Virus record (IMG/VR): IMGVR_UViG_3300025853_009406
Location: 52,741 to 116,740 of that record
Origin: a virus
DNA length: 64,000 nucleotides
Reading direction: 5' to 3' (one strand)
A model generated the notes under the pieces. The model had not been told where the DNA came from and did no database searches. It saw only the letters and a list, made by a program, of their open reading frames with translations. This document shows positions 1 to 64,000 of this stretch, one piece after another; within the stretch, counting starts at the first letter, position 1, and each line of letters starts with the position of its first letter. Both the position numbers and the translations under genes were made by a program.

Positions 1-336
1 GCAATAATCTTTTATTTGATCATTTAAAGATCTAGATGATCCTCTCTTTGAATGAGAAACAATAGCATCATAATAATCTCTAATAATAAGAGTTACTTTT
101 GAATCTTTGATAAGTTCTTTTTCATTGAGTGTTGGATCTACCAAATGAAACTTCCTAAGAATCGGAGGATTCTTAGGTTTAACTTCTAGGTTTCCACCAA
201 CCAGATAGTCGATTGCACTATCTGGAATGTCTTCATTAAAATCAACAACAACCCTTTCGGTAATGTATTCAATCAAAAACCTCAATAAAGTATTACCACT
301 TCTAGGGTAAGATATTAAACAGTTTGGTTCACTCAT
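1..336 (-). CDS. Sulfotransferase-family protein (runs off window edge)
   Basis: Manual translation from ATG at 336: MSEPNCLISYPRSGNTLLRFLIEY. SYPRSGNT is the 5'-PAPS-binding motif. Not in the ORF track. Confidence 0.75.
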   Translation of the reverse strand, partial: MSEPNCLISYPRSGNTLLRFLIEYITERVVVDFNEDIPDSAIDYLVGGNLEVKPKNPPILRKFHLVDPTLNEKELIKDSKVTLIIRDYYDAIVSHSKRGSSRSLNDQIKDYC

Positions 337-1121
337 AACACAATCCAATCACTACAATATATATCCTTAGTTTCAAGGTGTGCATTATTTGGACCAAACC
401 ATTCCTTAGGAGCAACAATAGTTTTTGCCTCCGATATATAAGCTCCCCACCAACTAAAAGTACTACTAGCAGTAATGATATATTGACACTTTGTCATCAG
501 ACATAGGTCAAGATATGCATCATCAGTTTCAGAAACTAAGAACCTATCAGAAGAAAAAATAGATTGCTTTTTGCACCATGCAGGATCATCAGAAAAGATT
601 AGAACCTCACAATCTCCAGGAATCTGATTCAAAGCTAGTTGAAAATAGTTTTCATTCTGAGAGTTATGACTCGGATTATTTACATAATCAGTTCTTCTAA
701 TGTGAATAGCGGCAACGTTTTCACTAAAAGAATCTCTTACTTCAGTTGCAACAGATTCATATTCCGATTTAAATTTAAAATCTTTTTTGATTTCATCTTT
801 AATATGATCAAACCATTTAGCACTTTGAAAGAAACCAAATAAGTTTACGTTTCCTTCTGGTAGATTTTCAAATAACTCTGGATCAAATCCAAACCCTTTC
901 TCCTGAACAGTAGGAAAATCAGAGATACCACGTTGGCAAACAATGTCAAAGCAATCGTCAATATTACTTCTAAGTTTTGTATAATAATGTTTACCAAATA
1001 CCTCAGTTGGAGGAATCATAAAATCCTTACCATGCTTTACAGCAATACCTTTAGTAGCTGCGTACTGGAACATTTGATTTCCCAAATGTCCATTATTACC
1101 AAGATGATTAAACGATATCAT
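333..1121 (-). CDS. GT11 alpha-1,2-fucosyl/colitosyl-transferase
   Basis: GHLGNQMFQYA, HIRRTDY and SSTFSWWGAY motifs. Confidence 0.92.
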   Translation of the reverse strand: MISFNHLGNNGHLGNQMFQYAATKGIAVKHGKDFMIPPTEVFGKHYYTKLRSNIDDCFDIVCQRGISDFPTVQEKGFGFDPELFENLPEGNVNLFGFFQSAKWFDHIKDEIKKDFKFKSEYESVATEVRDSFSENVAAIHIRRTDYVNNPSHNSQNENYFQLALNQIPGDCEVLIFSDDPAWCKKQSIFSSDRFLVSETDDAYLDLCLMTKCQYIITASSTFSWWGAYISEAKTIVAPKEWFGPNNAHLETKDIYCSDWIVL

Positions 1122-1917
1122 AGTTTTCTAAAATAAAATCTTCTAGCACTCCAATCTTTTTAACACGCTCTAGATTATCTTCTATAGCATCCATTTTATC
1201 ATAATAGATTTCTTCAGAAACTTCAAACTCCTCAGTGAGTTCAATAATACCTTCTGCATTAAAATACTCACTGATAGAAGGAGATCCCATATAGACTGGA
1301 ATAGTTCCAGTTGCAAAACAATCTAAAATCTTTTCAGTATGATAGGAATCGTAGAATCCATTCTCAATCGCCACTGAAAACATATAATCACAAAGTCCTT
1401 CTTCTTTCAAAGGGATTTCATTAAATCCTCTACCAAAAAGATCCACTTGATCACCAATCATATCAACCCATTTTAGTCTGAGTTTATGTCCTGGTGTACT
1501 ATTTTTATTTGATGTAATAAAAGATAGCATCTTTGTTTTTGGATATACTTGTGGATCTTTAATCCAAGTTCCATTTGGAGGACACCATTTAAATCTCTCA
1601 TCAAGATCCAATAGTTCTTTATTGTGAGTGAAAATATATCTAAAAACTTCTAGATATTCTTTATAATCTCTTTTTACATCATTAACAATATCTGGAGTAA
1701 CATACTTTGACTCTAGCAACCACCCATATTTAATACCTTTTACATTATCAGAGAATGCTTGTGTCATGCTCCGATCAACATAAAATGAAATCCCATTGCT
1801 ATCATCAAAAACCCACTCTACAGTTTTTGCTTCTTTCCCATGAACAGAGTATCCTTTATTTCCATGAGTGAGATGGGTAAAAGAATCTCCAACCAAATTT
1901 AACTTAGTTTTACTCAT
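1108..1917 (-). CDS. GT10-like (alpha-1,3-fucosyltransferase-like) glycosyltransferase
   Basis: YMFSVAIEN...YHTEKILDCFATGTIPVYMG; start moved to MSKTK. Confidence 0.8.
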   Translation of the reverse strand: MSKTKLNLVGDSFTHLTHGNKGYSVHGKEAKTVEWVFDDSNGISFYVDRSMTQAFSDNVKGIKYGWLLESKYVTPDIVNDVKRDYKEYLEVFRYIFTHNKELLDLDERFKWCPPNGTWIKDPQVYPKTKMLSFITSNKNSTPGHKLRLKWVDMIGDQVDLFGRGFNEIPLKEEGLCDYMFSVAIENGFYDSYHTEKILDCFATGTIPVYMGSPSISEYFNAEGIIELTEEFEVSEEIYYDKMDAIEDNLERVKKIGVLEDFILENYDIV

Positions 1918-2263
1918 CAAATACACCCTTGTAAAGTTTAACACTATCTTCCCTGATAGGAGTTCCATTAACAATGGAATCTTCAACTAGAAGATTAATA
2001 GCTTGGACCAGTTTAGGTCTTTTTACTTTGAAGCAGATATCGATCTTTTTCTTTAGTTGAGCAATCTCTTCATCAGTTGTTGCTTCCTGAATGGCATCTT
2101 CTAACATCCAAGTTCTAATATGAAGAATAGCAAGTTTCTCCACAACTTCCCCAAGATTATCTGTTGCAATATACTCAACATCAGGGATCTCTCTCTTGGA
2201 AAGAAATGTTTTAATAGTTTCTTGAAGACAATCTTCTAAAAGTGTTCCGAATGTAGTAATCAT
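1910..2263 (-). CDS. Helical hypothetical protein (DUF4254-like)
   Basis: LGEVVEKLAILHIRTWMLED...RPKLVQAIN; start moved to MITTF. Confidence 0.55.
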   Translation of the reverse strand: MITTFGTLLEDCLQETIKTFLSKREIPDVEYIATDNLGEVVEKLAILHIRTWMLEDAIQEATTDEEIAQLKKKIDICFKVKRPKLVQAINLLVEDSIVNGTPIREDSVKLYKGVFDE

Positions 2264-2264
2264 T

Positions 2265-3131
2265 TTAGTACATAATAGGTTTTTTGATTTCAGTTTCAAT
2301 CAAATCATATACAACATTTAAGTTGTGTTGATCTGTATTAACTTGCTTTGCTACTGAGTTGTCATACCAAATGCCTTCACTAGGATACTTAGAAAAACTA
2401 ATATAAGTTTTTGTCTTATCCAAAAGATTTTTTTTAGTATGTGTGTAGCAATATGGACCAGATGCCCTTCCAATTATTATATCACATGATATTGAAATAT
2501 ATGATATTAGGAGAAGGTCGCAATCGATATTACCAGTTATCTGAGGAACTCTGATAATGCTTTCATGATTTATCTTTGTTTTATTAGTCATCAAGAAAGC
2601 AACCTTAGGATATTCTTTAGCAAGGCGCTCTATAACTGGATCAAAATCAAAGTTTTTAATCTGACCAGACATGCAATCATTATTACATACCAAAACTATT
2701 TTGTCATAACAGGCTCTTATTGTACACAAATCATTGATTACATTATCTGGAACATATGGATCCATATCAAAGAACTTTACTGTAGGCAAAAGATCTTCTT
2801 CATGATCATATTTAATGCCATAGTATTGAAAGATTTCATCTGCTAGAGGAACATATCCCCTAAAAGAACATGCATCTTTTTTAACAAACTTTGCTTTTTC
2901 TTTCCCAATCCAAGTGTTGATAAGATTTTCCTTATAGTTGTTTGCACCTCTTGGGATATGAATATTTGGGTTTGTGGGACCAGCATACAATCCTGGATAA
3001 TCATTTAGAATTTTAGGATTCATTCTATGATAATACTTTACATCAAAATCATTTTTTAAAAACTGATCGATGATTATCCTAGAATAAAAAACATCACCAT
3101 TATGAAAATCATTATAAAGTTTAATAGTCAT
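2265..3131 (-). CDS. Hypothetical protein, possibly glycosyltransferase-like
   Basis: HNGDVFYSR N-terminus and CDIIIGRASGP C-terminal motif; located in the sugar island. Confidence 0.5.
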   Translation of the reverse strand: MTIKLYNDFHNGDVFYSRIIIDQFLKNDFDVKYYHRMNPKILNDYPGLYAGPTNPNIHIPRGANNYKENLINTWIGKEKAKFVKKDACSFRGYVPLADEIFQYYGIKYDHEEDLLPTVKFFDMDPYVPDNVINDLCTIRACYDKIVLVCNNDCMSGQIKNFDFDPVIERLAKEYPKVAFLMTNKTKINHESIIRVPQITGNIDCDLLLISYISISCDIIIGRASGPYCYTHTKKNLLDKTKTYISFSKYPSEGIWYDNSVAKQVNTDQHNLNVVYDLIETEIKKPIMY

Positions 3132-4288
3132 AATACTTCTAAAATATCAGATAAAAGTTGTAGATGATCTGGACCAACAAACTGACTGTTACCAATATAA
3201 ATCCCATTTTCATGAATAAGATCTACATTTAAAGTACCTTCTTTGTTACTGCAGATTTCATAGTTTAAGTATGGTTGTCGTAACAAGTTTCCACCAACAA
3301 CTGGTCGATATTCAACTCCACGGTCAATAAGAAGATCAATAAGACGCTTCTTAACTTCAACCGTTTTACAGATTAATGGAAAGCAAAAAGAACTATTTCC
3401 AAGGTTATGTGCAATGGGGTAAAGTTTAGAGCAGTTGTTTACAATATCAACATACTCATCATAGTTTTCTCTCCTAATATCAATAATTGTATCAAGACGT
3501 TTTAGTTGAGAAGATCCAAGCACGGCACCTAACTCAGTATTCCTAAAGTTATACCCATCAGTTACAAACAAAAAAGACTTTTCAATCTCTGGGTTTTGTT
3601 TAGAATAATAGTCAAAATGATCAGATGCTCTAGCAAGACCATGCGTTCTTTTCATCTTCATCAGATCATATAGCTCACTATTGTTAGTAGAAATCATTCC
3701 ACCTTCAATGGTTGACATATGGTGTCCAAAGTAAAAACTGAACGTAGATCCTAGACTATTAGAACCAACTTTTTCTCCAAGTAGTTCACATCCATGAGAT
3801 TCGCATACATCATCTAAAAAGATGGCGTCTGGAAAATAGGACTTATATACAGGAACATTGGCAGGAATACCAAGCAAGTGTGTTACAAAAACTAACTTAA
3901 TATCTGGATGTTGTTCTTTAACATACTGCAAGGATTCTAAATCAAATCCATAATCTTCCAAACTAACGTCACAAAAAATAGGAGTAAGTCCAAGTTGAAA
4001 GATGGGATTAATATTTGTCACCCATGTACATGCTGGTAGCAAAACTTTATCTCCTCTCTTGAGTCCATAAAGTTCCATAACTGCAGCAATAAGAAGAAAG
4101 TTTGCCGTACTGCCAGAGGTTACATAAAGAGAATGTTTACAACCTAACCAGTTAGACCACTCATCCTCAAACTTTTTTACTCTTTCTCCTTGAGTAAATC
4201 TATCTGACGTAAGAATAAACTTTGCTAATTTTAATCTGTCCATAAAAGACAGAGTATTTTTCATCAATGGCCAGTTATACCCTTTCAT
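3128..4288 (-). CDS. colD: DegT/DnrJ-family PLP enzyme, ColD-type GDP-4-keto-6-deoxymannose 3-dehydratase
   Basis: SGSTAN and DVCESHG motifs; SFYFGHHMSTIEGG has His where aminotransferases have the Schiff-base Lys; adjacent to gmd and fcl. Confidence 0.75.
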   Translation of the reverse strand: MKGYNWPLMKNTLSFMDRLKLAKFILTSDRFTQGERVKKFEDEWSNWLGCKHSLYVTSGSTANFLLIAAVMELYGLKRGDKVLLPACTWVTNINPIFQLGLTPIFCDVSLEDYGFDLESLQYVKEQHPDIKLVFVTHLLGIPANVPVYKSYFPDAIFLDDVCESHGCELLGEKVGSNSLGSTFSFYFGHHMSTIEGGMISTNNSELYDLMKMKRTHGLARASDHFDYYSKQNPEIEKSFLFVTDGYNFRNTELGAVLGSSQLKRLDTIIDIRRENYDEYVDIVNNCSKLYPIAHNLGNSSFCFPLICKTVEVKKRLIDLLIDRGVEYRPVVGGNLLRQPYLNYEICSNKEGTLNVDLIHENGIYIGNSQFVGPDHLQLLSDILEVL

Positions 4289-5219
4289 ATGTGCTCCTAT
4301 TCTTCAAGAACCAATCAATAGTAATCTTAAGACCATCTTCTAAATTTGTTTTAGCAGACCAGTTTAATGATTTCATTTTAGAAGTATCCAACGCTCTCCT
4401 CGGAGTTCCGTTGGGTTTTGACGTATCCCATGAGATAAGTCCTTCATAACCAACATACTTTGCAACGATTTCTGATAACTCCCTGATACTAACTTCCCGA
4501 TCTGGTCCAATATTTATAATCTCTGGATCATCATAGTTATTCATCAAAAAGATAAGACCATCTGCTAAATCATCAGAGAATAAAAACTCTCTAGTAGGAC
4601 TACCATCACCAAAACAAGTTACAATAAGACTATTATTATCTTTTGCAGTGATAAACTTATTAATAAAACTTGGAATAACATGACACTTTTCGATATTGAA
4701 GTTGTCATTGATTCCATATAGATTGTTTGGCATTACAGAAATAGTATCAAAACCATATTGCTCTGAATACTTTTTACACATAATGTAACCAGAGATTTTT
4801 GCCAGTGAATATGCAATGTTAGTCTCCTCTAAAGGAGAAGTCATTAAATATTCTTCTTTGATTGGTACTGGAGCATGTTTAGGATAGATACATGCTGATC
4901 CAAGAAATGCAAGTTTTTTAGCTGCGTTTTGATATGCTGCATCTATAACATTTGTTTGGATCTGTAGATTATCTCTAATAAAATCGGCAGGGATTGCTTT
5001 GTTATAACTAATACCACCTACTCTTGCAGCAGAAAGAAACACATACTCAGGTTTATGATATTCAAAAAAGTCTTCTACATCAACTTGACGAGTAAGATCT
5101 ACTTTTGATTTATCTGCTGTAATAATATTGGAATATCCTTGGTTTGTAAGTTGCCTGATTAGAGCAGATCCTACTAGACCTTTATGTCCTGCAACATAAA
5201 TTTTCGAATCATGATTCAT
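4275..5219 (-). CDS. fcl: GDP-L-fucose synthase (Fcl/WcaG/ColC-like)
   Basis: [41 protein letters not shown]. Confidence 0.95.
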
Positions 5220-6210
5220 TTTGACACATCTCCATAACTAGATCACAAAAAGATACAGTTGGTTCCCAACCAAGTTGTTCTTTTGCTTTTGTTGGATCTC
5301 CCAAAAGAGTTTTTACTTCTGCTGGTCGATAATATTTTGGATTAACTGTAACAATGGTTTTTTTAGTCTTTTGATCCATACCAATCTCATCTTCACCACT
5401 ACCATGCCACTCAATATCCATTCCAAAATAAGGAGCTGCTTTTTCTACAAACTCTCGAACAGAATGCTGAACACCAGTAGCAATGACATAATCTTCAGGA
5501 GTTTCTTGCTGGAGCATCATCCACATTGCTTTACAATAGTCTCTGGCATGTCCCCAATCCCTCTTTGCATCTAGATTTCCAAGTTGCAGAAGAGTTTGCT
5601 TCCCTTCAGAGATTGCTTTTAGTCCTCGTACAATTTTACGAGTTACAAATGTCTCACCGCGTCGTGGAGATTCGTGATTAAAAAGAATACCACTACAGGC
5701 ATACATTCCATATGACTCACGATAGTTCTTTACAATCCAATATCCATACAGTTTTGCAACACCATATGGAGAACGTGGATAAAAAGGTGTCGTTTCTGTT
5801 TGAGGAATCTCTTGCACCTTTCCATAGAGTTCGCTAGTAGATGCTTGGTAAATACGAATCTTATCTTCCATACCCAGAAGACGAACTGCCTCAAGGACTC
5901 TAAGAGTGCCCAGTCCATCAGTCTGTCCTGTGTACTCAGGCATCTCAAACGATACCTTGACGTGACTCTGAGCGCCAAGATTATAGATTTCGTCTGGTTG
6001 AACTTGCTGAATAACCCCTACTAGGTTAGTAGAATCAGTCAAATCTCCATAATGAAGATTAAGTTTATCGTAAATATGATCAATACGATGTGTGTTGATC
6101 AAAGAAGCACGACGAACAATACCATGAACTTCATAACCTTTTTCAAGGAGAAGTTCTGCGAGGTATGAACCGTCTTGTCCCGTAATACCAGTGATTAAAG
6201 CTTTTTTCAT
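5209..6210 (-). CDS. gmd: GDP-mannose 4,6-dehydratase
   Basis: [49 protein letters not shown]. Confidence 0.98.
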
Positions 6211-6213
6211 AAA

Positions 6214-6555
6214 TCAAACTCTTCCAAAATCATCTTCAAGTCTAACAATGTCATCCTCATCGCAAGGATCACCAATCTGAACTTCAATAAGGGTTATTCC
6301 TGTTTCGCCTCCCGTAACTCTATGCACAGTAGTTCTTGGTACAAAAATAAAGTCTCCAACTTTTACATCTCTTTCAGACTCACCCACAATAACTTTAGCA
6401 TCTCCTTGAACAACTGTCCAGTATTCGTTTCTTAAGTTATGATACTGGAGAGAAAAACTTTTTCCAGGATCGACATAAAGTCTTTTACATTTATAGTTGG
6501 AGGTTTCGGAAAAAACTTCCTCATACCACCCCCAAGGTTTTTCAACTCTTTCCAT
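6214..6555 (-). CDS. Mannose-6-phosphate isomerase type II C-terminal cupin
   Basis: KPWGWY, SLQYH..R.EYW, IEVQIG...EDDIVRLEDDFGR. Start moved to MERVEK because the longer ORF runs through a terminator. Confidence 0.88.
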   Translation of the reverse strand: MERVEKPWGWYEEVFSETSNYKCKRLYVDPGKSFSLQYHNLRNEYWTVVQGDAKVIVGESERDVKVGDFIFVPRTTVHRVTGGETGITLIEVQIGDPCDEDDIVRLEDDFGRV

Positions 6556-6589
6556 GTACATAAACATAGTGACTATGATATGTATACAA

Positions 6590-6616
6590 GAAAAAAGGAG
6601 GGTTATTACACCCCCC
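6590..6616 (-). terminator. Intrinsic terminator at the end of the structured RNA
   Basis: GGGGGGT-GTAATA-ACCCTCC-TTTTTT on the minus strand. Confidence 0.75.
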
Positions 6617-6619
6617 TTT

Positions 6620-6769
6620 GTAGGTCTTTTCATGCACGCCACTTGCTCTTTAGAGAAGCAAGAAACTCATATTAGGGTCATATGACTCCACCACACATTT
6701 TTGAGAGAAATGAGAAACTCCAGGGGTCAATGACCATCCCGACCAGGATTTTTATAGACTCTCCATGTC
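6620..6769 (-). ncRNA. Structured RNA, probably the manA RNA motif
   Basis: Non-coding gap upstream of an M6P-isomerase cupin gene near the tRNA cluster; two repeated GAGTTTC..hairpin..TGGYG modules. Family assigned from recollection, not from a covariance search. Confidence 0.6.
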
Positions 6770-6985
6770 TTAGGCAACTTCAACAGTTTCAAGATCATTA
6801 TAAAGATATTCCATTAAAATCTCATAATCATCAAGAGGATCTCCAGAGAAAACTACTCCACTATTTCCATAAAAGCGTCGAACTTTTTTATAAAGTTTTG
6901 GATTTTTAACATCCAAAAAGATTTCTCCATTTGCAGCAGACCTAAGTGTATTGATGTCTTTTTTGAACTTTTCTGTAAGTGCCAT
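6770..6985 (-). CDS. Conserved small cyanophage/picocyanobacterial hypothetical protein
   Basis: MALTEKFKKD...LDVKNPKLYKKVRR...GVVFSGDPLDDY; lies after a consensus promoter. Confidence 0.7.
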   Translation of the reverse strand: MALTEKFKKDINTLRSAANGEIFLDVKNPKLYKKVRRFYGNSGVVFSGDPLDDYEILMEYLYNDLETVEVA

Positions 6986-7007
6986 TTTTTTGAGTGTTGA
7001 CATTTAT

Positions 7008-7036
7008 ATTATAATGGTTTGACAGTTTACTGTCAA
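7008..7036 (-). promoter_or_regulatory. Sigma70-type early promoter
   Basis: TTGACA-N17-TATAAT, perfect consensus; the -35 box lies in the inverted repeat TTGACAG-TAAA-CTGTCAA. Confidence 0.85.
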
Positions 7037-7060
7037 TAGGACATAAGTGGTTATGTCCAA

Positions 7061-7134
7061 TGCAGGTTAAGGGAATTGAACCCTTCTTAGCCGCTTTATG
7101 AGAACGGAGCATTCAACCAGATTGCTAAACCTGC
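7061..7134 (-). tRNA. tRNA-Met/Ile2 (CAT), elongator type
   Basis: Cloverleaf: acceptor GCAGGTT/AACCTGC, anticodon loop CTCATAA, T-arm AAGGG-TTCAATT-CCCTT. Confidence 0.9.
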
Positions 7135-7157
7135 TCGTCTAGAAACTCTGCTAGAAG

Positions 7158-7358
7158 TCAAGATCCTTCTTGGTGATCTGTGTACAAGCGTATGAGTTCA
7201 TCATCTGCTGGAACCATAACTGCAGTTTGCTCATTTTCTTCGTTTTTGATTCCTATATGCTCCCCATTCTCAACTCTTTCAATCAAAGTTTCCCAGTTAT
7301 TTTGCCAATATTCCACTGTGTAAATTTCAATAGTTGTTGTATTTATCATATGATTCAA
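7158..7358 (-). CDS. Small Phd/YefM-like protein
   Basis: TVEYWQNNWETLIERVENGEHIGIKN..TAVMVP resembles the Phd/YefM N-terminal pattern. Confidence 0.5.
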   Translation of the reverse strand: MNHMINTTTIEIYTVEYWQNNWETLIERVENGEHIGIKNEENEQTAVMVPADDELIRLYTDHQEGS

Positions 7359-7917
7359 AGAATATTTTTTTGTAATCAGAAATAAAATTATAGAATGCTT
7401 TTGAAGGTCTTTGAGATTTTAGATTAAATGTCAATGAAGTTGATATATGTTCTTTAGGAATAACATTTTCCAACTCGTAAACTTTTAGATAATCTATAAT
7501 AAACAAAGAACAGATTTCTGGATCTAAACTTTGCATGAATAATCTCTCAAGTCTTTCCGTAGATTCTTGACAGTTTTGAGGTATTTTATAATAGTTATCA
7601 GAAAAGTCTTTGGTTTCTATTCTATTGTTTTCTATGTGGTCTTCAATCGGGGATGTATTTTTTTCCAAATAATATCTGCAGAATCTTGTAAAGATATTTT
7701 CCATATAAACTGCATTATATTCTGCAACCTCATTGACATCTAGTTTAAAGTTCCAAGGCATTCCACTGAAGCAACATACGATATGTGCAATATCATGTGT
7801 TGGAGTTGTTGGAGGAACCTCATCACTATGTAAAGTTAAAACTTGATTGTCAGAATAAAAAACTTTAAAGAGTGTATTTCCTTTATCCCAAGACCAAAAA
7901 ATTTCTTTTACTTCCAT
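7327..7917 (-). CDS. Hypothetical protein (HDIAH motif)
   Basis: 196-aa ORF; no family recognised. Confidence 0.6.
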   Translation of the reverse strand: MEVKEIFWSWDKGNTLFKVFYSDNQVLTLHSDEVPPTTPTHDIAHIVCCFSGMPWNFKLDVNEVAEYNAVYMENIFTRFCRYYLEKNTSPIEDHIENNRIETKDFSDNYYKIPQNCQESTERLERLFMQSLDPEICSLFIIDYLKVYELENVIPKEHISTSLTFNLKSQRPSKAFYNFISDYKKIFFESYDKYNNY

Positions 7918-7935
7918 CAGAATAATAAAGGGTAA

Positions 7936-7956
7936 TCGGAATGACAGGATTGGAAC
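7936..7956 (-). pseudogene. 3' remnant of a tRNA (Pro-like)
   Basis: GTTCCAATCCTGTCATTCCGA is a T-loop plus acceptor 3' strand; no 5' half upstream. Confidence 0.5.
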
Positions 7957-7984
7957 GTCTCAAGTTCCTGATGTAGTAATCATA

Positions 7985-8206
7985 CTACTTTTTATGCCGT
8001 TTGTCAAATGGTTCCCAATGTTCCCATCCATATTTGTGAACTGCCCACATACCAAGGATAGGGACAAAGACGAGAGACGCTGAAAGAAATCCCATAGTCC
8101 ATGGATTATTTAGTACCCATCGAGAAAAATGTGCTACTTCATGTATCATGGATTTTAAGGTATAAAACATGAAAGTAAAATTAAAGTTTCCATTACATAC
8201 TCCCAT
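7985..8206 (-). CDS. Small membrane hypothetical protein
   Basis: Hydrophobic segment followed by HKYGWEHWEPF; true start probably internal. Confidence 0.6.
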   Translation of the reverse strand: MGVCNGNFNFTFMFYTLKSMIHEVAHFSRWVLNNPWTMGFLSASLVFVPILGMWAVHKYGWEHWEPFDKRHKK

Positions 8207-8408
8207 TTCTAAATCCTACTATATACCCAAGTAGAAGTCCGCACATAAATGATACCCACAGGTATAGCACATGAGATGTAAATGCAATAAACTCCATCCA
8301 TTCAGTATACGTCATCATCCCCCTCGTAAAGTGGGCATGGTTCTTCGAATAACAATAGCATTCGCATCTCTTTAACTTTTTCCTGCAACTTTTCGTAGTC
8401 TTCTTCAG

Positions 8409-8612
8409 TCATAATGTGATGTTCATCCATGAGAATACGGGTGGTATTACTCCAATAAGTCGAAGTAAACCCTCAGCAAAAAGTGCAAGAACAACCCAAC
8501 CAACACACATACTAATAATCGAAGCATTCCGATTATGACGACGTATTGCAGCATCGATCATCTCCTGGACTTCACTGCGACTTACATAATCATCATCAAA
8601 AGGACTCATCAT
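8409..8612 (-). CDS. Small membrane hypothetical protein
   Basis: EVQEMIDAAIRRHNRNASIISMCVGWVVLALFAEGLLRL. Confidence 0.7.
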   Translation of the reverse strand: MMSPFDDDYVSRSEVQEMIDAAIRRHNRNASIISMCVGWVVLALFAEGLLRLIGVIPPVFSWMNITL

Positions 8613-8880
8613 TTCTCGTCCCCCAGATACTTTGCTGCTGGATCTTTTTTAGTCTTTACTATAGCACAAGCTCTTTTGTAAAACATGTTGTCTGTATTCC
8701 CAGACTCTTCAAAAACAGCTTTGACCTTTACCCAGTTTTGATAAGTATGATCGTCCATGTGTTTTTAGCTTATTTACTAGTTATGATATTATTCTAGTGA
8801 CTAGTAAAAAACTTGCATGGTTTATATCGATACCGTAACACTGTTTAAGAAAATATTAAATATTAAATATTAAATAAAAA

Positions 8881-8899
8881 GGAAGATCAGGGATTCGAA
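8881..8899 (-). pseudogene. 3' remnant of a tRNA (Ser-like)
   Basis: TTCGAATCCCTGATCTTCC directly after the stop codon of the upstream CDS; rest of the tRNA absent. Confidence 0.55.
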
Positions 8900-8902
8900 G
8901 TT

Positions 8903-9163
8903 TTAGCGGACTTCAAAGTCCAACTTACGAACATTGCGTTGTCTTCTTGCCTCTTGCCAGGCAATATCTTCAGGACTTAAAACATTATTTGATTGCTTTG
9001 ACTTGTAAGTGTTTAACATAACTACCTGAGATAAGTCAACTGCAGAAATATTTTCATAATCTCTAATGGTTGCCATATTTGGACAACCACAAGTAACAGT
9101 TTTTCCGACAACCCCTAAAAGTTCTTTAGAACATGACTTGCATCTTATTTTTACAGGATCCAT
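8903..9163 (-). CDS. Zn-ribbon hypothetical protein
   Basis: CKSC...CGCPN; start moved to MDPVK because the longer ORF overlaps tRNA-Ala. Confidence 0.7.
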   Translation of the reverse strand: MDPVKIRCKSCSKELLGVVGKTVTCGCPNMATIRDYENISAVDLSQVVMLNTYKSKQSNNVLSPEDIAWQEARRQRNVRKLDFEVR

Positions 9164-9192
9164 AATATAACATGCTTTCTTATTATTTATAA

Positions 9193-9265
9193 TGGAGAAT
9201 AGCGGACTCGAACCGCTGACAGCCTGCTTGCAAAGCAGATACTCTACCAACTGAGCTAATTCCCC
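9193..9265 (-). tRNA. tRNA-Ala (TGC)
   Basis: GGGGAATTAGCTCAGTTGGTAGAGTATCTGCTTTGCAAGCAGG...GGTTCGAGTCCGCTATTCTCCA. Confidence 0.95.
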
Positions 9266-9266
9266 T

Positions 9267-9293
9267 TGCCCGTTAGGTTGGACTCGAACCAAC
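9267..9293 (-). pseudogene. 3' remnant of a tRNA (intact T-arm only)
   Basis: GTTGG-TTCGAGT-CCAAC followed by CTAACGGGCA; no D or anticodon arm in the 30 nt after tRNA-Gly. Confidence 0.55.
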
Positions 9294-9322
9294 TACTGAA
9301 TGTAAGGAACCAAAAGGTTCAG

Positions 9323-9393
9323 AGCGAAATACGGGATTCGAACCCGTGACACCAACTTGGAAGGATGGGATGTTACCACTACACCAATTTCGC
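9323..9393 (-). tRNA. tRNA-Gly (TCC)
   Basis: GCGAAATTGGTGTAGTGGTAACATCCCATCCTTCCAAGTTGGTGTCACGGGTTCGAATCCCGTATTTCGCT. Confidence 0.93.
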
Positions 9394-9460
9394 ATTTGAT
9401 GGAGTAAGTGTGATATATCTCATAAGGATATAACAGTGACTTACCCTCTATCACTTTTAT

Positions 9461-9489
9461 ATATTACACCAGTTCTTGGATATTGTCAA
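9461..9489 (-). promoter_or_regulatory. Sigma70-type promoter for tRNA-Gly/Ala
   Basis: TTGACA-N17-TAATAT. Confidence 0.65.
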
Positions 9490-9956
9490 GTCCAAAGGTT
9501 ATGGTCATATTCCCAGTGGCAATTTGGACATAATGGCATTATGTTTTCCTTTGAGTTTATAACACTAATCATAACTTCTTCACTAAAAGAAGATATTGGT
9601 TTTATGTGAGCAATTTCTATATGTTTATTATATCCACATTTAACACATTCGGTAAATCCAAGTTTTTTTCCAAATGCTCTTGCTCGTGTTCTTACCAAAG
9701 CAAATGCTGAGGACTTGTGATGTTTTTCATATATTGCTTCTTTAAGGGTCATATCTTTTACTTCTCTATCTTTTAACCATATCAAATAGTGTTCTTTACA
9801 ACGAGCACGATTTGCTGTTATTGCTTTTCCACAATCAATACATTTATGCTCTGGTTTTCTTTTAGGAACTTTTTTATTATTATAAGAAGCAGCACAACTT
9901 CTTCCACAAAATTTTGGATTTTTTGTTTCTACTTTACAAAACAAGCACTTATTCAT
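9486..9956 (-). CDS. Free-standing HNH homing endonuclease with N-terminal Zn fingers
   Basis: CLFC..FCGRSC and CIDC..CKEH, then CVKCG..IEIAHIKP...NSKENIMPLCPNCHWEYD (HNH core). Confidence 0.88.
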   Translation of the reverse strand: MNKCLFCKVETKNPKFCGRSCAASYNNKKVPKRKPEHKCIDCGKAITANRARCKEHYLIWLKDREVKDMTLKEAIYEKHHKSSAFALVRTRARAFGKKLGFTECVKCGYNKHIEIAHIKPISSFSEEVMISVINSKENIMPLCPNCHWEYDHNLWT

Positions 9957-9960
9957 AATG

Positions 9961-9999
9961 GAACCTTAAAGTTATTTTTATTTATAAACCTTAAGGTTC
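9961..9999 (-). promoter_or_regulatory. Late promoter TATAAATA inside a 13-bp hairpin covering the HNH RBS
   Basis: GAACCTTAAGGTT-TATAAATAAAAAT-AACTTTAAGGTTC-CATT-ATG. Confidence 0.75.
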
Positions 10000-10005
10000 A
10001 AAAAA

Positions 10006-10288
10006 CGTCTCAGGAGGGACTCGAACCCCCGACCAACTGCTTAGCTTACCACTACGGATTTCCCCGCCATTTCTGTTTGTGGTCTGGACTTTCTCTTTAC
10101 CATATCCTAAAAGGACTTAGGCACTTCCCGTCAAGTCTCTACACCTTCATCTTACGATGCTTGGCTCGGGATTATCATAGTCTTAAGACTTTAGAGTTCC
10201 CCGAATTTGAGAAGTTACATTTATAAAGTTTCCCTTATAAAGCTCCTTTGTTAAAGGCAGATGCTCTTTCCAACTGAGCTACTGAGAC
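10006..10288 (-). tRNA. tRNA-Arg (TCT) interrupted by a group I intron (exons 10254-10288 and 10006-10044)
   Basis: 5' exon GTCTCAGTAGCTCAGTTGGAAAGAGCATCTGCCTT and 3' exon CTAAGCAGTTGGTCGGGGGTTCGAGTCCCTCCTGAGACG join to give anticodon loop CT-TCT-AA. Confidence 0.92.
10045..10253 (-). ncRNA. Self-splicing group I intron (IC3 type), 209 nt, no ORF
   Basis: Follows exon U and ends in G; P1 CUU/GAG; P AAATTCGGGGAA, Q AATCCCGAGC, R GTAGAGACTTGACGG, S AAAGAGAAAGTCC; colinear with cyanobacterial tRNA-Leu(UAA) introns. Confidence 0.92.
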
Positions 10289-10374
10289 AAGAGACCTCCC
10301 TGTTTGTGCATCGTTGAGAGGCATGGGAGGGGTGAGACTTATACGAAGTGTGGACCTTCGCTGCTCATAAGACA

Positions 10375-10403
10375 ATCATACCAGTTAAAGATTTGATTGT
10401 CAA
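10375..10403 (-). promoter_or_regulatory. Sigma70-type promoter upstream of tRNA-Arg
   Basis: TTGACA-N17-TATGAT. Confidence 0.75.
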
Positions 10404-10470
10404 GTGTTTTGAGGTCTTACTGGATTTATGAAGTGGCCAGTTTCTACACTAGTTAAAACCTCATTTTTAT

Positions 10471-10656
10471 TTATTCATCGCCCAAAACAAGATATGTCAT
10501 TTCTTCTTGATCTGGAGGAATATTGATCCATTCATCAAACTCTTCTGCAATCGCTACTGCGTCAAACTGAGATTCAATATCACCTTCTGCAAGGTCATGG
10601 ATTCTATTGATTGACCATTCACGAATAAGTTTTACTGGTTCAATCGTCTTTTCCAT
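10471..10656 (-). CDS. Small acidic hypothetical protein
   Basis: MEKTIEPVKLIREWS...DAVAIAEEFDEWI; start moved to 10656. Confidence 0.65.
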   Translation of the reverse strand: MEKTIEPVKLIREWSINRIHDLAEGDIESQFDAVAIAEEFDEWINIPPDQEEMTYLVLGDE

Positions 10657-10882
10657 AATAATCTTTTCTGAAGTATCTGCTGAGGATGTTACTATTGTAG
10701 TATGCTGGTTCTCCTGTGTCAAGGGATTCGGTGAGGACGTTGTTCTGGAAGAGTTGTTTTGTTTCTTCAAAGTTTGTTTTGCCTTTTGTTTTGTGGAGGG
10801 AGAGGATAGTCCGTCTGAATATCCCCTTGCCATATTTTTCCACATCTTCTTTAAGTTCTGGGCAAGATCCATAATAGTTTTT
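10640..10882 (-). pseudogene. C-terminal fragment of the resident GIY-YIG (Seg-like) gene
   Basis: KNYYGSCPELKEDVEKYGKGIFRRTILSLH...EETKQLF...YYNSNI; continuation of the fragment at 11664-11819. Confidence 0.8.
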
Positions 10883-10894
10883 ATAGGTGTTATC

Positions 10895-10923
10895 ATCTTA
10901 AGATATTTATGGAATAAAGTCAA
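10895..10923 (-). promoter_or_regulatory. Outward-facing sigma70 promoter with nested late promoter at the insertion edge
   Basis: TTGACT-N17-TAAGAT with CATAAATA inside the spacer. Confidence 0.6.
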
Positions 10924-10966
10924 GAATATTTTCAGTATAAATATTTTTATGGTAGAAAATATTTTT
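10922..10966 (+). promoter_or_regulatory. Late promoter TATAAATA (10936-10943) inside a hairpin ending at the start codon
   Basis: AAGAATATTTTC...TATAAATA...GAAAATATTTTT-ATG. Confidence 0.65.
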
Positions 10967-11671
10967 ATGACTTGGAAGTATAACAGTGAAGATTTTATAG
11001 AGTCCCCAAAGGGGATAGAAGGATTTGTTTATCTAATAACAAACTTAACCAATGATAGAAAATATATTGGAAAGAAATCTTTTTGGACAAGAAGAAAAGA
11101 TAAAAAAACTGGTAGAAGAAAAACAAAAGAAAGTGATTGGAAAAATTATTTTGGTTCCTGCGATGAACTAAATGAAGATGTAAAACTTCTTGGTAAAGAT
11201 ATTTTTTTGAGGGAAATTCTTTATTTGTGCCCTCACAAAAAATCAATGTCTTACTATGAAACCATGGAACAATTCAAAAGAGATGTTCTAATGACTGATG
11301 ATTATTATAACACAAATATTGAAGGAAGATTTTTTGTTAGTGAAAGATCTGGAATATATGAAGTTGTTATGAAAAATGATAAGTTTTGTGATATGAGAAG
11401 TGAGAAAATGAAAGACAAATCATATAACCCAATGTATAAACCAGAAGTTCGTGAAAAATTTAGTAAGATGTATTCGGGTGAAGGGAATCCAATGTATGGA
11501 AGAAAACTCACAGAAGAACATAAAAAAACACTTACTACATCAAGAAATGTTAGAGTAAGTGATGGAGAAAATGTTTGGGAAAGTGTTACTTCATATATGA
11601 AAGATAAAAAAATTGGGTTTAAAAAATATAAAGCACAATTACAAGAGGGATTAATTTTTATCGTTAACTAA
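10967..11671 (+). CDS. GIY-YIG homing endonuclease with C-terminal NUMOD3 DNA-binding motif
   Basis: GFVYLITNLTNDRKYIGKK, YYNTN, GEGNPMYGRKLTEEHKK. Start at 10967 (or 10949); the ORF-track N-terminal extension is antisense shadow. Confidence 0.9.
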   Translation: MTWKYNSEDFIESPKGIEGFVYLITNLTNDRKYIGKKSFWTRRKDKKTGRRKTKESDWKNYFGSCDELNEDVKLLGKDIFLREILYLCPHKKSMSYYETMEQFKRDVLMTDDYYNTNIEGRFFVSERSGIYEVVMKNDKFCDMRSEKMKDKSYNPMYKPEVREKFSKMYSGEGNPMYGRKLTEEHKKTLTTSRNVRVSDGENVWESVTSYMKDKKIGFKKYKAQLQEGLIFIVN

Positions 11672-11819
11672 TTCTATTATATTTTCTCCCAACGTATTGT
11701 CGTTGGTTGGAGAGATTGGTAATGTTATAAACAAAACCAAAGTAGTCCCCAATATCATCGCTATTAAAAGCTCGTTCCATGTAAATCCAAGGATTTTCAT
11801 AATCAATATCGATATTCAT
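11664..11819 (-). pseudogene. N-terminal fragment of the resident GIY-YIG gene
   Basis: MNIDIDYENPWIYMERAFNSDDIGDYFGFVYNITNLSNQRQYVGRKY, then a premature stop 4 codons into the insertion. Confidence 0.82.
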
Positions 11820-11964
11820 CAAGTATATCAAGAACTTTGTTTAAGTATTTATGAGCAAGATCTCTCTCACCCTTCAATACTGATGAAGGTTCTTGATCTA
11901 CCTGAGTCTTTAATTTTAGCACACGAACCTTGAGTTCGTCTTTCTTTACTCCATTGCTTGGCAT
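11803..11964 (-). CDS. Small hypothetical protein (53 aa)
   Basis: Manual translation MPSNGVKKDELKVRVLKLK...AHKYLNKVLDILDEYRY. Confidence 0.6.
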   Translation of the reverse strand: MPSNGVKKDELKVRVLKLKTQVDQEPSSVLKGERDLAHKYLNKVLDILDEYRY

Positions 11965-11987
11965 AAAAAATGTTGTATCTTCACTAT

Positions 11988-12206
11988 CTATGTTGTTATT
12001 CCAGTAAACTCATCAAGCACATCATGATTTCCAAACATAAAGTCATCATATTCTGCTGCTCGTTTATAAGCATCTAAACAAAGTTTAACTTCATCCTTGC
12101 TTGGTTTAGGAGGAGTCAATGGTTCGATTGAATCCATAAACTCCCACTCTTCTTTATATTTTTCTATACTATAGCTTGAATCCTGAGAATGTGTTGGACT
12201 GGACAT
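11988..12206 (-). CDS. Hypothetical protein
   Basis: ORF after nrdB; start uncertain. Confidence 0.5.
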   Translation of the reverse strand: MSSPTHSQDSSYSIEKYKEEWEFMDSIEPLTPPKPSKDEVKLCLDAYKRAAEYDDFMFGNHDVLDEFTGITT

Positions 12207-13350
12207 CTTGTTTAATTCCTCCTACTAAGTAAGATTCTGATTCAGTCTCCTGAGGAGCAACTTGAAGACCTTTGGAAGAAATCCAATGCTGCGTCCATGG
12301 GAGTGGATTATTATTCGCAGAAATATCATACTGAGGTTTTAACCCGATTGCTTTTAATCTCCTATTGGCAATCCATTCTACATACTGTTTTAGCAGTTTG
12401 TCGTTCAAACCAATCATAGATCCATCTTTGAACAAATAATCTGCCCACTTCTTTTCTTCATTTACGGCAAGATCAAATGCCTTATAAGTCCACTCTTGTT
12501 CTTCATCTATGATCTTTTTCATTTCAGGATCATCACCAGATTTCCATTTGTTCAAAATGTTTTGAGTAATTGCAAGATGCTGATTTTCGTCTCTGGCGAT
12601 GAGAGAGATAATCTTAGCGGATCCTTCCATAAGTTTGAGTTCTCCAAATGCAAACGAGCAAGCGAAGGAGACATAGAACCTAATACCTTCAAGAATATTG
12701 ACATTTGCAACTGCTCTGTACAGTTTTCGTTTGACATCATTGATCTCCCATTTAGAACTTGGTGAAGATCTGAAGTCTTCTTTCCACATATTGCCAGTGC
12801 CCCACATTTGAGCACTACGAATAAAGTCATCATATGCTTCTGTAACGCTTCTAGAACGCTCTAGAATACGCTCGTCAGTGACAATCTTATCAAATACTTC
12901 AGATGGGTCTGAATAAACGTTTTTAATGATGTATGTATAAGAGCGACTATGGATCATTTCCATGAATCCCCACACTTCTATACATGCCTCAAGTTCAGGG
13001 AGTGAGCAATATGGAAGGAATGCCATATTAGGTCCACGACCCTGAATAGAATCAAGCATGATCTGATACTTCAAGTTAGAAGTATAGATGTGTTTCTGTT
13101 CTGGTTCTAGTGTTTGATAATCTCCACGATCTTTTTGTAGTGAGACTTCCTCTGGTCTCCAAAAATATCCAAGTTGTTGAGTAGTAAGTTTATCAAAGAT
13201 TGGATATTTGTAAGAATCATATCTTTGTGGACCTAAAGGTTTACCAAAGAACATTGGTTGCTTTTTAGTGTTCACTTGTTCAGTATTAAATACTGTCATA
13301 CCTTCAATCGTATTAATCTGTTCTTTGGTTGTCAGAAAGTCGTATTGCAT
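12169..13350 (-). CDS. nrdB: Class Ia ribonucleotide reductase beta subunit
   Basis: FWRPEEV, EMIHSRSY, LEGIRFYVSFA, RDENQH, VAPQETE. Confidence 0.98.
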   Translation of the reverse strand: MQYDFLTTKEQINTIEGMTVFNTEQVNTKKQPMFFGKPLGPQRYDSYKYPIFDKLTTQQLGYFWRPEEVSLQKDRGDYQTLEPEQKHIYTSNLKYQIMLDSIQGRGPNMAFLPYCSLPELEACIEVWGFMEMIHSRSYTYIIKNVYSDPSEVFDKIVTDERILERSRSVTEAYDDFIRSAQMWGTGNMWKEDFRSSPSSKWEINDVKRKLYRAVANVNILEGIRFYVSFACSFAFGELKLMEGSAKIISLIARDENQHLAITQNILNKWKSGDDPEMKKIIDEEQEWTYKAFDLAVNEEKKWADYLFKDGSMIGLNDKLLKQYVEWIANRRLKAIGLKPQYDISANNNPLPWTQHWISSKGLQVAPQETESESYLVGGIKQDVQSNTFSGFKL

Positions 13351-13377
13351 TCGTTGCCTCGTTAAAATATAAAGTCG

Positions 13378-15675
13378 TTAGATTTTGCAGGATTCACAAT
13401 CCTCTTGTTCATACTCTTCTATTTGATTTAGTAAATCTTGAAGTTCTGATTTTTCTTCATCAACTTCATCACTCTTACTATCGTAAGTATTTTGATAATA
13501 AGATGTCTTCCAACCGTACTTGTATGTGGTTAGTAAGTCTTTTGCCATTTCCGAAACAGGCACTTCTTTGTTTGGATAGTTTTCTGGATTATAAGACCAG
13601 TTTCCACTGATTGCCTGATCAAAGAACTTTTGAATGACTGAAATGCACTTGATGTATCCGTCATTATTTTCCATATCCCATAGAAGAGTATAGTTATTCT
13701 TCAGTGTAGAATAGGATGGAACAATCTGCTTAAGAGGCCCTTGTTTTGACTTTTTAATGGACAAGTATCCTCTAGGAGGTTCGATTCCATTGGTAGCGTT
13801 TGACACAACGGAACTGCTTTCTGAAGGCATTTGTGCGGACAATGTTGAGTGCCTAAGACCGTGATCCAAGATGGATGCCCTAAGCTTCTCCCAATCACGT
13901 TCTAACTCCTGGTTGCTAATCTCGTCTACATCTTTCTTATATGTATCAATCGGAAGAATTCCATCTGCATACTTTGTACGACCAAAGTTTTCGCACCAAC
14001 CCTTTTCCTTTGCAAGTTGATTAGAAGATTTCAAGAGATAAAACTGAAATGATTCTGAGAGACCATGAATTGCATCCCATGCTTCCTGAGAGTCATATTT
14101 AAACCCTAGTTTAGCAAGGTAATGTGCTAGACCAATAAAACCAATTCCAAGGGATCTACGTGCCCTTGTAGCGCGTTCTGCTGCCTTCACAGGATACTCC
14201 TGGTAGTCAATCAGTTCTTCGAGTCCACGGACGGAAAGATCACACAACTCTTCAAGTTCAGAATCCGATTTAATCTTACCAACATTAATAGCAGAAAGAA
14301 TACACAGAGCAATCTCACCAAACTCATCATCAATATGAATGATAGGATCTGTTGGGAGTGTAATCTCTTGGCAGAGGTTAGACATGTTAACCTTGTCTTT
14401 AAAAGATGAGTGTGTATTGGAATGGTCGATATTCATAATGTAGATACGACCAGTCTCTGCCCTCTCCTTCAGAAGGTTTAGAATGAGTTCTTGAGCACCG
14501 ATAGTTTTTCTTGGAATAGACTGATCTGATTCATAATCATTGTATAGTGCATCAAATCTATCAGTACCAAAAGCATCATACAGAACAGGAACGTCGTGCG
14601 GACTGAAGAGGGAGATGTCTTGGTTGTTGATGAAACGCTCATAGAACAGCTTGCTGATTTGAATGGAGTAATCTAGTTTACGAACTCGGTTATCTTCTGT
14701 GCCTTTGTTGTTCTTAAGGACTAGAATGTCTTCGATTTCTTGGTGCCAGATTGGGAAGTGGACAGTCGCTGATCCACCTCTGATGCCATTCTGAGTGCAG
14801 CATCTGACAGTTGCTTCAAACTTTTTGAGGAAAGGGACAACGCCTGTGTGCTGAACTTCTCCGCCTCTGATTTTGCTGTTGATGCCACGGATGCGACCTG
14901 CGTTGATACCGATGCCCGCCCTTTGTGCAACGTATCTGCCAATAGCCATATCAGAGCTAAAGATAGAATCGAGGGTGTCATCAACATCAACAAGAACACA
15001 GCTAGCAAATTGTCGAAGTGGAGTTCGCACTCCCGCCATGATAGGTGTGGGAATGTTGATTTTGTGTTTGGAGATGGCATCGTAGTAATCCTTAACGTAT
15101 TTGAGACGTGTCTCTTTAGGATACTTGGAGAAGATGGTTGCCGCAATCAGAAGATACATGAACTGTGGCGTTTCGTAAAGAGAACCACTACTCCTATCTT
15201 GTACAAGATATTTATCTACAACTTGCCGTAATCCAGCATATGTAAACAAATAGTCACGACTATGATCAATCATTGATTGAAGTTTATCAAACTCTTCATT
15301 AGTATAAAGATCCGCAATTTCTGCATCATAAACTCCTTTTTTGATGCATTCATCTACATGTTGTTTTACAGTCGGAACCTCATGCATACGTCCATACAGT
15401 TGCTTTCGAGTGGCAAACAAAAGCAGACGTGCCGCAACAAACTGATAGTTGGGGTGATCGAGGTCAATTAGGTCACTTGCAGAACGAATCAGGATCTCCT
15501 GAATCTCTGCTGTAGTAATACCATCATAAAATTGAATACCAGATTGCATTTCAACCTGAGAAGCAGAAACTCCTGCCAGATCTTTACATGCTTCCTCCAC
15601 CATTACGTGAAGTTTATTTAAATCAAGAGGTTCAGTTTTTCCATTTCTTTTGACGACCTTTGTACCGTTACTCAT
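13378..15675 (-). CDS. nrdA: Class Ia ribonucleotide reductase alpha subunit
   Basis: ATP cone VVKRNG, FASCVL, SNLCQEI, KTSYY, C-terminal CESC. Confidence 0.98.
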   Translation of the reverse strand: MSNGTKVVKRNGKTEPLDLNKLHVMVEEACKDLAGVSASQVEMQSGIQFYDGITTAEIQEILIRSASDLIDLDHPNYQFVAARLLLFATRKQLYGRMHEVPTVKQHVDECIKKGVYDAEIADLYTNEEFDKLQSMIDHSRDYLFTYAGLRQVVDKYLVQDRSSGSLYETPQFMYLLIAATIFSKYPKETRLKYVKDYYDAISKHKINIPTPIMAGVRTPLRQFASCVLVDVDDTLDSIFSSDMAIGRYVAQRAGIGINAGRIRGINSKIRGGEVQHTGVVPFLKKFEATVRCCTQNGIRGGSATVHFPIWHQEIEDILVLKNNKGTEDNRVRKLDYSIQISKLFYERFINNQDISLFSPHDVPVLYDAFGTDRFDALYNDYESDQSIPRKTIGAQELILNLLKERAETGRIYIMNIDHSNTHSSFKDKVNMSNLCQEITLPTDPIIHIDDEFGEIALCILSAINVGKIKSDSELEELCDLSVRGLEELIDYQEYPVKAAERATRARRSLGIGFIGLAHYLAKLGFKYDSQEAWDAIHGLSESFQFYLLKSSNQLAKEKGWCENFGRTKYADGILPIDTYKKDVDEISNQELERDWEKLRASILDHGLRHSTLSAQMPSESSSVVSNATNGIEPPRGYLSIKKSKQGPLKQIVPSYSTLKNNYTLLWDMENNDGYIKCISVIQKFFDQAISGNWSYNPENYPNKEVPVSEMAKDLLTTYKYGWKTSYYQNTYDSKSDEVDEEKSELQDLLNQIEEYEQEDCESCKI

Positions 15676-16643
15676 ATCTTTTTCCAATTGTTAAATTTAA
15701 TCTTTGCTTGTAAACCAGAATAGGTATTTAATTTTAACATAGACATAACATCATGTCCAGAAAGAACCATATCATTGATATCTTTTTCTATGATGTTGGT
15801 TGGCCAGATGACGACTTTTTGATTTCTTTCGATACATCGTTCAATCCTTCCAACAATTTCTCGATTCCTGGGCTCGTTATCATAAACAAAAATGAGATCG
15901 CTTCCCTCAAGATAACCCAGGTCACCATCACTACCACACAAAGCCACGCTATTGTTGACGAAAGTGCTGTCAAAGGGTCCTTCGACCACATAGACAGGTA
16001 ATTTTGTATTGATTGTGTCAAGTCCATATATCTTTGGTGCATTATCCGTAAGCATAATGGTGATATATTTATTGGGTGATTTATCTAGTGCTCTGCCCTG
16101 AAATCCCAATAAGTTCTTTTGCTCATCATAGAGAGGAATAATGATTCGACTATTGTCATAGTTGACATTATCGAAAGTTTGTTTCTGAGAATTTGTCCAC
16201 TTTTTAAACTTTGGGGCGAAATAAAACTTATCTGGATTAAGTTTACGATTCTCCAAATATTCTTTTGCGGCAGGAATCTCAGATGCTTTTGGTAGATCAA
16301 TAGATTGCTTAAATAATGGTTTTTTAAATTCAAACTTCGGTTCTTCTACAACAAAGTTTTTGCCAGTATGTCCCTCTTTAAATTTCTCAATTGTATATTG
16401 CTTATGAAGTGTTGTATCTAACTGCTTCAAAAAATTATTCAAAGACATGCTAGCACCACAGTTATGGCACTTAAAGTTACTGTTATTCTTTACCTGATAA
16501 ATGTAACCACGTGTCTTATTTTTATTTTTTTGAGAATCACCACAGATTGGGCAACGAAAATTGAAAAGATTGTTTTTTACTTTCTTAAATTTCTGAAGAC
16601 GGGTAGAAATTAGACTAATATATTTACTGTCAATAAGGTCCAT
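15672..16643 (-). CDS. gp61: DNA primase (T4 gp61-like)
   Basis: FRCPICGDS...CHNC Zn finger; VVEGPFDS and YDNEPRN TOPRIM motifs. Confidence 0.96.
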   Translation of the reverse strand: MDLIDSKYISLISTRLQKFKKVKNNLFNFRCPICGDSQKNKNKTRGYIYQVKNNSNFKCHNCGASMSLNNFLKQLDTTLHKQYTIEKFKEGHTGKNFVVEEPKFEFKKPLFKQSIDLPKASEIPAAKEYLENRKLNPDKFYFAPKFKKWTNSQKQTFDNVNYDNSRIIIPLYDEQKNLLGFQGRALDKSPNKYITIMLTDNAPKIYGLDTINTKLPVYVVEGPFDSTFVNNSVALCGSDGDLGYLEGSDLIFVYDNEPRNREIVGRIERCIERNQKVVIWPTNIIEKDINDMVLSGHDVMSMLKLNTYSGLQAKIKFNNWKKI

Positions 16644-17116
16644 TATTCACCGATTTCGTGGATTACTGGTTGTTCGTGAACAAGAACACGATATAGTTCA
16701 GGGTTATTTCCAGCACTTACAGGAATAAACTCTGTATCTGGATTAAACTCTGAGTCACGAACTGCCTGATTGATTACAATAGAACCATCTGGACCCGAAA
16801 TACTACGATGATATGTTCCGATAGGAACTACTAGTGCCCCACTCTTACGATTCATGTGAACAATGTGATAAGGAAACTTCCAATCAAAGTTCACAAGTTC
16901 AAACGTTCTTTCACCTGAGAGGACACGATTATGGTCCACTTGATGATGGTGGATGTAGAACTGTTTTGCACCGATGACATCGTCTGGTGGTGAAACTGCT
17001 GGTCCTTCGTGTACCACAAGATCAGATGCGTTTGAATCATCTACCGAAATATCATAAAAAACAACATCGGGGGTCTCACGAAACACCCGATGCTTACGAA
17101 ACTGAACCGAACTCAT
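16643..17116 (-). CDS. Cupin-fold conserved cyanophage protein
   Basis: FYIHHHQVDHNRVLSG, LVVPIGTYHRS. Confidence 0.6.
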   Translation of the reverse strand: MSSVQFRKHRVFRETPDVVFYDISVDDSNASDLVVHEGPAVSPPDDVIGAKQFYIHHHQVDHNRVLSGERTFELVNFDWKFPYHIVHMNRKSGALVVPIGTYHRSISGPDGSIVINQAVRDSEFNPDTEFIPVSAGNNPELYRVLVHEQPVIHEIGE

Positions 17117-17124
17117 TCGGAAAC

Positions 17125-17541
17125 CTACTTTGCTCCGTCAATTATAACCTGAGGTGGTTGACTTGTCAACAAAGATGGTATGAGATGACTTCCAGCAGTA
17201 ATGAGAGATACTGAAAGAATCAAAACTCCACCAAGTTGCCATCTAAATTTTAATAAACCTTTTATTTCTAATTGAACTTTATCAATTCTTTCATGCAATA
17301 CAGCGTGTGTCTTTTCTTCAGTCAACTTCATTTCATCAATCATTTTTATGATGATGCCATCAGTTTTAATACTTTGATCAATTCTCTCATCATGTTTTGT
17401 TAATATCTGTGCTATACGATTATTACCTTCCGAAATTTTATCTACAGCTGCTTCCAACTTCGCAAGCATCTCTCTAGAGAGATCTTCGTACATGTCTAAT
17501 TTAGATTCTAAGACTGCTATTTTGGGATTTTGACCAAACAT
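17125..17541 (-). CDS. Coiled-coil protein with C-terminal TM segment
   Basis: Heptad-rich sequence ending KFRWQLGGVLILSVSLI. Confidence 0.65.
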   Translation of the reverse strand: MFGQNPKIAVLESKLDMYEDLSREMLAKLEAAVDKISEGNNRIAQILTKHDERIDQSIKTDGIIIKMIDEMKLTEEKTHAVLHERIDKVQLEIKGLLKFRWQLGGVLILSVSLITAGSHLIPSLLTSQPPQVIIDGAK

Positions 17542-17732
17542 TATTTGCCCCTTAAATATTGCAACCACCACTTACGAGAATTCAATCCACCTTTTGCATA
17601 AGTCTTTTTATTTCTTTTTCTGACAGGAGGCAAATCTCCAGCTTCATGAGTTCCAGCAATTTGACCAGAACCTAAAGTCATTCCCTCCTCATTTAGAGTT
17701 CTAACAATAGAAATAATCTTGTTTATATCCAT
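17541..17732 (-). CDS. Small hypothetical late protein
   Basis: MDINKIISIVRTLNEE...SRKWWLQYL. Confidence 0.6.
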   Translation of the reverse strand: MDINKIISIVRTLNEEGMTLGSGQIAGTHEAGDLPPVRKRNKKTYAKGGLNSRKWWLQYLRGK

Positions 17733-18103
17733 TAGATAGAGTTTAATGTGCGTGTACAATAATCATCATCAGGTATATTATTTAATTCAGTTTTTGGATA
17801 TTCTGGTATTCTTTTAAGAAAAATTAAAAAACTTTTTAGCGATGGCCACAAGTCTTCTTCCATATTATAGAAAAGCAAAGGAACTGCGGCATCATCAAAT
17901 ACATTAAATAAGACAGTTAAATGATTAAGTAAAAGATGGGACTTTAAAATCCCATCTTTTCTATATTTACGCAATAATTTTTTTATATATCGTATTCTCT
18001 TCAAATCCTCATCAAAATCATCCTTAGTCAAAGCTTGGGGATTATTATAAAATTTTATAGCGAAAAGCATATAATTACTTTCCGTCAATTCATTAAATCT
18101 CAT
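17732..18103 (-). CDS. Conserved T4-like hypothetical protein
   Basis: FAIKFYNNP...EDLKRIRYIKKL...HLLLNH..LFNVF. Confidence 0.75.
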   Translation of the reverse strand: MRFNELTESNYMLFAIKFYNNPQALTKDDFDEDLKRIRYIKKLLRKYRKDGILKSHLLLNHLTVLFNVFDDAAVPLLFYNMEEDLWPSLKSFLIFLKRIPEYPKTELNNIPDDDYCTRTLNSI

Positions 18104-18119
18104 ATTACATCAGTCTAAA

Positions 18120-18644
18120 TCAAGAATCAGGTAAGATATCATCGTCTGCGGTTCCACCAGGACCAGCATCTCCAGTAATGTGGCTACCTGCAACTAATAC
18201 TTCAGTCTTAACTCTAAGTACTTGTCCACCAGCACCATCTGTTCCCATGTAGGTTGTAATTCCAACCCATCCAGCATGAGCAGGTTTGTATTGTGACCCA
18301 TCGTCAACGGCAGCAGTTTGCTCTGCTACATCTACACCATAAATTTCCTCACCACCCCAATTGGAGTCTTCATTGACATAAACTGGTTGCTCAGAAATGT
18401 TATATGTTACAGCACTAATTGCAGTTCCATCAAGACCAGTGGTATTGACGATTGTGCATGTGGTATTTCCTGTACGCTCATTTATAACTGCGCTTCCTTT
18501 ACCTGTAATGGTAATAACCGCACCCTCAATGGTGGCAGCAGCAGGAAGAGTGGCACCACCAGCGAAAGTTGCAACCTTAGTTGTAAGGTCAACGCTAACG
18601 GTACCAGTCGAGTATAAAGAGTCTGATGATCCCCAAAGAGACAT
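18120..18644 (-). CDS. Putative virion structural protein
   Basis: MSLWG N-terminus, AHAGWV..RVKTEVLVA C-terminus; late promoter at 18674-18681. Confidence 0.65.
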   Translation of the reverse strand: MSLWGSSDSLYSTGTVSVDLTTKVATFAGGATLPAAATIEGAVITITGKGSAVINERTGNTTCTIVNTTGLDGTAISAVTYNISEQPVYVNEDSNWGGEEIYGVDVAEQTAAVDDGSQYKPAHAGWVGITTYMGTDGAGGQVLRVKTEVLVAGSHITGDAGPGGTADDDILPDS

Positions 18645-18683
18645 GTTTTCTTACCTTTAATTCTTTATATTGATATTTATAAA

Positions 18684-18887
18684 TTATTCCGCTTCCCTGG
18701 CAAGAATCGCTTTCTTAACAACTTCAAGAAGTTGATCGTCCATATCAGTTTTAGTTAACTTAACCGCTTTACCCAAGATAATAAGACAGATCTCAACCAA
18801 CTTTTCACCGAGTTCTTCGTTTTCTGGAATTTTGTTAACGGCATCTGAGATTACCTTTGAGGCGATTGGGAGTAAAAATGCAAGCAT
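18684..18887 (-). CDS. Small hypothetical protein
   Basis: KAVKLTKTDMDDQLL motif. Confidence 0.7.
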   Translation of the reverse strand: MLAFLLPIASKVISDAVNKIPENEELGEKLVEICLIILGKAVKLTKTDMDDQLLEVVKKAILAREAE

Positions 18888-18923
18888 GATCTTATACCAA
18901 ATGATCTACAAATATATAGGAGA

Positions 18924-19319
18924 TCATTTTTTATTTTTTGCTGCTTCCACTTCTTTTGTAAAGTCTTTGAATGATTTTCTTCCAGGAGAATCGGCATGTT
19001 TAAATGTACGTTTCTTTTTAGAAGACTTATCAATTTCCCTCATTTTCAAAGCATCGCTAACTTTTCTTCTCAAACTTGGTCTTCCTATAGGTGGTTTAGT
19101 CTTATCAATCGCTCTCGCAATTTTTAAACCAACACCTTCTTCAACTTTCTTCTTTTCAGGAAGACCTTTATGCTTAGTAGAAGCAAAGTCTTTTACATCC
19201 TTCTTTTTCATAGAGGCAGCAACTTCGGCAGTTTCGGGAGTTGTAGGTGCCATCTCACCTTTTTGGATGGCACGAACTATTCCAAAAAACTTTTGCTGGG
19301 CTTTAGATACTGCAGGCAT
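18924..19319 (-). CDS. Basic DUF3008-like protein
   Basis: MPAVSKAQQKFFG...KDVKDFASTKHKGLPEKK. Confidence 0.7.
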   Translation of the reverse strand: MPAVSKAQQKFFGIVRAIQKGEMAPTTPETAEVAASMKKKDVKDFASTKHKGLPEKKKVEEGVGLKIARAIDKTKPPIGRPSLRRKVSDALKMREIDKSSKKKRTFKHADSPGRKSFKDFTKEVEAAKNKK

Positions 19320-19320
19320 A

Positions 19321-20490
19321 TCACTTCCTTTGGGTTTTCTTTGCCATAACTGCTTTATCACCGTACTTTGCTTTAAGATCTCCAACTACTTTATCAAATG
19401 CAGACATTTGAGTGTCTCCAGATGATTTCTTCTTAGGACCTGTTGCTGTTCTGGGGGGACGACGATAATCAGTATTACCGTCAACACCACCACGCTCCAT
19501 ACGCTGATCTCTTAGACGATCTTCCGCAGATTCAATCATATCACCTTCCATATCATAAGACATTTTGATACCCATTGCTCTCAACTTGTTCCTACCAAGA
19601 TTAATTTTTGTCTTCATAGATCTTGGATCTTCATCATTGTTTTTCTCTTCAGGTTTACTAGAATCACAACCCTCACTATAATTCAAAGGAAGTTTTCCTT
19701 GCTTTTGCATTTGCATTGTCTGCCTTTGAAGCATCATTTTCTTCTGAAGCATTTTTTTCTTCATTTCAATTTCTTTTTGATCCTCTGGATTAGCAGACTC
19801 AACAGTTGGCTTCAAGTTAATATATTTTTTATTATTAACTTTTTTACCAGTTATTTTATCACCACAGGATCCACAATCTTTTTCATAGATAACTTCTTCA
19901 CCAACAGATTCTTTTCTAGTATCTTGCCCATCAGGTTTTCCACCCTTCTTACGCTGAATAGCGTTATGAACTGCACCAGCATGTTCTTTAGAAGAAGATT
20001 CTACTTTACCATCTCCATCATAATCTTTCTTTGCCTTTTTCTTAGTACTATCATAAGAAGTCATTTCAACTGAGGCAATATTTGGATTTGCGCGAAGTTC
20101 TGCAATCTTTGCACGAGTCGCATCTCTTGTGTATGAATTACCAGTCTTCTTATCAGTTACTCTAATATGATACTTTTGGTCCTCTTCTGTAAAAACTTTT
20201 TTAAAAACACTTTTTACAGTATCTTCTGCAAGTTGTGGAATATTATACTCTTCTTTTAATCCACCAGTAAGTTTTTTCTTTGCTAAAGCTTTAACAGCAG
20301 AGGGTGCTGGAGATTTTGCCAATTGTGCAAGATAAGCTTTTGCAACTTGAGCAGGATTAAGATTAGTTTGTCCACTCAGGGATTTTCTAACTTTGTATTT
20401 TACATCTGATGCAAGTTGGGATGCTTGCTTTTCAATATCAGTATCACCAGCGGCATGACCACGGCGAGCACCGCCTGTATTTTTAGACAT
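19321..20490 (-). CDS. Charged, low-complexity probable internal head protein
   Basis: K/E-rich, KDYDGDGKVES motif; late promoter (ATAAATA) near 20519-20529. Confidence 0.65.
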   Translation of the reverse strand: MSKNTGGARRGHAAGDTDIEKQASQLASDVKYKVRKSLSGQTNLNPAQVAKAYLAQLAKSPAPSAVKALAKKKLTGGLKEEYNIPQLAEDTVKSVFKKVFTEEDQKYHIRVTDKKTGNSYTRDATRAKIAELRANPNIASVEMTSYDSTKKKAKKDYDGDGKVESSSKEHAGAVHNAIQRKKGGKPDGQDTRKESVGEEVIYEKDCGSCGDKITGKKVNNKKYINLKPTVESANPEDQKEIEMKKKMLQKKMMLQRQTMQMQKQGKLPLNYSEGCDSSKPEEKNNDEDPRSMKTKINLGRNKLRAMGIKMSYDMEGDMIESAEDRLRDQRMERGGVDGNTDYRRPPRTATGPKKKSSGDTQMSAFDKVVGDLKAKYGDKAVMAKKTQRK

Positions 20491-20505
20491 GGAAATCTCG
20501 TAATT

Positions 20506-21723
20506 CTACTTTTTTCTATATTTATTTATGAATTGCTTACTCCAACATCCTGGCACCATACCTTCAACATACTTCCTATAAGAATCTGTACCAACAAGTC
20601 TTTGATCTGCAGGAACTCCTTGTTTTGCTTTACTATTTACAACCGCTTCATTTACATCCTTAATCCAAGACTTAAACATAATCTTATCTTCAGTTACACA
20701 AATTAAGTAATTAGTTCCACGACGAATTATCTTACCAACTAATCCAGTATTTACATTCTCTACAATTTGACCTACTTTGAAAATTTTATTATTAACAAAG
20801 TTTTCACGAAGATTTTTCCAATCAAATTTAGGAGCAATCTCCCAGAGATTCCATCCTTCTTTAATTTGCATAGCAGTGCGAAGATTATTGTAAAGTTCTC
20901 TTGCCTGCTTATTATTCAAAGTTGATGGAACACCTTTGCGGAATGATGCAAAGTCTCCTTCTGCTGCTGCCTTTCTCTGCTTGGATGCAGACATGCCAGA
21001 AACATCATCACCATCAGGATCTCTATCACCTGCCGAACGAACTTCTACATTATCAAAAGCATATAATTTTCCATTATAATTGTTTGAAAGATTTTCAAAT
21101 TCTTTTACCCTGTCTCCACCACCGATAATACGAACACCAGAATATCCATCCATGTGCGCCTTCTTCAAGACATCAAATATAGTACGATTTTGTGGGTCAT
21201 TAACAATTTTCTCACTATGCTGAGGGAACATCTGACGCATCACAGATACTTTAGTATCAGCATCTAATGGATTTTTTTTCTTATCATTAGATCTTGAAGG
21301 GACAATAATATAATCACCATCATCAGAACTTGATGCTACGGTATCCAAAAGTTTTTCATGACCAGTTGTTGGTGGATTAAAACGTCCAAATGCAATAGTC
21401 AGTGTACCTTTAGTTTTTTCAACCTCTGGTGGAACCATAGGTGGTTTTTCTGATGTTGGTTGTTTTTGAGTTTCAACTCCTGCTGCTGGTTCTGAAGTCG
21501 TATTTGAAAGATTTTTTTCCTTATCAGTTTGTGGAGGATCTTGCTTCCCAACTCTTTGTCTTTTATTAAAAAACTTTAATCTTCCTTTTTCCGTTTTCGC
21601 TACAAATTCACCATCTTTATCATACCAACCACCATGACCATCACTCTGCAATCCCATTCTAGAAGCTTGTTGGACTGCTACTGATGCTGATGCTTCCTTG
21701 ATAAAATTTAAAAAACTTTTCAT
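20506..21723 (-). CDS. Cytidylyltransferase-like (HxGH) nucleotidyltransferase
   Basis: FGRFNPPTTGHEKL, GGDRV, MSASKQR; N-terminus MKSFLNFIKE resembles a T4 capsid-targeting sequence. Confidence 0.85.
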   Translation of the reverse strand: MKSFLNFIKEASASVAVQQASRMGLQSDGHGGWYDKDGEFVAKTEKGRLKFFNKRQRVGKQDPPQTDKEKNLSNTTSEPAAGVETQKQPTSEKPPMVPPEVEKTKGTLTIAFGRFNPPTTGHEKLLDTVASSSDDGDYIIVPSRSNDKKKNPLDADTKVSVMRQMFPQHSEKIVNDPQNRTIFDVLKKAHMDGYSGVRIIGGGDRVKEFENLSNNYNGKLYAFDNVEVRSAGDRDPDGDDVSGMSASKQRKAAAEGDFASFRKGVPSTLNNKQARELYNNLRTAMQIKEGWNLWEIAPKFDWKNLRENFVNNKIFKVGQIVENVNTGLVGKIIRRGTNYLICVTEDKIMFKSWIKDVNEAVVNSKAKQGVPADQRLVGTDSYRKYVEGMVPGCWSKQFINKYRKK

Positions 21724-22910
21724 TTATCCCAATTTTTCGCTACTGTAAAGTTCGCTTTACTAAATTCTAAACGATCTACAAGTTTTAATGCAGATCCAGA
21801 TTTGATTGCAACAAATCCTTCTGGTGAAGTCTGTCTGTAACCATCTTCGGTGTTTATAAACGTCCCGAGAGATTTAACCTTTTCAAGTTGTCTAATTACA
21901 ATTGTTTTTGCAGTTTGAAGATTCATATAAGAAGCAACTGTCATATAAACAGATTGCTTATTTTTTTGTATGAAATTCAAACCATCTATCTTCATCTTTA
22001 GATATTTATTCTTAGTTGTTTTTGTCTTTTTGGACATTATTTCTTTATCCAAGACATCAGAATAATAATTTGAAAATTGTGATGTTACTTCTCTAACGTT
22101 TGGCAAACGTTTTCCGTTCTTAACATAGGTATTGAAATACATTTTAAAAAGTTTTGACATGATGAATTTCGATTCGCCTGTAGATGTCAAAACATCTAAA
22201 AATTTAGAAGCTTGCTTTAATGATCCTTCAGCCCGATTTACTGCAGATATATATTTCCTATATTCTGGTTCAGTAAAATTAGCAATTCCAGTTGCATCAG
22301 TAAAAGAAGCAGATGCAACATAAACATCAGATGTTTTAGTCAAATTGGAAGTATTAGCACCAAATGAAGCAGACATTTCTGGAATAGTTTCTCCAGTATA
22401 TTTTGTATGGAATACTATTCCTATTTTTGCAGTTTTAATAATATCCGCTAATGGAGATTGAATATCGACAGCATATGTTATTGTATTTGGTCTAAAAGAA
22501 ATTACTCTTTCACCATTAATTGTTTGTACAGATTTATCATCAGTAAACAAAAGATCTCCTTGCAAAACTCCAGTTATGTTTAATTTTTTCAAGTGCTTCA
22601 AACATAATTTTAATTTTGCTGCCAATTGCCCAGTATACCAAAGATCAATATCTTCTTCATGATAGCATATCTTAGGTTCTGTTTTTGCAAAAACTGATTT
22701 CGTTCCAACAAAAAATAAATTTGTTTGTGGATCTACACCACAAACAATAGCTGGAGCACCATCCCATTTAGTGGTAACACTAATTGATGATGTTTTTTGA
22801 TGTAGCATATCACCAAGTTCTCTCAAAAATGCTATAGCATTTTTTCCACCATCGGATCCATTATTAAGAATGTCATCTTCTAAATGTTCTAAGTGTGTGT
22901 TCTTTGCCAT
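21720..22910 (-). CDS. Conserved phage protein with ligase-type nucleotidyltransferase motifs (DUF6267-like)
   Basis: HLEHLED, TTKWDGAP (KxDG), LQGDLLF, PEGFVA, KLVDRLEFS. Confidence 0.7.
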   Translation of the reverse strand: MAKNTHLEHLEDDILNNGSDGGKNAIAFLRELGDMLHQKTSSISVTTKWDGAPAIVCGVDPQTNLFFVGTKSVFAKTEPKICYHEEDIDLWYTGQLAAKLKLCLKHLKKLNITGVLQGDLLFTDDKSVQTINGERVISFRPNTITYAVDIQSPLADIIKTAKIGIVFHTKYTGETIPEMSASFGANTSNLTKTSDVYVASASFTDATGIANFTEPEYRKYISAVNRAEGSLKQASKFLDVLTSTGESKFIMSKLFKMYFNTYVKNGKRLPNVREVTSQFSNYYSDVLDKEIMSKKTKTTKNKYLKMKIDGLNFIQKNKQSVYMTVASYMNLQTAKTIVIRQLEKVKSLGTFINTEDGYRQTSPEGFVAIKSGSALKLVDRLEFSKANFTVAKNWDK

Positions 22911-24274
22911 TATGCTTGAACTCCAAGTCTGTCGTTAAGTGGTGAACCTTTGGATGCTTTAGTTCTCAATACAAGTCTACTGTTTACATTAAATTCATTA
23001 TGAAACTTGTTCTCAATCTTGAACTCTGGCATCCCGTTGTTGTTAATCTTGAACTTATAATAAGACACTTTCTCCATGAGAAAGTCCCTAACAATTTCAA
23101 GATAGTTAAGACCACTAGTGCGTCTTTGACTAATCTTTCCTACAGCAACTGCCATTAGATAAGAAAGTTGATTGTACTTACCTTTCGCTCCAGTGGTCAA
23201 AGATGGATTGCTAAGATACCTTGCACCACTCATCCAAGTATCGTACATTGAATTCCAGGTTTCCATATTATCATCGATGATTGTATCAGTAAAATTTTGA
23301 TGTGAAGGGTTCTCTGGTATGATCTTATCTAGATTAGCAGGTAGAACGCTCTTAAAGGGTTGAGTCTGTGCCAGATATCTGATTGTCTCATATGTGGTCT
23401 CGGCAACGCCCTTATTGGTTTGACCTAAAAGACGAAGAACTTCATATTCTGGAGTATTCTTAAACTTAATGATAAAAGCATCTCGTGCATTATCATCCAC
23501 AAATTTCATTAGGTCTTGTGGTTTAATAACGTTAGTTGTGGAAGACATTGCTTTCACAGAGAAAGGATACTCTCTACCTTCAGTGTCATTTATTATAAAA
23601 TCAACCAAAGGATAATTTCCTGCTGTTGGCACAAATATAGATGCATTATTCACATTCAAATTGGCAAAACCCATCTTTACCAAATAGGAACTTCCTCTTT
23701 GTAAGACACATATTGGTGCTATTAATTCACTAAAATCTTTAATTATTAGATTGACACATGAACTATAAGCAGAATCATTTAGTAAAGAATATGCTGAAAC
23801 TAAATCTACTCTATCTCTCTGACTATGTGTATTACAATATTCAACCAATTGAATAAGATAGTTTTTTACAACATCTGGTAAATCAGATCTATTATTAATA
23901 GATCCCATTATATTATTATAATAGTCCGAAAAACTTAATCTAGTACCACCAACATTTGGAAAATCTTGTGGTTTTAATGAAAAACTAACTCTATTAGATC
24001 CAGTTGAAGGTTTTCTTATTCCTAAACTTCTAACCCAACCCTGTACTGGATCATTATCACCTTGCCTGTATGTAACAGGCATTCTGGGAATATAGTTTGG
24101 TGCATTTATTGGTCCAACATGTATTACTGCATTTTTAGGAATCGTACCAACTTTCTTAGCAGTTCTGCTACTACCATTATAGAGTATTAGATCTTCTTTA
24201 GATGTAGTTTGTACTCCTCTTCTAAAGGCAGAAACATATCTACTCCACACTTGATTAAGTGGTCTTGCAGACAT
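22910..24274 (-). CDS. Hypothetical protein, putative PD-(D/E)xK-like nuclease
   Basis: FSELIAP...PTAGNYPLVDFII...FSVK; SH3-like N-terminus; late promoter CTAAATA at 24297-24303. Confidence 0.5.
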   Translation of the reverse strand: MSARPLNQVWSRYVSAFRRGVQTTSKEDLILYNGSSRTAKKVGTIPKNAVIHVGPINAPNYIPRMPVTYRQGDNDPVQGWVRSLGIRKPSTGSNRVSFSLKPQDFPNVGGTRLSFSDYYNNIMGSINNRSDLPDVVKNYLIQLVEYCNTHSQRDRVDLVSAYSLLNDSAYSSCVNLIIKDFSELIAPICVLQRGSSYLVKMGFANLNVNNASIFVPTAGNYPLVDFIINDTEGREYPFSVKAMSSTTNVIKPQDLMKFVDDNARDAFIIKFKNTPEYEVLRLLGQTNKGVAETTYETIRYLAQTQPFKSVLPANLDKIIPENPSHQNFTDTIIDDNMETWNSMYDTWMSGARYLSNPSLTTGAKGKYNQLSYLMAVAVGKISQRRTSGLNYLEIVRDFLMEKVSYYKFKINNNGMPEFKIENKFHNEFNVNSRLVLRTKASKGSPLNDRLGVQA

Positions 24275-24304
24275 TTTTTAACAACACACTTTCTTTTATT
24301 TAGT

Positions 24305-24829
24305 TCAAGTAGCGAAAATTTGAATAGTACATCTAAAATCTTTTGCATGGGGTGATATTGGTGTCACCATATGTAATTGTTTTTCATCATTTATAATGAT
24401 CATATTTTCTTCTGGTACAACACATCTGAACATATCAATTTCACATTGTTCATCTTCTTCACTTTTCCACATAAAAAGACCACCATCATATGTCTCACTC
24501 GTATTCAGATATAGAGTAGCACCAAATATATAATCATGATCATTGTGATCAGAAATAGCAGAATAAGAATCCCAAATATAATATTGAAATGCCAAAGAAT
24601 TGTAAGTATAATTTTTAAAAATTACAGATAACTCTTCTTCTAGTTTTTCAACTATAGATTTATCTGTAATTGGTGTCATCATACATGGACCATCAATATT
24701 TTTTAATAAACTAGGTTCCCATCTGAAAGAACTAGATCCCCATACGTTTTCTTTTACTTTATTTGATATTAAATCTGTTTTACATGCATCCAGAAGTTGA
24801 TCACTTAAAACATCAATAAAAATTTTCAT
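24305..24829 (-). CDS. 2OG-Fe(II) oxygenase
   Basis: HND, TLYLN..GG, HMVTP, R.TIQ. Confidence 0.85.
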   Translation of the reverse strand: MKIFIDVLSDQLLDACKTDLISNKVKENVWGSSSFRWEPSLLKNIDGPCMMTPITDKSIVEKLEEELSVIFKNYTYNSLAFQYYIWDSYSAISDHNDHDYIFGATLYLNTSETYDGGLFMWKSEEDEQCEIDMFRCVVPEENMIIINDEKQLHMVTPISPHAKDFRCTIQIFAT

Positions 24830-25044
24830 TTGTTTTCTTCTGAAAGAAATTCATCAATCTGCTCATCAATATCATTAATTACATTACGAATTTCTACAAT
24901 TCGTGGTGGAACATACTTAGGATCATAAGTATATCCTTTGGTATCAGTAAAAAGTGATGCACGAACTGCTGCTGCCTGATATACAGACAGTTCTAATGTT
25001 ACTTTCTTTTCTTCACTCACAGGTCTACCCCCTTCACTTTCCAA
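24826..25044 (-). CDS. Small hypothetical protein
   Basis: ORF track; probable GTG start at 25020. Confidence 0.6.
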   Translation of the reverse strand: MESEGGRPVSEEKKVTLELSVYQAAAVRASLFTDTKGYTYDPKYVPPRIVEIRNVINDIDEQIDEFLSEENK

Positions 25045-25178
25045 TCTGGGTCAAATTCTTTTCTTGCTTTGGACAAAACTTCAATCTTTTCTTTCAGTTC
25101 CTCTTCCGAATCTGCTTCAACAACCCAATCAGTAATACCTAAATTGGGGAGATTGATAGTTGCTGATACTTTACTCAC
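25017..25178 (-). CDS. Small hypothetical protein (53 aa, GTG start)
   Basis: MSKVSATINLPNLG...KVKGVDL; translationally coupled on both sides. Confidence 0.55.
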   Translation of the reverse strand: MSKVSATINLPNLGITDWVVEADSEEELKEKIEVLSKARKEFDPDWKVKGVDL

Positions 25179-25582
25179 AGGTCTCCCTCCGCACGATTTT
25201 CAGAATAGTATACATCAAATGCACCACCAGGATATCGTGCTTCAAGTTTCTTGACATTACGTGCAATCACTTCGTCAAAAGAAACTTCAAGTGCCATACA
25301 TGCCTGAGCAGCATACCACATAAGGTCACCAAGTTCAATAATCATGTGCTCACGATTATCTTCGTTGAACGGTTTACCTTGAAAAATCATCTTCTTAATG
25401 ATCTCAAGAAACTCACCACCTTCGGCATTGATACCTACACCAGCAGTCAGAAGACGTTCGATGTTTGCACCTTTCTCATCGAGTTCAACCAAGCGATCAG
25501 AAAGTGCCACAAAGTCTGTAGATGCTTCAGAAGTAACCGCATCTACAAATTTTTCGTAACGTTGAAAGTCAATTTTAGTCAT
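25175..25582 (-). CDS. mazG: MazG nucleotide pyrophosphohydrolase
   Basis: AEGGEFLEIIKK, ELGDLMWY, NVKKLEARYP. Confidence 0.93.
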   Translation of the reverse strand: MTKIDFQRYEKFVDAVTSEASTDFVALSDRLVELDEKGANIERLLTAGVGINAEGGEFLEIIKKMIFQGKPFNEDNREHMIIELGDLMWYAAQACMALEVSFDEVIARNVKKLEARYPGGAFDVYYSENRAEGDL

Positions 25583-25896
25583 ACTTCAAAAGGTTGTTGT
25601 TGATTTTGTTTCAGTTGTTTTAGTTTTGGGGAAGGGAACATCTCATCAAATTCTTCTTCAGAAACGTTTTTCCAAGAACCACCGACACCACCGTTCATAT
25701 TGACGACAATATCACTAGTTGGAAGTTGTTTATTGTTGGCAATATCAATTATATCACCAGGAAGAGGATTGAACATAAAGTAGTGTCCATCCCATCTTCG
25801 ATTTCTCATATTCATGAGATTGACTGCATCTCTTTCGATGCCACAGTCAACAATTTTTTCCCCTTTAGGATTAAATACAGAATAATAACCGTTCAT
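25579..25896 (-). CDS. Hypothetical protein
   Basis: 105-aa ORF coupled to mazG. Confidence 0.6.
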   Translation of the reverse strand: MNGYYSVFNPKGEKIVDCGIERDAVNLMNMRNRRWDGHYFMFNPLPGDIIDIANNKQLPTSDIVVNMNGGVGGSWKNVSEEEFDEMFPSPKLKQLKQNQQQPFEV

Positions 25897-25941
25897 ATTA
25901 TGTTATTTTCTTTTAAATTTTAATTCCTTTTGTACTATTTG

Positions 25942-26517
25942 TCAACTAATTTGATGTATCCAACAATATTCAGATACATCAAATTGTTTTATTTTTTCAT
26001 TAACTGCAGGATAAACACCACAGGAATCTTTATCATCAGGATTATAATCATGACCAGCTAAGATTCCTCCAATTTTTACTTTTGGTTTCCAATAATCTAT
26101 ATCATTACAAACGTCATCATATTCATGAGAAGCATCTAAAAATACAAAATCTAAACTTTTATCTTCAAAATGAGTAGATGCTTCCAAAGAAGACATTCTG
26201 AGAGGAGTATAATACTTTTCAACTGGTTTCATATTATTTAAAAAAGTATTATATAACATATGAATATTTGGTTCATATGCATGATGATTTCTATCATAAT
26301 GCTCTCTACTCCCCAACCAATGGTCAACGCAATAAAATTGAATATCTTTGTTGGAATTAGCAATTTCCACTGCCATAAACGAAGAAGATTTTCCTTTCCA
26401 GGATCCAACTTCAACAAATTTACTGCCAGATGAAAATTTTTCAACTACAGATTTATATAAATTTGGATAAGAAAACCAATGTTGTCCAAAGTTTGAATTT
26501 TGATAGATATGATCCAT
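25942..26517 (-). CDS. Class I SAM-dependent methyltransferase (Methyltransf_24-like)
   Basis: VEVGSWKGKS, VDHW, FVFLDASHEY, GGILAGHDY. Confidence 0.88.
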   Translation of the reverse strand: MDHIYQNSNFGQHWFSYPNLYKSVVEKFSSGSKFVEVGSWKGKSSSFMAVEIANSNKDIQFYCVDHWLGSREHYDRNHHAYEPNIHMLYNTFLNNMKPVEKYYTPLRMSSLEASTHFEDKSLDFVFLDASHEYDDVCNDIDYWKPKVKIGGILAGHDYNPDDKDSCGVYPAVNEKIKQFDVSEYCWIHQIS

Positions 26518-26519
26518 TA

Positions 26520-27893
26520 TTAAAATTTAAATCCGTCGAATGTTTTTTTAGGTTTATCTTCATATGTATACTCTTCTTCTTTGCCAGAATCAAGTATATC
26601 TTCCTGTGCAGTTTGCTCACAATCATATAAGCGCATCTTGGCACGATCAATACCAACAATAAATCTCTTATTAATAGAAATATCATTGTATCGATTCTTC
26701 AACTGCTTCACCATTATCTGACCAAGTTGTTCAAGTTCCTCAGTGCTAATAAGGGCAAACATAAGATCAGCAGTAGCAGGGAGACCAAAGGACTCAGAAG
26801 TGTCAGTAAGGTCAACGTCACTGCTGCCATAACCAGAACGAGTGGTCTGGGTGGCAGATACGATAGGGACCTCGGCTTCGACAGCCAACCCTCTAAGCTC
26901 CTCTGCAATAGATTTAATATAGCTATATGAATTGATAGAGCCGTTCTGCCTATAGCGGGAGGAAGCACATATATTAAGGTAATCAATGAAAATAATATCA
27001 GGTCTAAATGACTTCTTAAGTGCAAGTTCATTAAGAAGTGCCTTAAAGTGTCCACTGTGTGCGCTAGCAGTCGGATACTCTTTAATTATAAGAGTTCCTT
27101 GAGTCTTTGCTGCTAACTTAGTTACTTTGTTTTCAAACGAAGACCTGGGAAGATCAGTAAGATCTTGAATGGGTACGTTGAGCAAGTTTGCATCAATACG
27201 CTCAGCAATTTTCTCTTCTGCCATCTCCATTGTAATGTATAGCACGTTACGTCCACTAAGCAAAACGGAGCTAGCCATATGGCACATGAACAAAGACTTA
27301 CCGACACCTGTCCCAGCAAGAGCGACATTAAGAGTCTTGTTAGGAAGACCACCTTTCGTAATCTTGTTGAAATACTCAAGATCAAAAGGAATACGGTCTT
27401 CTTTCCTGTGGTAAGAATCGTATCTTGCTTCATAATCATTTAGATAGTCATGACCAATATGGTTGTCAAAAGATACTGCCAGAGCATCTGAAAGAATGCT
27501 TGGAATTGCATCCCGATTCTTTTTATCATCTTGCCCATCAGCAATGCTGATAGATTCCATCAAAGCAAGATAAATCGCACGATCACGGCACCACTTCTCA
27601 GTAGTATCTAGCAGCCATTGATGATCTACAGGAGAGTCATTGAAAGAATTACAAACATCTCTAGTCTCTTTAATTTCAGTCTCGTTTAGATCTGTTCTAT
27701 TCTCAACCTCAATATTTAATGCTTCGGTTGTAATTGCAGATCCATACTTAACAATGAACTGAGTAATCTCCTCAAAGATCACTTTTTCAGATCGTTGTTC
27801 AAAATATGATGGTTCAATAAATGGAATAACTTTACGAGAATATTCCTCATTGTGTATTAAATTTTTGAGAATAGTAGTCTCAATTCGTTCCAT
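26520..27893 (-). CDS. gp41: Replicative DNA helicase
   Basis: AGTGVGKS, IKEYPT, DYLNIC, SATQTTR, SESFGLP. Confidence 0.96.
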   Translation of the reverse strand: MERIETTILKNLIHNEEYSRKVIPFIEPSYFEQRSEKVIFEEITQFIVKYGSAITTEALNIEVENRTDLNETEIKETRDVCNSFNDSPVDHQWLLDTTEKWCRDRAIYLALMESISIADGQDDKKNRDAIPSILSDALAVSFDNHIGHDYLNDYEARYDSYHRKEDRIPFDLEYFNKITKGGLPNKTLNVALAGTGVGKSLFMCHMASSVLLSGRNVLYITMEMAEEKIAERIDANLLNVPIQDLTDLPRSSFENKVTKLAAKTQGTLIIKEYPTASAHSGHFKALLNELALKKSFRPDIIFIDYLNICASSRYRQNGSINSYSYIKSIAEELRGLAVEAEVPIVSATQTTRSGYGSSDVDLTDTSESFGLPATADLMFALISTEELEQLGQIMVKQLKNRYNDISINKRFIVGIDRAKMRLYDCEQTAQEDILDSGKEEEYTYEDKPKKTFDGFKF

Positions 27894-28887
27894 AAGAGAA
27901 TTCGTTTTTTGCAATCTCATCAAGTTTTAACATCACTTCTTCAGTGAAATATGTTTCTGGATCTTTCAAGATTTGTTTTGCATAGATTTTTTTACCATCT
28001 ATTTCATATCTACCAGCAACGTTTTTCCAAAGTCCGCCAATCTCACCAAGTTCAAGAAGACCATAATATCGATCAAGACCACGCTCATCGTAATAAAGAC
28101 GCACCGTAACATCCTTGTTCTCCTTGCTTAAACGCGACTTAGCAGTCTTTGCCTTAATAAGATTTCCGACAATTTCTGTTCCGTCTTTTTCTTTTTTCTT
28201 GCTGAGATAAATGATGGTACTGGCAGCATACTTAAGACCAGAACCACCGCCCATCTCTTTAGTAGGAACGTAAGCACCAATGACATCGTAGGTGTGGTTG
28301 GTAACAATCATAGGAATATTAGCCTGCCCCAACTTCAATGTCAACATCCTGAAAGCACCTTTGATAAGTTGAGATTTCGTCATGTCACGAACCTGCTTAT
28401 CATTCAGAGCATCATTAATTTCCTTTTCCGTTGAAAGCATTCCTAGAGAGTCTAAGACAAACATGCAGGGTTTGCGCTCATCTTCAGGTTTTTTTAAGTA
28501 AATATCAACTGCCTTGAGTGCCTTGGTACGGAACTCTTCAACAGTCACAACATTAACAACAACAGTCCTCTCAAGATCTACCCCACGACTTGCGAGTAGA
28601 GACTTATTAACAGCGGCTTCAGTGTCAAAATATAGGCAATACCCATCAGGGTTAGAATCCAAAAAGTTCTTGACGACAGCAAGGGAGAAAAAAGTTTTTC
28701 CAGTGCTAGACTCGCCAGCAATGGCAGTAATCTTATTCCCAGATACACCACCAAATATAGACCCTGAAACAAGTCCATTAAAAATGTAAGAACCTGTGTC
28801 AACATAAGTTTCAGTTTCATCAATATCTGATGCGAGTTTTGTATACTCATCTCCAATTTCTTTTACAATATCTTTAAGAAAGTCCAT
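27880..28887 (-). CDS. uvsX: RecA-like recombinase UvsX
   Basis: GESSTGKT, YFDTE, VLDSLG, MGGGSGLKYAAS. Confidence 0.95.
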   Translation of the reverse strand: MDFLKDIVKEIGDEYTKLASDIDETETYVDTGSYIFNGLVSGSIFGGVSGNKITAIAGESSTGKTFFSLAVVKNFLDSNPDGYCLYFDTEAAVNKSLLASRGVDLERTVVVNVVTVEEFRTKALKAVDIYLKKPEDERKPCMFVLDSLGMLSTEKEINDALNDKQVRDMTKSQLIKGAFRMLTLKLGQANIPMIVTNHTYDVIGAYVPTKEMGGGSGLKYAASTIIYLSKKKEKDGTEIVGNLIKAKTAKSRLSKENKDVTVRLYYDERGLDRYYGLLELGEIGGLWKNVAGRYEIDGKKIYAKQILKDPETYFTEEVMLKLDEIAKNEFSYGTN

Positions 28888-29027
28888 AATCTTTGTTTCT
28901 GTAGTTCATTTTCCAACACCAAAACTTCCAATAAAGTTTTGTTTCATCACCATTCCTTTTTAATGAGTCCATCAAACATTGCAACTCACTATCTGACAAA
29001 TCATTAGGAGTCCAATAATGATTCTTT

Positions 29028-29198
29028 TTAGACGACCATGCCATACTGCTCCCTTAGAATTTTTTTATAAGATCCACCAGGGTTTTCTTCACGGATCTCT
29101 TTCACAATCTTTAACTTTTGATATAGTGATGTATCTCCACCTAGACGGAGAGCATTCACGATCGTAGCAAGTTCTTTATCAGTAATAGGAAGTTCCAT
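29028..29198 (-). CDS. Small hypothetical protein (56 aa)
   Basis: Manual translation MELPITDKELATIVNALRLGGDTSLYQKL. Confidence 0.55.
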   Translation of the reverse strand: MELPITDKELATIVNALRLGGDTSLYQKLKIVKEIREENPGGSYKKILREQYGMVV

Positions 29199-29396
29199 TT
29201 ATTCCCAACGTAAGGTCTTAAGGTATTCTAGCACATTTTTACGAACATCCATCAACTCATGATAACATCTTTGATTGTGAGCACACTGTCTAAGTGCAGA
29301 ATCTGGTTTATGAACCGATTCAATGAAAATATCAAGTCCTCTATTCCATTTATCTTGTTTTGATTCTCCATCATCAATTACATACTTATCATTCAT
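29199..29396 (-). CDS. Small conserved hypothetical protein
   Basis: KWNRGLDIFIESVHKPD..LRQCAHNQRC. Confidence 0.65.
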   Translation of the reverse strand: MNDKYVIDDGESKQDKWNRGLDIFIESVHKPDSALRQCAHNQRCYHELMDVRKNVLEYLKTLRWE

Positions 29397-31894
29397 AAGA
29401 AAAATTCCTCCAAGTTAATTTTTTTCTCAATATTCCACCCAATAGCATCAAGTATTGCCTTAAGTGGTTCTACAAAACTTTTTTCAAATTGTAGATCATA
29501 ATCAATATATTGTTCAAGATTAAGCTCTTTAGGAAAATCTTGAATAAAAGAGATAATATTCTCTTGTATAATATTTGGTTTTTTTAAATAGATAAATTTA
29601 ATTTTCTCACCATTGTTAATTAATGAATACTTTTTATCCAACTTATTTTGCTTAATATAATGATTAAACAATAAAGCTCCGCGACAATGAATGGGAGTAC
29701 CCTTTATATAGATATCAGAAGATGAATGGTATTTACGAATATCAGAAGCTGTTCTTGGAAAAGCGATAGATTCTGGTGGAAGTTCTTTAAATTCTTGACG
29801 ACACTTATCAATAAAATTAATTACGTCATCTTCAGTTCCATTCATCATCAACTTGAGTCCATCTTTAATCATCTTCCGACATGGTGCAGGAGTAGATGAT
29901 TTAACTGCCTCAATACCCATCATCTTGAGTTTGGGTTCATTATATTGAACTCCCTCACTATTCCATACGTTCAGAATGTATCGCTTCTTAGCAGTCCAGA
30001 TACCACGTTCTGCGATGTTCTCACGCTTCATGATCATTTTTTGTTCATATGCCTGAACATAATTCGCAAGTTCCTGATAAGATTGTTCGATGAATGGTTC
30101 CAACTTATCTTGACAGATCTTATCAAGTAGCGAAACAACTGCTGTTTTATCACCAGACTTGTTACTAAGAAATTTATCAACAAGAGGTCCCATATTAAGA
30201 TAGATTGAATCGGTGTCAGATGCAATGACATAATCCTCACCATCCGTTTGCAAAATCTTATTTAGATATCCATTCATCCTGTTCTCAATCCAGCGGATTG
30301 AAACCTGCCCAGAAAGAGTAATTGCTTCAGCATTAGCAAGTTTAAAATATCGAAAATACTGATTACCAATAGCACCATAGGCAGAGTTCAGTTGAATCTT
30401 ACGCGCCATCTGGATATTATTGCATCGAGAAATTTCTTTTTCGAGTGCTTTAGATGGATTTTTTTCATAATCTTGCTTTGCCTGAAGCATTTTCTTTTTA
30501 AAGATAGTTCTATCTTTATAAATCTTTTCCATCAGTTCTGGCAGAAATCCACGAACATCCTTCCGATACATGGCACCATTGGCACATACCGCGTTGTCCT
30601 TATACATCTCAAAAGTCAGTTCTTCATTAAGTATCTTATCAACGGTAGCACTTGGATGTCTGATATCCTGTAAAGTCTCTGGCGAGATGTTGTACTGCAT
30701 AATGAGATGAGGATACAGGCTGTTAAGGTCAAAACTAACAACCCAATCATACTTTCCTGGAATCGGTTCCTTGACATACGCTCCCGCATATTTGGAGTCT
30801 TTATCAGAACGTACTTTTGGTGGGATAGCAATTTTTCTATCCTTTAAATAGTTATAAATGATAGTATCCCACATTCGCACTTGTGAAAACACATCTTCAT
30901 AATTAGCTTTTGCGTCATATGCAAGAGTTAATGCCAAATCAATGAGTTTCATTTTGTCTTCCATGCGGTCAACAAGTTCCACGTCAATGATATTGTACTC
31001 TACAAATTTTTGCCACCCCTTTGTATAAAAATCTTTAAATGTATCAAACTCGGAGTGATCCAGTTTTTTCTGTCCAAGTTCTACACTCGCAATGTAGTCC
31101 AAACGATAAGATTCCTGCGCTTTATAAGTAAACTTCTTATAAAGATCCAAATAGTCGAGTTGAGAAACTCCACCAACATCGTATGAAATATTTTTACGAC
31201 CAGAAATATAAACCTCCTGCTCTGTAATCAATCCCCATGGAGAAATTCTTTTCATAAGTTTCTCGCCAAGAATGCGTTCAATTCTACGAACAAGATATGG
31301 AATATCATAAAGTTTACTATTCCACCCAGTAATAACTTCGGGAGTATTTCCCTCAATCATCCACCAATTGATAAAGTCATTCAGCAATTCATATTCAGTT
31401 CTAAATCCTTTGTAAGTAACATTTTGTTGCTTATTATTAAAAGGTCCAAGACCCCAGGTTCTGATCTGCTTCGTAGCATAATCCTGAATTGTAATCAACA
31501 ACACCTCTTCAGCAGCAGATTCCACATCAGGGAATCCATTCTCTGATGCAACCTCAATGTCGAGGGTTACTACTTTAATTTTACTAATATCAAATTTAAT
31601 TTCATCTTCTGGATACATTTCAGAAATGTACTGATAAATGTATCCTGTATTTCCATAAACTTTAAAATTTTCAACCCCATCATATTTTTTAATGAATTCA
31701 CGAGTCTCTCTTACAGTTCCAGGATTAATTGGATCAACGTACTCACCATTCAAAGTTGTATATTCTGTTTGCTTATTGGAAGGCACAAAAAGAGTCGGAA
31801 AAAACTTCTCTCGGGTTGCAAAATGTTTTCCATTTTCATAACCTCGGACCAAGAAGTGATCTCCGACCATTTGAACATTAGTATAAAAACGCAT
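29393..31894 (-). CDS. gp43: Family B DNA polymerase
   Basis: DIE exonuclease motif, SFDLNSLYP, KIQLNSAYG, ASDTDS; no intein or intron seen. Confidence 0.98.
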   Translation of the reverse strand: MRFYTNVQMVGDHFLVRGYENGKHFATREKFFPTLFVPSNKQTEYTTLNGEYVDPINPGTVRETREFIKKYDGVENFKVYGNTGYIYQYISEMYPEDEIKFDISKIKVVTLDIEVASENGFPDVESAAEEVLLITIQDYATKQIRTWGLGPFNNKQQNVTYKGFRTEYELLNDFINWWMIEGNTPEVITGWNSKLYDIPYLVRRIERILGEKLMKRISPWGLITEQEVYISGRKNISYDVGGVSQLDYLDLYKKFTYKAQESYRLDYIASVELGQKKLDHSEFDTFKDFYTKGWQKFVEYNIIDVELVDRMEDKMKLIDLALTLAYDAKANYEDVFSQVRMWDTIIYNYLKDRKIAIPPKVRSDKDSKYAGAYVKEPIPGKYDWVVSFDLNSLYPHLIMQYNISPETLQDIRHPSATVDKILNEELTFEMYKDNAVCANGAMYRKDVRGFLPELMEKIYKDRTIFKKKMLQAKQDYEKNPSKALEKEISRCNNIQMARKIQLNSAYGAIGNQYFRYFKLANAEAITLSGQVSIRWIENRMNGYLNKILQTDGEDYVIASDTDSIYLNMGPLVDKFLSNKSGDKTAVVSLLDKICQDKLEPFIEQSYQELANYVQAYEQKMIMKRENIAERGIWTAKKRYILNVWNSEGVQYNEPKLKMMGIEAVKSSTPAPCRKMIKDGLKLMMNGTEDDVINFIDKCRQEFKELPPESIAFPRTASDIRKYHSSSDIYIKGTPIHCRGALLFNHYIKQNKLDKKYSLINNGEKIKFIYLKKPNIIQENIISFIQDFPKELNLEQYIDYDLQFEKSFVEPLKAILDAIGWNIEKKINLEEFFL

Positions 31895-32172
31895 TAGGAA
31901 ATAATATCAATATATTTTGTTAAAATGTCTTTGTTGGGATCAATAATTGTTAAAACACTATCAGAACTAATCAACATAGTGTCTTGAGATGTATATTCTG
32001 ATAACCATGGTGTTAAGTAAATACTATCTCCATTTTTATGGACTTCACATGGTTTTATCAGTTTACAATTAGGTTCACCAAGTTCAACATCAACTTCTTC
32101 AACCTGAGATACAATAGCACAATTTTCTCTAAGAATCAAACACTTAATTGTTGCTTCCATTTCATTCCTCAC
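31894..32172 (-). CDS. Small Sm-like hypothetical protein
   Basis: GEPNCKLIKP...LTPWL pattern. Confidence 0.6.
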   Translation of the reverse strand: MRNEMEATIKCLILRENCAIVSQVEEVDVELGEPNCKLIKPCEVHKNGDSIYLTPWLSEYTSQDTMLISSDSVLTIIDPNKDILTKYIDIIS

Positions 32173-32467
32173 CTTCGGTTTGATTCAGAGGTTCATACAT
32201 TTTCACCAATGATTCTACGGGATCTACAATTGTTACGACCCAATCAAAAGGAATGATCATTTGAGTATCTTTTGAAAGAATCATCCATCGTGAAAGAGAA
32301 ACATTCACAACACTTTCTTTTTCTGCTTCATTAAGAACGGGAGATTCGTAAGTAACTCGTTGTGGATTTGTGAAAAGATATCCAAATAGTTCATCTTCTT
32401 TTTGAACTTCTTTAATATCACTGATAACAGTTTCACCAGATTTGAGCAAAATCAACTTAACGGACAT
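32162..32467 (-). CDS. Small Sm-like hypothetical protein
   Basis: MSVKLILLKSGETVISD...DWVVTIVDP. Confidence 0.65.
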   Translation of the reverse strand: MSVKLILLKSGETVISDIKEVQKEDELFGYLFTNPQRVTYESPVLNEAEKESVVNVSLSRWMILSKDTQMIIPFDWVVTIVDPVESLVKMYEPLNQTEGEE

Positions 32468-32510
32468 TTTTTATCAATAAAGACTAGTAGTATATATGCA
32501 TCTTAGCAAT

Positions 32511-32552
32511 AAAAAGGAGGGGTGTCAACTGGATTGTGCCAGTTACCCCTCC
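32511..32552 (-). terminator. Terminator hairpin overlapping a sigma70 promoter
   Basis: GGAGGGGT-AACTGG..CCAGTT-GAC-ACCCCTCC-TTTTT; TTGACA(32523-28)-N17-TAAGAT(32500-05). Confidence 0.75.
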
Positions 32553-32616
32553 GTCTGCGACGACGATATTCAATTTTATTTATCAAAGACCCAGATAGCA
32601 GAATTTAGTGAGGATA

Positions 32617-33051
32617 TCAGAACCAATCCTTTCTTTTATGATGATCAGGTACAATTCTACCGAGAGTTACACTCAGAAGCCCATCCTCAAAGCTAACTGA
32701 TCTAACTTCCGTCTCGTCACTGAGGGTCCATGCTCTAGTGAAAGATCTTTGAGCCACTCCTCTATGGATGTAATCTGTTCCAGTTTCTTTGTCCTCTTTT
32801 TGTCCTTCGACAAAGAGTTTACCATCTTGTGTGTAGACATTGACTTCTTTCTTTTTGAATCCTGCTAGTGCTAGTTCAAGTCTAGATTCTACGTTACTAA
32901 CTTGAACTAAATTGTATGGTGGATAGTTTTTCGTCGTTTCATGCAGATTAAACAGACGATCAAAGTATTCATCCATACCGATGCTATTCTTATTTATACG
33001 ATCCATGAGCGCAGGAAGATCTGCAGCAGTATACCTTGTGAGGTTAGTCAT
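32617..33051 (-). CDS. hsp20: Small heat-shock protein (Hsp20/IbpA)
   Basis: NYPPYN, LALAGF, YIHRGVAQRSF, FEDGLL. Confidence 0.96.
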   Translation of the reverse strand: MTNLTRYTAADLPALMDRINKNSIGMDEYFDRLFNLHETTKNYPPYNLVQVSNVESRLELALAGFKKKEVNVYTQDGKLFVEGQKEDKETGTDYIHRGVAQRSFTRAWTLSDETEVRSVSFEDGLLSVTLGRIVPDHHKRKDWF

Positions 33052-33058
33052 TATTGTA

Positions 33059-33105
33059 GCTCCTTAAAAAGCGAGTTTGTATTTTGTGGACCCTTACGGC
33101 ATCCA
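33059..33105 (-). promoter_or_regulatory. ROSE-like thermosensor candidate in the hsp20 5'UTR
   Basis: GTAA-capped hairpin followed by CTCGCTT-TTT-AAGGAG, pairing with the SD with a bulged G. Confidence 0.5.
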
Positions 33106-33129
33106 TAAGTATATATTAACACAAGTCAT

Positions 33130-33153
33130 AAAAAACGGGGTGTAGAACCCCGT
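33130..33153 (-). terminator. Intrinsic terminator after regA
   Basis: ACGGGGT-TCTAC-ACCCCGT-TTTTT. Confidence 0.75.
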
Positions 33154-33159
33154 AATTTT

Positions 33160-33600
33160 TTATTCGGTTTCTTCAACCTTTTTTTTCTTAGATCCAATAT
33201 TATATTTTGTCTCTAATATCCAATCGGATTTATCTTTATATGCAAGAACTTTAATCTGATTCAGAGGAGCAATATCTTGAATTTTAGACACATCTACAAT
33301 ACCAATGAGCCCCCAATCAGCAAGCAGTTGAGCAATACGGTTACGACGTTGGACATCATTCTGGGTCAGATTTGCATATTTACCATCTAAAGCAAACAAT
33401 TCTTTAAAATGGACTAAAAAATATCTACCTTGCTTGTGCAGAATATGACAACTTTGATAGATTTTTTTCTCCTTTCTTGATGCAACACCAATTCTTGTTA
33501 ATGTTTCACGAACTTTTAGAAAATCATCTGGTTCATTCAGAATCACTTCTACCATTTGATCAGGCGACCATTTTACCTCAGTTTCTTGAACCACACTCAT
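33160..33600 (-). CDS. regA: Translational repressor RegA
   Basis: DDFLKVRETLTRIG, QSCHILHKQGRY..VHFKE. Confidence 0.96.
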   Translation of the reverse strand: MSVVQETEVKWSPDQMVEVILNEPDDFLKVRETLTRIGVASRKEKKIYQSCHILHKQGRYFLVHFKELFALDGKYANLTQNDVQRRNRIAQLLADWGLIGIVDVSKIQDIAPLNQIKVLAYKDKSDWILETKYNIGSKKKKVEETE

Positions 33601-33977
33601 CTTTTTCCTCCAGTATCAAATTTTGATTTAATAAAATTAAGTTGTTCTTGGGTAAGAATTTTCAAAGCCTGCTTTGCCTTTTCATTACTATATCCATAAT
33701 AACGTTTGACATAATCAAGATCTTTGATCTTATCTTGTCGGATCCAGGGAGAAAATCTCTTCTTTTTCCTAACGATATTTATAAGAAAATCATATTGAAG
33801 TTTCTTAGGAAGAAAGTGATACTTATTCATTTCATTTGCGAAGATGATAGTATCAATGTGACCAGAAAAACAACGATTAATAATATAAGGAGGATATTCC
33901 TTCTCGGTAGAGGGATCTTCTTCAATTAGATGTTTCTTTGTCTGATTGATACTGTTCAACCAATCCTTCAATTCCAT
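33597..33977 (-). CDS. gp62: Clamp loader small subunit
   Basis: LKDWLNSIN, YPPYIINR, QYDFL..RKKKRF; start moved to MELKD. Confidence 0.92.
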   Translation of the reverse strand: MELKDWLNSINQTKKHLIEEDPSTEKEYPPYIINRCFSGHIDTIIFANEMNKYHFLPKKLQYDFLINIVRKKKRFSPWIRQDKIKDLDYVKRYYGYSNEKAKQALKILTQEQLNFIKSKFDTGGKR

Positions 33978-34800
33978 AATTAAAAAGTAATAGTTCTTTG
34001 CGTTTTTGTTGTTCTCGCATATATTCTCCAACAGATCTCATAGTATAAGTGAGATCAAATTCAGCAGCATTCCATTTAGAATCAGTAAATCTATCTCTAA
34101 CAAGTTGATCCGAATTATAACTCACTAACTGAGGCATAGAACAGGTAGAACAATCGTTAGCAAACTTGTCATGATCAAATTCTTTATGCATTGATCCTTT
34201 CTTACCATAAAGATTATCTTTAATGTCATAAGGAGGATCAAGATACACAAAAGTACTATCTTGTTCATTAAGAAGATAATCATATGAATAATTGCTTATC
34301 CTCCAATTTCTAATTATATTAGAATAACCAGGCAACTTATCAATTCCTCTCATAGAAAAATTGGAATCAGAAGCTTGTGGAGAAAAAGAAGAACTTTCAG
34401 TTAATCCAGAAAAACTACACTTGTTTATAATATAAAAACTAATGGCTCTCCAAAAATAATCAGTTTCACCACTATTCAAATAATCTTTAGATTCAAGAAA
34501 TAATCCTTTAGCAGAACCACGATCAGGATAACGAGATTTTAACTCTACAAGTTTATTTCTCATTTCTGGTCCAAACATCTGCAATTGTTGCCAGAAGTTT
34601 ACCAAAGGTTCATACAAGTCATTAACCCACACATTAAGATGTGGATACTTCTTAGTAATGTGAATTGCCACACTACCACCACCAAGAAATGGTTCTCTAA
34701 ATTCATCATACTCTCTCAGATCTGGAAAGTATTGATCCATTTTTGTACAAGCGCGAGACTTACCGCCAGGGTATCTCAATGGTGTTTTCAGGGATTTCAT
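33922..34800 (-). CDS. dam: DNA adenine methyltransferase (Dam family)
   Basis: PLRYPGGKS, EPFLGGGSV, YLDPPY. Confidence 0.93.
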   Translation of the reverse strand: MKSLKTPLRYPGGKSRACTKMDQYFPDLREYDEFREPFLGGGSVAIHITKKYPHLNVWVNDLYEPLVNFWQQLQMFGPEMRNKLVELKSRYPDRGSAKGLFLESKDYLNSGETDYFWRAISFYIINKCSFSGLTESSSFSPQASDSNFSMRGIDKLPGYSNIIRNWRISNYSYDYLLNEQDSTFVYLDPPYDIKDNLYGKKGSMHKEFDHDKFANDCSTCSMPQLVSYNSDQLVRDRFTDSKWNAAEFDLTYTMRSVGEYMREQQKRKELLLFNYGIEGLVEQYQSDKETSN

Positions 34801-34996
34801 AATCAGGTTTGTTATACTTCAAATACTCCCAGAAGGTTAGTTTCATTTCCTTATGGGTCATACCACAATGTTTTGCGGCAGCGGGTAAAGTCATTTTAGC
34901 ACGAAACAATGCATCATTTGCTTCTGCAACATTCTGTGATGTAGTCTTTACTCTTGGTTCTACCAAAGTTTTATAATCATTTTTAAAAAAACTCAT
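34760..34996 (-). CDS. Small HTH-like hypothetical protein
   Basis: MTLPAAAKHCGMTHKEMK. Confidence 0.6.
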   Translation of the reverse strand: MSFFKNDYKTLVEPRVKTTSQNVAEANDALFRAKMTLPAAAKHCGMTHKEMKLTFWEYLKYNKPDYEIPENTIEIPWR

Positions 34997-35202
34997 AGTA
35001 AATCTCCATAGGGAGTATCATCTTTATGAAGGAGAACTCCATCAACTTTATCCAAAAGTTCTCGCATGTCACCATGAAGAATATGATAACCAGTTCCAAC
35101 GTACCATTGCCCTGTAACAACGGCAACAGTAGCAATACCCCAGAAAATATAATAGAACCTAGACTTTACTTGTGCTCTCAATTTTTCTTTTTTCATAATC
35201 AC
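34993..35202 (-). CDS. Small membrane protein
   Basis: KSRFYYIFWGIATVAVVTGQ TM segment. Confidence 0.6.
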   Translation of the reverse strand: MIMKKEKLRAQVKSRFYYIFWGIATVAVVTGQWYVGTGYHILHGDMRELLDKVDGVLLHKDDTPYGDLL

Positions 35203-35495
35203 AAAATGAGTTTCTTTTCATCTGGAGTAATCAACTTACTACCATATATTTCATTATACTTTTTCTTAACAGGTTCTTCTAAATTTACCAGATAAACAAT
35301 ATGATTTCTTGAAATTTTAATTTCTGGATCATCTTTATCAATAACTGGTGCCCAAGGTGTAAATCCAATACTACCATTCTGTGTTGGGATAATGACCAGA
35401 GCATTTACTACTGTAACAAAATTATCATCTTCACTAATAAGTTCAGCGATAATTTCTTCACCCGTAATGATTCTCAAAAGTTTTGCATCAATCAT
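35199..35495 (-). CDS. Sm-like conserved T4-like protein
   Basis: KLLRIITGEEIIAE...IGFTPWAP...YNEIYGSKLITP. Confidence 0.7.
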   Translation of the reverse strand: MIDAKLLRIITGEEIIAELISEDDNFVTVVNALVIIPTQNGSIGFTPWAPVIDKDDPEIKISRNHIVYLVNLEEPVKKKYNEIYGSKLITPDEKKLIL

Positions 35496-35716
35496 TTAGT
35501 TTCTCCATGTTTTATACGTTTTTCATTTAAGAGTAAAAAATTTGAAAATTCTTCTTCAAGATTATCAGTTGAAGTATTACCTTGACTAACCCAAGTATGA
35601 CAAAATTCATACAAAAACTGAATTTCACTTAGGTTTAAATGATGTTTTAACTTTAGAAAAACATCTTGTCTGAGATTCATTCGTTCATCACTATAACGCC
35701 AATCAGAATCAATCAT
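35492..35716 (-). CDS. Hypothetical protein
   Basis: DWRYSDERM..R...YEFCHTWVSQG. Confidence 0.6.
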   Translation of the reverse strand: MIDSDWRYSDERMNLRQDVFLKLKHHLNLSEIQFLYEFCHTWVSQGNTSTDNLEEEFSNFLLLNEKRIKHGETK

Positions 35717-36654
35717 TTGAATTCACACTCCACCATAATTTCAGTTAGACATGCAAGCATATTGATTTCTTGATCTGCTACGAATGCTGCCTGATACTGA
35801 TACTTAGCGAGAACAAGGACAGCAGCAGGAATGCTGCCAGGAACCAAGGCTTCGTAAAGAGAGTCATAAATGCGACGGAGAAGTACAGTAGTATCATTAT
35901 CCAAATTACTAACGATCCACTTTCGTACCTCAGCAAAGTTTTTAGTCTTGAGATTTTTGACAAGTTCATTTACAGCAACATCAGAAAACGTAGCAAGAAT
36001 GCCAGAATCAATTTTACCACTTACGGAGTAGCGTTGGCATTCATTCAGCACTCTCCTCCAATCAGGAAAGTGCTTATTGATGAGTTCTACCAGGACCTTG
36101 TTATCGTATTCAATACCTTCTGCACCCAAGATTTCTTGGATACGCTTGAAGAATTGTGCTGCAATTCCCTGTCTTTCTTTTCCCTTAATTCCGAATTCAA
36201 CCACTGCACATCGGGAGTGGAGAGGTTCAAGGATTTTATTTTTGTAATTACAGGTGAAGATGAATCGGCAGTTACCAGCAAACTCCTCAATAAACGCCCG
36301 TAGGAGGAGTTGTACATCATTGGACGTGTTATCTGCCTCATCAATGATGATGACTTTGTGTTTTGCATCTGAAGAAAGTGAGACGGTCGAAGCGAAGTTT
36401 TTCGCATTGTTTCGGACAGTATCCAAGAACCGCCCTTCATCGGATCCATTGATGACATAAACATCTACCCCCAGTTCGTTACAAAGTGCCTTTGCTACTG
36501 TAGTTTTACCAATACCAGGAGGTCCCGCAAGTAGCATATTTGGGATCTCACCTTTATCTAGGAAACTTTGAAATGTCTTCTTAGTTGCCTCAGGGAGAAT
36601 ACACTCTTCAATTGTTTTTGGTCGATACTTTTCAACCCAAATAAAATCGCTCAT
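35713..36654 (-). CDS. gp44: Clamp loader large subunit
   Basis: WVEKYRP, GPPGIGKTT, IIDEAD, PLHSRC. Confidence 0.97.
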   Translation of the reverse strand: MSDFIWVEKYRPKTIEECILPEATKKTFQSFLDKGEIPNMLLAGPPGIGKTTVAKALCNELGVDVYVINGSDEGRFLDTVRNNAKNFASTVSLSSDAKHKVIIIDEADNTSNDVQLLLRAFIEEFAGNCRFIFTCNYKNKILEPLHSRCAVVEFGIKGKERQGIAAQFFKRIQEILGAEGIEYDNKVLVELINKHFPDWRRVLNECQRYSVSGKIDSGILATFSDVAVNELVKNLKTKNFAEVRKWIVSNLDNDTTVLLRRIYDSLYEALVPGSIPAAVLVLAKYQYQAAFVADQEINMLACLTEIMVECEFK

Positions 36655-36713
36655 AATAAATAAAAAGTTTTAGTTTTCAATCAATAGCAAAATTAAAGTA
36701 TAACATGTATTGA

Positions 36714-37274
36714 TCAAATATCATGAATTAAGTTAAAACTCACAGATATTCTATCATTATGCTGATTATCTTGTCCACCAGATCCATGCTTTAACCAGGA
36801 TGGAAACAACACTAACTGATTTATTTTTGGATAAACAACATGAATTTCCTGATATTTTGTATATTTTATCTTAGAAAAATAAAAAGTATTTTGATTTGGA
36901 TTTTCAAATACTAACTTGTTACTGTTTTGATTAACATTAAGATAAAGGCAACCAGAAACAATACTATCACAATGTAAATGTGATAGGAGATTGGTTTTTT
37001 TATTTTGAATAATAGACCAATATCTATCCATTTTTAATTTTTTTAAATGAATAGATTTTCCATACAAATTAGATACTTTTTCTATTCGTTTTATAATATT
37101 TTTATCTAAAAAATTATTATTTTCTACGTAATGATATGTTCCAAATCCATCACCATTTAAAAGATGATGGGAATGATATTTAAGTTTTTTGATTCTTTGT
37201 GTCAATATTTTATTTTCTTTTGGAGTTATAAAATTCTCCAGTATACCAATTGGTATTGAAAATATTTCACTCAT
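36714..37274 (-). CDS. 2OG-Fe(II) oxygenase (TIGR02466-like)
   Basis: HLH, SGCLY, LFPSWLKH, RISVSFN. Confidence 0.85.
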   Translation of the reverse strand: MSEIFSIPIGILENFITPKENKILTQRIKKLKYHSHHLLNGDGFGTYHYVENNNFLDKNIIKRIEKVSNLYGKSIHLKKLKMDRYWSIIQNKKTNLLSHLHCDSIVSGCLYLNVNQNSNKLVFENPNQNTFYFSKIKYTKYQEIHVVYPKINQLVLFPSWLKHGSGGQDNQHNDRISVSFNLIHDI

Positions 37275-37867
37275 GATTCATCACTATAATCACGTATTAA
37301 ATTGAAACTAATAGAAACTCTAGTATCAGTTTCATTCATAATGTAATCAGAACCATGCTCTAACCAACCAGGAAATAATATCAAATCTCCATTTTGAGGA
37401 TGAACTTCATGCGTTGAAGTGTTATACTTATTTTGATGTGTATAATATCCACTTCCAATAAATGGATTTGGATTTTTAAAAACTAATGGATGAGAATTTT
37501 GATCAACGTTGACGTATATAACTCCAGAGATAGAAGAATTGGGATGATTATGTTCTTTCATTAAGCATCCTGGTGTTTCTATGACAGACCAATATGAAGA
37601 TAGCTTGACTTTTGGAATACCAATTTTATCAGCATAGTGATTGGAATGTTTTTCTATTCTAGAAATAATATCATTAGAAAGAAAATTTAATTTTTCACAA
37701 TTTCTGAAAGAACAAAAAGATTTACCAATGAGCATTGGATGATTGTCGTCATGCATTTCTTCATTGTCAAATATTCCATCAAATATACATTTTCTTTCAA
37801 TTTCGTCAATGAAGTTTGGAAATTGATATATTAATGTTGGAAATATTTCAATCATGTTTAAATCCAT
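37271..37867 (-). CDS. 2OG-Fe(II) oxygenase (TIGR02466-like)
   Basis: FPTLI, HNHPNS.ISGVIY, LFPGWLEH, RVSISFN. Confidence 0.88.
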   Translation of the reverse strand: MDLNMIEIFPTLIYQFPNFIDEIERKCIFDGIFDNEEMHDDNHPMLIGKSFCSFRNCEKLNFLSNDIISRIEKHSNHYADKIGIPKVKLSSYWSVIETPGCLMKEHNHPNSSISGVIYVNVDQNSHPLVFKNPNPFIGSGYYTHQNKYNTSTHEVHPQNGDLILFPGWLEHGSDYIMNETDTRVSISFNLIRDYSDES

Positions 37868-38373
37868 TCTGGTTTTCTCTCTGGAATACGACGATAGTTA
37901 TCTTTTACCCAAGGTTTAGATGCAATATACATCTTATACTTGCTGTAGATGTCAACAGTATCATACTTGAATTCATCAGGACCAGCAAAAACAAATGGAG
38001 TCAACTTACTTCTATGTGCACCATCAATCGGAAATAGTTGATTTGCATATGCAAGAGTATGAAGACATGAATGAATCTTTGCATATCGATCAGAATACTC
38101 TTCACAAAGTGCTAATCCATGCCGAATCAACCACCGTGAATTCGCAAGCGTTTCGTTTGCCCACACAGTACATGGGTGATTACGAAAAGCACCCTTCTCC
38201 GTAGCATAGGGTGTGCCGTCTGCCTTGGGAAGAGTGCCATATCCATGCCCCCATTTCTCCGATGCCACAATAGAGAGCATCTGACAGCACTCTAGGGGCA
38301 TCTTGACGATATGCTTGTCAGGTAGGACCTTTGCCGAAACAACAGGGTCAGGGTCTGATACAAAGATGTTCAT
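37858..38373 (-). CDS. Pyrimidine-dimer DNA glycosylase/DenV-like protein
   Basis: MNIF....P..SA..LPDKHIVKMPLE..QML, NHPCTVW, EY..RY.K.H. Confidence 0.8.
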   Translation of the reverse strand: MNIFVSDPDPVVSAKVLPDKHIVKMPLECCQMLSIVASEKWGHGYGTLPKADGTPYATEKGAFRNHPCTVWANETLANSRWLIRHGLALCEEYSDRYAKIHSCLHTLAYANQLFPIDGAHRSKLTPFVFAGPDEFKYDTVDIYSKYKMYIASKPWVKDNYRRIPERKPEWI

Positions 38374-38582
38374 GATAAAAGTTTGCTAAAGCTGATTGCT
38401 AAGAGAAATCCTAGCATAACTACGATGTCCCATGATTTTGTTTTTACAAAATATGGAATTGAAATGGTGTCAGCAATAACATTCATTAAGACACCAGCAG
38501 TCAAATTAACATGTAAAACAACAAAATAGGCAGCAATAACTGTAATACTGCCTACGACTCTCATTGCCGTTAGTGTTTTCAT
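38370..38582 (-). CDS. Small membrane protein
   Basis: Three hydrophobic segments. Confidence 0.65.
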   Translation of the reverse strand: MKTLTAMRVVGSITVIAAYFVVLHVNLTAGVLMNVIADTISIPYFVKTKSWDIVVMLGFLLAISFSKLLS

Positions 38583-39265
38583 CCAAATGTAGAATCAGGT
38601 TCCAGAGCAATATAGTACTTAAGATTGTGCTGAGTGTTGGTAAATTGTGACAAAAGTTTAGAAGACACTACAACGTCATAAGCACCAGGAATAATTTTGA
38701 TGTTCTCAACTTTAAAGTTAAAAGCAAACTCTTTGTCAGTCTCACCAACTACAATTGCATATTCGTTAGAAGTATCATTCTTCTTATCACGAACAACTAG
38801 TTTAATGACACCTGCCTCACCAATTGCGGAGAAATCGGGGAGTTGATAGACTTGTGCTGCTTTGACAAGTTTTTCAAGTGAAGCACTATCAAGTTGAAAA
38901 CAAATATCCTGAGATGGAAGATTAATTTCTTTTTCGGGAGGAGCAACAATCACATTAGGGTCAGCAAAGAAATACTTCACACGACGCTTACCTTCTTTAA
39001 TACTCAGGTAAGAAGGTTCCTGAAAATCGAGATCTGGATCATGGTGGAGAGATAATCCATTCAAAAATTGATTCAGATCGTAAATAGCAAAATCGCGAGG
39101 AAAGTCTTCTTTAATATCTGCTTCTGCAAGAATATTCTTAGCAACAGAAATTGTACGAAGACGATTACCCTCTTTTACCAGAATTGAATTATTAATTCCA
39201 GCAAAATTTTTGAGAATATTGAGGGTATTATCAGACAGTTTCATAGTTTTGGGTTTGAGTTTCAT
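38579..39265 (-). CDS. gp45: Sliding clamp
   Basis: MKLS..T..ILKNFAGIN, FAIYDLNQFL, YYIALE. Confidence 0.96.
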   Translation of the reverse strand: MKLKPKTMKLSDNTLNILKNFAGINNSILVKEGNRLRTISVAKNILAEADIKEDFPRDFAIYDLNQFLNGLSLHHDPDLDFQEPSYLSIKEGKRRVKYFFADPNVIVAPPEKEINLPSQDICFQLDSASLEKLVKAAQVYQLPDFSAIGEAGVIKLVVRDKKNDTSNEYAIVVGETDKEFAFNFKVENIKIIPGAYDVVVSSKLLSQFTNTQHNLKYYIALEPDSTFG

Positions 39266-39771
39266 CACTGGGGGTAGGTTTCACGTTGTGCATTTTTGTC
39301 ATTAAAATGCATCAGAAGAACAGCATAGTGCAGAATCTTCATAATGTCACGTCGTGCAGTGCCTTTCTTATCATAGCGAGAGGCATACTTGAGGATATTA
39401 CTGCGGCAGAAGGATTCACCATCGCCACACGCTTCAATCAGATCAAGTGTCTGAATTTTATCATCACCAGCAGAGTAGTGCTGATTGTATGTTGCAGAAA
39501 TATAATCGGACAGTTCTTTAAGAATAGTATCTTCACTATACTTAAATCGATTAGGATTATTACTAGTAGTCATATCAAGATCAAAGGAAATGTGGTCTTC
39601 ACCTAAACCCATAAAACTTTCATAGGGAACAGGTTGTGCTGCACCAAACGTAACAACATCATCTTGAGGGACATTGAACGAAATAGTATCACTACTTTCT
39701 CCACCTGGGAGAAAACTATTAGCATTTATGTTCTGATCACCCATAGACATAAAATTAAAACTTTCAGTCAT
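39265..39771 (-). CDS. DUF3310-like conserved protein
   Basis: TYNQHY, FCRSNILKYASRY.KKG...DIMK..HY; start uncertain. Confidence 0.7.
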   Translation of the reverse strand: MTESFNFMSMGDQNINANSFLPGGESSDTISFNVPQDDVVTFGAAQPVPYESFMGLGEDHISFDLDMTTSNNPNRFKYSEDTILKELSDYISATYNQHYSAGDDKIQTLDLIEACGDGESFCRSNILKYASRYDKKGTARRDIMKILHYAVLLMHFNDKNAQRETYPQ

Positions 39772-39787
39772 ATTTAATGAAAAATAA

Positions 39788-39816
39788 TAAAAGTAGAGGT
39801 GGTTTTTCACCTCTAC
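39788..39816 (-). terminator. Intrinsic terminator after cobS
   Basis: GTAGAGGTG-AAAAAC-CACCTCTAC-TTTT. Confidence 0.75.
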
Positions 39817-39824
39817 AAATTATA

Positions 39825-40943
39825 TCAGGAGAAGTTGTGAGAGTCAAGGCATTCTTTCTGATCTTCAGAAGGCATCTGGAAATCAGCATCAACTTTGTCA
39901 TATAGTTCCAAAAATGCTTGCTTAGTCTCATCATCAAAACGGTTCACACATACTTGAATTGCCTTCGCTTTATCGTTAAAGATACGATATGCCTTAACAA
40001 TATGAACCAGGCGACGAGTACTGATAATTTCCTCAATGCCACCATCATAAAAGGTCTTACGAATAATATCTGCCCAATCAGAAAGACGCTTACAAAAATC
40101 GTCATCCTTACAAAATTTATTCAAGATCTTCTCTTCAATTTTCGGAGTAGGATACTCTTGTTCAAAAGTTACAGGGAATCGCTCAAGGAATGCTTCGTTG
40201 AGCACGTTAGTTCCAACGAATCGCCCATCATCTGAACCTTTACCTTTAGTGTTTGCGGTTGCGATGACATTGAAACCTGCAGCGGGTCGAACAAACTTGC
40301 CGATTTTTTTAAGGAAGACTCCATTTCCTTCAAGGATAGATTGGAGACAGAGAATTTTATTAGAGGCAAGGTCGATCTCGTCAAGGAGCAGGATAGCTCC
40401 TCGTTGAAGTGCTTCAATGACTGGTCCATTGTGCCAGACGGTTGCACCATCAACAAGGCGGAAACCGCCGATAAGATCATCTTCATCAGTTTCAATAGTA
40501 ATGTTTACGCGGATCAGTTCCCGTCCGAGTTGAGCACATGCTTGCTCAACAGAGAACGTTTTACCGTTGCCCGAAAGACCCGTGATAAACGTAGGGTAGA
40601 AAATACGGGACTCAACAATTTTTTTAATGTCGCCAAAATTACCAAACTTGACAAAGGAATCATCTTTTTGAGGAATAAGATTTTGTTCAATTGCAGGAAT
40701 TGCTGCAGGAGAATTATAAGTTACTTCCAGATCTTCAACTGTTTCCTTTGTTACTTCCAGGTTCCATTTACCACGACCTACTTTACAATCAGTAAGTTTA
40801 TTAGTAACAGTTTGATAGTTAGAACCATTCATAGCACACCAAGCACGAATATCTGCAGCAGTTACAGATTCTCCGTAAAGTTGCTGAAGAGAAGTGCGAA
40901 TGTATTCAGAAGACATGGTCATGATGTAAGTTGTTTGTTTCAA
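39825..40943 (-). CDS. cobS: CobS/MoxR-like AAA+ ATPase
   Basis: GLSGNGKT, LLLDEID, TANTKG, NEAFLERF, STRRL. Confidence 0.92.
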   Translation of the reverse strand: MKQTTYIMTMSSEYIRTSLQQLYGESVTAADIRAWCAMNGSNYQTVTNKLTDCKVGRGKWNLEVTKETVEDLEVTYNSPAAIPAIEQNLIPQKDDSFVKFGNFGDIKKIVESRIFYPTFITGLSGNGKTFSVEQACAQLGRELIRVNITIETDEDDLIGGFRLVDGATVWHNGPVIEALQRGAILLLDEIDLASNKILCLQSILEGNGVFLKKIGKFVRPAAGFNVIATANTKGKGSDDGRFVGTNVLNEAFLERFPVTFEQEYPTPKIEEKILNKFCKDDDFCKRLSDWADIIRKTFYDGGIEEIISTRRLVHIVKAYRIFNDKAKAIQVCVNRFDDETKQAFLELYDKVDADFQMPSEDQKECLDSHNFS

Positions 40944-40998
40944 CTGAAGTTATTATAAATGAAAAAGGAGGAGTAGTCCTCCCCAGTGTGCCAGTAAA

Positions 40999-41310
40999 TC
41001 AATTGGATAAAAACTCTTCCAATTCATTCAAGAGTGTTGCTTTGTTGTGTCTTCTATCTAACTCAAGACCAACAGTTCTAGCATATTCTTCAAGTTCTCT
41101 TTTGGTCATGTCATTGAGTGATACATCACTTTCATAACCATCTTCCTCAGATACTTCTCTAAGTTCTTCTTCAATTACCTCATCATAGTTTGTAGTATCT
41201 TCATCCACAATAGGAGATTCTACAACTTCTACAGTTTCTTCTACTACAGGTTCTGGAGCAGGTGTAGGAGGTGTCTTTTTACCTGCGAGTAAATCTCCAA
41301 ATCTAGACAT
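40999..41310 (-). CDS. Acidic protein with C-terminal HeH/Rho-N-like motif
   Basis: LNDMTKRELEEYARTVGLELDRRHNKATLL; late promoter at 41336-41342. Confidence 0.65.
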   Translation of the reverse strand: MSRFGDLLAGKKTPPTPAPEPVVEETVEVVESPIVDEDTTNYDEVIEEELREVSEEDGYESDVSLNDMTKRELEEYARTVGLELDRRHNKATLLNELEEFLSN

Positions 41311-41341
41311 TTTAATTACCTATAACTTATAAAAATATTTA

Positions 41342-43468
41342 TCACGCAATGAGTTCTACAAACTCACCCAAGATTTTTTTATTCATTTTTTTAGTTTTCA
41401 AACTTTTTGCAAAGGCAGACTTAATTTGTGTTTTAGTCGCATCATCAGAAACACTAAAATCACTATTCTTTGATAGAGAATTTGAAGAAATTCCAAAATA
41501 AAGATCGTATCCAGAATTTTTAATAGAAAACGATTTCATCTTTTTCCAATCCTTCATTGCAGTCTCATAACTTTTCCCACTATATCCACAATATCTGCGA
41601 ATAAAAGAACCAGAATCACGAGATACGAGAACACGCATACCAATAAAATTTACATCGGGAAATTTGTCTTTCAAATTCTTAAGAAGAATATCAGTGAACT
41701 GATGCCAATCACAATCTAGAGAATAAGTAGTACCAATTTTTCTATCACGAAGGACACAACGAGGTCCAATAGTAGCCAATCCAATATATGGCTCTTCTTC
41801 CCATGGTCTCTGAACTTCAGTATGACGCTTTAGGTCATATCCTTCACCATCAGTAAGAACAACACACTGAACTTTTTGAAGATTATTTTCTTTTTTGAAT
41901 TTTGGAAGAATTTGGTGTAGTGCAACCATACTTTCATTCAGAGGAGTACCCGAAAGACTCAGACCAGGAGGAACAGAATATCTTGCAGAACCCCATCCCT
42001 CAAAGCAGCGAGAAAGACGATAAATGGTTTTCATTTGTTCGTTAAGTTCTTTACCATTCACTTTACTAGTAAGAAGATTCATAAGGCTAAACCACTCACC
42101 AATATGGAAAATTCCTGCACGCTCTTTATAAGGGCGAGACCTTGTCACAAGGTTTCCATCTTCATCGTCAGAATTAATAGGATAATCAGATGTAAAAGCG
42201 TATACTTCAAAAGGAATTGAAACTTTTTTACAGAACCAAATCAAATTAAACAACTGTTTGACGGTATCAGAAATAACATCACACATAGATCCAGACCAAT
42301 CCAAAACAAATACCAAACCATGATTCTTACCATCAGCAAGAGTGGTCACTTTCTTGAACAAATCTTCATTGTACTTGTAGGTATGAAGTTTGGAGCAATC
42401 AAGAACACCAGTGCGAGCAGTCGTAGCACGAGCATAAGAATCTGCTGCTTTCTTACACTCAAACTCCTTGACTAGGTAATTAACTTCTTTCTGTGCAGTT
42501 TTTTTAAATTTTTCAAAGTCTTTGTCTACAAATTCAAACATCAAATGATCTCCAGTTTGTTTGGAGTATTCGTGCCAATAGTTATTACACCTTGTGTGAA
42601 TTTCACGGTTATCAACGATAACTTTATCGATATCAATTTCTGGAATTTCCAGATAAATTTTTTCACTAGCATTAAAATCTACAAGATTTTTAAGAGATTC
42701 TTCTAGAGAATCAGCAGTCTTAATATCAAGATCATTATCTTCTTGATCTACTTCATCTACAATTTCTTCATCAAATTTATTACCATCATCCTTATTTTCA
42801 GCAGTGCCACCATAGGATTCATTAGATTCTGGTTCAATAGAATCGTTATTGTTATCACTTTGGTCTTCAGAATCTGATTCTCCATTATTCTCAGAATCAT
42901 TCCGAGAAGACGAATTATTACTTTCAGATTTACAATACTTGTATAGCATTTCAGATGCTACAAGAACATCATCAAATGTTTCACAATTATCAATGTAATT
43001 GATAATTGTTTTCTCGGTTTCTTTAAAATTAATATCTACAAAATTACCAATCTTAAAATAAAGATTTACACGATCTGCAAGATTCATTGTATCAACATTT
43101 TCACCCTCAAGTTGAAAAAAATCTTGATCTGAAAGTTCTTGATAACCACGATAAAACGTTTTAGCAAGACCCACATATCGACGTTTCATCATCTTTTCGA
43201 TACGAGCATCTTCGACAATATTTACAATTTGTGGTGGAATATTCACCTCTTTCAACCAATTTCTGTCTGGAGTATAAAGAGCATGTCCAACCTCATGCCC
43301 AACAAGCATATCATATACATAACTACTGGCCTTTTCCCACATTGGGAGAGTTAGTACGCGGGTGTGAACGTTAAATTGTGCAGTTTCAACGTGACGATTT
43401 TCAACAACGAGATCTTCAGTAGCAAGAAGTTTAGCAAGTTGTGATTTGATTTCCTGATTAACTGCCAT
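41342..43468 (-). CDS. Metallopeptidase-vWA protein (CobT-like partner of CobS)
   Basis: HEVGH, NIVEDARIE, acidic linker, LDWSGSM MIDAS, GTPL, LTDGE. Confidence 0.88.
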   Translation of the reverse strand: MAVNQEIKSQLAKLLATEDLVVENRHVETAQFNVHTRVLTLPMWEKASSYVYDMLVGHEVGHALYTPDRNWLKEVNIPPQIVNIVEDARIEKMMKRRYVGLAKTFYRGYQELSDQDFFQLEGENVDTMNLADRVNLYFKIGNFVDINFKETEKTIINYIDNCETFDDVLVASEMLYKYCKSESNNSSSRNDSENNGESDSEDQSDNNNDSIEPESNESYGGTAENKDDGNKFDEEIVDEVDQEDNDLDIKTADSLEESLKNLVDFNASEKIYLEIPEIDIDKVIVDNREIHTRCNNYWHEYSKQTGDHLMFEFVDKDFEKFKKTAQKEVNYLVKEFECKKAADSYARATTARTGVLDCSKLHTYKYNEDLFKKVTTLADGKNHGLVFVLDWSGSMCDVISDTVKQLFNLIWFCKKVSIPFEVYAFTSDYPINSDDEDGNLVTRSRPYKERAGIFHIGEWFSLMNLLTSKVNGKELNEQMKTIYRLSRCFEGWGSARYSVPPGLSLSGTPLNESMVALHQILPKFKKENNLQKVQCVVLTDGEGYDLKRHTEVQRPWEEEPYIGLATIGPRCVLRDRKIGTTYSLDCDWHQFTDILLKNLKDKFPDVNFIGMRVLVSRDSGSFIRRYCGYSGKSYETAMKDWKKMKSFSIKNSGYDLYFGISSNSLSKNSDFSVSDDATKTQIKSAFAKSLKTKKMNKKILGEFVELIA

Positions 43469-43494
43469 GGAGGAGGTTCATTCGTATGTACGTA

Positions 43495-43641
43495 TCATAC
43501 AAAAGAACCCTGCTGTTTAGGCAGGGTCATGTGACGCTTTTTGAACTGGCGTAGTGCTTCTCGCCGCGCTCGCATTGCTTGTGGTTTTAATTTTCGTTTT
43601 TGCTCTTTCTTAGAATGGTGTTGCCAGTTAGGGGTGTTCAT
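43495..43641 (-). CDS. Small basic hypothetical protein (48 aa)
   Basis: Manual translation MNTPNWQHHSKKEQKRKLKPQAMRARREALRQFKKRH. Confidence 0.6.
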   Translation of the reverse strand: MNTPNWQHHSKKEQKRKLKPQAMRARREALRQFKKRHMTLPKQQGSFV

Positions 43642-43791
43642 CAGAAATTCCTCTAATACGCTTCCAATCATTATACATTGCCATAAGACTCCAACTAGAT
43701 GACAAACTGTTTGGTCCTTTATCCAATAGTTCTAGTTGTCTCTTACCCAAAAGTTTCATTTGTTTATAATCTTCTTTCCAGTCAGTTTTGC

Positions 43792-44028
43792 TCATTCAAA
43801 CATTCCTCGATCTTTCATGAAATTGAGTGTTTCTTTCAATCCACCTATATGTTTGAAACCAACATTGACCTGTGGGTATTCTGCTTCCTCACCAAATTCA
43901 GCAACAAAACCTCTCTGTGAGAAGTGCTGATTTAATTTATAAACATGAATTTGAAAATTAAGTTTTTCTAAAAGAATTTTAGCACGTTCACATTCCTGAT
44001 TGCCGTTGGAATAGATTACTGCTTCCAT
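43792..44028 (-). CDS. Glutaredoxin-like protein (single Cys)
   Basis: IYSNGNQECERAK, YPQV...HIGG. Confidence 0.8.
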   Translation of the reverse strand: MEAVIYSNGNQECERAKILLEKLNFQIHVYKLNQHFSQRGFVAEFGEEAEYPQVNVGFKHIGGLKETLNFMKDRGMFE

Positions 44029-44258
44029 TACTTTTTGTCCTCCTCGTATTCGATTACAATTTTATATTTAACATTACCACGACTATCTTGTTCGACGTAC
44101 TTTTTAAGTTCGCCATCCAAATTTTCTGCGATTTGATGCAATTGCCACCAGGGAATAATTTTTTCCCTTTTACCCTCTACCATTTTAGATTGTTTATCAT
44201 CCCAAATGTAATTATGCAATTTACCATCTTTACCAATAACTTGATAATCATATTCCAT
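44028..44258 (-). CDS. Hypothetical protein
   Basis: Coupled ORF. Confidence 0.55.
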   Translation of the reverse strand: MEYDYQVIGKDGKLHNYIWDDKQSKMVEGKREKIIPWWQLHQIAENLDGELKKYVEQDSRGNVKYKIVIEYEEDKK

Positions 44259-44260
44259 AA

Positions 44261-44575
44261 TTAATCTCTCTGTCGCCAGTCATCTGGTTTGTCTTGTTTG
44301 AACCAATCTACGATTTCATCCGCAGAATCAAACCCCGATTTGTAATTAGATGGGTCGGGGTCTCCTAATCCCATCTTATTCATAAAATCGTCCATACTAC
44401 CTTCCTCAATATCTTGTGATGCCTGGCGACGTGCTTTACGCAACCATTCTCTAGCAGTAGTATGACGTTTGGCAAGTTTCTCTGCCCAAATCATATCTTC
44501 AAGTTTGACTTCTTCCTTGTTAGCAATCTTCTTACAGATAAACTCCAGTCGGAGTCTGTATTGAGTGGATAGCAT
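44261..44575 (-). CDS. Conserved cyanophage hypothetical protein
   Basis: MLSTQYRLRLE.IC..I...DMIWAEKL...DDWRQRD. Confidence 0.75.
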   Translation of the reverse strand: MLSTQYRLRLEFICKKIANKEEVKLEDMIWAEKLAKRHTTAREWLRKARRQASQDIEEGSMDDFMNKMGLGDPDPSNYKSGFDSADEIVDWFKQDKPDDWRQRD

Positions 44576-44576
44576 A

Positions 44577-44774
44577 TTATTCTTCCGAGAGATAGTGCTC
44601 TAGTTGGTTGATCCTTTGAAACTCTTGATACGCTGCCTCAGAACGAACGTGAAGAATATCACGCAGGTCATCCATAATAAATGTTGGATCGATACCATCT
44701 TCTAGATATTTATCTATTGCTTCCTTGAGGTATCTGTATCTATGCCACTCAAGACTATACGGTTTATAGTTCAT
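44577..44774 (-). CDS. Hypothetical protein
   Basis: YKPYSLEWHRYRYL. Confidence 0.6.
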   Translation of the reverse strand: MNYKPYSLEWHRYRYLKEAIDKYLEDGIDPTFIMDDLRDILHVRSEAAYQEFQRINQLEHYLSEE

Positions 44775-44824
44775 AATATATTAAATCATAGTATTATAGT
44801 AGCAAAAATAATTAAACATGTCAA

Positions 44825-45613
44825 TCAATTCATAGACCAATCAATAACTGTTCTAATGCTTTGATTGTATTCCCAAACTTTTTGTAAAATATCAGAATTT
44901 ACACCGTTCTCTTCCATCTGAACTATAAGAGAATTTAAATCTTTAGGAAAACATGTTCCACCAAAACCACGATCATTATCAAATCCAGGAACTTTAGTAT
45001 GAGAAGATCCTATTCTACTATCGCTTGTAACTCCATCACAAACAATATTATAATCCATACCAGTAGACTGACAAAGGTCATACATCTTGTTAAAATAAGC
45101 AACTTTTGTTGCTAAGAAACTATTAGAAAAATACTTAATCGCTTCACTTTCATCAGATGTAGTTATTACACTGGGAGTTGATGGAAACACAGTTTTAAAG
45201 AAATTTACAAACTGTTTACACAATTTTATATCTCCACCAACAACATTTCTCTCAGAATTTCTGTAGTCCTCTACAGCATTTCTTGCGGTTAAAAATTCTG
45301 GGTTATGTATTACCTTGCGGTTTTTTGAAAATTTTTTCGTTGTTCCAATAGGAACAGTTGATTTAATTACAAATATACATTTGGTTTTCTTTGGCAGTTC
45401 TTCAAAAAAATTATTTAAAATACTGAGATCGCACTCGCCAGTAGATTTCATGGGTGTTGGTAAACACACAAAAACAAACATCTGTTCCAATACTTCACCA
45501 AGAGTATTAAAAGATTTGTTTTTGTCTACATCATAAACTTTACAATCAACTTTATCTCTCAAATTCTGATAAAGAGCGTTTCCAACAAAACCATTCCCAA
45601 CAATTCCAATCAT
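44825..45613 (-). CDS. UDP-glucose/GDP-mannose dehydrogenase-family protein (no C-terminal domain)
   Basis: GIVGNGFVG, CLPTP, IKSTVP.GTT, NPEFL, AIKY..N, GFGGTCFPKD. Confidence 0.88.
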   Translation of the reverse strand: MIGIVGNGFVGNALYQNLRDKVDCKVYDVDKNKSFNTLGEVLEQMFVFVCLPTPMKSTGECDLSILNNFFEELPKKTKCIFVIKSTVPIGTTKKFSKNRKVIHNPEFLTARNAVEDYRNSERNVVGGDIKLCKQFVNFFKTVFPSTPSVITTSDESEAIKYFSNSFLATKVAYFNKMYDLCQSTGMDYNIVCDGVTSDSRIGSSHTKVPGFDNDRGFGGTCFPKDLNSLIVQMEENGVNSDILQKVWEYNQSIRTVIDWSMN

Positions 45614-47322
45614 TTTACCATCCTACTAAATCCTTTATTTTTATCAAATTTAATAATATTATCAAATTTGTCGTGCAAATCAGACTTATGTGATATAACA
45701 AAAATGTTTGCATCTTTAATTATATAGCAGATAATTTTAAGGAATTCATCTGTTCCAAATCCATCCAAAGACGAATCAAATACCTCATCCATAATCAGCA
45801 AGTTGGTGTTTACTGAGTTTTTGAGTCTAGCAACTTCCCTCCAAGTAAAAAGTAATGCTAGATCAATTCTCATTTTTTCACCTTCACTAAATGATGAATA
45901 AGAAAAATCTTCATGAATTGGAGATTTTACTGTTTCATTAAATTCTTCATTAAGATGGAAATTAATATAAAAATCCATCATTTGAAGATAACGATTAACC
46001 TGCTGATTTATGAACGGAAGATACTTCTTAATTATCTTCGTTTTTACGCCATCGTCCTTAAGTAAGGAATAAGCAAAATCGTAATAAACGATTTCTTGTT
46101 TTTTGTTTACTAATTCTTCGGTTGTTACATGGAGATTTTTTTTAAATTCATCTAACTTCTCATGTTCAGTATTTCTGTTTTGTAGGTTACTGGTAATAGT
46201 TTGAATTTCATGTTCAAGATCTCTGATTTGTCTCTGATTGAGGCTAATCCGAGTATTGTTTTGAGAAATGCCATGCGTTAGTTTCGTAATCTCCTTAGAA
46301 AGTGCAATGAATTGAAGCTCTCTTTGTTGTTCAGACTTAATTGTTTTCTCAAGTTCTTCATAACCATCTTTAAGTTCTTTTGCCTTATTTTGAGCATCTT
46401 CAATTCTATTTACACGAAACTCTTCCTCAATATCTTGAGTACAAGTAGGGCATACCGTATTTTCAGTAAAAAACTTATGTTCTTTTGTAATGGTTCCTAC
46501 TTTTTGGGATAATTTTCCTTTAAGATTGTTTAGTTTTACTAACTTATCTGCAGCACCAGTAACCTCTTCTTGCTCCTTAGTATATCGATGAATATCTTCT
46601 TCAAGACCCGTATTATCCTTCATAAAAATAACAAGTTCCTCATCTAACTTGGCAATTTTTTCTTTGTTGGCATTTATGTTGGCATTACCACGATTCTCAA
46701 GTTCTTCAATAAAATTTTGTTGCATCTTCATCTTATCTTTGAGAGTATCTTTCTTCAACTCTAAAGATTTGACTTGATCTCTCCGAACACGAATTTGATC
46801 TTTAATAAGACCATTCATCGCAGAAAAAATACGAATATCAAGAAGGTCCTCAATTACCTCACGGCGATTTGATGTCGTCAATTGCATAAAAGGCACAAAG
46901 GTGCTACTACCCAGAATTACGATTTGAGTAAAAGACTTATAGTTTACCTTGAGAATATTTTCTTCCAGAATACGTTGATTAGAACGATCATCTGCTTCCT
47001 TATGCAAAGGAACACCGTTTACCTCAATATCAAAAACATTTGGTTTGATTCCACGACGAACCAAATATTCTTTATTATTGACAGTAAATTCAATCTCAAC
47101 CACACAATCTTTCTCATTGGTAGCATTAACCAATTGTGGTTTGTTAATTTTACGAAATGGTTTATTAAACAATCCAAAAGTTAGGGCATCTAAAACTGTA
47201 GACTTACCCGAACCATTTGTTCCAATTATTAAGTTTGTATTATGTTTTTCAAAATCAACTTCCGTAAATTGATTACCAGTGGAAAGAAAATTTTTCCATC
47301 TAATTTTATGAAATAGAATCAT
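45610..47322 (-). CDS. gp46: Recombination endonuclease ATPase subunit (SbcC/Rad50-like)
   Basis: GTNGSGKS, CPTC hook, FSEGE, DEVFD, ISH. Confidence 0.96.
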   Translation of the reverse strand: MILFHKIRWKNFLSTGNQFTEVDFEKHNTNLIIGTNGSGKSTVLDALTFGLFNKPFRKINKPQLVNATNEKDCVVEIEFTVNNKEYLVRRGIKPNVFDIEVNGVPLHKEADDRSNQRILEENILKVNYKSFTQIVILGSSTFVPFMQLTTSNRREVIEDLLDIRIFSAMNGLIKDQIRVRRDQVKSLELKKDTLKDKMKMQQNFIEELENRGNANINANKEKIAKLDEELVIFMKDNTGLEEDIHRYTKEQEEVTGAADKLVKLNNLKGKLSQKVGTITKEHKFFTENTVCPTCTQDIEEEFRVNRIEDAQNKAKELKDGYEELEKTIKSEQQRELQFIALSKEITKLTHGISQNNTRISLNQRQIRDLEHEIQTITSNLQNRNTEHEKLDEFKKNLHVTTEELVNKKQEIVYYDFAYSLLKDDGVKTKIIKKYLPFINQQVNRYLQMMDFYINFHLNEEFNETVKSPIHEDFSYSSFSEGEKMRIDLALLFTWREVARLKNSVNTNLLIMDEVFDSSLDGFGTDEFLKIICYIIKDANIFVISHKSDLHDKFDNIIKFDKNKGFSRMVK

Positions 47323-47575
47323 CTTTGGGGGGAACTACAATATCGTCAGGTGTAATAATTGCATATTTGTAATTATACATCTTACACGTTTTTACAGCAA
47401 GGTCATCATCAACTTCAACAACAATCATTTCAGTATCTTCTTGCTCTTCTAGTTGCATTGCATATCTTTCAGCATCATCCTCTTCTTCAAAAAGAAATAA
47501 GACTTTATGACCATATTGATCTTGAACAGCATATGCACCATCATCTTTTTTGTCTTTAAGGGTAAGAAGAAACAT
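47306..47575 (-). CDS. Conserved hypothetical protein between gp47 and gp46
   Basis: GAYAV...LFEEEDDAERYA. Confidence 0.7.
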   Translation of the reverse strand: MFLLTLKDKKDDGAYAVQDQYGHKVLFLFEEEDDAERYAMQLEEQEDTEMIVVEVDDDLAVKTCKMYNYKYAIITPDDIVVPPKDDSIS

Positions 47576-48609
47576 TACTCAACTTCACATGCTTGTTTAT
47601 ATATTTCTTGGAAAATATTCTTAACTACTTTTTTATCGTAATTAAATTCCGACTCATCAATATAACGATTAAGTATTGAAATTGTATTTTCATCATCATC
47701 CACAGAAAATTCTTCATTTTCCTGAATTGTAAAATCCTCTACAATTTTTAGTTCTTGAACTCCAGCTGAATGAAGTTTATCAATAATTTTTTCAAACTCT
47801 TTCGGACGTGGTTTATTACGAACAACAATCTTAACAATTTTATTCTTGTAAGGTCTTGCATCTAATAGTGATGCAGATTCATCATTGTAATAGAGAACAT
47901 GAAAAAGTTTGAAAGGATTATCTATTGGATAATGTTCACAATTTTCTGTATCAAAGATGGTGAATCCTCTCCGATCACCGACATCGTTCCAGAACATTTC
48001 GTATGGATTTCCCAAGTAGTAGATCCGTCCATCATCCGATCTAGTGTGGTAGTGACCGCTGAAGACCTTCTTGAACTTTGCAAATAATTCGCCCGAAAGA
48101 CCATGATCCATGAGCAAGTTTTTATGAGCTCTAAATCCTTGGAGCTCAAGGTGCCCCATCGCGTAGTTGCAAGTTGTATCTTTAATAAGTTTAAAAGACT
48201 GTTTTTGATTAGATTCATTTATCCATGGAAGCAATAGAATATCTAGTCCCCCAATATTAACTTCTTTAGGTTCTCTATAAATTTTAATATTTGGATATGT
48301 TTGAAGAAGTAATTCTGGAGAGTTTACATCATTAGTATCTTTATAGTAAGTATCATGATTTCCCACAATCATATGAACATCATATTTTTTGAGTCTATCA
48401 AATACAACTTTTTTAGACCATTCCAAACTTTGATAATCAATTGATTTTCTACTATCAAAAGCATCACCCATATGGATGACTGTGGTAATTTTTTCTTTTT
48501 CTAATGAAGGAAAGAATACCTCATCATAAAACTTTTCAAAATAATCGTGTAAAAATTTTGATCCTTTTCTTGCACCATAATGAGTATCTGTTATAATCGC
48601 AACCTTCAT
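47575..48609 (-). CDS. gp47: Recombination endonuclease nuclease subunit (SbcD/Mre11-like)
   Basis: DTHYG, GDAFD, GNHD, GHLE, SGHYH. Confidence 0.96.
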   Translation of the reverse strand: MKVAIITDTHYGARKGSKFLHDYFEKFYDEVFFPSLEKEKITTVIHMGDAFDSRKSIDYQSLEWSKKVVFDRLKKYDVHMIVGNHDTYYKDTNDVNSPELLLQTYPNIKIYREPKEVNIGGLDILLLPWINESNQKQSFKLIKDTTCNYAMGHLELQGFRAHKNLLMDHGLSGELFAKFKKVFSGHYHTRSDDGRIYYLGNPYEMFWNDVGDRRGFTIFDTENCEHYPIDNPFKLFHVLYYNDESASLLDARPYKNKIVKIVVRNKPRPKEFEKIIDKLHSAGVQELKIVEDFTIQENEEFSVDDDENTISILNRYIDESEFNYDKKVVKNIFQEIYKQACEVE

Positions 48610-49079
48610 CGATTTCTATATTGGATGTTGTCTTTGATGGTATTATAGTCTGAACTACTATTAGAAAGCAAGCTATCGTCTACAACCATAACCTCATCAA
48701 ATCCTGTCTTTTCAATAATTTTATTTTTAATTTCTAACTGCTTTTTCTCTTTAGAAATTCTTCTCAAAAAAGCATAATGAATTATTTGAGTAAAGTATGC
48801 AAAAGGATTGCTACTTTTATTTGGATCAAAATTATGAATATACTGAATACAATTTTCTACACCATCAGAAATCATATCTTCCCGAAACATGTAATTGACG
48901 AAATTAGGTTTATATGAAAGATGAGTCGCTATTTTTAAAAAACAATCTCCAAGATAATTAGAAATTAGAGGTTTTCCCAAACCTTTTTCTTTATTATCCA
49001 AGTATTTTTTTCTGTAAACTATAATTTCTTCTAATAATTGCTTATTATTTACATAATGTTCGGATTTTTTCTTAGGCAT
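48606..49079 (-). CDS. gp55: Late-transcription sigma factor
   Basis: HYVNNK, NFVNY..REDMI.D, NPFAYFTQI..AF.RRI..EK. Confidence 0.96.
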   Translation of the reverse strand: MPKKKSEHYVNNKQLLEEIIVYRKKYLDNKEKGLGKPLISNYLGDCFLKIATHLSYKPNFVNYMFREDMISDGVENCIQYIHNFDPNKSSNPFAYFTQIIHYAFLRRISKEKKQLEIKNKIIEKTGFDEVMVVDDSLLSNSSSDYNTIKDNIQYRNR

Positions 49080-49161
49080 GATTTTCTGTTTATATAGAAC
49101 TTATTCATTGCTGTAAACAACTTATGCATATATTATACCATATTTTAAATCATTACGCAGC

Positions 49162-49190
49162 TTGACAAAACCTCAAATAATAAGTAGAAT
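49162..49190 (+). promoter_or_regulatory. Plus-strand sigma70 promoter divergent from gp55
   Basis: TTGACA-N17-TAGAAT; gp55 itself has an extended -10 (TGGTATAAT) at 49132-49140 on the minus strand. Confidence 0.6.
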
Positions 49191-49217
49191 ACCTTTGTTA
49201 GGTTTGGAGAACAAGCT

Positions 49218-49655
49218 TTAGCTTTCTCTATTATCTTTAATATCTATATCTTTTTTAAAGATATCTTCTAACTGTTTTCTAGCTTCTTTTACCGAAGATA
49301 TATATCCCATATTATCAGTTATATTAACTTTACCAGTTTGATTCGCAGAGTTATATTCAGCACTATCATCTTCATCACTTTCTAAGAATGCATTGTAACA
49401 TTCTATAATTTTTTCATTATTAACTTCAGTCATAGTAATAATTTTATCCATTCTTACCATATAAAAATCATCTGATGGTATATCCATCCATGGTTTTATT
49501 TTAATAAATTGACTATCTGGTCCAGTAATTACTTTTAACACAACTGGATTTTGCATAACAATTACTGGATCATCATCATTATCATCAATAAAAACTAATG
49601 AAAATATTTCTTCTCCAGTAATTAATTTTATGCTACTATAAAATTCTTCTCCCAT
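49218..49655 (-). CDS. Sm-like conserved protein after uvsW
   Basis: SIKLITGEEIFS...KPWM...NMGYISSVKEAR..LE. Confidence 0.75.
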   Translation of the reverse strand: MGEEFYSSIKLITGEEIFSLVFIDDNDDDPVIVMQNPVVLKVITGPDSQFIKIKPWMDIPSDDFYMVRMDKIITMTEVNNEKIIECYNAFLESDEDDSAEYNSANQTGKVNITDNMGYISSVKEARKQLEDIFKKDIDIKDNRES

Positions 49656-51118
49656 TAGTTTTTTAGTGGTATGTTTACTATATCGTAATTAAAATTTTCT
49701 TCGTTATATACCTTTATTCTCTCAATTAGATGATTAAGTGTGTAGTTGTTCCTGGATTTATAGGATATGTCGTCAGCAATGTCATAGAGAGTTGCCTTTG
49801 TTTTGTTATTTCCTTTCCTGAGCACCCTTCCAATAGACTGGAGATTCCGAATTCTAGATTTGGATGGAGAAGCAAAAATAACATTATGGAGGTTCTTAAT
49901 ATTGATACCTGTACTAAATGTTCCGTATGAAGCGACAATAATCGCGTTGTTTTCCTTCTCAGTAATTTCTCTTACTAATTCTCTATTTTCTGTATCCACT
50001 CCACCATGGACAAAAAATACGTGACGATTTTCTACACTACCAGTATTTATCATATCGTATAGTGGTTGACCATGACCTTCAACTCTTGCAAAAAGAATTA
50101 AAGTATTTCCTTTCAAATCAAGAGCAAGATTTCTGATAAACTTGTTTCTACGTTCATGGTTAATGATATACTGGACTTCATCCTCAAATGTTTCAAATTT
50201 ATGTGCTGGGTGCTTCAGTAGAAGCACGTTAATATCCAGTTTGGCAACATGACCTTTTGCCATTAGTTCTTCTGTTCTTATAATTTTGTAACTTGGGCCA
50301 AATAAACCCTCCAGTACCCATTTATGAGTTTGAGTTCCATCAAGAGTCCCTGTAAAACCAAATCTGTATTTTGCATCTGAAAGTTTTGACATTATAGATA
50401 TTAATGATTTAGATTTAAACTGGTGCGCTTCATCCCCAACAACAACATTAAATCTAGAAAAATATTTTCGGGGGAGTTTATAAATCGACTGCCAGGTAGT
50501 GATAATAACTTGAGAGTTCGTTTCTCTTTCTCTACCAGCGTAAATTTTATGGCAATATGAACCTACATCCCAACCATAGTCTGCAAAATCTTTATACATT
50601 TGCTCTACAAGCGAAGTCGTTGGAACGACTATCAGAATATTTCGTTGCTTCTCAACGTGATATCTCACAATCGAATATATCATCAGAGACTTTCCAGAGG
50701 CAGTTGGGGATATCAGCAACCTTCTATTATGTTTTAATGCGTCGTAAACACCTTCTATTTGGTACTCACGTGGAGCGTACTTGCTAATCGCAGTCATATA
50801 ATCTTTCACACCTTCTTTTGAAATATGATCATTTGTTTCAAAAGGAAGACCATAAAACTTATTATCTACAAATTCATATGTGTATCCATGGTTATCACAA
50901 AACTGTGTAACCTTATCTAATAACCCAACGTATATTTCTCCTGTCTGGGTATTGAATAGACGAATTTTTCCATCCCAGTATTTACTTCGATACTGGGGCA
51001 TAAATTTTGCGCCTGGTACTTCAAAGGTAAATTGGTCTGCTAACTCGTAGTAGACATGTGGTTCCGCTTTTACCTGAAGAAAGACTTCATTCTTTTTTGA
51101 AATAATCAAATGAGACAT
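49655..51118 (-). CDS. uvsW: UvsW helicase
   Basis: SPTASGKS, DEAH, TGT, QSIGRVLR. Confidence 0.96.
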   Translation of the reverse strand: MSHLIISKKNEVFLQVKAEPHVYYELADQFTFEVPGAKFMPQYRSKYWDGKIRLFNTQTGEIYVGLLDKVTQFCDNHGYTYEFVDNKFYGLPFETNDHISKEGVKDYMTAISKYAPREYQIEGVYDALKHNRRLLISPTASGKSLMIYSIVRYHVEKQRNILIVVPTTSLVEQMYKDFADYGWDVGSYCHKIYAGRERETNSQVIITTWQSIYKLPRKYFSRFNVVVGDEAHQFKSKSLISIMSKLSDAKYRFGFTGTLDGTQTHKWVLEGLFGPSYKIIRTEELMAKGHVAKLDINVLLLKHPAHKFETFEDEVQYIINHERRNKFIRNLALDLKGNTLILFARVEGHGQPLYDMINTGSVENRHVFFVHGGVDTENRELVREITEKENNAIIVASYGTFSTGINIKNLHNVIFASPSKSRIRNLQSIGRVLRKGNNKTKATLYDIADDISYKSRNNYTLNHLIERIKVYNEENFNYDIVNIPLKN

Positions 51119-51144
51119 GATTCATAAGCATCACCTATGAATAT

Positions 51145-51366
51145 TTATTCTCCTACTTGAAACTTATATTCTAAGATCATTCTATAAAAAAAATCTTTCA
51201 TTTGTTCTGTTCTTAATTTATCATATTCATCACCAAAAGTACCTTTTTCCTCATGGCACTGCAATGCTTTATAAATTTGGTGACAATCTCTAATATCTAA
51301 TTCCATCTGAATATATGGAACATCTTCCATTTCATTATAATCGCTTTCGTAATCGTAATCGCTCAT
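51145..51366 (-). CDS. Small hypothetical protein (paralog of the adjacent ORF)
   Basis: LDIRD...FFYRMILEYKF. Confidence 0.6.
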   Translation of the reverse strand: MSDYDYESDYNEMEDVPYIQMELDIRDCHQIYKALQCHEEKGTFGDEYDKLRTEQMKDFFYRMILEYKFQVGE

Positions 51367-51560
51367 AGTTCTCTAAAGTTATAGTCCATAATCATTCTAA
51401 AAAGAGAATTACGCAAATACCAAAGATGCTCTTGTTCTGTAGCAGGTCTTCTAGGAGAACCTGGCCAATTTTTGATAGTTTCATCTACACAGTACTGTAG
51501 AAGACGTATGTCTTCTATTTTTAAATTAACTTGATAATCATAATCCTGCTCATCTTCCAT
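51363..51560 (-). CDS. Small hypothetical protein
   Basis: LKIED...WPGSP.RP..EQE.L...LFRMIMDYNF. Confidence 0.65.
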   Translation of the reverse strand: MEDEQDYDYQVNLKIEDIRLLQYCVDETIKNWPGSPRRPATEQEHLWYLRNSLFRMIMDYNFREL

Positions 51561-51991
51561 TAGTTAAATCCTGCTTGGAATCGATGCCACTCTATTGCAT
51601 TTTTAATTTGATATGTTCTATTAGAAATTGTTTTGATAATTTCTTCCAAAAACTTTAACATAACATCATAGTATCTAAGTTTCATATCTAATTTATTTAA
51701 CCTCTCATCGGCATCTAGGTGCCTCTGTAACGCCTCTTTATCCCTTACTTTGTATGGAAATGGTTCTTCTTCATAAACCTTTTGTGGCGCTTTTCCAGTG
51801 TAGTAGTTGTATCTCTCTAATCTAGTTCTATTGTAAGATTCTCTAGATTTCTCTCTCAACAAAGTAACTGTGTTGTATAATGTATAATACTTTGAATGAA
51901 GTTGTGGAATTTTTAAAGATTCATCATGTAAATTATCAGGATCAATTACAGAATCTTTTTTCCACATATCTTGAATATCTTCCAAATTCAT
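51560..51991 (-). CDS. uvsY: Recombination mediator UvsY
   Basis: W.KDS.ID, SLKIPQLHSKY, YYTG, R.YQIKNAIEW. Confidence 0.92.
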   Translation of the reverse strand: MNLEDIQDMWKKDSVIDPDNLHDESLKIPQLHSKYYTLYNTVTLLREKSRESYNRTRLERYNYYTGKAPQKVYEEEPFPYKVRDKEALQRHLDADERLNKLDMKLRYYDVMLKFLEEIIKTISNRTYQIKNAIEWHRFQAGFN

Positions 51992-52011
51992 AATATAGAG
52001 ATAGGTAGAGA

Positions 52012-52542
52012 TTATAATTCTACTATATCATAGATTGTGTATTTAAAAACAACCTCAGCAGTAAAATAATTGACATCATTATCAGAAGCTTCAAACTCTA
52101 ATGATGTGAGAGAAACTGGAAATAAATCATTAAAAACAATTCTACAAACACTATTATAGTTACTATTTAAGATATTTAATGTTCCATCACTAAATTGTTT
52201 TAGTGGATCTTCAACGGCATCATCACCAGTGACTAAATTTTTAAAATCATCATGTGTATCAGAAAATCCTAATGCAGTAATCCACCTATGAATTAAGATA
52301 TAATTTTCTAAATTTTCATCAACTAAAAATCTAAGTGAAAAATCACCATATTGTACTTGATCTCCAGGAACTTCTATCGCTTTAAATCTAGTTTGCTGTA
52401 CAGTGGTCCCCAAAGAAATGTCAGGTATTCTTAAGGCATTTGAAAAAAATGAAACTTTTTTATACTTTTCCAAAATAAATTGGAAACCTATGGGTGATAA
52501 AAAATTCCTATTTTGTATTTGACCATCAAAAACACTTGCCAT
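52012..52542 (-). CDS. gp3: Tail completion / sheath stabilizer
   Basis: NFLSPIGF, PGD...Y, FLVDENLENY, SDGTL, FPVSL; follows gp23. Confidence 0.88.
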   Translation of the reverse strand: MASVFDGQIQNRNFLSPIGFQFILEKYKKVSFFSNALRIPDISLGTTVQQTRFKAIEVPGDQVQYGDFSLRFLVDENLENYILIHRWITALGFSDTHDDFKNLVTGDDAVEDPLKQFSDGTLNILNSNYNSVCRIVFNDLFPVSLTSLEFEASDNDVNYFTAEVVFKYTIYDIVEL

Positions 52543-52612
52543 TGTTTTTATTTGTATTTATTCAAAACTGGTTGACTTTTGGGATATATTCCATGTTTAT
52601 TCAATCCAAAAG

Positions 52613-52640
52613 AAAAAAAAGGGAGACCCGAAGGTCTCCC
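52613..52640 (-). terminator. gp23 terminator with cUUCGg loop
   Basis: GGGAGACC-TTCG-GGTCTCCC-TTTTTTTT. Confidence 0.9.
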
Positions 52641-52664
52641 GTAGAAGTATGTGAACCAAATAGA

Positions 52665-54098
52665 TCACATAAGGTTCTCAACACGTACTCTTCTGTAGTA
52701 ACGGTTGGAGTTAACGTTCATGCGTCCGAGACCTGCAGTGGTTCCTTCAGCGAATGGGTTAGCAACAAGACCGTAGCGGGTCTTAAAGCCGATCTTAGGC
52801 TGGAAGGTGTTCTCTCCAACGGCACGAACCATCTGGAGGGGAACATATGGGCAATAGAACAGACCAGCGTCATAAGGTGAAGAACCCTTATAACCTGCAA
52901 CGTAGTATTGTCCACCACTAGCATTGGGGTTAGAACCACCAGAATAAGGATCGATATATACGCGATACTTACCAGCAAGTACACCAGCGAAGGTGTTACC
53001 AGTATCATCAACCTGGAGGTTAGCGTTAAGAGCAGGGGTGTAATCGAGTACACCAGCCATGGTCAGAGCGGAAGCAACGTCTGCAGAGCAGAGGATCATG
53101 TTGCCTTTTCCACGACGAGTTTCGGTTGCGATTGCGTTAGCATCACGCTCGATTTGGAAGATAAGTCCCTTGAACTTCTCAACACTCCAGCGACCGTTGG
53201 AGTCAACGTCGAGGTCGAAACGACCAGGGTTAGCAACATTGTGCTGAGCACCAGACTTAGCAGTCTTATAGATGGTGCGGATAACTTCGCGGTTGATCTC
53301 AGCAAGGATCTCAGTGGAGAGAATGTTTGCGAGTTCTGCTTCTGCATTCAGACCGTGGATCGCTCTCAGATCTTGGGCAAGCTCAAGGCTGTATTCTGCT
53401 TTCAGAGCACGGCTCTTAGCAGTAACAGCAACTTTCTCGATTGAGAAAGCCATCTGGTTGAAGTGATCTCCATCCTCAGAACCGAGTGCTTCAGCATCTT
53501 CGGTATTCATACCGCGTCCAACGGTATAAGCAGCCTGAGTGGAGTTGGAGTCTGGGCTCAGAAGACCAGGGTTAGATCCACCTTGTGCAGCAGTGGTACC
53601 AAATCCAACAGCACCACCAGAACTTGAACCTTCATTACCAGTATAACCAGCACTAGTGAGGTCACGTCCATCGTCTTGTGCGGAATATGCGGTATCTGGC
53701 TCGTTGAAGAATGCTTCGTCGGCAGATCCAGGTGCGCCATACTTAGAGCGCATTGCGAAGATCAGTCCAGTAGGACCATTCATTGGTTGAACGCCAGCGA
53801 GGTCATATGCGACCAGGTTAGGCATTGAACGTCTGATCAAAGAGATCAGAACGGGATCGAAACCAGCAACAGGAGCGGAAGCATCAGCAGAGAAACCTGC
53901 GGTTCCTCCCGATGAACCAGTGCTCATGTTTGGTGTTTCGTACAGGAACTCACGCTCCTCACGAAGTGATTTTTCTTGGTTCTCTAACAGGATTGCGGTA
54001 ACAGCTCTGCGATGGGAATCTTTGATCGAATCCATGCCCTCGTAGTCGAGGACTGGTGCCCACTTCTCCTGCAGAGCTTCAGCATTGAAACTTTGCAT
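52665..54098 (-). CDS. gp23: Major capsid protein
   Basis: FDPVLISLIRR, GVQPMNGPTGLIFAMR, KSRALKAEYSLELAQDL, FYCPYVPL, FQPKIGFKTRYG. Confidence 0.99.
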   Translation of the reverse strand: MQSFNAEALQEKWAPVLDYEGMDSIKDSHRRAVTAILLENQEKSLREEREFLYETPNMSTGSSGGTAGFSADASAPVAGFDPVLISLIRRSMPNLVAYDLAGVQPMNGPTGLIFAMRSKYGAPGSADEAFFNEPDTAYSAQDDGRDLTSAGYTGNEGSSSGGAVGFGTTAAQGGSNPGLLSPDSNSTQAAYTVGRGMNTEDAEALGSEDGDHFNQMAFSIEKVAVTAKSRALKAEYSLELAQDLRAIHGLNAEAELANILSTEILAEINREVIRTIYKTAKSGAQHNVANPGRFDLDVDSNGRWSVEKFKGLIFQIERDANAIATETRRGKGNMILCSADVASALTMAGVLDYTPALNANLQVDDTGNTFAGVLAGKYRVYIDPYSGGSNPNASGGQYYVAGYKGSSPYDAGLFYCPYVPLQMVRAVGENTFQPKIGFKTRYGLVANPFAEGTTAGLGRMNVNSNRYYRRVRVENLM

Positions 54099-54151
54099 TT
54101 GATTTTAACCTCTTTTTAGATTTGTTAGTTTGAATCTTTATAATTTAGAAC

Positions 54152-55300
54152 TCACTTTTTAGCAGATCTTGAGAGTGTCTCAAGGTACGCTTCCATTACA
54201 CCACCAACGGATGGTTGTGCTTCTTGGATTTCGGTACTTTCTGAGAGATTCTCAGAATCGTCCTTTTGAGTGCTAGCAGTTCTTGTAGGGAAATATGATT
54301 CTTTTAAAGTTGCCAGCTTCTCACGATATTTTTCTTCACTTTCAAACTCAACATTTTCTGCAAGAGAAGCGAGCTTGTCTTTCTGAGAAAGTGCGAGACC
54401 CTCAGTGACTTCTGCAAAAATTACATCTGCAACTGACTCTGCTAATCTTTGATTTAGAGCAATATTTGACTTAATCTGCTCGTTGAGTTTATCTTCCATT
54501 TCATCAAGTTTTTCTACCATGCTATTGAGTACATCATACTTATCTTCAGGGATTGTTACATAATGTTCTTCAAAAAGACCCTTCATTCCAGTAAGGAATG
54601 ATTCGGTCATTTCAGTCTTGAGACCGTGCTCAACAGCAAGTTGATTTTCGTTCATCCACTCTTGAGCAACATACTCAAGATAGGAATCTACACGTTCTAC
54701 AAGTTCAGTTTTAACAGCTAAAACTTCTTCTACCAATGCTTCTTCATAAGAAGATTTTAATTCTTCCTTAATTTCGGAAACCTTAGATTTGATAGCAGCT
54801 TCAAAAATGGTACGTGCTTTCTCTTGGAATTCTTCGGAAAGTTCCTCTCCTTCTAAGAGAGCAGTAACATCCTCCTCAACATCAATGTTGAGTTCTTCTG
54901 TTTCTTCTGCTTCGGCAACCACTTCTTCTTCAGTAGTTTCTTCTTCAGCAACTACTTCTTCTTCGGTGGTTTCTTCTTCAGAAACTACTTCCTCTTCAGC
55001 AACGATTTCTTGGTCTTCTTCGACTTCGATTTCTTCTTCTTCCTTAGCCATTTTAGGCATTGAATCTGCTGCTTTTGCGCCCTTATTGACAACATTTTTT
55101 ACTTGTGCCAACGTTGCGGAAGGATCCTTTAACTTTGCGGAATCATCGTCTGCACGATAATTTTCTGGAGTAGGACCGCCTAGATCTTCCACAGAACCTA
55201 ATTGAGTTCCTGGATCTGCCATTTTAGGCATTGGATCTGCAGGCTTAGCCCCTTTGGTTACTACGTTTTCCATTTCTTGTAAATTGCTACCAACGGACAT
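54152..55300 (-). CDS. gp22: Prohead core scaffold protein
   Basis: Acidic EEETTEEEVVA repeats; LSEEF.EKA.TIFEAA; VDSYLEYV..EW. Confidence 0.93.
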   Translation of the reverse strand: MSVGSNLQEMENVVTKGAKPADPMPKMADPGTQLGSVEDLGGPTPENYRADDDSAKLKDPSATLAQVKNVVNKGAKAADSMPKMAKEEEEIEVEEDQEIVAEEEVVSEEETTEEEVVAEEETTEEEVVAEAEETEELNIDVEEDVTALLEGEELSEEFQEKARTIFEAAIKSKVSEIKEELKSSYEEALVEEVLAVKTELVERVDSYLEYVAQEWMNENQLAVEHGLKTEMTESFLTGMKGLFEEHYVTIPEDKYDVLNSMVEKLDEMEDKLNEQIKSNIALNQRLAESVADVIFAEVTEGLALSQKDKLASLAENVEFESEEKYREKLATLKESYFPTRTASTQKDDSENLSESTEIQEAQPSVGGVMEAYLETLSRSAKK

Positions 55301-55360
55301 TTGATTAAGATATAATTGTATTAATCTATATTTATTTATAAATTAAGATATTTAATGTAT

Positions 55361-56011
55361 TCAGAGGTTATTTAAAAAGTCTTGGAACAAGTTTAACTTA
55401 TGTTCATCAAGTCTTCTCTGATCGACGAGAGTATTAATTCTCTTTTGTGTTTTTTCGGCAAGTTGTTCGCGAAGAATTCCACCTTCCCAAACCCACTCTT
55501 TACCTTCCATGATTCCAGATACAAATGCATCGGGAGCAGAAGGATCAGCGACGATATCAGCAGCAGTTGCTAACATGAAATCTTCACCTACAATTTTGTG
55601 ACCTTCACTTGTTGTTTTTAATGATCCAACACCACGTGAAGAAACACCAAGCATTACACCTTCACCTAACAGTGAGGATGCAATTTTACCCATAGGAGTA
55701 TTTAAAATTTGTGCTTTTCCTTTAAAATTATTCCCCTCTCTAACAAGAGAAGTAATTTTATGAGAGACGCGATCAAGATTTACAGTTGGTCCATCTGGAT
55801 GTCCAAGTTCTCCAAGAGCACGACCTTTCACAACAAAATTTTCATTATAACGATCTACTTCACGAGAAAGGGTTGAAATAGGATACATTCTCCCATTTCT
55901 ATTTTTAATTTCACCTTGTAAAAATACACCTTCGATGTATAATTTTTTATCAGCACCCTTACCTTCGGTAACGATCTGTACGTTTGAAATTTCTTCTGTG
56001 ATAAGTTTCAT
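55361..56011 (-). CDS. gp21: Prohead protease
   Basis: NRNGRMY, GELGHP, GVSSRGVGS, DIVADPSAPDA. Confidence 0.97.
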   Translation of the reverse strand: MKLITEEISNVQIVTEGKGADKKLYIEGVFLQGEIKNRNGRMYPISTLSREVDRYNENFVVKGRALGELGHPDGPTVNLDRVSHKITSLVREGNNFKGKAQILNTPMGKIASSLLGEGVMLGVSSRGVGSLKTTSEGHKIVGEDFMLATAADIVADPSAPDAFVSGIMEGKEWVWEGGILREQLAEKTQKRINTLVDQRRLDEHKLNLFQDFLNNL

Positions 56012-56016
56012 TTTTC

Positions 56017-56292
56017 TTAATTTGTAAATGCTACTTGAGAACCAAATACTGTACCAGCACTAACTGCTCCACCTGCTGCAAGTTCAGGTGTAAGATTTGC
56101 TCCAATGTCTTTTTCAACAGAAAGTCTTTCTCCCCCTGCCATATGAATTTCATAAGATGAAGTTCCTGCAATAATCACTTTTATCGCAGCAGTATTTGTG
56201 TTGATAATTGATACTAATCTTGCAGAATCTAAATCATCAGCCTCTGTAGCGACACTAAGATCTTTACCAAGACTTATTGGTTTTACAGTCAT
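56017..56292 (-). CDS. Small hypothetical virion-associated protein
   Basis: ORF in the head operon. Confidence 0.6.
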   Translation of the reverse strand: MTVKPISLGKDLSVATEADDLDSARLVSIINTNTAAIKVIIAGTSSYEIHMAGGERLSVEKDIGANLTPELAAGGAVSAGTVFGSQVAFTN

Positions 56293-56456
56293 TCTCCAGT
56301 CTCCTCTTCTGGTGAAACATCAAACATTGAAGAAGCAACAGATGGACGGAGATCGTTTATTTTATTCTCAGCCTTAGCAAATAATGCATTTTTTAATGAA
56401 TCGGAAATCTCCGAAGCAGACGCATCAGATGCTATCAAATCTACAATATTTTCCAT
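56289..56456 (-). CDS. Small prohead core-like protein (55 aa)
   Basis: Manual translation MENIVDLIASDASASEISDSLKNALFAKA; position between gp20 and gp21. Confidence 0.6.
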   Translation of the reverse strand: MENIVDLIASDASASEISDSLKNALFAKAENKINDLRPSVASSMFDVSPEEETGE

Positions 56457-56483
56457 GAATTTATTATGTTTTTATTTAATTAT

Positions 56484-58157
56484 TTATATTTCTGCTTTTT
56501 TGGTATCTTTTTGGAAGTTTGCATCAACATCTTGAGATTGTGCTTCCAAATCTGGTTCCATTTGCATATCTCCCATCATTCCCATTTCTTCACCACCATC
56601 TGGGAGTGGTTCACCAGTGATTGGATCAATAGAATTTGGATCTGGAATTATTCCGTCTTTAATTTCCTTTTCAATTTGAGTATCAATTTCTTTAATTTCT
56701 TCATCAGTTTGGCGAAGAATTTTTCTTCTGACATAATCAACAGAATAATATTTACCAATATAAGGTTCAATAGTTGCTAATGTACCAAGACGTTCATTCA
56801 TTAGTTCAGATTCTTTTAATTCTGCAAACTGATTATCATACAGAAAATCATATTGAATATGATCTGAAATTTTATCCCAATCTTCTAATGATACAATATT
56901 TTTGAGAATCAATTGTGTCTTCAACATGTCCGTAAACATATTTGCAAAACGTTTACGCAATCTTCCAACAAATTTTGTGAACTTCAATTCATCTCTAAGA
57001 ATTTCTGATGAACGCCCTAAATTAAATCCACCATCAGCAGCAATTCTGGATTCTGGAACTCCAAGAGAACGATAAAGTTTTTTCTGGAAATATTCAATAT
57101 CCGAAAGTTCACCTAGATTTTGACCACCAGGAAGAGTTGTAATTTCGGTTCCTCTACCACCTTCGCGGCGAGGAAGCCAAAAATCTTCCAACATACTCAT
57201 AAATTTGCGGTCATCTCTAACCTCACCATTTTTGGAATCGTATACTAATTTATTTCTATATCTACTCATTACATCACGTAGATATTGTTCTGCCTTTACC
57301 TTGGGGAGATTGCCAACGTCAATGTAGAAAATTCTACGCTCAGGTGCGCGTGATAGTCTATAGATAACAAGAGAGTCTTCAATCATGCGGAGTTGATTGA
57401 GTGACTTGATTGCTTTATGCAAATATGAAAGTATAGTTCCTTTATTTCTATCTACTAATCCAGAAGTACAGTAAGTAATACTGTCTTTTGCAATTCTAAC
57501 CCCTTTATTTGTCGTAGATCCAGGTGACATTGTTCCAGGATATGTTGCCTGGGGAGTATATACATAATACTCTTCTATCTCTGGATTTATATCAAATTTT
57601 TCGTTAGTTTTATTAATTGGTTGTAATCGATTTTTATCCTTATCTTGTTTTTTCTGCTTTCTAATATGACGCATTTTCATGGGATCAATATATCTTATCT
57701 CTTGAATCCCATCAGATGCATTTTTTGGATCAATAATTTTTAAATAATAAATTCTACCATCAACATACCAATTTCTGAATATCTCATGACATTTTTTGTC
57801 AAAATCCATCAATTCTTTGATGTATCTAAATTCTTCTCTAATTTTTTCTTTTATTTTATCGCTAGCGTTTAAATTTGAAAGCTCAATTTCTACGGGAGAA
57901 TCGTATAAATCACTTACAATTGCTTCATTTACTACATCTTCAATAGCACCATCACATTCTGGATGGAGTGCCATTTCCCTATATCTTTTTATTAGATCAC
58001 TTTCTGTTCTATAAACACCTTCAATATCTAGGTATTGTCCATAAAACCCACTACTTACAAAATTATCAACCCCGTCCTCATTAGACTTGGGGACGGGGGA
58101 AATAATTTTGGATTTATCCTTCTGATCCTCAATAGAAAAACCAAATAGTCTTGGCAT
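56484..58157 (-). CDS. gp20: Portal vertex protein
   Basis: YLHKAIK..NQLRMIEDSLVIYR.SRAPERRIFYIDVGNLP, EDFWLPRREGGRGTEI. Confidence 0.98.
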   Translation of the reverse strand: MPRLFGFSIEDQKDKSKIISPVPKSNEDGVDNFVSSGFYGQYLDIEGVYRTESDLIKRYREMALHPECDGAIEDVVNEAIVSDLYDSPVEIELSNLNASDKIKEKIREEFRYIKELMDFDKKCHEIFRNWYVDGRIYYLKIIDPKNASDGIQEIRYIDPMKMRHIRKQKKQDKDKNRLQPINKTNEKFDINPEIEEYYVYTPQATYPGTMSPGSTTNKGVRIAKDSITYCTSGLVDRNKGTILSYLHKAIKSLNQLRMIEDSLVIYRLSRAPERRIFYIDVGNLPKVKAEQYLRDVMSRYRNKLVYDSKNGEVRDDRKFMSMLEDFWLPRREGGRGTEITTLPGGQNLGELSDIEYFQKKLYRSLGVPESRIAADGGFNLGRSSEILRDELKFTKFVGRLRKRFANMFTDMLKTQLILKNIVSLEDWDKISDHIQYDFLYDNQFAELKESELMNERLGTLATIEPYIGKYYSVDYVRRKILRQTDEEIKEIDTQIEKEIKDGIIPDPNSIDPITGEPLPDGGEEMGMMGDMQMEPDLEAQSQDVDANFQKDTKKAEI

Positions 58158-58215
58158 AGTATAAAATTAGAATGAACTCGTTAGTAGTTATTTATTCAAC
58201 TAACTAACTTGTGGA

Positions 58216-58815
58216 TCAGCTGATTTCTGGTTTAGTGCTATCAGAAGTATCTGCTATAGCTTCCCAATATTGAACTTGGAATTCAACAGTATATTCTTCA
58301 ATAGTATCTGTTGAATCCATAGAAAGGTCAATTTGACCAACATTGGTTGGGAAAATACCTTCAAACTTGTATTCTCTCATTGAAGCACCAGCTCTGTCCA
58401 ACTGCTTAACAGTTGCAGACTTTTGATACGTATTTGGATCAACTTCTCCAGTAGCATCACTGATTCTACTGATTCCATTCATCCATTGCTCAAATGCAGT
58501 TCTGATTTTGAAGTCAACATCATTTAAAACTGTGATAGTCCAAGTATCAAATGTTCTTTCTCCAGCAACTTTAAGTGTTCTTCCTCTAAAAGGAATTTCA
58601 ACAGGAGTGATATTTGAAGCTGGAAGTTGTGCAGCTTTAACCATGAATGTTAAGAGACTCTCATTTCCAGTGCTAGTTGTAGGAGCAGTGATTGCTTGAG
58701 TCTCATCTCCAACTGCTAATGAATCTGGGAACGTAACACTAACCTCAAATAGATTAGGTCTTGCACCACCACCAATAAGTGCTGCCTTAAAATTGTCTAA
58801 CGTCTTTAATGCCAT
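58216..58815 (-). CDS. gp19: Tail tube protein
   Basis: GGARPNLF, PFRGR.LKVAGERTF..WT.T. Confidence 0.95.
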   Translation of the reverse strand: MALKTLDNFKAALIGGGARPNLFEVSVTFPDSLAVGDETQAITAPTTSTGNESLLTFMVKAAQLPASNITPVEIPFRGRTLKVAGERTFDTWTITVLNDVDFKIRTAFEQWMNGISRISDATGEVDPNTYQKSATVKQLDRAGASMREYKFEGIFPTNVGQIDLSMDSTDTIEEYTVEFQVQYWEAIADTSDSTKPEIS

Positions 58816-58862
58816 TAATCTTTCCTCGTTTTAATTATTTTGAATAGGTTAATAAAGTGAAA

Positions 58863-61064
58863 TCAAACATTACCAACAACTTCATTAAACTCAATGCCAC
58901 TTCTTGTTGCAACGAATGTTAATCCAATAAAGTTAATAGAACGAGATGGTTTAATGTAGATGTCTGCAACAAATTCGTTGTTATCGATAATTGCGGCAGT
59001 GTTGTTCGTTCTGTCACAAACAACTCTATAATCCTGAATACCTCTTTGTGCCTGAATGTTTCTGAGGAAAGGATCAACAATGTTTACGAAGTTAGATCTT
59101 GTTATGTCATCATTGAATTCAAATAACTGATCATCAGCAGCTGCTCTAATTGCATCTTCAACATAGATGAACAATCTACGAACATTAATACGATCAAATG
59201 CAGATGCTTTAGCAAGTCCTGTTTTATCACCAAACAGAATAATTCCAGATCCTGGTGAGAAAATTACAGGGTTAATTCTTGCAGAATAAAGGCGATCTCT
59301 TTCAGTCTTAGATGGATTATATGCAAGTTTAACTGCATTTAATACTGCACCTCTAGAAGTTCCTGCAGGAGAGACCCATGAAGCATTTGTTACATCATTT
59401 CTTGCACAAATTCCCGCAATATCACCATTTAAAGGTACATATCTAAAGGTCTTTGCAAATCTATCATACATGTACTTATATCCACTATCAAAAATGGCAT
59501 AAGACGATGATGGAACTGAAGAGTAGAAAGAAACTACATTATCAGTCATTGAAGTTGAACTTAAAGGAGTATATTCCTTACTACCAGAGTTTTTCAGAAT
59601 AGAACCCTTATTTGGACTAATAAATGCAACAGCATCCTGTCTTTGTTCAGCAACTGAAATTAACTTTGAAGCAAGTGCTTGTCCTTCTTCTTTTGTATGT
59701 GCTGCAGAACCCATGAGTAAGAAATCTACATCATAGAGTTCAGTATTGGTTAATAGATCATAACCAGCAACTAAACCAGATAATTCCGCTTTAAGTGCAC
59801 CAGTGGTTCCTAAATCATATTTACCGTCATAGTTTAAACCATCACCTAATTTGAATGTTGTGTTTCCAAGCATTCTGTAGGCTTTTCCATCAACTACAGG
59901 TGCATTCCAAGCAGTTCCTGTATCAACAGCGTTATTTGCGGCAAGTCCAATATCAGTAGTAGATGTTAAACCAACCCATCCTGCGGATGCACCACCACTC
60001 ATTGCTGCTACACCACGTGGTTCTGCACCAGTGAAGATATATTCAGAATTTTCTGAAATATACTTATTCCAGTAAGAAGAACTACCTGCAGCGTAAATGG
60101 CATCGGATGCCTTGGAAAGAGAAACGTGCTTCTCTAAAATAGTATTTCTGTTTCCAGTAATTGATCCAGTTCCGTCGATTACTACAACGTGAACTTCATC
60201 AAATCTTGCTCCACGATCAGCAGCAAATCTAGATGTTCCTGGTCTAGGTGCTAATGTATTCCAAGAAATTGTGGTATTTCCTAAAGTAACCTTTTGTGCA
60301 TCAAACCAATCACTTTGTGCTGTGAATGATGGTGATGCTGCTACTACATTCGAGTTGTTGAATACAGTAACATCTCCCGAATCTTTGAATCTATATACAC
60401 CACGTGGTTCATAATCGGTAACTACGGCAGTTCCACCTGCAGCAGTGTAATCCAATACTTTAACATCTAATGTGCTGGAACCAACTCCAGTAACAACACC
60501 CCTCAATACACCATCAAGTTCAGATGTAGTTCCAGAACCAACTGCAACAACGCCACTAAGGCTCATTGTTATACCAAAACCAACTTCTACACTAGCTGTA
60601 GCAATACCACTAAGGATTTGATCAGCACGTCCATCAATGATGGCAACATTCAAACCATTTGCCCATGATCCTGGGTTTCTGGCAGATGCAATTTGTGACA
60701 TTGCAGTTTCATTATATCCTTTATTGATATAATCTTGCTCACTATTAATTTTTGCGGATGTTCCAACTCCAACTGTTGCGTTTGATAAGCTGGTACCATC
60801 TGATCTAATGACCATCAATCTTCCACCATATGCCATATATGATGATCCTGTAAACCATGACTCGTAGTGACCATCTACCTGTCTTGGTTGACCGTAATTA
60901 GACAGCAACTCCTGCTCATTATCAATAACAAAACCTTCTTCAACTGGACCTTTTTCAAAAGGTGAAACAATGGCTGCTACGGCATCTGAAGTTGGATCTA
61001 CTCTACCAATGGTTACATCAACTTCCTTTAAAACAACTCCAGGAGATGCTAAATTTAACGGCAT
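58863..61064 (-). CDS. gp18: Tail sheath protein
   Basis: LASPGV...EVD, W.SPAG..RG, LFGDKT, FDRINVRRLF. Confidence 0.97.
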   Translation of the reverse strand: MPLNLASPGVVLKEVDVTIGRVDPTSDAVAAIVSPFEKGPVEEGFVIDNEQELLSNYGQPRQVDGHYESWFTGSSYMAYGGRLMVIRSDGTSLSNATVGVGTSAKINSEQDYINKGYNETAMSQIASARNPGSWANGLNVAIIDGRADQILSGIATASVEVGFGITMSLSGVVAVGSGTTSELDGVLRGVVTGVGSSTLDVKVLDYTAAGGTAVVTDYEPRGVYRFKDSGDVTVFNNSNVVAASPSFTAQSDWFDAQKVTLGNTTISWNTLAPRPGTSRFAADRGARFDEVHVVVIDGTGSITGNRNTILEKHVSLSKASDAIYAAGSSSYWNKYISENSEYIFTGAEPRGVAAMSGGASAGWVGLTSTTDIGLAANNAVDTGTAWNAPVVDGKAYRMLGNTTFKLGDGLNYDGKYDLGTTGALKAELSGLVAGYDLLTNTELYDVDFLLMGSAAHTKEEGQALASKLISVAEQRQDAVAFISPNKGSILKNSGSKEYTPLSSTSMTDNVVSFYSSVPSSSYAIFDSGYKYMYDRFAKTFRYVPLNGDIAGICARNDVTNASWVSPAGTSRGAVLNAVKLAYNPSKTERDRLYSARINPVIFSPGSGIILFGDKTGLAKASAFDRINVRRLFIYVEDAIRAAADDQLFEFNDDITRSNFVNIVDPFLRNIQAQRGIQDYRVVCDRTNNTAAIIDNNEFVADIYIKPSRSINFIGLTFVATRSGIEFNEVVGNV

Positions 61065-61096
61065 CTTCTTGACTCCTATCAGAAATATTCTAAAAT

Positions 61097-61103
61097 TATT
61101 TAT
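61097..61103 (-). promoter_or_regulatory. T4-type late promoter before gp18
   Basis: ATAAATA; similar sites at 58189-95 (gp20), 55333-40 (gp22) and 52555-61 (gp3). Confidence 0.65.
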
Positions 61104-61145
61104 TAAAATGGGTAGTTCTGATGGGGAAACACTACGCGAACACTA

Positions 61146-61424
61146 TCACCAGTCTGGATAGTCTTGCATCATATATTTTTCATATTTTTTATCATACAGT
61201 TCTTTTGCTTTTTTGTTCCTAGCTCTATTTTTTCTTATTCTTTGAATTGTACATTCTTTACATTCATATGAATACGAAGATGGTAAAGATTTTCTATCCT
61301 TATAAGATAAGTAAAAATCATCCAATAGATTTTTTCTTTTACCACAAACTCTACAAGTTCTTTCATGAAACAATAAGTGTTCCAAATTAATTTGATCTAC
61401 AAAATTATCTTCGTCAAGATTCAT
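61146..61424 (-). CDS. Zn-finger protein (EndoVII N-terminal-like, no nuclease domain)
   Basis: CRVCG...FY...SYECKEC; start moved to MNLDE. Confidence 0.7.
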   Translation of the reverse strand: MNLDEDNFVDQINLEHLLFHERTCRVCGKRKNLLDDFYLSYKDRKSLPSSYSYECKECTIQRIRKNRARNKKAKELYDKKYEKYMMQDYPDW

Positions 61425-63073
61425 TAGTAATAATCCCACATATAACTTCTATCGCCATATTCATCAGCATACCAAGTATCACCATCTTTATCTGTAAATG
61501 TAGTCATATCATTAATACCATCCTGTATAAATCCAAACGGTGCCATATCAGCTTCTATTTGCTCTTCTTGCTCTTCATATATTCTTTTACGAATATCATC
61601 ATCAGTCATTTCTTTAAAATATGGTTGAGCAACTAACCATGCAAAAATAACCAAACACATCATTAAATCATCATTACATCCTTCTTCAGCCATAAAAGTA
61701 TTACTTTTATGAATAAACGTAGTCATCTCACTGATGATATCATAATCACATGTCATCAATTTATCATCTTCAATTAAAGTTCTTAAATTTGAACATCCCA
61801 ATTTTTTTACAGCTGCAGTCATTCTAATTCCTAGATATGACTTTTTACCACTAAATCCAGTACCCACTATTTGACCAGATCTACCTCTTTGGGAACACAT
61901 TAGAATATTTTCATATTCTAAGTCGTAGTGTAAAATATTTGCTATTTGATCTCCAATATCATTAATTTCTACCAATATCCAAGAATTGTTATATGCCTTT
62001 GCTACAGGTTCTATAACACTTGGAAATAACATTGGTTTTATTTCATTATTTCTATACTTTGCAACAATATTGTACGGAAAAGATGTAATATCAAAAACTA
62101 CAAAAGCAGAGTAATCTCCACCAACTCCACGTGCAACATCAACAGTGATCATATATGAGTGGTCTTCTTTAGGGTGAGAATAAATATCCAATCCCTTATT
62201 TCTTTGAATCGGATCCTCATATACTAAATTTCTAAGTTTTGCTGGATTGATGAGAGTATCAACAGATCCTAAAAACTCACACTCAAACTCAACTTTGAAT
62301 TGTTGCTCTGAAGTATTTGCTATTGTTTGTTCTTTCCACTCAGCATCTCTCCCAGGAACTTCACTCCAATGAACATCTGTAGGTACATACTCATTTTTAC
62401 CGCGCTGTGAATCATGCCACATTCTGTAAAAATGATTCATACCCCTAGGGGTAGAAACAATAATTACCTTTGTGCTCTGTCCAGAAGAAATAGTAGGATA
62501 AACAGAGGCAAAGAAGTCATCAGCAATGTGATTCGGGATGAACGCGAACTCGTCAAGAAAGATGACATTATAGGATCCGCCTCTGACAGCAGATGAAGAA
62601 GTAGAGTTAGCCGAAATTTTGGAGCCATTTTCTAATTCCAGGGAACCCTTATTCCAAGATATAATACCTTGCTGCATCCATTTTGGCAAGTTTTCGTATG
62701 CAAGTTGTAACCTACCAAGAAGGTCTCTTGCCGTTGATGCCTTGTTTGCTAGGATGGCGATATTAACATTATCGTTAAAAACAGCGTAGTGTAGAAGATA
62801 TGATACACAAGTAGTAGACTTACCAGTCTGACGTGGCATCTTGCATATATTAAACCTATTCTTATGGAAATTATCAATTAACTTTTCCTGAAAAGGATAC
62901 ATGTTAAATGGAACTAATCCATGATCAAGAGAAACAATCTTAATATAATTTCTTGCAAAATAAACAGGATCTTCCTTACACCTCATAAATTCAATGATAT
63001 CTTCTTCAGTGAATTCAATCGGCGTATTTGCTTTTTTTAAATTAGGATTACCAAGATAAACGTTATCACTCAT
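61424..63073 (-). CDS. gp17: Terminase large subunit
   Basis: PRQTGKST, FLDEFAF, VSTP.G, DVARG.G.DYS, DDLMM. Confidence 0.97.
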   Translation of the reverse strand: MSDNVYLGNPNLKKANTPIEFTEEDIIEFMRCKEDPVYFARNYIKIVSLDHGLVPFNMYPFQEKLIDNFHKNRFNICKMPRQTGKSTTCVSYLLHYAVFNDNVNIAILANKASTARDLLGRLQLAYENLPKWMQQGIISWNKGSLELENGSKISANSTSSSAVRGGSYNVIFLDEFAFIPNHIADDFFASVYPTISSGQSTKVIIVSTPRGMNHFYRMWHDSQRGKNEYVPTDVHWSEVPGRDAEWKEQTIANTSEQQFKVEFECEFLGSVDTLINPAKLRNLVYEDPIQRNKGLDIYSHPKEDHSYMITVDVARGVGGDYSAFVVFDITSFPYNIVAKYRNNEIKPMLFPSVIEPVAKAYNNSWILVEINDIGDQIANILHYDLEYENILMCSQRGRSGQIVGTGFSGKKSYLGIRMTAAVKKLGCSNLRTLIEDDKLMTCDYDIISEMTTFIHKSNTFMAEEGCNDDLMMCLVIFAWLVAQPYFKEMTDDDIRKRIYEEQEEQIEADMAPFGFIQDGINDMTTFTDKDGDTWYADEYGDRSYMWDYY

Positions 63074-63081
63074 AAATTAAT

Positions 63082-63894
63082 CTAGTTATCAACAATCAGT
63101 AAATCAAACATTGATGAGACAGTTGCATTACTACCAGTATATGTCCTTACTTCAAGATCTGTTTTTTCGGTGAAGTAAAGTGGAATACTGAAAGTAGTGT
63201 GCATATTACTATTATATAGATTCAATTCGCTAGCGAGTCTGGATACACCACCATCTGGTTTTTTCTGGAATAATCTAACAGTATTCTCTTGATTTTTATT
63301 CATGGTTGCGGCAAATGCCCTTAAGTATCCACTCTTACCTGCTGGAATGGTATAGAAAGTAACTTGAGATTGACCCATTCCCGCTGCAATCTGACAAGTA
63401 ACTCCAACACTATGAGTGAAGTTAATAGCACCTACGTTATTATTGTCATTGTTACCAGTAAGAACAAATGCTCTATGAGTTCTTAAAAATTCTACCGTTC
63501 CAGCAACACCGACAGTTCCATTAAGAGTAAAATCTTCTTCTACTTCATTATAGTTCGCATCAAGACCTTGAAGTCTAACTGTAAGTGCTCCCGTTCCGCC
63601 AGAATCATCCTGAGCAGAACTGGAAGTTACAGTAACAATTCCTGCGGAGGATGGAAATGTGTAAGCACCACCATAAGACCAAACGGTATCATAAGTTGCT
63701 GATGTTGTAACTACTGCACCAAACTTATGAACATTTGCCATCTGGGTGGTAATACCTGCAGCAATATTCAAATCAAACTGAGTATCACCACCACAAGCAC
63801 CAATGTTGCCATACTTGTCGGCACACATATAGACTTCAAATAGACTTCTCTCTTGATTGAGATAGTCTTGTGTATTTTTATTCCACTGAGCCAT
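63082..63894 (-). CDS. Putative virion structural protein
   Basis: Beta-rich Gly/Thr sequence; GLDANY, YTIPAGK.GYL. Confidence 0.6.
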   Translation of the reverse strand: MAQWNKNTQDYLNQERSLFEVYMCADKYGNIGACGGDTQFDLNIAAGITTQMANVHKFGAVVTTSATYDTVWSYGGAYTFPSSAGIVTVTSSSAQDDSGGTGALTVRLQGLDANYNEVEEDFTLNGTVGVAGTVEFLRTHRAFVLTGNNDNNNVGAINFTHSVGVTCQIAAGMGQSQVTFYTIPAGKSGYLRAFAATMNKNQENTVRLFQKKPDGGVSRLASELNLYNSNMHTTFSIPLYFTEKTDLEVRTYTGSNATVSSMFDLLIVDN

Positions 63895-64000
63895 TAGTCA
63901 CTCCAACTTAATCTTTCTGGTCTATACCTTTGTGCGCTTTTAATTTTTGATGGTGAATAACTTCCTGGATAAATGTTCTGAATAATTGCTCCAGGATATT
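63894..64000 (-). CDS. 3' end of a hypothetical protein (partial)
   Basis: ...YPGAIIQNIYPG...RYRPERLSWSD* coupled to the next ATG. Confidence 0.5.
   Translation of the reverse strand, partial: YPGAIIQNIYPGSYSPSKIKSAQRYRPERLSWSD

What the first reader, a model, noticed from the sequence alone, without database searches (positions are those of the whole stretch)
10006..10288. Phage tRNA-Arg(UCU) split at the wobble base by a minimal 209-nt IC3 group I intron
Seen: removing 10045-10253 gives a complete cloverleaf with loop CU-UCU-AA. The insert follows U34, ends in G, has a 3-bp CUU/GAG P1 and has P/Q/R/S cores resembling the cyanobacterial tRNA-Leu(UAA) intron. Known: bacterial tRNA group I introns are described in Leu(UAA), fMet, Ile(CAU) and Arg(CCU), and the very compact Azoarcus intron is about 205 nt. 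Inference: a host-type intron moved to a new tRNA through the shared CUU exon end. Such split genes are easily missed by annotation pipelines.
Basis: partly seen in the sequence, partly recalled or inferred. Interest (0 to 1): 0.85.

Follow-up and report, generated by a model that had tools for sequence, protein, structure and literature searches.

The report
Self-splicing intron in phage tRNA-Arg
A cyanophage-like virus keeps its only arginine tRNA gene (anticodon UCU) in two pieces, separated by a compact self-splicing-type RNA intron; standard tRNA finders miss such genes, and many other uncultured phages carry them.

Summary
tRNA-Arg(UCU) runs 10288..10006 and is split after U34 by a 209-nt insert (10253..10045). 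ARAGORN in intron mode gives exactly these borders. Rfam Intron_gpI scores 66.5 bits against a cut-off of 50. Synechococcus phage S-SZBM1 has the same tRNA without the insert (73 of 74 bases identical).

My hand-drawn P1-P9 structure is supported by covariation across 22 related introns: 90.9% of cells pair, against 27-44% in slid controls, and 34 of 60 pairs show compensatory changes. Splicing itself is not shown.

The same split gene occurs in 22 other IMG/VR loci, and more distant versions occur in further viral and metagenome contigs.

Putative group I introns in tRNA-Arg-TCT are reported in Beggiatoaceae, and a 2020 preprint lists 21 bacterial settings. The phage location is what seems unreported: a 2014 review states that all known phage introns lie in protein genes, and ten full-text searches found no counter-example. 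This scan has noted intron-split phage tRNAs before, on other DNA.

A free-standing HNH endonuclease gene lies 50 nt downstream. Its family sits next to tRNA-Arg(UCU) genes across many phage contigs, so collaborative homing is possible but untested. I class this as a new member of a known kind.

The parts
10254..10288 (-). tRNA-Arg(UCU) 5' exon: acceptor 5' strand, D arm, anticodon stem 5' strand, C32, U33, U34
   Evidence: ARAGORN -i. 34/35 identical to the S-SZBM1 tRNA-Arg 5' half.
10045..10253 (-). 209-nt ORF-less group I intron (IC3-like), from U1 (10253) to omega-G209 (10045)
   Evidence: ARAGORN -i. Rfam RF00028 66.5 bits. Clean 209-column gap against intronless alleles. Covariation.
10006..10044 (-). 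tRNA-Arg(UCU) 3' exon: C35, U36, A37, A38, anticodon stem 3' strand, variable loop, T arm, acceptor 3' strand, G73
   Evidence: ARAGORN -i. 39/39 identical to S-SZBM1.
10243..10246 (-). Internal guide sequence, intron nt 8-11 (G-G-A-G). G9.U34, A10-U33 and G11-C32 form P1; G8 can pair with intron U1.
   Evidence: Read. The homologous column changes with the exon in relatives: GGGC for exon GCCU, GCAG for exon CUGU.
10220..10241 (-). P2: 9-bp hairpin closed by a GAAA tetraloop (L2)
   Evidence: MFE fold. 9/9 pairs have compensatory changes in alignment A2.
10143..10204 (-). P4-P5-P6 domain. P5 carries a 9-nt hairpin extension shared only with L007, and a UCUAAA/UAUGA receptor-like motif. P6a has a GUAA loop.
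10123..10215 (-). P3 (intron nt 39-45 with 125-131), enclosing P4-P6 and the 5' strand of P7 (nt 117-121, 10133-10137)
   Evidence: 5 of 7 P3 pairs have compensatory changes.
10087..10122 (-). P8 with a CCUAAG/UAUGG 11-nt-receptor motif (nt 132-155), then J8/7 and the P7 3' strand (nt 163-167, 10087-10091)
   Evidence: P7 pair U121-A163 switches to A-U in 6 of 22 sequences and is paired in 22/22.
10049..10082 (-). P9 three-way element: CCAC/GUGG stem, a 2-bp GAAA hairpin, and a CGGG-GAAA-UCCG hairpin (L9). UAAG follows, ending in omega-G.
   Evidence: The Rfam model stops 18 nt short of the true 3' end.
10294..10330 (-). abiF RNA motif (RF03085) 5 nt upstream of the tRNA 5' end; probably part of the tRNA leader or transcription unit
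   Evidence: 53.8 bits, gathering 37. The same motif lies upstream of tRNA-Arg in S-SRM01, L007, L361, L371, L396 and L421.
9486..9956 (-). Free-standing HNH endonuclease gene (156 aa) starting 50 nt downstream of the tRNA; candidate mobility partner
   Evidence: Pfam HNH_2 E 2.4e-8. Relatives lie next to tRNA-Arg(UCU) genes in IMG/VR loci.

Best explanation
This is a working, intron-interrupted tRNA-Arg(UCU) gene of a T4-like cyanophage (Kyanoviridae-like, uncultured). The primary transcript carries a 209-nt group I intron of the compact tRNA-intron type (IC3-like) between U34 and C35.

Inferred mechanism, by analogy with the tRNA-Leu(UAA) and Azoarcus introns. The intron folds into P1-P9. 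The guide sequence GAG pairs with C32-U33-U34, placing the U34.G wobble pair at the 5' splice site. Free guanosine attacks there. Then omega-G209 docks and the exons are ligated, giving the anticodon loop CU-UCU-AA.

Shown here: the borders, the family match, the covariation-supported fold, an intronless twin allele, and recurrence in many phage contigs. Inferred: that splicing happens and is autonomous, and that the tRNA serves the phage's dominant AGA codon.

The intron has no ORF. Its spread is most simply explained by recombination between co-infecting phages, possibly driven by the neighbouring free-standing HNH endonuclease.
For: Borders and family:
- ARAGORN -i gives a full cloverleaf with a 209-nt intron.
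- RF00028 scores 66.5 bits against a cut-off of 50, E 1.2e-14.
- The intronless S-SZBM1 tRNA-Arg is 73/74 identical, with a clean 209-nt gap.
- A contig of a DNA run joins 10044 to 10254, skipping exactly 209 bases, so an intron-less allele exists as DNA in such communities.

Fold:
- On alignment A2 I drew a P1-P9b structure. A2 holds 22 sequences that I chose from the 75 split-tRNA calls: short ones spread over the tree.
- 90.9% of 1212 cells pair, against 27.1-44.1% when partners are slid by 1-3 columns.
- 34 of 60 pairs show changes on both sides.
- The covariation score is 0.452 against at most 0.098 for the slid controls, and 0 of 500 shuffles reach it.
- The MFE fold of the window intron alone recovers P2, P3, P4, P5, P6a, P8 and P9.
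- At the aligned guide position the sequence tracks the exon: GAG for CUU, GGGC for GCCU, GCAG for CUGU.

Recurrence:
- 22 IMG/VR loci carry tRNA-Arg(tct) split at the same site by a 201-208-nt intron (L007 and L382 are the same contig). These give 10 distinct intron sequences at 86-93% identity.
- Rfam gathering-level hits occur in L007, L361 and L365.
- More distant U34-site Arg(UCU) introns occur in L130, L280, L328, L331 and L196.

Functional need:
- It is the only tRNA-Arg among 4 tRNAs on the 116,740-base contig.
- AGA makes up 51% of 1175 Arg codons in open frames of at least 200 codons.
Against: - No splicing evidence. The RNA data available were assembled contigs only, and none shows the ligated exons.
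- The exon part of P1 is only 3 bp, although this is shared by the tRNA-Leu(UAA) relatives.
- The fold's z-score against shuffles is weak (-1.68; 12 of 200 shuffles fold as well).
- U27 and U43 are mismatched at the top of the anticodon stem.
- The covariation alignment was built from sequences I chose, and the structure was drawn from the window sequence. That favours it over the slid controls to some degree.
- The contig is only 61% complete, so a second intact tRNA-Arg elsewhere in the genome cannot be excluded.
Confidence: 0.85

Rival explanations
1. The intron and the HNH gene 50 nt downstream form one collaborative-homing unit. The HNH enzyme cuts intron-less tRNA-Arg(UCU) alleles of co-infecting phages in or near the anticodon region. 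Repair copies the HNH gene and the intron together, and the intron shields its own genome by splitting the target site. This adds to the best explanation rather than replacing it.
For: - The HNH_2 ORF lies 50 nt downstream of the tRNA.
- Of 26 IMG/VR loci with a full-length relative at 85-93% identity, 21 have the split tRNA-Arg directly upstream, in the same spacing.
- A 38%-identical HNH (E 4e-17) abuts an independently diverged split tRNA-Arg(UCU) on a 314,886-base contig, L196, on the opposite strand.
- The family as a whole sits beside tRNA-Arg(tct) genes in most of the 74 loci.
- The intronless alleles of S-SZBM1 and S-SRM01 have no HNH gene beside them.
- The intron sits in two different tRNA-Arg bodies, the GUCUCAG type and the GGGCACG type.
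Against: - Two loci (L371, L374) have a 92-93% identical HNH next to an intron-LESS tRNA-Arg.
- None of the 16 loci with 64-71% identical HNH has an intron. The nuclease therefore persists without the intron, and self-immunity need not come from it.
- Pfam found no endonuclease domain in the two or three ORFs I tested beside each of the split tRNA-Arg genes of L130, L111, L136, L280, L331 and L204.
- No cleavage data exist.
- Co-occurrence within one 85-93% lineage may be plain shared descent.
Confidence: 0.3
2. The insert is a decayed group I intron that no longer splices, so the gene is a dead tRNA.
For: No splicing data. P1 is only 3 bp. A related locus (L384/L385) has only a roughly 45-nt insert at the same site, which shows that these inserts can decay.
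Against: - The core is conserved and covaries.
- U-1 and omega-G are kept in all 22 close loci.
- The exons are 73/74 identical to an uninterrupted phage tRNA.
- 10 distinct intron sequences keep all helices.
- It is the only tRNA-Arg on the contig, and AGA is the main Arg codon.
Confidence: 0.07
3. The intron is real but splicing depends on a protein helper (host or phage) and is not autonomous.
For: The very short P1 and A/U-rich peripheral helices give a modest fold stability (z -1.68).
Against: - Two GAAA tetraloops (L2, L9) face a canonical CCUAAG/UAUGG receptor motif in P8 and a receptor-like motif in P5. As recalled, not tested here, this is the architecture that makes the Azoarcus intron self-sufficient.
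[quoted passage not shown] I recall, but did not see, that its P1 is equally short.
Confidence: 0.08

Closest known systems
Group I intron of cyanobacterial and plastid tRNA-Leu(UAA) ('Leu.3Ug' in Williams 2020; classed IC3 in the group I intron database according to that preprint)
   Same: - Same insertion point between U34 and position 35.
- Same exon end CUU paired to GAG with a U.G wobble.
- ORF-less, about 200-250 nt, same core.
- Viral-contig and Bacteroidota tRNA-Leu(UAA) introns share the 15-19-nt J6/7-P7 word. One of them, in LR756501, is 72% identical over 163 nt.
   Different: The host gene is tRNA-Arg(UCU), and the genome is a phage, not a cyanobacterium or plastid. I made no direct comparison with a cyanobacterial sequence.
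Azoarcus tRNA-Ile(CAU) intron (about 205 nt, IC3)
   Same: Compact size. P2 and P9 GAAA tetraloops face receptor motifs in P8 and P5. Located in a tRNA anticodon loop. The Azoarcus features are recalled; the window features are read.
   Different: The Azoarcus intron lies after the anticodon ('5Ug' in Williams 2020), not inside it, and is bacterial. No Azoarcus sequence was available here for alignment.
Putative group I introns in tRNA-Arg-TCT of Beggiatoa 'BOGUAY' and Candidatus Thiomargarita nelsonii (passage in PMC4853749, which cites MacGregor et al. 2013)
   Same: The same tRNA species is interrupted by a putative group I intron and is likewise missed by annotation.
   Different: These are bacterial chromosomes. 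Their splice site and sequence were not seen: the cited papers are not held, and only the citing passage was read.
Cyanophage S-PM2 psbA group I intron with the free-standing endonuclease F-CphI (Zeng, Bonocora and Shub 2009; seen only as a reference-list title; details recalled)
   Same: An ORF-less group I intron in a cyanomyovirus, with a free-standing homing-endonuclease gene immediately beside the interrupted gene.
   Different: That host gene codes for a protein. Cleavage of the intron-less allele is shown there and not here.
SegB, the free-standing GIY-YIG endonuclease in the T4 tRNA gene cluster (abstract of PMC13096335 in search listings; older work recalled)
   Same: A free-standing homing endonuclease that lives in, and acts on, a phage tRNA gene region.
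   Different: A different nuclease family, and no intron is involved in T4.

Membership tests
Group I intron (Rfam RF00028) | Covariance-model score at or above the curated gathering score | tested here: met
   66.5 bits against 50, E 1.2e-14. Close relatives: L007 67.1, L365 64.6, L361 63.2.
Group I intron (Rfam RF00028) | 5' splice site after a U that forms a U.G wobble in P1 with an internal guide sequence | tested here: met
   U34.G9, U33-A10, C32-G11. Kept in all 22 close loci. The guide changes with the exon in relatives.
Group I intron (Rfam RF00028) | Terminal omega-G at the 3' splice site | tested here: met
   G at 10045. 64 of 75 ARAGORN split-tRNA calls in the family have both U-1 and a terminal G as called.
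Group I intron (Rfam RF00028) | P3-P7 pseudoknot and P4-P6 domain supported by covariation | tested here: met
   P3: 5/7 pairs compensatory. P4: 100% paired, with one G-C to U-A switch. P7: 100% paired, with one switch in 6/22. P6 and P6a: 5 of 7 pairs compensatory.
Group I intron (Rfam RF00028) | Guanosine-dependent self-splicing | not testable with these tools
   RNA runs were available only as assembled contigs, and no ligated-exon contig was found in them.
IC3 subgroup (tRNA-type group I introns) | Sequence kinship with established IC3 tRNA introns | tested here: inconclusive
   It clusters with tRNA-Leu(UAA) introns from viral contigs and Bacteroidota. Williams 2020 states that the classical tRNA introns are all IC3. 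No reference IC3 sequence (Anabaena, Azoarcus) could be aligned here.
IC3 subgroup (tRNA-type group I introns) | Compact architecture without P5abc; L2 and L9 GNRA loops with receptors in P8 and P5 (definition recalled) | tested here: met
   L2 is GAAA and L9 is GAAA. P8 has CCUAAG/UAUGG, and P5 has UCUAAA/UAUGA. Docking itself is inferred.
Functional tRNA-Arg(UCU) | Canonical cloverleaf with a 7-nt anticodon loop CU-UCU-AA after intron removal | tested here: met
   ARAGORN -i. There is one U27.U43 mismatch.
Functional tRNA-Arg(UCU) | Orthology with uninterrupted phage tRNA-Arg genes | tested here: met
   73/74 identical to the S-SZBM1 gene annotated tRNA-Arg.
Functional tRNA-Arg(UCU) | Arginine identity elements A20 and C35 (rule recalled) | tested here: met
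   The D loop AGUUGGAAA has an A at the position I number 20. C35 is the first base of the 3' exon. Aminoacylation was not tested.
Collaborative homing unit (ORF-less intron plus free-standing endonuclease) | Endonuclease gene adjacent to an ORF-less intron | tested here: met
   HNH_2 ORF 9486-9956, 50 nt from the 3' exon. The two ORFs that overlap the intron have no Pfam or PHROG family match.
Collaborative homing unit (ORF-less intron plus free-standing endonuclease) | The endonuclease cuts the intron-less allele at or near the insertion site, and the intron confers immunity | not testable with these tools
   Only co-occurrence is available: 21 of 26 close HNH loci have the intron and 2 have an intron-less tRNA-Arg.

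The most novel reading that the evidence does not exclude
Phage tRNA clusters host a whole, so far undescribed population of IC3 introns. These hop between tRNA species that share C32-U33-U34: Leu UAA, Arg UCU, Lys UUU, UCA, Ala UGC and Ser UGA. In the cyanophage tRNA-Arg(UCU) case the ORF-less intron travels with, and may give self-immunity against, a free-standing HNH endonuclease family specialised on tRNA-Arg(UCU) genes. That would be the first collaborative-homing pair aimed at a tRNA gene.
Probability: 0.3. Interest if true: 0.72.

Novelty: new member of a known kind. Interest (0 to 1): 0.55.

Why it matters
- It contradicts a textbook-level generalisation. The 2014 review PMC3984707, section 11, states that all phage introns observed to date are in protein-coding genes despite many phage tRNA genes.
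- Default tRNA finders skip such genes, so phage tRNA repertoires and codon-adaptation analyses are under-counted. Here the missed gene is the contig's only tRNA-Arg and matches its dominant Arg codon.
- It gives a compact natural ribozyme family (about 200 nt, many variants) with two insertion registers in one tRNA, after U33 and after U34. In each register the guide sequence matches the exon. This is a ready-made system for studying how group I introns retarget.
- It offers a testable case of an endonuclease family tied to one tRNA gene.

Tried and rejected
RNA evidence for splicing. The look-up of sequencing runs listed 6 runs on record as RNA, all kept only as assembled contigs. I laid X13, X16 and X18 (RNA) and X2 (DNA).
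- RNA contigs of X13 and X16 cover 10144-10450 and 10130-10450 without mismatch. That is the upstream region, the 5' exon and the first 110-124 intron bases, so either unspliced precursor or DNA carry-over.
- No RNA contig joins 10254 to 10044.
- The joint 10034 to 10260, with 16 foreign letters, is a different tRNA.
- This says nothing either way about splicing.

The single genome-contig scan returned 23 loci, none cyanobacterial. The 'host-type' origin therefore stayed untested.

Pattern CTGCCTTTAACAAAGG. The 20 viral loci had no similarity to the intron, so these were chance matches.

Pattern TAGTGGTAAGCTAAG. Only 9 of 190 matches passed my core filter. That filter was too strict: it required GAC where the close family has TAC or AAC. 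It therefore missed many true copies, which the HNH-based search recovered later.

Polyphyly of the Arg(UCU) introns.
- The first FastTree suggested three origins.
- IQ-TREE used 73 rows: the ARAGORN-called introns shorter than 300 nt that end in G. I left out ORF-bearing introns and those with doubtful borders. It leaves the Arg(UCU) introns in an open polytomy.
- The AU test does not reject one clade (p 0.26 for all 7 rows, p 0.25 for the three U34-type rows).
- I make no claim of multiple origins beyond the starred pairing of L130 with an Ala(UGC) intron.

Protein-coding reading. ORFs 9789-10226(+) and 10235-10375(-) overlap the intron but match no Pfam or PHROG family.

Named phage isolates. 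No record of the 50,697-record phage collection holds a split tRNA-Arg(UCU) like the window's, L125's or L130's. Records very near the window may be hidden by the tool.

Literature.
None returned a paper describing a group I intron in a phage tRNA gene.
- The library lacks most subscription journals.
- Table 1 of Williams 2020 is an image, and supplements are closed. A listing there, or in the supplement of Devoto 2019, cannot be excluded.
- PMC3697557 (MacGregor 2013c) is not held.
Full report
WHAT IS THERE

The feature lies on the minus strand. Read 5' to 3' from 10288 down to 10006, it consists of three parts:
- a 35-nt 5' exon: acceptor GUCUCAG, D arm, anticodon stem UCUGC, then C32, U33, U34;
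- a 209-nt insert, 10253..10045;
- a 39-nt 3' exon that starts C35-U36-A37-A38 and ends with the acceptor 3' strand and G73.

Default ARAGORN lists three tRNAs in the window (Met, Ala, Gly) and not this one. With introns allowed it reports tRNA-Arg(tct) with a 209-nt intron, 'gcctt-Intron-ctaag'. Rfam's Intron_gpI model matches 10264..10063 on the minus strand at 66.5 bits (gathering 50, E 1.2e-14). This is the only such match on the whole 116,740-base viral contig, an IMG/VR record estimated 61% complete.

The contig is cyanomyovirus-like:
- 72 of the 90 phage records matching the 2-kb surroundings are Synechococcus phages;
- nrdA, nrdB and gmd lie nearby;
- G+C is 36.3%.

IS IT MORE THAN CHANCE?

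The strongest single control is an intron-less twin. Synechococcus phage S-SZBM1 has an annotated tRNA-Arg that aligns to the two exons with one mismatch in 74 positions and a clean 209-column gap. S-SRM01 has a more diverged one. The borders cannot be shifted, because the bases next to the block differ from the block's own end bases. A contig of a DNA run also joins 10044 to 10254, skipping exactly 209 bases. The empty site therefore exists as DNA in such communities.

THE FOLD

From the window sequence I drew P1, P2, P3, P4, P5, P6/P6a, P7, P8 and a three-way P9. I tested the drawing on an alignment of 22 relatives (A2). I chose these 22 from the 75 split-tRNA calls: short introns spread over the tree.

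Results of the covariation count:
- 90.9% of 1212 cells form standard pairs, against 27.1-44.1% when the 3' partners are slid by 1-3 columns.
- 34 of 60 pairs carry changes on both sides.
- The covariation score is 0.452, against at most 0.098 for the slid controls, and 0 of 500 shuffles reach it.
- P7 is paired in all 22 sequences. Its last pair is U-A in 16 and A-U in 6.
- P4 switches G-C to U-A in about half of the sequences.
- P2, P6a, P8's inner stem and P9b covary at every pair.

Caveat: the structure was derived from one of the sequences, which favours it over the slid controls to some degree.

P1 was mis-aligned by MAFFT (57% paired), so I read it by hand. At the homologous guide position:
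- the window, L007 and L130 have GAG opposite the exon end CUU;
- L111 and L125 have GGGC opposite GCCU;
- an Asn(GUU) intron has GCAG opposite CUGU.

The MFE fold of the window intron alone recovers P2, P3, P4, P5, P6a, P8 and P9. Its energy is only modestly better than shuffles (-50.3 kcal/mol, z -1.68).

L2 and L9 are GAAA tetraloops. P8 holds the CCUAAG/UAUGG motif and P5 a UCUAAA/UAUGA variant. That these are tetraloop receptors, as in the Azoarcus intron, is my recollection and not a test.

The Rfam model ends 18 nt before the true 3' end, because the P9 region here has an extra hairpin.

RELATIVES

Core 15-mer scan. Together with four loci found earlier, that gives 123 sites.
- ARAGORN placed 75 of the 123 inside a split tRNA: 49 tRNA-Leu(UAA), 6 tRNA-Arg(UCU), and 20 calls in other tRNAs.
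- 64 of the 75 have U-1 and a terminal G as called.
- 55 have the CUU exon end plus a GAG in the first 40 intron bases.
- The other 11 calls probably have wrong borders, so I do not rely on them.
- 48 sites had no tRNA call.

HNH-based search. Searching with the neighbouring HNH protein (74 loci) uncovered the window's own lineage.
- 22 loci have tRNA-Arg(tct) split at the same site by a 201-208-nt intron.
- These give 10 distinct intron sequences at 86-93% identity to the window's.
- My earlier core patterns missed them because one J7/3 base differs.
- Only L007 shares the window's 9-nt P5 hairpin extension.

More distant Arg(UCU) introns. U34-site examples occur in L130, L280, L328, L331 and L196. 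In L111 and L125 (L125 is identical to L136 and L139) the intron sits one base earlier, after U33, with a matching guide sequence.

Bacteria. The 19-mer core occurs in tRNA-Leu(UAA) and tRNA-Tyr introns of Bacteroidota, Chloroflexota and Acidobacteriota (23 loci, none cyanobacterial).

Tree. The IQ-TREE tree (73 rows, 202 columns) gives these starred pairings:
- the window with L007 (100/99);
- L130 with an Ala(UGC) intron (97/89);
- L111 with L125 (100/99).

Deeper branches are open, and the AU test does not reject a single Arg(UCU) clade (p 0.26). I therefore do not claim how many times tRNA-Arg was invaded, nor from where.

DOES THE PHAGE NEED THIS tRNA?

It is the only tRNA-Arg among the four tRNAs on the contig. 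AGA makes up 51% of 1175 arginine codons in open frames of at least 200 codons (a crude count). The contig is incomplete, so another copy cannot be excluded.

HOW IT PROBABLY WORKS

The mechanism is inferred by analogy with the tRNA-Leu(UAA) and Azoarcus introns; none of these steps is shown here.
1. The pre-tRNA is transcribed, and an abiF RNA motif lies 5 nt upstream.
2. The intron folds.
3. GAG pairs with C32-U33-U34.
4. Guanosine attacks after U34.
5. Omega-G209 replaces it, and the exons are ligated to give the loop CU-UCU-AA.

The RNA data I could reach were assembled contigs. They show only an unspliced stretch across the 5' junction, which may be precursor or contaminating DNA.

MOBILITY

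The intron has no ORF. Two free-standing endonuclease genes flank the tRNA:
- a 156-aa HNH gene starts 50 nt downstream on the same strand;
- a SegE-like GIY-YIG/NUMOD3 gene lies upstream on the other strand.

The HNH family is tied to tRNA-Arg(UCU).
- Among the 26 loci with a full-length relative at 85-93% identity: 21 have the split tRNA-Arg directly upstream, 2 have an intron-less tRNA-Arg of another sequence type, 2 have a tRNA-like gene with a roughly 45-nt insert at the same site, and 1 cannot be judged.
- Among the 16 loci at 64-71% identity: 12 have an intron-less tRNA-Arg directly beside the gene, and none has an intron.
- Many further loci keep only a C-terminal fragment of the gene next to tRNA-Arg.
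- A 38%-identical HNH also abuts the independently diverged split tRNA-Arg of L196.

The intron sits in two different tRNA-Arg bodies, the GUCUCAG type and the GGGCACG type.

This fits a nuclease that homes to tRNA-Arg genes and drags the intron along, as proposed for the psbA intron and F-CphI of S-PM2. The intron-less carriers show that the nuclease does not need the intron, and nothing here shows cleavage. I put this reading at about 0.3.

COMPARISON WITH WHAT IS KNOWN

The kind is known: IC3-type introns in bacterial tRNA anticodon loops.

It is outdated in two ways:
- Williams 2020 (whole text read; Table 1 is an image that I could not see) extends it to 21 settings in 80,413 bacterial genomes.

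What I could not find in print is a group I intron in a phage tRNA gene.
- The 2014 review PMC3984707 (passage in section 11) says that all phage introns observed to date are in protein-coding genes despite many phage tRNA genes.
- My ten searches returned nothing later. The limits of those searches are stated under Tried and rejected.
- Earlier notes of this scan report intron-split UCA tRNAs on other phage DNA, so the scan has met this kind before. One of those notes led me to the Williams preprint.
- The unannotated 735-kb phage assembly LR756501 carries a tRNA-Leu(UAA) with a 205-nt intron.

VERDICT

The identification as a group I intron in a phage tRNA-Arg(UCU) is well supported. Splicing and mobility are inferred. 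The 'new tRNA host' and 'host-type origin' parts of the reading are, respectively, outdated and untested. It is a new member of a known kind, of moderate interest because of the phage setting, the breadth of the family in viral contigs, and the tRNA-Arg-linked HNH family.

Noticed in passing
window 10294-10330 (-); also L003 1511-1547, L007 6356-6392, L361 1132-1168, L371 1336-1372, L396 1326-1362, L421 1379-1415: An abiF RNA motif (RF03085, 45-54 bits, gathering 37) sits directly upstream of phage tRNA-Arg(UCU) genes, both intron-containing and intron-less. A crude motif search found it upstream of 13 of 22 split and 12 of 41 whole tRNA-Arg genes next to HNH relatives. Its role as a leader, promoter or processing signal is unknown.
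   Followed up: partly
window 9486-9956 (-); L361-L434: An HNH_2 endonuclease family lies almost always beside a tRNA-Arg(UCU) gene, upstream or downstream, in 74 IMG/VR loci. Many loci keep only a C-terminal remnant next to the tRNA.
   Followed up: partly
L385 1334-1452 (also L384): A tRNA-like gene with the GUCUCG acceptor and the same anticodon stem carries only a roughly 45-nt insert at the U34 site, next to an 85%-identical HNH gene. The base after the insert is A, not C. It may be a decayed intron or a different small insert.
   Followed up: partly
L111 7719-7936 (-), L125 593-813 (-), identical in L136 and L139: tRNA-Arg(UCU) genes split one base earlier, after U33, by a related 202-205-nt intron whose guide sequence is GGGC instead of GAG, matching the exon end GCCU. 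Rfam scores the L125 intron at 66.2 bits.
   Followed up: partly
L028-L146 (IMG/VR loci): IC3-type introns with U-1 and omega-G occur in 49 tRNA-Leu(UAA) genes of viral contigs. Single ARAGORN calls occur in Lys(UUU), a UCA tRNA, Ala(UGC), Ser(UGA), Asn(GUU), Lys(CUU), Met(CAU) and His. Eleven further calls have doubtful borders.
   Followed up: partly
L005, L049, L085, L106, L128: tRNA-Leu(UAA) introns of 671-698 nt in viral contigs are long enough to hold an ORF. In L005 the stretch upstream of the core looks, by eye only, like the end of an HNH-type gene.
   Followed up: no
L004 1443-1733 (LR756501.1, 735-kb uncultured phage): A tRNA-Leu(UAA) with a 205-nt intron lies in an unannotated huge-phage assembly. 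Rfam reported no match in this locus even at E 0.01, which shows that the Rfam model misses family members.
   Followed up: partly
L170 (Pelagibacter phage HTVC120P) about 1136-1326; L171 (Bacillus phage Tavor_SA) about 1193-1449: Stretches similar to the intron core (72-77% identity) lie in the gaps between two 'capsid protein' CDSs and between two 'tape-measure' CDSs. These are probably unannotated small group I introns in protein genes.
   Followed up: no
window 10607-11671 (+): A SegE-like GIY-YIG plus NUMOD3 endonuclease ORF lies on the strand opposite to its neighbours. Its 5' part overlaps the minus-strand ORF 10471-10923 (phrog_23981), and the domain starts at residue 123.
   Followed up: no
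L007 7217-7466 (+): A permuted, cyanobacterial-type tmRNA match (RF04321 78.6 bits; RF01851 71.1 bits) lies on a 22-kb viral contig, about 540 nt downstream of the split tRNA-Arg.
   Followed up: no
L125 2728-3138 (-): A GOLLD RNA (RF02032, 322 bits) lies about 2 kb from the split tRNA-Arg on a viral contig.
   Followed up: no
window 6628-6722 (-): A wcaG RNA motif (RF01761, 53.9 bits, gathering 42) lies next to the gmd/epimerase sugar genes.
   Followed up: no

Follow-up and report, generated by a model that had tools for sequence, protein, structure and literature searches.

Among the described systems closest to the locus reported here, I-TevI, encoded in the td intron, represses its own synthesis at an operator mimicking its homing site, and has a late promoter inside a hairpin that sequesters the ribosome-binding site. 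T4 endonuclease II (DenA) is a nuclease-only GIY-YIG enzyme encoded next to nrdB. According to parts of one published account (PMC2988022), the free-standing endonucleases of T4, including the Seg enzymes, often cut hundreds of base pairs away from their own genes. Parts of the same account and of another (PMC2988022, PMC3653736) describe the replacement of mobC/mobE by SegH/Hef in T-even phages, in which endonuclease genes take turns at one locus. Here we describe a stretch of 64,000 nucleotides (the window) from a T4-like cyanophage (IMG/VR record IMGVR_UViG_3300025853_009406), in which a minus-strand GIY-YIG gene is split by a plus-strand homolog (Table 1).

Table 1. Coordinates of the features at the split GIY-YIG locus (window numbering)
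Feature	Coordinates	Strand	Basis
N-piece of the resident short GIY-YIG gene	11680..11819	-	Translation; PF19835 match; collinear with the intact S-SM2 allele
C-piece of the resident gene	10640..10882	-	Translation (KNYYGSC... to stop at 10640-10642); PF19835 match
Inserted cassette, 797 bp, not in intact alleles	10883..11679	+	DNA alignment with S-SM2
Cassette 5' region, conserved	10922..10966	+	Alignment, folding and motif comparison
Intact endonuclease ORF, 234 aa, free-standing	10967..11671	+	Translation, Pfam
Downstream gene, +1-frame reading overlapping the whole C-piece	10471..10872	-	Open-frame test; phrog_23981 match
Block of syntenic anchors, including nrdB	11803..13350	-	ORF list; synteny with relatives
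nrdB	13350..12169	-	Syntenic anchor
72-aa ORF	12206..11988	-	Syntenic anchor
53-aa ORF	11964..11803	-	Syntenic anchor; overlaps the start of the resident gene

In its intact form, the resident is a 148-codon SegE-type GIY-YIG gene on the minus strand downstream of nrdB. Synechococcus phage S-SM2 has an uninterrupted 148-aa ORF at the same place after nrdB, and the order of nrdB, the 72-aa ORF, and the 53-aa ORF is the same in S-SM2 and most related loci. The initial annotation of the window, made from the sequence without database searches, had regarded the resident as a conserved gene, and this view is upheld: the gene occurs once, at full length, and in syntenic position in 437 of 442 matching phage records, its dN/dS of 0.17 indicates purifying selection, and an intact gene downstream of nrdB is present not only in S-SM2 but also in at least 599 viral contigs (599 of the 600 matched stretches, at the same place; of the best 80, which were kept, 79 were scored as full-length intact alleles). 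Judged from its sequence, the resident appears to be a near-universal small nuclease of Kyanoviridae with a GIY-YIG domain only. The AlphaFold2 model of its product (pLDDT 81) was compared with 48,161 chains, and the four best matches are all GIY-YIG domains (I-TevI, Z 7.5; PD-T4-3, Z 6.7; UvrC, Z 4.5; T4 EndoII, Z 4.3), with the best superposition on the catalytic domain of I-TevI (1ln0; rmsd 2.8 over 82 residues) and weak Foldseek E-values (0.12–0.36). The intact resident is thus predicted to have the GIY-YIG fold. A sequence search of the Protein Data Bank with the resident gave nothing meaningful and no EndoII match, and the structural match to T4 EndoII (2wsh; rmsd 3.6 over 82 residues) is weak and ranks under that to I-TevI. 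Identification of the resident as the counterpart of T4 denA was considered and dropped, as it rests on position and size with no sequence match to EndoII. The gene is missing from the S-SM2 annotation and commonly carries the label 'NAD synthetase' (phrog_447).

DNA alignment with S-SM2 places the breaks in the resident at 10882/10883 and 11679/11680, coinciding with the positions (about 10882 and 11679) read earlier from the translations. The N-piece starts with the ATG at 11819 and runs through ...YVGRKY, after which its frame enters the insert DNA and meets a stop at 11664-11666 (the minus-strand frame 11831..11664 reads ...GFVYNITNLSNQRQYVGRKY, then NRIS and the stop). The C-piece has a head without a start codon, and its minus-strand frame 10897..10640 reads DDNTYKNYYGSCPELKEDV... 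and is open until the stop. The N-piece matches profile positions 1–37 of Pfam SegE_GIY-YIG (PF19835; E 1.3e-12) and the C-piece positions 57–123 (E 9.7e-25), with ~19 profile positions absent between them. Compared with intact alleles, the resident has lost 53–60 nt, or 17–20 codons (FW...KKES/ESDW); the earlier estimate of about 20 codons was therefore right within 2–3 codons, the margin being set by the DD of DDNTY, apparently a leftover of the SD in ESDW (cf. locus L010). Because the lost segment includes the invariant residues W51 and R61, the resident is inactivated in the window. A contig from one public run (X2) continues as intact-allele sequence from 10882 onward, and in a sister pair of loci (L010/L109) 798 nt have been gained and 89 nt lost. 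The repeat comparison at the locus found no direct repeat flanking the insert, in agreement with the target duplication having been reported as not visible. The cassette is a discrete insertion that replaces about 53–60 bp of the resident. It had also been described as an element without splicing, and this description holds: no group I intron model (Rfam, E up to 1) matches within the cassette, the sole Intron_gpI match in 8000–14000 lies outside it (10063..10264), and the insert is not an intein, because it is on the strand opposite to the host gene. Contigs from RNA libraries (X6 and X7) cover both junctions as well, and carry no strand or transcription information.

The protein encoded by the insert matches PF19835 over its entire length (positions 1–123 of 123; 128.8 bits, cut-off 25; E 1.7e-37), with the SegE-type GIY-YIG domain at aa 3–118. 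GFVY and YIG are present, and Arg50, Glu98, and Asn115/Asn117, candidates for the conserved downstream Arg, Glu, and Asn of the superfamily, are invariant among 36 homologues. The extra NUMOD3 tail recognised in the initial annotation is confirmed at aa 159–187 (nt 11441–11527; 26.2 bits, cut-off 20.4), and this NUMOD3-containing tail is the predicted DNA-binding module of the insert. In all of the 35 homologues sampled, the ORF is intact (232–235 aa) and the tail is kept; the dN/dS of the ORF is 0.13 overall, 0.07 in the nuclease part, and 0.20 in the tail. A Protein Data Bank sequence search with the insert gave nothing meaningful, and its AlphaFold2 model (pLDDT 53) was too poor for a fold search. 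Derivation of the insert from the resident, as had been supposed, is disfavoured: the two proteins share 49% identity, the insert and resident forms make up separate clades divided by a long branch in a family tree that is not reliably rooted (the outgroups Melnitz, phiM12, and Ps15 have very long branches), and the nearest relatives of the insert are short antisense genes of phages S-SRM01 and B23. The 'phages' collection held no record covering more than 60% of the cassette protein, and no cultured carrier is therefore known from these data.

The leader of the cassette contains a candidate T4-type late-promoter box, TATAAATA, at 10936-10943, surrounded by a possible hairpin (arms 10922-10933 and 10955-10966; fold energy, −17.7 kcal/mol; z, −4.4), and among 18 diverse loci that were aligned, most have kept the 5' region with this box. 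Hairpin pairing is found in 87% of cells, versus 53–68% with partners slid; covariation across the aligned loci was not significant, the RNAalifold consensus did not recover the promoter hairpin, and the octamer, counted 9 times in the AT-rich window versus 7.1 expected, is not rarer than chance. The insert is probably transcribed late from this predicted promoter of its own. A 17-nt leader motif at 10949-10965, which is purine-rich and A/T-rich, resembles the IGRKYFW codons of the resident: when the 70-nt leader was compared with the intact allele, the top local match crossed the RKY/FW break in 114 of 230 pairs (not independent of one another), versus 69 of 1150 with shuffled leaders. Agreement is as high as 16 of 17 nt (L024 against L085), and a 15/17 copy of the motif is also located inside the ORF of the cassette itself (11052-11068).

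The same cassette was found in 226 of 227 matched viral-contig stretches, mostly at the same locus. The loci analysed were the best 80 of each search (cassette and intact allele) and are not a random sample; among the best 80 cassette loci, nrdB is downstream on the opposite strand in 56, and one or both resident remnants are present in 59 (both pieces, 32; N-piece only, 17; C-piece only, 10). The junctions of the carriers have a common core with differing later deletions, and in most carriers the N-piece is shortened further and has stops after it. The same cassette-plus-deletion allele occurs at this locus in many divergent phages, the resident remnants eroding as the cassette ORF remains intact, and the insertion is old and widespread, not fresh in this genome. 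On the nrdB tree (116 rows), allele state requires 13 changes, at least 9 of them forced by well-supported branches, and on the C-piece tree (99 rows) for 8 changes, at least 5 of them forced; cassette-bearing and intact alleles interleave among close relatives on both trees, as expected for a mobile allele. Such interleaving could also come from ordinary homologous recombination between cyanophages infecting the same cell. The identity of the cassette does not follow that of the backbone, being ~89% both where nrdB is at 69% (L012) and where it is at 97% (L024). Intact-allele contigs occur in the same metagenomic runs as the cassette allele. When four sister pairs of insert and intact loci were checked for co-conversion, which would lower flank identity close to the insert, L010/L109 fitted (88.7% and 91.2% near versus 94.5% far), and L015/L112 did not.

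The ATG of the downstream gene (10872-10870) is placed 10 nt inside the left junction. Its +1 frame is open for at least 75 codons in 70 of 79 intact alleles, versus 509 of 3950 synonymously recoded controls, and the ORF matches phrog_23981 with an E-value of 1e-34. The C-piece is open in the carriers, with a median dN/dS of 0.21 (125 remnant pairs; 0.13–0.29 in the clade of the window, save one pair at 0.70), and its DNA is probably still conserved because the +1-frame ORF overlaps it. Third-codon-position variation is very low at resident codons 61–76, beside the C-side break; this region was considered as the target of the endonuclease and dropped, since the +1-frame ORF starting there is kept open.

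Altogether, we consider it likely (probability, about 0.75) that the cassette is a free-standing homing endonuclease gene of the T4 seg type, lying antisense in a cyanomyovirus nuclease gene and spread by intronless homing. The locus combines a nuclease and a NUMOD3 module with no intron or intein, and with sporadic presence beside an empty-site allele. In a mixed infection, the enzyme would cut genomes with the intact allele, repair would copy the cassette together with some flanking DNA from the donor, and carriers would be immune through their split or deleted site. A target within the resident is plausible from the sequence; as T4 seg enzymes often cut far away, it may instead lie in nrdB or elsewhere. 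More speculatively, the recognition site might span the ...IGRKY/FW... codons at the N-side break, with its look-alike in the leader acting as an operator as in I-TevI, and the original insertion might have been a single illegitimate repair event, which would account for the deletion being small and for the absence of a target duplication. A more elaborate version appears doubtful, in which the enzyme would recognise the DNA for the core motif of its own family (...YIGRKY/FW...), keep a 17-nt operator mimic, be specialised in knocking out the paralogous and possibly domesticated core gene across Kyanoviridae while sparing the overlapping downstream ORF, and possibly substitute for the lost nuclease.

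An old and now immobile insertion, which entered once and has since been passed on by vertical descent and ordinary recombination with its ORF co-opted, for example as the last GIY-YIG nuclease of the locus, is unlikely. The single core junction of all carriers does imply one founding event, the dN/dS of 0.07 in the nuclease domain is a constraint beyond that perhaps expected of a purely selfish gene, and the cassette is the sole family member left in 21 of the best 80 cassette loci, in which tblastn found no resident remnant; in S-SRM01 and B23 the sole occupant of this slot is an antisense short relative. However, the interleaving of allele states on the nrdB and C-piece trees, the uncoupled cassette identity, the retention of the DNA-binding tail in every sampled copy, and the coexistence of both alleles in single runs are fitted better by ongoing horizontal spread than by pure descent.

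It is far less probable that the locus is a 'gene in pieces' like nrdA/mobE of Aeromonas phage Aeh1, with the N- and C-pieces both made and assembling into a working nuclease. Such split but functional genes have a precedent in PMC3653736 and PMC2988022, the N-piece still has a start codon and still overlaps the upstream ORF, and the C-piece is open with low dN/dS; nevertheless, the 17–20 codons with invariant W51 and R61 are gone, the C-piece lacks a start codon, the N-piece is eroded in most carriers, and conservation of the C-piece is explained by the +1-frame ORF that overlaps it. A chimeric assembly, or an inversion involving two paralogues, might be suspected in a metagenome-derived virus record whose insert and resident share a 41-nt inverted stretch (78% complementary), but has a negligible chance of being correct. 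Contigs from independent public runs of other studies span both junctions with 0 mismatches (X2, 10400-11044 and 11401-11756; X4, 10673-11044 and 11510-11756), so that the window arrangement is not an assembly artefact, and both junctions, which the initial annotation had left to be confirmed by reads or PCR, recur in independent IMG/VR contigs (L005, L010, L015, and L049). Moreover, an inversion between paralogues would not leave both the resident pieces and the insert ORF complete and collinear with their intact relatives, as they are here.

Of the overall interpretation offered initially, a mobile free-standing endonuclease disrupting a conserved gene of its own family is retained, and a recent derivation from the resident is not. 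Read as a homing endonuclease gene, the cassette provides a clear natural case of a free-standing enzyme inactivating a conserved phage gene, the damage being buffered by neither intron nor intein; the element is of a familiar type in an unusual landing place, its victim belonging to the same nuclease family as the invader. In the main texts of the open-access papers searched, we found no description of this cassette and no case in phages of a homing endonuclease gene within a member of its own family. As empty, freshly occupied, and decayed alleles coexist in public metagenomes, the invade-fix-erode cycle is traceable in wild cyanophages. The analysis also provides specific candidates for the recognition sequence and for an operator, and corrects the annotation of phrog_447 to a GIY-YIG nuclease of Kyanoviridae.

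Comparison with the T4 seg genes (segA-G), free-standing GIY-YIG endonuclease genes that move by intronless homing, reveals a close likeness: these also combine a SegE_GIY-YIG domain with a NUMOD3-type DNA-binding tail without an intron or intein, are patchily present among related phages, and have a late-type promoter closely upstream. In the parts of PMC2988022 concerned, segD is likewise antisense to its neighbours, and the regulation of T4 endonuclease genes resembles the features of the cassette (TATAAATA in a stable hairpin). The T4 seg genes sit between genes, whereas the cassette sits inside a gene and destroys it. Like the cassette, Aeh1 mobE is a free-standing endonuclease gene within a coding gene (nrdA) in an nrd neighbourhood, as described in parts of PMC2988022 and PMC3653736. 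The split Aeh1 nrdA remains functional, whereas the host gene of the cassette loses 17–20 codons and decays; the resident also differs from nrdA in belonging to the own family of the invading endonuclease. The domain order of I-TevI (GIY-YIG, linker, and DNA-binding domain) is that of the insert, and the TATAAATA box in a stable hairpin beside the start codon and the 17-nt leader motif resembling the insertion site are I-TevI-like; I-TevI is intron-encoded, unlike the cassette gene, for which the operator is a candidate. Finally, the resident and T4 DenA are both small nuclease-only GIY-YIG proteins, and the resident is encoded just downstream of nrdB.

The source record, a 116.7-kb IMG/VR virus record, represents a T4-like cyanophage, and its nearest named relative in the window is the Synechococcus phage S-SM2 (Kyanoviridae; 81% nucleotide identity, in short stretches). 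On the minus strand, nrdA, nrdB, and two small ORFs (72 and 53 aa) are followed in order by a SegE-type GIY-YIG gene (the resident), which is split into an N-piece and a C-piece by a plus-strand block (the cassette). The two pieces match positions 1–37 and 57–123, respectively, of the Pfam SegE_GIY-YIG profile and flank an intact homolog with a NUMOD3 motif, just as the initial annotation had described; these three are the only family matches in the whole virus record. Alignment with S-SM2 places the breaks at 10882/10883 and 11679/11680, the former also being backed by contigs with the uninterrupted resident (intact allele), which part from the window at 10882. Relative to the intact allele, 797 bp have been gained and 53–60 bp lost, the latter corresponding to the codons for FW...KKES/ESDW that had been noticed as missing. 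The flanks contain no direct repeat and no intron model matches the cassette, in agreement with the earlier claims of insertion without target duplication and of an element without splicing. The C-side junction in L010 (a related viral locus) and similar relatives still reads ...TDDWKKYYGSC, so DDNTY of the window is a slightly altered vestige of it. Both junctions, for which the initial annotation had sought confirmation, are spanned with zero mismatches by contigs from other public runs of other studies and recur in independent IMG/VR contigs, which rules out an assembly artefact.

Features of the split GIY-YIG locus and the neighbouring tRNA-Arg region (window positions)
Feature	Position	Strand	Remarks
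nrdB	13350..12169	minus	preceded by nrdA
72-aa ORF		minus	between nrdB and 53-aa ORF
53-aa ORF	11964..11803	minus	
N-piece of resident	11819..11680	minus	ATG at 11819; ends ...GFVYNITNLSNQRQYVGRKY, then enters foreign sequence and a stop
Cassette	10883..11679	plus	
Cassette ORF	10967..11671	plus	234 aa, intact; full SegE_GIY-YIG profile (E 1.7e-37) and NUMOD3
C-piece of resident	10882..10640	minus	frame reads (DDNTY)KNYYGSCPELKEDV...; stop at 10640
Overlapping downstream gene	10471..10872	minus	appears to start inside resident, +1 frame; matches phrog_23981
abiF RNA motif	10294..10330	minus	53.8 bits; directly upstream of split tRNA-Arg
Split tRNA-Arg(UCU) gene	10005..10289	minus	anticodon loop interrupted by 209-nt group I intron
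Group I intron	10063..10264		Rfam Intron_gpI, 66.5 bits; also aragorn with intron search
HNH endonuclease ORF, free-standing	9486..9956	minus	directly downstream of split tRNA-Arg; own TATAAATA box at 9979-9986

Both W51 and R61, invariant among the 39 intact residents and 10 insert-type domains aligned, fall in the lost stretch, which forms the β-hairpin after the YIG strand in an AlphaFold2 model of the resident (pLDDT 81); the top structural matches of this model are GIY-YIG domains, with the I-TevI catalytic domain first (Z 7.5). Because these elements are missing, the resident of the window is, as judged from its sequence, a dead gene. A 41-nt inverted repeat (78% complementary) links 10842..10882 of the resident with 11141..11181 of the insert at homologous KNY(Y/F)GSC...EDV codons; this similarity is well above that of the two genes as a whole, and the repeat could be used as a recombination substrate.

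The intact gene expected downstream of nrdB in relatives is found in S-SM2 as an unbroken 148-aa ORF at the exact corresponding place, preceded by nrdB and the 53-aa ORF and followed by the next gene and a tRNA cluster (L001 3990..4436; GU071095 140273-140716). It is unannotated in GenBank, where two wrong-frame ORFs, one named 'sodium:alanine symporter', are placed over it. By tblastn, the intact protein matches 442 phage records, almost all of Synechococcus or Prochlorococcus phages, at a single place each, with at least 80% of the query covered in 437. The resident is also encoded in at least 599 viral-contig stretches (599 of the 600 pattern matches listed); among the best 80 viral-contig loci kept, 79 were scored by our own criteria as having the full-length intact allele and nearly all share the synteny, and in ACG-2014d and S-SCSM1 (other genera) the gene likewise lies downstream of nrdB. 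The dN/dS ratio of intact alleles is 0.17 (529 pairs). Being single-copy, syntenic, near-universal, and composed of a nuclease domain only, the resident does not resemble the usual, sporadically distributed homing endonuclease, and this distribution fits the earlier suggestion of a conserved, perhaps domesticated gene. The records label it 'NAD synthetase', 'hypothetical', 'GIY-YIG endonuclease', or 'homing endonuclease', and phrog_447, the PHROG family matched by both the resident and insert proteins, is named 'NAD synthetase'. This label in many cyanophage records and PHROGs, as well as the wrong-frame ORFs of S-SM2, looks like propagated misannotation.

Relatives of the cassette protein (67–98% identity) are encoded in 226 of 227 viral-contig stretches. 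In the best 80 loci kept, nrdB lies downstream on the opposite strand in 56, and a resident remnant adjoins the cassette in 59 (both pieces in 32, N-piece only in 17, and C-piece only in 10); no remnant was detected by tblastn in the other 21, 17 of which still adjoin nrdB or the 53-aa ORF. Decay of the remnants varies among carriers (phages or contigs with the cassette): the N-piece is retained through GRKY in the window and L005, and also in L012, L016, and L074, which keep 21 more cassette bases absent from the window, while in most others it consists of just ...GFVYLITNK and then stops. The C-piece adjoins the cassette in some loci, and all but its last ~50 nt is gone in others. The cassette ORF is open in all 35 sampled copies (232–235 aa; dN/dS, 0.13), and a few copies are shortened (L075-77, L081-84). 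In a subset of carriers, the cassette and the C-piece are separated by an extra minus-strand ORF of 186 aa, as in L024 (2343..2903) and at the corresponding place in L007, L013, L014, L019-L023, L028, L030, L050, and L053; this ORF has matches to Pfam S-AdoMet_lyase (E 1.7e-8) and phrog_12788, and may represent additional cargo at this hot spot. One cassette-carrying contig (L062 622..848, minus strand) strongly matches cyano_tmRNA (99.9 bits) and also the permuted tmRNA model, and a manA RNA is located beside tRNAs in L021 and L022.

That the split nuclease still works could be argued mainly from conservation of the C-piece, whose remnants in carriers have a dN/dS of 0.21; this argument is removed by the overlapping gene, whose +1 frame accounts for the low ratio. 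That frame is open over roughly the last 84 codons of the resident and runs on into the downstream gene, which would overlap the last ~75 codons of the resident. In 70 of 79 intact alleles the frame stays open for at least 75 codons, versus 509 of 3950 (13%) synonymously recoded controls, with a mean of 0.30 stops versus 1.64 expected, and no stop deficit in the N-terminal part of the resident. Its ATG (window 10872-10870) lies within the most conserved DNA of the resident, which explains a dip in third-codon-position entropy there, and the left junction of the cassette is 10 nt upstream of it. The downstream gene is likely overprinted.

The allele state requires 13 changes on a 116-row nrdB tree covering 54 carriers and 62 intact loci, at least nine of these being forced by well-supported branches, compared with 38.5 on average for shuffled labels. 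On a C-piece tree (246 nt; 19 remnants and 80 intact alleles), eight changes are required, at least five of them forced, and the remnants do not form one clade, several being nested within intact alleles. How similar a cassette is to that of the window does not track the similarity of the backbone: cassette identity is ~89% in both L024 (nrdB, 97%) and L012 (nrdB, 69%). Both allele states coexist in the same sequencing runs. Since all carriers share one core junction, the changes represent recombinational transfer of an allele that already existed, not repeated insertions, and such transfer is what homing does. Mobility of the cassette is well supported by these trees; the role of the endonuclease itself we only infer, because ordinary recombination could interleave the alleles in the same pattern and the trees sample the best 80 of each search.

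When the leader (70 nt of the cassette 5' of its ORF) is compared with intact alleles, the best local match is 17 nt long: TGGTAGAAAATATTTTT (window 10949-10965) resembles TGGGAGAAAGTATTTTT, which encodes IGRKYF and lies right at the N-side break. This break falls within the best match for 114 of 230 leader/allele pairs, versus 69 of 1150 with shuffled leaders, the pairs being non-independent and the motif purine-rich and A/T-rich; a 15-of-17 copy also lies inside the cassette ORF. According to passages of PMC2988022, the I-TevI operator over its own promoter mimics the homing site, and the I-TevI binding site straddles the insertion point. By this attractive analogy, the leader motif might point to a candidate cut site at the N-side break, a lead that we regard as somewhat less likely than not. 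Carriers share a conserved stretch of 55 nt directly before the start codon, in which TATAAATA, a T4 late-promoter box, lies 23 nt from the ATG. This octamer is not rarer than chance in the window (9 found versus 7.1 expected), the cassette copy being the sole plus-strand one, and it sits in the loop of a hairpin predicted from the window sequence (-17.7 kcal/mol, z -4.4), the 3' arm of which directly adjoins the start codon. In the carrier alignment the helix is retained (87% of cells pair, versus 53–68% with partners slid), with no significant covariation signal. A comparable arrangement is described in parts of PMC2988022 for I-TevI, I-TevII, I-TevIII, segB, and Aeh1 mobE; the cassette leader resembles those of these T4/Aeh1 genes, and a common mechanism would follow by analogy only.

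Over 111 residues, the resident and insert are 49% identical. A tree of 56 domains, which outgroups failed to root reliably, gives the comparison of short and NUMOD3-bearing forms that had been proposed as a check: the 41 resident-type sequences form a single clade (support 96/87), and a long branch lies between this clade and the NUMOD3 forms. The cassette belongs to the same family and, in view of this identity and the separate clades, is evidently not a recent derivative of the resident; of the initial proposal, membership of the family holds, and recent derivation from the interrupted gene is not supported. Two short (143-145 aa) antisense genes, one in S-SRM01 (L167 2995..3426) and one in B23 (L168 2998..3435), cluster with the NUMOD3 forms and are the closest cultured-phage relatives of the cassette nuclease domain (73% and 67% identity). 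These lie in the corresponding genome region, near nrdB in B23, antisense to their neighbours and without a NUMOD3 tail or a resident remnant, and may be truncated endonucleases or an ancestral form.

Beside this locus, the intron-split tRNA-Arg region may be another mobile element, independent of the cassette, with the intron possibly paired with the adjoining endonuclease. The intron is absent from all 16 related loci scanned, the tRNA-Arg of S-SM2 is intronless, and no report of it was found in the literature searched.

On the best reading of the sequence data, the cassette is a seg-like, free-standing GIY-YIG+NUMOD3 putative homing endonuclease gene that now circulates widely after what would have been a single antisense insertion, accompanied by a small deletion, into a GIY-YIG gene found almost universally in cyanomyoviruses. 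No description of it was found in the open-access papers searched. Its landing place is unusual, in that a gene of its own family is destroyed without a splicing element. Partial precedents, from portions of PMC2988022 and PMC3653736, are mobE inside Aeh1 nrdA and the replacement of mob genes by SegH/Hef.
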